Translations under genes and position numbers: made by a program
Virus record (IMG/VR): IMGVR_UViG_2609459846_000009
Strand: one strand, 5' to 3'
Length of the DNA: 7,460 nucleotides
From: a virus
Lineage: Duplodnaviria; Heunggongvirae; Uroviricota; Caudoviricetes
Notes under the pieces: model-generated
What the model was told of the DNA's origin: nothing
Seen by the model: the letters and a program-made list of their open reading frames with translations, nothing else
The model's database searches: none
Part shown: piece by piece, positions 1 to 7,460 of the stretch
How the letters are laid out: each line of letters opens with the position of its first letter
How positions within the stretch are numbered: position 1 is the stretch's first letter

Positions 1-60
1 CGCACCGGATACGGCCAGACAAATGGCTGCGGACAAAATGGCGGCATAAAGTTTACGCAT
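1..60 (-). CDS. lom: Lom outer-membrane protein (Ail/OmpX family), 5' partial: first 20 codons only, gene continues beyond the window start
   Basis: Reverse complement of 1..60 translates to MRKLYAAILSAAICLAVSGA, a signal-peptide-like N-terminus that matches my recollection of lambda Lom. ATG at 60..58 is preceded by GAGAGG (Shine-Dalgarno-like) about 6 nt upstream. Position immediately downstream of J matches lambda. Confidence 0.75.
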   Translation of the reverse strand, partial: MRKLYAAILSAAICLAVSGA

Positions 61-82
61 AATTACCTCTCGCTTTTCTGCA

Positions 83-108
83 ATAAAAAAGGCGTCATTT
101 CTGACGCC
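83..108 (-). terminator. Rho-independent terminator downstream of J
   Basis: Minus-strand RNA reads GGCGUCA-GAAA-UGACGCC (7-bp GC-rich stem, 4-nt loop; plus coords 91..108) followed directly by UUUUUUAUU (plus 83..90). Lies between the J stop (127..129) and the lom start (60). Confidence 0.6.
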
Positions 109-126
109 CGTTCTGGGTTATAAAAT

Positions 127-3528
<3,402 letters not shown>

Positions 3529-3547
3529 TCATGCTCCATAAACGATA

Positions 3548-3567
3548 AAACCGCCCGGAGGCGGTTT
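3548..3567 (-). promoter_or_regulatory. GC-rich hairpin followed by a U-run in the I-J intergenic region (terminator-like or RNA-stability element)
   Basis: Plus-strand AAACCGCC-CGGA-GGCGGTTT forms a perfect 8-bp stem with 4-nt loop. On the minus-strand transcript it is followed by UUUUAUCGUUUAU, then the J Shine-Dalgarno and ATG. Confidence 0.35.
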
Positions 3568-3585
3568 CACATAAAACATTTTGCA

Positions 3586-4233
3586 TCAGCGACCAATCAC
3601 CACAACCTGACCGCCATCCCCTTCGTCTGCCGTGCTGATCTCCTGAGAAACCACGCGTGACCCCACGCGCATTTCACCGTACAGAACCGGCAGAACATTG
3701 CCCTGGGCAACCATGTTATCCAGTGAGGAGAAATAGGTGTTCTGTTTGCCGTTATCTGTACTGGCTGCCGTGGGCGTCCTGGCTTTCGGTGCCAGCATCT
3801 GCGCCACACCACCCAGGATCATACTGGCCCCTGCTGCATACAGACCCGATACAGCCGCGGCCCCCAGCCAGCCAACAGGGTTCCACCATGCCACCGCAAT
3901 CAGCGCCGCACCCAGCACCGCCTGAAACACACCGCCACTTTTGGCACCCGCCAGACGCGGAACGACGTGGATCACGGCACCATTTGCCAGCGGTTCATTA
4001 AGACGGGCAGATAATTCATTTTCGCCTGCATCACGCCCGGAAATGCGCACCTGATACCAGCCCTCATTCAGTTTCTGGCGAAACGACGGAAGCTGTGTGG
4101 CCAGCGCCCGGATGGCTTCAGCCCCCGTTTTCACACGAAGGTCGATGCGGCGGCCAAATCGTTGTAAATCCCCGTAAAGGCAGATGCGTGCCATGCCCGG
4201 TGACGCCAGAGGGAGTGTGTGCGTCGCTGCCAT
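3586..4233 (-). CDS. I: Tail assembly protein I (N-terminal ubiquitin-like domain ending in Gly-Gly, then hydrophobic Gly/Ala-rich segment), 215 aa
   Basis: N-terminus MAATHTLPLASPGMARICLYGDLQRFGRRIDLRVKTGAEAIRALATQLP matches my recollection of lambda gpI. ATG at 4233..4231. Diglycine at residues 100-101 (codons 3936..3931). The 103-nt overlap with the upstream K ORF is the same as the K/I overlap in lambda. Confidence 0.9.
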   Translation of the reverse strand: MAATHTLPLASPGMARICLYGDLQRFGRRIDLRVKTGAEAIRALATQLPSFRQKLNEGWYQVRISGRDAGENELSARLNEPLANGAVIHVVPRLAGAKSGGVFQAVLGAALIAVAWWNPVGWLGAAAVSGLYAAGASMILGGVAQMLAPKARTPTAASTDNGKQNTYFSSLDNMVAQGNVLPVLYGEMRVGSRVVSQEISTADEGDGGQVVVIGR

Positions 4234-4874
4234 TTGTCGGTATACCTCTCTCGTTTGCTCAGTTGTTCAGGAATATGGTGCAGCAGCTCGCCGTCACCAC
4301 AGTAAATGGCGGCATGATTCGGCACCGATGAACCAAAACAGCACAGCAGCACATCGCCCGGCTGCGCCGCTGACAACGGCACCTGATACAGCCCTGTGGC
4401 CTCCAGATTATCCAGATAGAGATTCTGACCGTGACGCCACCAGTCATCCTCGCGATGAAAATCCGGCATCTCAATCCCCGCCAGATGGTAAGCATCCCGG
4501 AACAGTGTGTAACAGTCCGTCACACCGTGCTCAAAGCGCCGCCCGGTAAGATGTGGCACACAGCGGAACTTGTGAATCGCCCCCCGGCAGACCAGCCACC
4601 ACGGCAAATCACTCTGCACCTGCAGCCGCCGGTCGGCCTCACTCAGCCAGGGCAGACCACCGGGGTGGCTGTGGACCAGTGCCACAATCTCACCCTGCAT
4701 CTCTGCCTGCAGCCAGTCCTCCGGAGCCATCCGGAAATAATCCTCCGGCTCACCGGAAATATTCACGCAGGGAAAATATCTTTCCCCCTCCGGCGCTCTC
4801 ACCACGAAGCCGCACGACTCCGCTGGCGCACATCGCCGGGCGTGCGCCAGAATCGCTGATTCTGTCTCTGTCAT
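4131..4874 (-). CDS. K: Tail assembly protein K (JAB/MPN metalloprotease domain plus NlpC/P60 domain); 247 aa from first ATG, with an alternative lambda-style internal start at 4730 giving 199 aa
   Basis: JAMM motif HSHPGGLPWLSEAD (HxH-x7-S-x2-D; His codons at 4673..4665) with a candidate upstream catalytic Glu at codon 4820..4818 in PAESCG. NlpC/P60-like Cys (VTDCYTLF) and downstream His. ATG at 4874..4872 lies 4 nt after the L stop. The ORF-track first codon at 4916 is TTG, not ATG. Confidence 0.85.
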   Translation of the reverse strand: MTETESAILAHARRCAPAESCGFVVRAPEGERYFPCVNISGEPEDYFRMAPEDWLQAEMQGEIVALVHSHPGGLPWLSEADRRLQVQSDLPWWLVCRGAIHKFRCVPHLTGRRFEHGVTDCYTLFRDAYHLAGIEMPDFHREDDWWRHGQNLYLDNLEATGLYQVPLSAAQPGDVLLCCFGSSVPNHAAIYCGDGELLHHIPEQLSKRERYTDKWQRRTHSLWRHRAWHASAFTGIYNDLAAASTFV

Positions 4875-4878
4875 GGGA

Positions 4879-5577
4879 TTACTGCGAAAGTTTGTTAATG
4901 GAAAGGAAGCCGCCAAAGTTGCCGACGTTATTGCGAAACTTACAGCCGCTCAGGCATTTGCTGCATTTATCCTTCGTGATATCGGACGTTGGCTGGTCAT
5001 ATTCATCCGCGACAGCCGGACCGCTATAACCGCACTCGTCGCCGCGATAGGTCCAGGTGCAGGTGTTGGCCAGCATGATACGCCCCGGAAAAACAGAGCC
5101 ATCCGTTTCAGTCGGTGTGGACAGTACAAAAGAGACACTGACCGCGCTCAGTTCGCTGCACTGCTCGATGCGCCAGCGGCTGATCACCTCCTGCTCCGGA
5201 TCGGCTTCGCTGTTTCCGTTGACGAAGTTCACCGCATCCAGAAAACGGGCGTAAACCTTACGCCGGACCACCGTTCCGCCGACCAGACTCTGCAGGTCTT
5301 CCGCCATCCCGGTGACCATGCCGTGCAGGTTAGAAACCGTCAGTGTCGGACGGGCAGCACTGCCCTTGCCGTTCAGTTCAAATCCCGTCCCCTGAATGGG
5401 ATACGCCTGATACTGTCGCCCCTGCCAGGTGACCGGCTCACCTTTTTCGTTCTGCTCATTACAGAAAAAATAACGTTCTCCACCGACCACTGTCAGATCG
5501 ATTTCCCAGAGCACCACCTGGGCTGACTGAGTGAGGCGTGTCGTCTCATGATGTGTTTCCTGTGGAATATCCTGCAT
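4879..5577 (-). CDS. L: Tail tip protein L, 232 aa, with C-terminal cysteine cluster
   Basis: 232 aa, the same length as lambda gpL. N-terminus MQDIPQETHHETTRLTQSAQVVLWEIDLT matches lambda L as I recall it. C-terminal DECG...CSKCLSGC cysteine cluster is consistent with the iron-sulphur site reported for gpL. ATG at 5577..5575 with GGAG 7 nt upstream, overlapping the M stop. Confidence 0.93.
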   Translation of the reverse strand: MQDIPQETHHETTRLTQSAQVVLWEIDLTVVGGERYFFCNEQNEKGEPVTWQGRQYQAYPIQGTGFELNGKGSAARPTLTVSNLHGMVTGMAEDLQSLVGGTVVRRKVYARFLDAVNFVNGNSEADPEQEVISRWRIEQCSELSAVSVSFVLSTPTETDGSVFPGRIMLANTCTWTYRGDECGYSGPAVADEYDQPTSDITKDKCSKCLSGCKFRNNVGNFGGFLSINKLSQ

Positions 5578-5586
5578 CAGAGACTC

Positions 5587-5916
5587 CTATGCCACGACCT
5601 GTTCAAAATCTGCCGTTATGGTTACCCACAACGCCCCCACGCTTGCCGACCATTTACGACAAACCACCCTGATCGGCTTCCAGTCATAAGGTGGCGTCCA
5701 CTGAAATGCGCGGACGCCACCGTGCCGTTCCAGAAAGGCTTTTAAAGATGGGTGTTCACATTTACGAACACGTATCGTCACGCTGTAAGTCGACAACTGG
5801 TTATTCAGTCCCGCCGCACGACGCTGTTCATAACCATCGCCCAGCTTCACTGTCACCACTTTCGGCTCTGATACCACATTCATATCCGGGCGCACTTTCC
5901 AGTGAAACGTCTCCAT
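5587..5916 (-). CDS. M: Minor tail / tail tip protein M, 109 aa
   Basis: 109 aa, the same length as lambda gpM. Start codon overlaps the H stop in a TAATG arrangement (H stop 5918..5916, M ATG 5916..5914), as at the lambda H/M junction. Gene order H-M-L matches lambda. Confidence 0.92.
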   Translation of the reverse strand: METFHWKVRPDMNVVSEPKVVTVKLGDGYEQRRAAGLNNQLSTYSVTIRVRKCEHPSLKAFLERHGGVRAFQWTPPYDWKPIRVVCRKWSASVGALWVTITADFEQVVA

Positions 5917-7056
5917 TACCGATATGCTCCACTTAACCGACCACCATCACGGGCCTGCTGTTGCATAAAGTCCGCTGCCGCTTTTTTCCCGAGGTCATAA
6001 ACCACCTTCAGGGCAGCCGGACCTATCTGCCCGTTCGTGCCATCGTTATTGATCTCGATGTTGTACTGCGGGGCAAACATCGCCATACCTGAACCACCAA
6101 TATCCGCCACAACCCCCAGCTTACCGTCAGCACCACGACGCAGTGGCAGAATGGCTTCAGGTCCCGCTTCCCCCATCACACCCGCGCCTTTTGCAAAAGC
6201 AAAAAACGTCGGACGGTTAACCACCGTGCCACTGTAACGACTCAAATCAGCAGACTGATAAATCCCCCCATTGGCATTCAGGGAAAGGCTGCTGAGATCA
6301 AATCTCAGTACACTGCCAATCCCTTTTATCGATTTCATCATGGTTGCCTGCGCCAGGATTTTCGCCATATCTGACAGCACAGAAGAGGTGAAGGATTTGA
6401 AATTGAGTTTGCCGGTAGTGACAAAAGTTGCCAGGCCATTTCCCATGTTGCTGAAGGCTGACGAGAACACCTGTTCTGCTGTTCCTGCCGTATTATCTGC
6501 ATCCACGGTAAAATCCTGAAATGCACGCAGGACTCCGTTTTTCCAGTTACCCTGCACAACTTCAAGCTGTTGCCAGTAACGGCGATTCTCATTCAGTTGT
6601 CGGTTCAGGCTCTCCGTCAGCGCCTGCTCGGCCTTTCTGTAGTCATCCGTGTTATATGTTCCTTTCTGCTCACTATCCCGCCTCAACTGCTCCAGCTGTT
6701 GCTGGTATTTCTGGCGAAGACTCAGTTGTACCTGATATCGCTGCCGCTGCTGATCACCCATACCCACCGTGGCGATATCCAGGTCATGTTGCTGACGCTG
6801 AGCGCGCTCTTCTTCAGCCAGTTGACTGGTCAGCTGAATTGTTTTTTTCTTCAGCTCGTTGAGTGCCGTCTGTTTCTGAAGCTCCTGCTGTTTTACATCC
6901 AGCAGCGTCAGTGCCTGAATCAGTTCATCTTTACGGGCCAGCACACTCTTTTCATCTGCCGTCAGTTCTTTCCCGTCCAGGTCGCTGATGCGCTGCTGCA
7001 GAGCCAGAAGCTGTTTATGCGCTTCTGTCATCCTTTCCGTGGCAATGCCTGCTGAC
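5916..7056 (-). pseudogene. H: Tail tape-measure protein H, 3' fragment (about 380 C-terminal codons), truncated at its 5' side by an IS insertion
   Basis: C-terminus ...INNDGTNGQIGPAALKVVYDLGKKAAADFMQQQARDGGRLSGAYR resembles the lambda gpH C-terminus. Q/E/L-rich coiled-coil-like region is typical of tape-measure proteins. About 380 aa remain against about 853 aa for lambda H. The reading frame runs upstream into IS-derived sequence at about 7057. Confidence 0.8.
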
Positions 7057-7098
7057 TGAACCGCCCCGGGTTTCCTGGAGAGTGTTTTATCTGTGAAC
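7057..7098. repeat. Right terminal inverted repeat region of the IS3-family element
   Basis: Non-coding stretch between the IS terminus (7057, 5'-TGAACC...) and the transposase stop codon (7099..7101). The exact length of the inverted repeat cannot be fixed without the other IS end. Confidence 0.55.
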
Positions 7099-7460
7099 TC
7101 AGGCTGCCAGATCATCGTTTCCGATGGAAGCATAATAAGCTTTTTCTGCTTCTGCCGGTGGGATATGGCCCAGCCTTTCCAGCAATCGTCGATTGTTATA
7201 CCAGTCCACCCACGTGAGTGTGGCCAGCTCCACTTCTGTCCGGTTTTTCCAGCTCTTACGGTGTATTACCTCCGCTTTGTAAAGGCCATTGATGCTCTCC
7301 GCCATCGCGTTGTCATACGAGTCACCAGTACTTCCTGTTGATGCCAGTAATCCGGCTTCCTTAAGCCGCTGTGTGTAGGCCAGCGATACATACTGAGAAC
7401 CTTTATCACTGTGATGGACTGTGCCGGACGGTTGACGGGCCCATAACGCCTGCTCCAGAG
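7099..7460 (-). CDS. IS3-family transposase OrfB (DDE integrase core), C-terminal portion; 5' end lies outside the window
   Basis: Minus-strand frame is open from the window edge to the stop at 7099..7101. Hand translation upstream of the track's Met gives ...STGSTGDSYDNAMAESINGLYKAEVIHRKSWKNRTEVELATLTWVDWYNNRRLLERLGHIPPAEAEKAYY..., the conserved catalytic-Glu region (YDNA-AES...NG-LK-E) of IS3-family OrfB. Confidence 0.85.
   Translation of the reverse strand, partial: LEQALWARQPSGTVHHSDKGSQYVSLAYTQRLKEAGLLASTGSTGDSYDNAMAESINGLYKAEVIHRKSWKNRTEVELATLTWVDWYNNRRLLERLGHIPPAEAEKAYYASIGNDDLAA

Follow-up and report, generated by a model that had tools for sequence, protein, structure and literature searches.

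Lambda-type tail-tip proteins I and K of an E. coli prophage pair a ubiquitin-like domain with a JAB-type protease, and a conserved P-x-x-x-G-[A/S] tail marks the likeliest processing site

Genes I and K in a 7,460-nt stretch of viral DNA (hereafter, the window) are an ordinary tail-tip assembly pair of a lambda-like siphophage, found here in an E. coli prophage. The pairing of a ubiquitin-like domain in I with a JAB protease domain in K is real but not new: the prediction dates from 2006, and an experimental demonstration was reported in 2025. Very probably, I is a precursor from which the JAB domain of K removes the ubiquitin-like domain during tip assembly, the C-terminal fragment of I staying in the virion. 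What our own analysis brings to this account is the fold of the N-terminal domain of I, two intact catalytic sites in K, the adjacency of the two genes, and a conserved motif at the tail of the ubiquitin-like domain. This motif is P-x-x-x-G-[A/S] rather than Gly-Gly.

The window carries a lambda-type tail-tip module on the minus strand, in the order H'-M-L-K-I-J according to the list of open reading frames (ORFs) and Pfam; all coordinates given below are on this strand. The module comprises J (127-3525), gene I for tail tip assembly protein I (3586..4233, 215 aa plus a stop; assigned from the ORF list, Pfam Lambda_tail_I, and PHROG 32), gene K for tail tip assembly protein K (4131..4874, 247 aa plus a stop, with its ATG at 4874 and its stop at 4131-4133; ORF list and PHROG 30), L (4879-5577), M (5587-5916), and 405 codons from the C-terminal end of tape-measure gene H (5916-7133). 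H is truncated since it is interrupted by an IS3-family transposase fragment, as seen in the window ORFs and by Pfam. The I-K region with its flanks (3400-5000) is 98.6% identical to phage Ayreon, ~96% identical to mEp460, and 80-99% identical to ~250 lambdoid phage records. The entire window is 98% identical to a prophage of E. coli strain E203449, whose RefSeq annotation shows these genes too, with the tape-measure gene carrying the same IS insertion, and names the same 744-nt K gene "C40 family peptidase." With the tape-measure gene split by IS3, the I/K pair may be nonproductive for tails in this host.

By its sequence matches, I is an orthologue of lambda gpI. It scores 81.2 bits against Pfam Lambda_tail_I (PF06805; cut-off 23.8) over residues 14-97, and it matches PHROG 32 ("tail assembly protein") with an E of 6e-83 and the lambda gpI chains 8iyk/8iyl/8k35/8xcg with an E of 5e-106. 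All the traits of the TAPI family are present: a beta-grasp N-terminus, a conserved glycine at its end (G96), a Gly-rich hydrophobic linker, a TAPI-C/plug domain, and a gene lying between K and J. An exhaustive, profile-free search returned 3122 matches at E ≤ 0.001, and 56 full-length homologues sharing 32-80% identity with I were aligned.

The N-terminal domain of I (residues 14-97, 3943..4194) is, in the predicted structure, a ThiS/MoaD-like, ubiquitin-like beta-grasp domain. Structure prediction had been proposed in the initial annotation as the check on this point, and the outcome bears the idea out. AlphaFold2, run with the 56-sequence alignment, gave a pLDDT of 91-97 over residues 11-90, and the model is confident to about residue 93. 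The chain runs through two strands, two helices, two further strands, a short helix, and a final strand, with strands at residues 13-19, 29-34, 60-64, 67-69, and 86-92 and helices at 37-47 and 49-57. When the domain was compared with PDB structures using Foldseek, the best matches were MoaD 6jbz_B (E 2e-4, TM 0.71), SAMP1 2l52, and MoaD 1fm0_D (TM 0.74), further matches being CysO 3dwg_C, a MoaD-related protein, and Urm1 1wgk; below these came several dozen chains of ubiquitin, SUMO, and NEDD8. The Foldseek probability was 1.00 for MoaD, SAMP1, CysO, and Urm1 as top matches.

The domain is followed by a hydrophobic Gly/Ala-rich segment (residues 100-147, 3793..3936), as had been noted for the stretch after the Gly-Gly: Kyte-Doolittle averages are 1.2-1.5 across residues 96-149, and AlphaFold2 predicts two helices, at 100-117 and 125-147. 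The remainder of I is the structural, or plug, domain (residues 148-215, 3589..3792), near-identical to lambda gpI residues 134-223 and recognized through the match to gpI in 9e7m, where residues 130-214 of I match the resolved part of that chain with an E of 4e-44. I is also homologous to the plug proteins in PDB entries 25vf_9 (E 4e-21) and 9l9p_A (E 6e-16), which presumably include PA0640 of the F-type pyocin, an assignment that we are guessing. The lambda counterparts of the two helices in the linker are known as H1/H2 and are predicted to be membrane-spanning (PMC11101478).

I and K are direct orthologues of lambda gpI and gpK (TAPI/TAPK), and the resemblance extends to the gene order H-M-L-K-I-J, to the three-part organization of I, and to the combination of JAB and NlpC/P60 domains in K, as in TAPK. 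I and gpI have identical sequences at residues 1-49 and again in the final ~55 residues. The two systems differ in that I has 215 rather than 223 aa here, being 8 residues shorter through deletions in the hydrophobic linker, in that residues 50-93, the exposed portion of its ubiquitin-like domain, carry a number of substitutions, and in that the module lies in a prophage with a tape-measure gene split by IS3.

K possesses the two enzymatic domains that had been attributed to it, each with an intact active site. The JAB/MPN+ metalloprotease domain occupies residues 4-98 (4581..4865; Pfam Prok-JAB, E 4e-14, 52.9 bits against a cut-off of 25) and contains a JAMM motif of the form E...HxHx7Sx2D (HSHPGGLPWLSEAD), in which E19 (4818-4820) lies upstream of H68-S-H70-x7-S78-x2-D81 (4632-4673). 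The NlpC/P60 (C40) papain-like peptidase domain occupies residues 111-224 (4203..4544; Pfam NLPC_P60, E 6e-13, 49.2 bits against a cut-off of 23), with a Cys-His-His triad made of C121 (4512-4514), H187 (4314-4316), and H199 (4278-4280). Among diverse K homologues sharing 31-52% identity, E19, H68, H70, and D81 are invariant, S78 is at least 90% conserved, and C121, H187, and H199 are invariant. Since the residues of both sites are invariant or nearly so, both active sites look functional.

The ubiquitin-like I is therefore paired with an adjacent JAB-type gene with an intact JAMM motif, as the initial annotation had it, and this arrangement recurs in relatives. We compared ~120 related viral loci falling in three clades, judging adjacency in those with enough flank, and in nearly all of them the gene directly upstream of the ubiquitin-like I is a JAB+NlpC/P60 gene with intact JAMM. 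The PHROG families also include natural fusions, in which a JAB domain is joined to I with no NlpC/P60 domain (PHROG 35166), K is joined to I (PHROG 28576), or I is joined to J; these agree with the description by Iyer and colleagues. A model of a fused K+I, predicted with a 37-row alignment, had a pTM of 0.37 and a mean pLDDT of 60, and residues 94-98 of I were below a pLDDT of 50.

The initial annotation had referred to a comparative-genomics proposal that I is ubiquitin-like and processed by the JAB domain of K, and the literature does contain it. Iyer, Burroughs and Aravind described tail assembly protein I as ubiquitin-like with a conserved C-terminal glycine and K as a JAB+NlpC/P60 protein, and predicted that the JAB domain releases the ubiquitin-like domain of I (PMC1779556); as early as 2003, K of lambda had appeared in a list of JAMM proteins (PMC300881). 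According to a 2025 meeting report, the Davidson laboratory has shown gpK to cut the ubiquitin-like domain off lambda gpI; the report also states that gpI is cleaved only once it is engaged with other tip proteins (PMC12908700). This summary, which gives neither data nor a cleavage site, is the sole statement of the work that we located, our search having returned no full paper or preprint. In lambda cryo-EM structures, the tip lumen is plugged by the C-terminal part of gpI, in the form of a trimer that also holds the gpH C-terminus, and gpK is not found in virions (PMC10721106, PMC12617516, PMC11101478). K-dependent cleavage and the presence of the C-terminal part of I in the tail are thus taken here from the literature.

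Applied to the proteins of the window, this would give the following sequence of events. I would be made as a three-part precursor, with a beta-grasp domain (residues 14-97), two hydrophobic helices (~100-147), and a plug (~148-215). K would be a nonstructural enzyme, a JAMM/MPN+ zinc protease joined to an NlpC/P60 cysteine peptidase. With I in place in the J-L complex, the JAMM site of K would cut off the ubiquitin-like leader; the C-terminal fragment would be kept in the virion, and the ubiquitin-like domain and K would be discarded. The retained plug would form a trimer filling the lumen of the tail tip and gripping the C-terminus of the tape-measure protein. As for the leader, we infer that it may solubilize the hydrophobic helices or serve as an assembly checkpoint until I docks on J and L.

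An objection to cleavage is that an N-terminal domain unresolved by cryo-EM could be flexible rather than removed. Full-length I would then be incorporated without processing, its N-terminal domain being too mobile to be seen. Virion structures resolve gpI only for residues 101/134/135-223, the cryo-EM papers say merely "unresolved N-terminal domain" (PMC10721106, PMC12617516, PMC11101478), and a preprint on the F-pyocin allows for either case, "flexible or cleaved." We nevertheless regard the absence of processing as very improbable. The meeting report states that cleavage occurs (PMC12908700). In virion mass spectrometry, gpK was undetected and gpI gave a single peptide, with a coverage of 9.87% corresponding to 22 residues; judging from this length, it would be the C-terminal tryptic peptide, although the ubiquitin-like domain has several ordinary tryptic peptides. 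Moreover, each of the clades that we examined has kept an invariant protease site next to a Gly-[Ala/Ser] tail that is likewise invariant.

If I is cleaved by K, the NlpC/P60 domain might be responsible instead of the JAB domain, or the two might act in turn. The invariance of the Cys121-His187-His199 triad would suit such a role, as would the fact that most deubiquitinases of eukaryotes have the papain fold. In some phages, the K that accompanies I consists of the NlpC/P60 domain only, and the possibility was raised in 2006 (PMC1779556). Against this, the meeting report credits gpK while stressing its "deubiquitinating domain" (PMC12908700), the natural JAB-I fusions of PHROG 35166 contain no NlpC/P60 domain, and the association of JAB with ubiquitin-like proteins recurs in unrelated bacterial operons (PMC1779556). 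Processing of I by the NlpC/P60 domain is on balance improbable, and we retain the JAB domain as the enzyme.

Where the JAB domain would cut is a separate matter, and it is here, in the claims of a "conserved Gly-Gly" and of "cleavage after Gly101," that the initial annotation is weakest. The diglycine itself is where it was said to be: in the 215-aa ORF at 3586-4233, read directly, G100 is encoded at 3934-3936 and G101 at 3931-3933 (together 3931..3936), the sequence up to this point being ...VVPRLAGAKSGG and the wider stretch ...VIHVVPRLAGAKSGGVFQAVLG... A Gly-Gly is by itself unremarkable in I because the protein is 12% Gly, a content at which one would expect 3.1 GG dipeptides, and it has 3. 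Nor is it conserved as a pair. Among the 56 homologues, the G100 position is Gly in 16 and elsewhere N, F, A, R, or absent, whereas G101 is Gly in 48. The strongest motif lies four residues upstream, in P92-R-L-A-G96-A97 (3943..3960), the conserved tail of the ubiquitin-like domain, where P92 is found in 56/56 homologues, G96 in 55/56, and Ala or Ser at position 97 in 53/56. The conserved motif of the family, and its probable processing motif, is P-x-x-x-G-[A/S], not Gly-Gly.

Two further lines of evidence, from the alignment with MoaD and from the model, point to the same place. When a profile of the domain is aligned with MoaD 3rpf_C, G96-A97 coincides with the Gly-Gly that ends this protein (residues 73-74 of 74), and it likewise matches the PPVAGG of the Thermus MoaD-related protein 1v8c_A, in each case at a weak E of about 0.5; this register is consistent with the fold match despite the weak sequence scores. 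In the AlphaFold2 model, the last strand (86-92) is followed after 4-5 residues by G96-A97 and after 9 residues by G101, where the helix 100-117 begins. Gly75-Gly76 of ubiquitin is 4-5 residues beyond the last strand. Finally, lambda gpI in the closed tail has been described as resolved from residue 101 onward (PMC11101478), which, if exact, places the cut upstream of G101. On the strength of the P92/G96/A-S97 conservation, the MoaD register, the distance from the strand, and the resolved part of gpI, G96-A97 is a likelier site than G101, and the scissile bond of I probably lies at or beside G96-A97, the positional equivalent of the Gly-Gly of ubiquitin and MoaD. This assignment has two weak points, namely that the MoaD alignments fixing the register are weak (E about 0.5) and that G101 itself is fairly conserved (48/56).

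The same mechanism could operate with the JAB domain cutting after Gly100-Gly101, so that mature I would begin at V102. GG is the classical P2-P1 pair of JAMM proteases and deubiquitinases, and G101, besides being Gly in most homologues, is invariant in 16 paired K+I sequences. But G100 is Gly in merely 16 of 56 homologues, G101 is found at the onset of a helix that remains in the virion, the chain is visible in lambda from residue 101 (PMC11101478), and the Gly-Gly of MoaD and ubiquitin aligns to G96-A97 rather than to G100-G101. We therefore consider a cut after G101 less likely than one at G96-A97.

The resemblance of I to MoaD, ThiS, CysO, SAMP, and Urm1 includes the fold (TM 0.67-0.74, normalized to the target) and the Pro-x-x-x-Gly-(small residue) C-terminal tail. 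MoaD-type proteins are also paired with JAMM proteases that cut at the tail, as in Mec+/CysO, QbsD/QbsE, and HvJAMM1/SAMP1 (PMC1779556, PMC4443979). I differs from these proteins in that the window contains no gene for an E1-like adenylating enzyme, a sulfurtransferase, or a conjugation target, the tail of I ends in Gly-Ala/Ser rather than Gly-Gly, and the domain leads a structural-protein precursor instead of being a free carrier. When I is set beside conjugatable modifiers (ubiquitin, SAMP, TtuB, and Bil-type Ubl), the terminal Gly-Gly is replaced by G96-A97, with Gly-[Ala/Ser] in 53/56 homologues, and the GG of I is 4 residues past the canonical position, the pair being conserved in at most 16/56. 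An E1- or E2-like partner is likewise missing from the window: on the strand that carries the genes, the long ORFs amount to J, I, K, L, M, the truncated H, and the IS3 transposase fragment, with no E1-/E2-like gene among them, and a Pfam scan that covered all of these but J found no ThiF/E1 or UBC domain. Because of the Gly-Ala/Ser at the Gly-Gly position and because no E1-/E2-like protein is encoded in the window, I/K is not a conjugation system.

A closer parallel in logic is provided by eukaryotic ubiquitin-ribosomal protein fusions and polyubiquitin, in which a ubiquitin-fold domain is translated in frame with its cargo and removed by a dedicated protease. The same logic would apply to I/K, where the domain would probably aid cargo solubility or ordered assembly. 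The differences are that the domain freed from I has no known later use, that the K protease is a JAMM fused to NlpC/P60, and that cleavage of I is reported as gated by tail-tip assembly (PMC12908700). Among tail-tip systems, the F-type pyocin (plug PA0640, gpK homologue PA0639) is similar in that its particles show only plug residues 127-200, with the K homologue absent, and in that the tail in its plug protein reads VP-x-x-x-G-S-K in the profile alignment; it differs in being a bacteriocin and not a phage. In T5, by contrast, the plug forms part of the hub protein pb3 itself, as an internal domain with no ubiquitin-like leader (PMC10721106).

Conjugation enters the picture in another way if counter-defense is the main function, or an additional one, of the JAB domain of K, which would strip off the ubiquitin-like proteins that Bil-type systems put on the central tail fiber J. 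K works at a tip complex that contains J, and such a role was speculated upon in a Bil preprint (10.1101/2023.09.04.556158). We give this reading little credence, since K is needed for tail assembly in hosts without Bil-type systems (PMC12617516) and the conservation of the JAB domain is already explained by its co-inheritance with the ubiquitin-like domain next door. A broader version, which we consider doubtful, is that K might have two substrates, the JAB domain cutting I at G96-A97 and the NlpC/P60 domain making a second cut in the tip, or that the JAB domain might counter Bil-type conjugation to J in addition to processing I. A candidate for the second cut would be the conversion of gpH to gpH*, whose protease is stated to be unknown (PMC12617516). 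The one observation pointing to either extension is the invariance of both catalytic sites.

The genes for K and I share 103 nt (4131..4233), encoding the C-terminal tail of K (residues 214-247) and residues 1-34 of I. As previously noted, the overlap is in different frames, K ending at the stop at 4131 and I starting at the ATG at 4233, one base out of frame; codon position 1 of I is codon position 3 of K, and the frame of I is the -1 frame of K. The lambda annotation has the same 103-nt K/I overlap. A Shine-Dalgarno-like GAGAGG (4245..4250) lies 11 nt upstream of this ATG. The overlap would be shorter if I started at a second ATG (4194), corresponding to M14. At the M14 position begin 43 of the 56 homologues, and many database entries of close relatives are a 200-202 aa form, two that we inspected starting at M14.

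We therefore compared 74 unique close relatives for variation at each codon position. In the region coding for K only, 54/113 K wobble sites are variable, but the figure is 0/13 between the ATGs at 4233 and 4194 (Fisher p 6e-4), and 3/21 from the ATG at 4194 to the K stop; over the entire overlap, the figures are 3/34 vs. 54/113 elsewhere (p 2e-5). Conversely, the second positions of K codons, which are the wobble positions of I, are variable at 11/33 sites in the overlap vs. 9/114 elsewhere (p 6e-4). Immediately upstream of 4233, the K wobble sites 4239 and 4242 are variable again. With K wobble sites nearly frozen and I wobble sites variable within the overlap, selection follows the frame of I from the ATG at 4233, and the 103-nt overlap is therefore real. 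The second ATG was rejected as the start of I in the lambda clade, since K wobble sites stop varying exactly at 4233 and since a Shine-Dalgarno-like motif is found there only, inspection of the sequence upstream of 4194 having revealed nothing comparable. I thus starts with a 13-residue extension (MAATHTLPLASPG, 4195..4233), which is restricted to the lambda-like clade and predicted to be disordered (pLDDT < 50 for residues 1-7). This peptide, MAATHTLPLASPG, is invariant in the 74 unique close relatives, and the K tail varies.

The C-terminal tail of K (~residues 214-247) is, on this pattern of variation, under relaxed or weak constraint. K residues 201-247 have a pLDDT < 50, and the tail is predicted to be disordered and is plausibly a read-through extension of K. 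In relatives, the position of the K stop ranges from 44 nt ahead of the point where the I domain starts to 64 nt beyond it, and because its position shifts among other clades, the long overlap is clade-specific. The suggestion that the overlap reflects tightly coupled expression finds no support here: besides being clade-specific in length, a 103-nt overlap does not have the geometry of termination-reinitiation, and I has its own GAGAGG. Two features had suggested a programmed -1 frameshift from K to I, namely that I is in the -1 frame of K and that the databases contain fused K-I ORFs. This candidate was rejected, since no slippery heptamer (X XXY YYZ) occurs anywhere in the K frame and since the fusions have indels where the overlap begins, so that they resemble products of mutation or of faulty sequencing.

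The window holds a near-identical copy of the studied lambda system and adds nothing categorically new to it. The gains are small: the P-x-x-x-G-[A/S] motif, the reality of the 13-residue extension of I and of the 103-nt overlap in the lambda clade, and the relaxed tail of K. The I/K pair of lambda is among the earliest predicted prokaryotic pairs of a ubiquitin-fold domain and a JAMM deubiquitinase-type protease, and it bears on the origin of ubiquitin signaling and on the ordered assembly of siphophage tail tips.

The 103 nt shared by K and I encode the last residues of K (residues 214-247; 4131-4233, minus strand), and these vary freely among close relatives, with His/Arg/Tyr/Leu, Tyr/Cys, Ala/Val, and Arg/Gln/Glu alternating at the sites that change. 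Each of these sites is synonymous in the overlapping I frame, and the K tail is predicted to be disordered. This segment appears to be a read-through extension under weak constraint, and not a functional region of the protein.

Public databases contain single ORFs in which K, whole or in part, is joined to full-length I, and a family of JAB-I fusions also exists; fusion entries include the homologous proteins P0001, P0007, P0014, and P0369 and the phage protein families PHROG 28576 and 35166. The fused K-I ORFs originate from small indels where the overlap begins. We considered programmed frameshifting as the source of the K-I fusions found in close relatives but rejected it, because the K frame contains no slippery heptamer. 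For the same reason, mutation or sequencing error appears to account for these fusions in close relatives.

Variation at the K/I locus takes other forms as well. In one clade of related loci (L029, L030, L036, L037, and L039), K and I are separated by ~570-580 additional nt, presumably corresponding to an extra gene. In another locus, L028, the spacer of the JAMM motif in K is 8 residues long instead of the usual 7 (HSHPKMMVARMSEAD), and the conserved tail of the I protein displays Gly-Asn instead of Gly-Ala/Ser. These two changes may represent a co-varying protease/site pair or, alternatively, a decaying copy.

Downstream, between the I stop codon and the J start codon, there is a strong stem-loop followed by a U-rich run (3531-3579, minus strand). 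The hairpin, which reads AAACCGCC-UCCG-GGCGGUUUU and is set in a longer stem, has a free energy of -24.8 kcal/mol and a z-score of -4.1 relative to shuffled sequences. It is absent from the list returned by a consensus terminator scan, and a "terminator" feature is annotated in the lambda-like phage Ayreon somewhere under its match to 3400-5000. This terminator-like hairpin sits within the late tail operon, at the I/J junction.

When the window is compared with the 98%-identical prophage of E. coli strain E203449, the only part that does not align is 786-1028, corresponding to the C-terminal receptor-binding end of J, which is 1132 residues long in the window and 1160 in the E203449 prophage. 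This divergence is consistent with recombinational exchange of the host-range region.

At the other end of the window, nothing is left of the tape-measure gene H but its C-terminal 405 codons (5916-7133, minus strand). This remnant is adjoined by a fragment of an IS3-family transposase on the same strand, with rve domains at 7099-7305, that reaches the window end (7460). In the RefSeq annotation of a 98%-identical E. coli prophage, both halves of H are pseudogenes, one on either side of the IS element. Since H is truncated and split by an IS3-family element, the prophage in the window has probably lost the ability to make tails.

Follow-up and report, generated by a model that had tools for sequence, protein, structure and literature searches.

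The closest described relative of the gene studied here is gene K of bacteriophage lambda, whose product gpK is needed for tail assembly and is absent from virions (PMC10721106, PMC12617516). A JAMM motif was recognised in lambda K as early as 2003 (PMC300881), and Iyer et al. (2006) described K proteins that combine a JAB domain with an NlpC/P60 domain, proposing that the JAB part frees gpI of its ubiquitin-like domain by cutting at the C-terminal Gly of that domain (PMC1779556). A 247-aa K with this two-domain architecture is already known, both from that 2006 literature and from RefSeq/PGAP annotation. In the lambda records J02459 and NC_001416, K is annotated as a protein of 199 aa (14276..14875 in both), as the initial annotation of the present locus had stated; the UniProt entry for lambda K is, we presume, also 199 aa long. 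A review from 2020 that applied HHpred to the 199-aa gpK found only one peptidase domain (residues 52-182) and took gpI as a protein of 190 residues (PMC7291167). The gpK and gpI used there are truncated gene models.

We analysed a window (the whole stretch of DNA under study) of 7,460 nucleotides from the viral record IMGVR_UViG_2609459846_000009 (Caudoviricetes). Its minus strand, on which all features given below are located, carries a lambda-type tail-tip module composed of the 3' part of H followed by M, L, K, I and J. The module comprises the ORF of the 3' part of the tape-measure gene H (5916..7133), cut by an IS3-family element; gene M (5587..5916), recognised as an ORF and by Pfam; gene L (4879..5577; 232 aa; Pfam Phage_tail_L, 331.7 bits), whose stop adjoins the start of K; gene K itself (4131..4874); gene I (3586..4233; 215 aa), which matches Pfam Lambda_tail_I over residues 14-97 and overlaps the 3' end of K by 103 nt; and the ORF of gene J (127..3525). 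A prophage of E. coli E203449 carries positions 4050..5000 of the window with 100% identity, and there PGAP annotates a K gene of 744 nt (WP_032200033.1, 'C40 family peptidase'). The 3' end of the IS3-family transposase lies at 7099..7305, interrupting H (window 5916..7305), and PGAP labels H as a pseudogene in the E203449 locus. Because H is interrupted by this insertion, the prophage in the window is probably unable to form tails, even with intact L, K, I and J genes.

Gene K consists of 247 codons followed by TGA (4133..4131), and its proposed ATG start (4874..4872) is separated from the L stop TAA (4881..4879) by the 4 nt TCCC. The initial annotation had set the equivalent of the 199-aa lambda start at an internal ATG (4730..4728), which encodes Met49 and is preceded by GGAGG (4746..4742; 10-11 nt before the ATG, with a gap of 11 nt), and had traced the open frame 48 codons further, up to the ATG located 4 nt past the L stop; all these coordinates proved exact. 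We consider it very probable that K is a two-domain predicted peptidase of 247 aa starting at ATG 4874..4872 and that the lambda K of 199 aa arose as an artefact of annotation.

The translation signals around the two ATG codons differ markedly. GGAGG upstream of ATG 4730 can form an anti-Shine-Dalgarno duplex of -9.5 kcal/mol, whereas upstream of ATG 4874 the best duplex reaches only +0.7 kcal/mol, which amounts to no Shine-Dalgarno sequence. Because of this lack and of the gap of 4-5 nt to the L stop, translation of K probably depends on that of L: ribosomes terminating at the L stop would reinitiate 4 nt further on, at the K ATG. The adjacency of the L stop and K recurs in distant relatives. 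The GGAGG itself is explained by the codons that contain it, which encode P43-E44-D45. A second Shine-Dalgarno look-alike, GGAGGGGGA, is found in codons P28-E29-G30-E31 (window 4764..4795), 5' of an in-frame GTG at 4766 that is the start of the 211-aa K annotated in KT232076. Glu and Gly codons make this region rich in purines, and it misleads start prediction.

Codons 2-48 (4731..4871), absent from the 199-aa form, encode core elements of the predicted MPN fold. They include PAESCG (residues 17-22), whose glutamate (GAG, 4820..4818) the initial annotation had proposed as the catalytic residue of a JAMM motif. The arrangement E19...H68-S-H70-x7-S78-x2-D81 does have the exact JAMM spacing, with Glu19 aligned to the catalytic (general-base) glutamate and the zinc-binding half of the motif encoded at 4632..4673. 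In Pfam, the Prok-JAB profile (PF14464; cut-off 25) matched the 247-aa protein with 52.9 bits over profile positions 4-103 of 114, but the 199-aa form, matching positions 63-103 only, stayed under this cut-off at 23.0 bits; the 48-residue extension by itself matched positions 3-51. The check suggested for the two forms, a comparison of domain coverage, thus favoured the long one, the only one passing the Prok-JAB threshold. Likewise, the NCBIfam desampylase (JAMM) model matched residues 3-114 of the 247-aa K and gave no match for the 199-aa form. Further downstream, NLPC_P60 (PF00877; cut-off 23) matched residues 111-224 with 49.2 bits over the full profile, and the phrog_30 model (lambda-type tail tip assembly protein K, TAPK) matched the entire protein, residues 1-247, with 545.7 bits.

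Structural predictions led to the same picture. AlphaFold2 (AF2) applied to the single sequence yielded a pLDDT of only 33, so we used instead a model based on an alignment of 79 sequences (pLDDT 97.3, pTM 0.91). In this model, residues 1-48 form a helix (3-15) and two strands (21-27 and 30-36) that are core elements of the MPN fold, and Met49 is placed between strand 30-36 and helix 51-60 of the same fold. Foldseek searches with the N-terminal domain retrieved JAMM1 from P. furiosus, alone and SAMP2-bound (5ld9/5lda; target-normalised TM 0.66-0.68, rmsd 2.6-2.7 Å), together with 2kks, AMSH, CSN5 and Rpn11, and those with the C-terminal domain retrieved the NlpC/P60 enzymes MepS, LytE and Acd33800. 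When K is aligned with PDB 2kks, PAESCG pairs with PNEACG, HSHP with HSHP and SEADRRL with SAEDKRL, E19 falling on the Glu of PNEACG.

Residues 1 to ~105 of K are hence predicted to form a complete JAMM/MPN+ zinc metalloprotease domain (E19, H68, H70, S78, D81), recognised by its motif, its profile score and its MPN fold, the last from the AF2 model and the Foldseek matches. Residues ~111-224 are predicted to form an NlpC/P60 (C40) cysteine peptidase, as indicated by the profile match and by the Cys-His-His residues C121, H187 and H199 (4278..4514; conservation, Pfam and Foldseek). The gene also occupies the position expected for TAPK, between L and I and upstream of J. K is predicted to be catalytically active. 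Translation from Met49, judging from the model, would leave a broken MPN half-domain of ~57 residues. As the initial annotation had anticipated, the 199-aa form has an incomplete MPN domain, deprived of E19, helix 3-15 and strands 21-27 and 30-36.

We then looked at how far the N-terminal segment is conserved. An exhaustive HMMER search with K against 1.84 billion representatives recovered 2749 relatives; among the matches listed with <60% identity, ~100 proteins of 220-280 aa aligned from query residues 1-19, with 3 exceptions. For residue-level comparison we aligned 79 homologues (32-58% identity) picked for aligning from near the N-terminus and, since this set was selected on that very property, the unbiased figure is the ~100 versus 3 from the search listing. 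Five positions, G22, N38, H68, H70 and D81, were invariant in all 79 proteins. E19 was kept in 78 of them, as were C121, H187 and H199 each, followed by F47 (76/79), S78 (75/79, the other 4 having Thr), C21 (74/79) and P17 (73/79). Conservation therefore reaches 5' of Met49 (P17, E19, C21, G22, N38, F47), and Met49 itself is usually Ile (51/79 homologues, versus 12/79 with Met). The N-terminal segment is conserved in homologues down to ~30% identity. In 20 divergent loci (30-53% identity to K), found with single distant proteins as queries, the residue aligned to E19 was always Glu and a start codon was always located 16-21 codons upstream of the Glu codon; in most of these loci, the stop of the L homologue was 0-5 nt from the K start or overlapped it.

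Closer relatives supported the same start. An ATG-started K ORF of 247 codons was present in 87 of 89 related loci, the 2 exceptions being the two lambda reference records. Across 78 distinct close K genes, codons 2-48 showed 10, 2 and 24 variable sites at the first, second and third codon positions, respectively (pN/pS 0.23), and these codons are under purifying selection in the 247-aa frame. Domain coverage, conservation and gene order consequently support the longer K as the likely functional product, as had been proposed initially, and Met49 does not mark where the functional protein begins.

A different reading is that the gene makes both products, the 247-aa protein from ATG 4874 and an isoform of 199 aa with the NlpC/P60 domain only, initiated at ATG 4730 by means of GGAGG. 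The strong duplex of -9.5 kcal/mol speaks for it, as does the frequency with which gene callers pick this ATG (among the close relatives listed, the 199-aa K clusters P0055, P0057, P0063 and P0066 sum to ~11,000 member sequences), and phage K versions with an NlpC/P60 domain only do exist (Iyer et al., PMC1779556). However, Met49 is Met in only 12 of the 79 homologues, so that internal initiation is not a conserved feature, and the 199-aa form would not be a clean domain but one preceded by ~57 residues of broken MPN fold. Moreover, the P-E-D codons suffice to explain GGAGG, whose 11-nt spacing is above the optimum. We regard the production of two proteins as unlikely, and a single 247-aa product as the reading to be preferred.

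If the 247-aa frame is the true one, the 199-aa K of the lambda reference requires an explanation, and a probable one lies in the reference sequence. J02459/NC_001416 lack one G after nt 14266, which puts the segment upstream of the 199-aa start in another frame. In NC_001416, the K frame upstream of 14276 is closed by a TGA at a distance of seven codons from this ATG, and the ATG at 14133, five bases past the L stop, opens a different frame encoding MTQTESAILAHARRCAPAESCGF... By contrast, five independently deposited lambda or lambda-derived records (PV340536 lambda, OM418626 lambda imm434, LC730321 Lambda_AGU, EU078592 DE3 and KT232076) contain GAGGCGTATTTCC versus GAGGC-TATTTCC in the reference; aligned at the discrepancy, the reference reads GAGGC-TATTTCCGTATG and the five other records read GAGGCGTATTTCCGTATG. 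The extra G brings ATG 14133 in frame with the 199-aa K and extends it to 247 aa. Lambda_AGU has a length of 48,503 bp, that is, the reference plus one base.

The reference state is rare. It was found in only 4 of the 218 phage records with a match, namely J02459, NC_001416, OR974322 and OR474059. One of the latter two is marked UNVERIFIED and the other, labelled 'lambda', came from a chicken cloacal swab and has the K coordinates of the reference; both may be derived from the lambda reference. None of the 10,571 matching places in 4356 complete E. coli genome records showed 100% identity to the reference state, the best E. coli match being of 99.6%, with 242 record bases against the 241-base query, namely one gap. 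Most probably, then, a single base was left out of the lambda sequence of 1982. The sequence notes of a commercial supplier for lambda cI857 Sam7 presumably list a G insertion at 14266 as well, although we did not use them as evidence. In the literature, hybrid phage sequences have been reported to display 9 differences from the original lambda sequence, common to many laboratory strains, without details (Feiss et al. 2022, PMC9119081). We found no explicit statement on the discrepancy at 14266 or on K length in the literature searched. Programmed frameshifting in lambda K was also considered and rejected, as the frame is intact in every resequenced lambda.

These data suggest how the short gene model may have arisen. 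With the G absent from the 1982 reference, the first 48 codons would have been out of frame; the omission forced annotators to the next ATG, which follows GGAGG, and this short call would then have been copied onto records with an intact frame. The initial annotation had suspected that the short K was a propagated error. This is right as regards its copying into the intact-frame sequences of DE3 and imm434, but it is an incomplete account, since the lambda reference sequence itself lacks one base: there, the 199-aa start most probably reflects an error in the sequence, beyond a mere choice of start.

It might be argued that the reference is true for the strain sequenced by Sanger and that this laboratory lambda had a real 1-nt deletion, in which case tails could be assembled with the C-terminal fragment of 199 aa and the JAMM domain would not be needed. 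Such lesions do occur in stocks, as laboratory lambda has a real frameshift in stf (PMC10721106), and the reference state is present in two other deposited records. Nevertheless, tail assembly needs K (PMC12617516), the JAMM residues are strongly conserved, the extra G occurs in each independently deposited derivative examined (DE3, imm434, Lambda_AGU, PV340536 and KT232076), and no E. coli genome among the 4356 records has the reference state, all of which makes a genuine deletion quite improbable. Finally, a start further 5' at TTG 4916..4914, up to which the frame is open and which would give a protein of 261 aa whose gene overlaps L at its 3' end, was rejected and has a negligible probability in our opinion, since close relatives differ by an indel of 1 nt in the stretch from the L stop to the K ATG (TAAATCCC in 51 loci vs TAATCCC in 27 loci), which shows that the frame is not maintained 5' of this ATG, and the Glu sits 11-35 residues (median ~21) from the N-terminus in distant homologues.

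Public records are divided on the length of K. The 247-aa protein starting at the ATG next to the L stop is annotated by PGAP and in phage 21, phage 434 and PV340536, whereas DE3 (EU078592) and lambda imm434 (OM418626) still have a 199-aa K despite their intact frame. Among the close relatives listed, the 247-aa K clusters amount, as a rough sum, to ~50,000 member sequences, and about one in five of the close K gene calls listed is of the short form. The 199-aa gene calls are likely due to ribosome-binding signals, given the GGAGG at ATG 4730 and the lack of one at ATG 4874.

The gene located downstream provides a candidate substrate for the JAMM domain. The N-terminal ubiquitin-like domain of gpI ends in ..AGAKSGG, and that of lambda gpI (1774..2445 of locus L001) in ..PRVAGAKSGG, the di-Gly being G100-G101. 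In one cryo-EM study, gpI is resolved from residue 101 onward (PMC11101478). The single gpI peptide reported in virions by mass spectrometry covers 9.87% of the protein, equal to 22 residues, and presumably corresponds to the C-terminal tryptic peptide. The di-Gly, the resolved portion of gpI and the virion peptide are all compatible with removal of the ubiquitin-like domain, but they do not prove it. The most likely substrate of K, and the leading candidate, would be the ubiquitin-like N-domain of gpI, cut after the di-Gly, an idea that goes back to 2006 (PMC1779556). There is a possibility, with somewhat less than even chances, that K with its full JAMM domain acts as a deubiquitinase-like maturation protease that removes this domain during tail-tip assembly, and that one of its peptidase domains might also convert gpH into gpH*. 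Our search of the searchable literature found no experimental test of K cleaving gpI.

The start of gene I also varies in public records. One option is ATG 4233 (215 aa here, 223 aa in lambda); others are possibly Met14 (ATG 4194) and, in PV340536 and KT232076, a GTG at 4134 that overlaps the stop codon of K. The GTG start would truncate the ubiquitin-like domain, because Lambda_tail_I covers residues 14-97.

Our results represent a correction of bookkeeping without new biology, and their value lies in documenting an erratum in the reference records of lambda. Although lambda serves as the reference phage, NC_001416 still has the 199-aa K, a short form that conceals an entire predicted catalytic domain. 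A 'K' cloned from the reference coordinates would give a truncated, probably misfolded protein, and such clones could account for uninformative interaction screens (PMC3224144).

Compared with known systems, the K of the window is an orthologue of lambda gpK (NP_040598 / AAA96551, 199 aa), with which it shares ~95% DNA identity in the K region, the gene order L-K-I-J and a nearly identical sequence over residues 49-247; the difference is that the reference entry lacks residues 1-48 as a result of the missing G after 14266, whereas the frame is intact in the window. WP_032200033.1 from E. coli E203449 and the 247-aa K of phages 21, 434 and lambda PV340536 have the same start and the same length, and in the three phages K starts 4-5 nt past the L stop, as in the window. 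WP_032200033.1 presents no difference of substance, although its PGAP product name covers the C40 half and not the JAMM one. At the family level, the window K is a typical member of the TAPK family (Iyer, Burroughs & Aravind 2006), defined by JAB plus NlpC/P60 beside the ubiquitin-like TAPI, with the same architecture, the same neighbours I and J, and no difference. More distantly, K resembles the JAMM deconjugases PfJAMM1 (5ld9/5lda), the H. volcanii desampylase HvJAMM1 and DSY2949 (2kks), enzymes that cut ubiquitin-like SAMPs behind their C-terminal di-Gly, in its predicted fold and in the full E-HxH-S-D motif. It departs from them in its low sequence identity (~22-26%), in a score of 28.5 bits versus a desampylase equivalog cut-off of 130, and in the fusion of its JAMM domain to an NlpC/P60 domain, with gpI as a candidate substrate only.

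Follow-up and report, generated by a model that had tools for sequence, protein, structure and literature searches.

Probable simple insertion of an IS629-type element into the tape-measure gene of a lambda-like Escherichia coli prophage

INTRODUCTION

Tail assembly in bacteriophage lambda depends on the tape-measure protein gpH, a protein of 853 aa that is needed for formation of the tail initiator and for setting the length of the tail. In the prophages of E. coli, disruption of genes by IS629 is a known driver of prophage decay and of strain-to-strain polymorphism. The element, which has IS1203 and IS3411 as isoforms, exists in subtypes that differ by 4-5%, generates duplications of 3-4 bp, and has 62% of its copies in O157 within prophages; no sequence-based target preference was seen for it (Rump et al. 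2011, PMC3271280). Defective O157 prophages, for their part, are mobilisable with the help of co-resident prophages (PMC2669165).

Here we analyse a stretch of 7,460 bp (the window), which is the whole of contig JNQF01000079.1 in the draft assembly GCA_000704005.1. A sequence-only reading of the window had proposed that an element of the IS3 family, similar to IS629, abuts a truncated tape-measure gene H and that the prophage is probably defective. By comparing the junction with those in other E. coli genomes, we find an IS629-type insertion of the ordinary sort in the tape-measure gene of a prophage, an already-known kind of prophage decay.

RESULTS

An intact tail module adjoins a fragment of H

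All of the close matches to the window come from E. coli, and its minus strand carries a tail module of the lambda type, with the genes in the order H-M-L-K-I-J on that single strand (Table 1). The Pfam matches of M, L, K, I and J cover essentially the full length of these proteins. Neighbouring genes overlap in two places: the stop codon of H and the start codon of M share one base (TAATG, window 5914..5918), and K and I overlap by 103 nt (4131..4233), as they are likewise annotated in relatives. Both overlaps are the usual tight coupling found in lambda-like tail genes. Antisense to J, there is an open frame of 510 aa (901..2433, plus strand), which we take as a mechanical ORF within a long gene. 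An Rfam scan of the window returned no match.

Table 1. Features of the window, with positions counted from its first base
Feature	Position	Strand	Basis
Tail tip / host-specificity protein J, 1132 aa, intact	127..3525	-	Six GpJ domain families (Pfam)
Tail assembly protein I, intact	3586..4233	-	Pfam Lambda_tail_I
Tail protein K (JAB + NlpC/P60), intact	4131..4874	-	Pfam; coordinates as annotated in relatives
Minor tail protein L, intact	4879..5577	-	Pfam Phage_tail_L, full length
Minor tail protein M, intact	5587..5916	-	Pfam Phage_min_tail 1-108/108
3' fragment of tape-measure gene H, Q642..R1021 + stop	5916..7056	-	Pfam, TIGR01541, alignment to intact allele
Hybrid ORF of 405 aa, 25 IS-derived codons in frame with the H fragment	5916..7133	-	ORF list
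GAC, single visible copy of the 3-bp target-site duplication	7054..7056		Flanks both IS ends in E203449 and F8798
Right-hand 404 bp of IS629-type (IS3 family) element, contig ends within	7057..7460	-	Identical IS3 family copies
Terminal inverted repeat IRR, TGAACCGCCCCGGGTTTCCTGGAGA	7057..7081		23/25 positions equal IRL of complete copy; TG...CA ends
Transposase orfB 3' end, 119 codons + stop 7099..7101	7099..7460	-	Pfam, NF033516, RefSeq annotation in E203449

One end of the window, position 7460, lies inside the IS, and the other, position 1, lies 126 bp beyond the stop codon of J; multicopy prophage or IS sequence at both contig ends would be the kind of spot that breaks a short-read assembly. 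A look-up with the exact sequence of J leads to a single contig, which has 7460 bp and is the window. Since the window is a complete contig, position 7460 is a contig break rather than an arbitrary cut, and the draft contig stops there because the assembler broke inside the repeated IS. The sequence-only reading was thus right that simple insertion and IS-mediated deletion cannot be told apart within the window.

The H fragment ends where it had been placed, with its stop codon at 5916..5918, and the earlier count of about 380 C-terminal codons was accurate: the 379 codons at 5919..7055, together with a Gln codon that is split by the junction, make 380 residues. The fragment matches Pfam Tape_meas_lam_C with 80.9 bits (cut-off 23), in addition to TMP_4, and matches TIGR01541 over the entire profile (positions 1-332/332) with 282.9 bits (cut-off 104.75). 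The intact allele of H, found in strain Combat11I9, encodes 1021 aa; the fragment differs from this allele at a single position in 1141 nt, which changes one amino acid (E671 versus K), and is therefore undecayed. The uninterrupted frame of 1021 aa expected of this tape measure is absent, and only residues 642-1021 adjoin the IS in the window.

The IS extends the reading frame of the H fragment to 405 aa (Table 1). We considered an outward promoter and an expressed hybrid protein and rejected this candidate: no sigma-70-like promoter was found in 5800..7460, and the gene caller of the source collection reports a 281-aa ORF at 5916..6761 instead of the hybrid. The 405-aa ORF is treated here as mechanical.

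The junction is with the end of an IS3-family element

The sequence TGAACCGCCCCGGG starts exactly at window 7057, the junction between H and the IS, and the switch at about 7057 from phage sequence to an IS terminal repeat, followed by the 3' end of a DDE transposase, stands as first described. On the minus strand, 7102..7458 is free of stop codons and encodes 119 aa with matches to Pfam rve, rve_3 and rve_2 above their cut-offs. The same 119-aa fragment aligns with positions 264-369 of 369 in NCBIfam NF033516 ('IS3 family transposase') at E 3e-35, with a score under the full-length cut-off, as a fragment would give. The further proposal that 7057..7460 would match an IS3-family element is borne out: among the E. 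coli chromosomes and plasmids listed, at least 15 contain a copy with 100% identity under the annotation 'IS3 family transposase', and for 747 records the identity of the best match reaches 99% or more. As expected for the IS3 family, we find a DDE transposase with an RNase-H-like (rve) core and imperfect terminal inverted repeats of the form 5'-TG...CA-3'. Judged from these matches, the resemblance of the H/IS junction to the end of an insertion sequence is no chance likeness.

A complete copy of the element is present at the identical junction in E. coli E203449, where it is 1310 bp long (L001 21158..22467); the 404-bp piece in the window corresponds to bases 907-1310 of this copy. Its terminal repeats agree at 23 of 25 positions and have the ends TG...CA. 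In the E203449 copy, beyond the end of the window's contig, we read orfA in frame 0, orfB in frame -1, an A6 slippery run at nt 373, and an Rfam ALIL pseudoknot that scores 120 bits (gathering score 50). Indeed, the PGAP annotation of this copy includes a 'programmed frameshift', and the overlapping orfA and orfB with programmed -1 frameshifting are those of the IS3 family. Similarly, the target-site duplication falls within the 3-4 bp of the family, with GAC on both sides of the element in both E203449 and the O157:H7 strain F8798.

The identity of the complete copy is 97.7% with the element deposited as IS629 in phage BP-4795, 97.3% with 'IS3 family IS629' of Stx2_499 and 96.0% (52 mismatches in 1310) with the copies in O157:H7, which PGAP assigns to the IS1203 family. 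The 404 bp in the window are only 92.5% identical to the O157-type IS629/IS1203. By the thresholds of a length near 1310 bp and an identity of about 95% or more to a named copy, the full-length copy in the relative qualifies as an IS629 isoform. On these sequence comparisons the description 'IS629-like' is correct for the element in the window, the name resting on the full-length relative and on the 4-5% diversity among subtypes.

Relatives with the same junction carry both halves of H

Among complete chromosomes, only that of E203449, a strain from human stool in Mali, shares the junction at 100% identity, and it is 100% identical to the window throughout 3751..7460 (3.7 kb). In E203449, the IS is flanked by GAC on each side, and directly beyond it are the 5' 643 codons of H, then gpT, gpG and V and the remaining tail and head genes. 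RefSeq already annotates an identical copy, as a pseudogene together with an IS3 transposase. A second, intact H in the same prophage, which the sequence-only reading had named as evidence against an interrupted gene, was sought in E203449 and is absent from its prophage, where the gene next upstream of the 5' H fragment is gpT. A third genome (IMG/VR 2585427765_000007 and _000009) contributes two contigs, L008 with the near and L009 with the far junction, that overlap by 1117 bp within the IS, which places a complete IS between the halves of H; GAC is also present at the far junction. Thus, the far side of the IS is read in the relatives (E203449 and IMG/VR 2585427765) rather than in the assembly of the window. 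The junction pattern had no match among species-representative genomes, and a 658-aa fusion product of H and the IS was absent among the best 120 of 2805 protein matches, in which shortened forms of H are buried in large 90% protein clusters.

All of the differences between the window and E203449 are in J and the start of I. Window 751..1250, in the C-terminal third of J, differs by 138 mismatches plus indels, and there are scattered differences across the rest of J, which is 1132 aa in the window and 1160 aa in E203449. From its sequence, the receptor-binding end of J looks like a mosaic replacement that arose through recombination.

Identity of 100% over 3.7 kb beside the junction indicates that this segment is of recent common descent and that the H::IS event is the same; on this sequence identity, the interruption of H in the window and that in E203449 are almost certainly one event by descent. 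Since J differs, the two prophages are not identical, and a later IS-mediated rearrangement in the strain of the window is possible. We estimate at about 0.85 the probability that H in the window strain likewise carries a simple IS629-type insertion, the far side in the window genome being deduced by descent from the 3.7 kb of identity.

For a simple insertion, we would expect that a 1310-bp IS629-type element of the IS3 family, which moves by a copy-out-paste-in route with an OrfAB transposase produced by -1 frameshifting, transposed into H of a lambda-like prophage. Oriented like H, the IS would lie between codons 642 and 643 of the 1021, and the GAC target would have been duplicated on its entry. 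The 5' 643 codons of H should then be found on another contig of GCA_000704005.1, adjoining the left end of the IS. Simple insertion further implies that a contig of JNQF01 reads ...CCCGGGGCGGTTCA and, directly across the boundary, GACTGTCTGGCAGC...; the left-junction string expected in GCA_000704005.1 (JNQF01) is CCCGGGGCGGTTCAGACTGTCTGGCAGC, after which H would run from codon 643 back to codon 1, with gpT/gpG beyond it.

The prophage lineage has lesions beyond the insertion

Split in this manner, H would yield at most a product of 658 aa (H residues 1-643 plus 15 residues encoded by the IS) that is without Tape_meas_lam_C. If no tape measure joins the J-I-L-K-M tip complex, no tails would be made, and by analogy with lambda genetics tail assembly almost certainly fails.

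When the IS is removed in silico from H of E203449, a 1-bp deletion remains near codon 502 (GTGTCGCGGG becomes GTGT-GCGGG; L001 ~22890). The independent contig L009 has this deletion too, as its alignment with E203449 is free of gaps. Since it is common to E203449 and L009, the deletion, which lies outside the window, is a real second inactivating lesion, and excision of the IS alone would not restore H.

The E203449 prophage occupies the Qin site, with rspB on one side and a truncated ydfJ on the other, and from the rspB side its order is another IS3-family element, hokD, DUF968, rusA and Q; the annotation of this prophage has no int, xis, repressor or replication genes. The element beside hokD, a different one of the IS3 family, stands in place of the int-proximal end (L007 20797..21944; L001 6456..7739). 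The arrangement suggests that the loss of the early region in E203449 was IS-associated. There is good support for regarding this lineage as a cryptic prophage or remnant, and 'probably defective' was, if anything, an understatement, considering the frameshift in H of the relatives and the loss of the whole early region from E203449.

Alternative readings of the junction and of the prophage

The rivals to a simple insertion differ in what they place beyond position 7460. In an IS-mediated deletion or rearrangement, the 5' half of H would be gone from the far side of the IS, lost by a deletion beside the element or by recombination of two IS629 copies, and H would be truncated rather than split. 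We consider this unlikely for the window strain: the contig does end in the IS with the far side outside the window, but in both relatives in which the far side is visible there is a simple insertion with the GAC duplication intact, and one of the two, E203449, is 100% identical to the window over the 3.7 kb beside the junction. What lends the deletion some weight is the element itself, since IS629 is multicopy (10-12 places in the closest genome match queries that contain the IS), is reported to be associated with genomic deletions (PMC9943667), and has in the E203449 prophage a counterpart, another IS3-family element, exactly at the missing early region. The junction could also be an artefact in which a draft contig misjoins an IS end and a tape-measure gene, an error to which a short-read draft contig ending in a repeat is open. 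We reject the artefact, to which we assign a negligible probability, because the identical junction recurs in independent assemblies, both a complete chromosome and an IMG/VR contig.

A simple insertion could still leave a prophage that is functional in practice, either because precise excision of the IS promoted by IEE repairs H or because tail proteins from, or recombination with, a co-resident lambdoid prophage make good the defect. IEE promotes excision of IS629 and can restore an interrupted gene (PMC9943667, PMC9397093); the 1-bp deletion near codon 502 in both relatives means, however, that excision alone does not restore H there. Help from other prophages has a precedent in the defective Sakai prophages, which are excised, packaged and transferred via prophage-prophage interactions (PMC2669165), and the window keeps intact M, L, K, I and J genes along with an undecayed H fragment, but the E203449 prophage is without annotated int, xis, repressor and replication genes. 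A functional prophage is thus very improbable in our estimation.

H is interrupted by IS629 in other prophages

This junction is present in only 2 of 5426 complete E. coli genomes, E203449 and O157:H7 F8798. The prophage in F8798 is a different one, located between bio and ybhC and carrying nleB2, nleC, nleD and nleH1-1, and its IS is found at the same nucleotide (window 7054..7057), has an identical orientation and is likewise flanked by a duplicated GAC (L003 5155..5160, 6467..6470; L006 21426..22735). The IS in F8798 belongs to the O157 subtype, and its prophage contains another copy, 100% identical, at a distance of 12 kb. Between F8798 and E203449, the IS is 96.0% identical, while the flanking halves of H are 99.0% and 98.3% identical. 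In NZRM4165, H is interrupted by IS629 at another position, window 6476..6478 (L005 3580/4890), where the orientation is the same and the duplicated triplet is CTG; the J, I, K, L, M, T, G and V proteins encoded by this strain are identical. Ten O157-type genomes (for example 319, 350, 644-PT8 and 180-PT54) have a three-piece match layout like that of NZRM4165, as judged by the match pieces alone. H seems to be a recurrent target of IS629.

Two IS629 subtypes (52 differences in 1310) that share their exact insertion point, orientation and duplicated target while residing in two different prophage lineages would point to independent insertions. If the insertions are independent, GAC at H codon 642/643 may be a genuine preferred target of IS629-type elements, a proposal to which we give an even chance. 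It is also possible that E203449 and F8798 inherited one insertion and that gene conversion of the whole IS followed. If the preferred target is real, the hot spot would reflect a preference for a site or a structure that published surveys of IS629 have missed.

DISCUSSION

The significance of this locus is mostly one of annotation, with little beyond. The prophage can be marked as a tail-defective remnant, in which intact M, L, K, I and J are available for recombination with lambdoid phages.

The tail module of the window agrees with that of bacteriophage lambda in its gene order, H-M-L-K-I-J, in the Tape_meas_lam_C domain and in the 1-nt overlap between H and M. It differs from lambda in the length of its tape measure, 1021 aa in the intact allele of this prophage family against 853 aa for gpH; of the 1021 residues, the window keeps just the C-terminal 380. 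The copy of the element in the relatives shares with IS629/IS1203/IS3411 its length of 1310 bp, the TGAACCGCCCCGGG... repeats, the -1 frameshift, the ALIL pseudoknot and the 3-bp duplication. Compared with the IS629 copies of O157:H7, the element of E203449 and the window is a different subtype, within the 4-5% divergence described for IS629 (PMC3271280).

In the lambdoid prophages of O157:H7, IS629 likewise interrupts a morphogenesis gene, the homologous H, in many genomes. The host differs, in that the E203449 prophage is at rspB/ydfJ (Qin) and is without nle effector genes in the stretch seen. Compared with Qin of E. coli K-12, the E203449 prophage similarly interrupts ydfJ, has genes named hokD, essD, rrrQ and tfaQ, and is without integration and early regions, but it keeps far more of the late region, from terminase to tail fibres.
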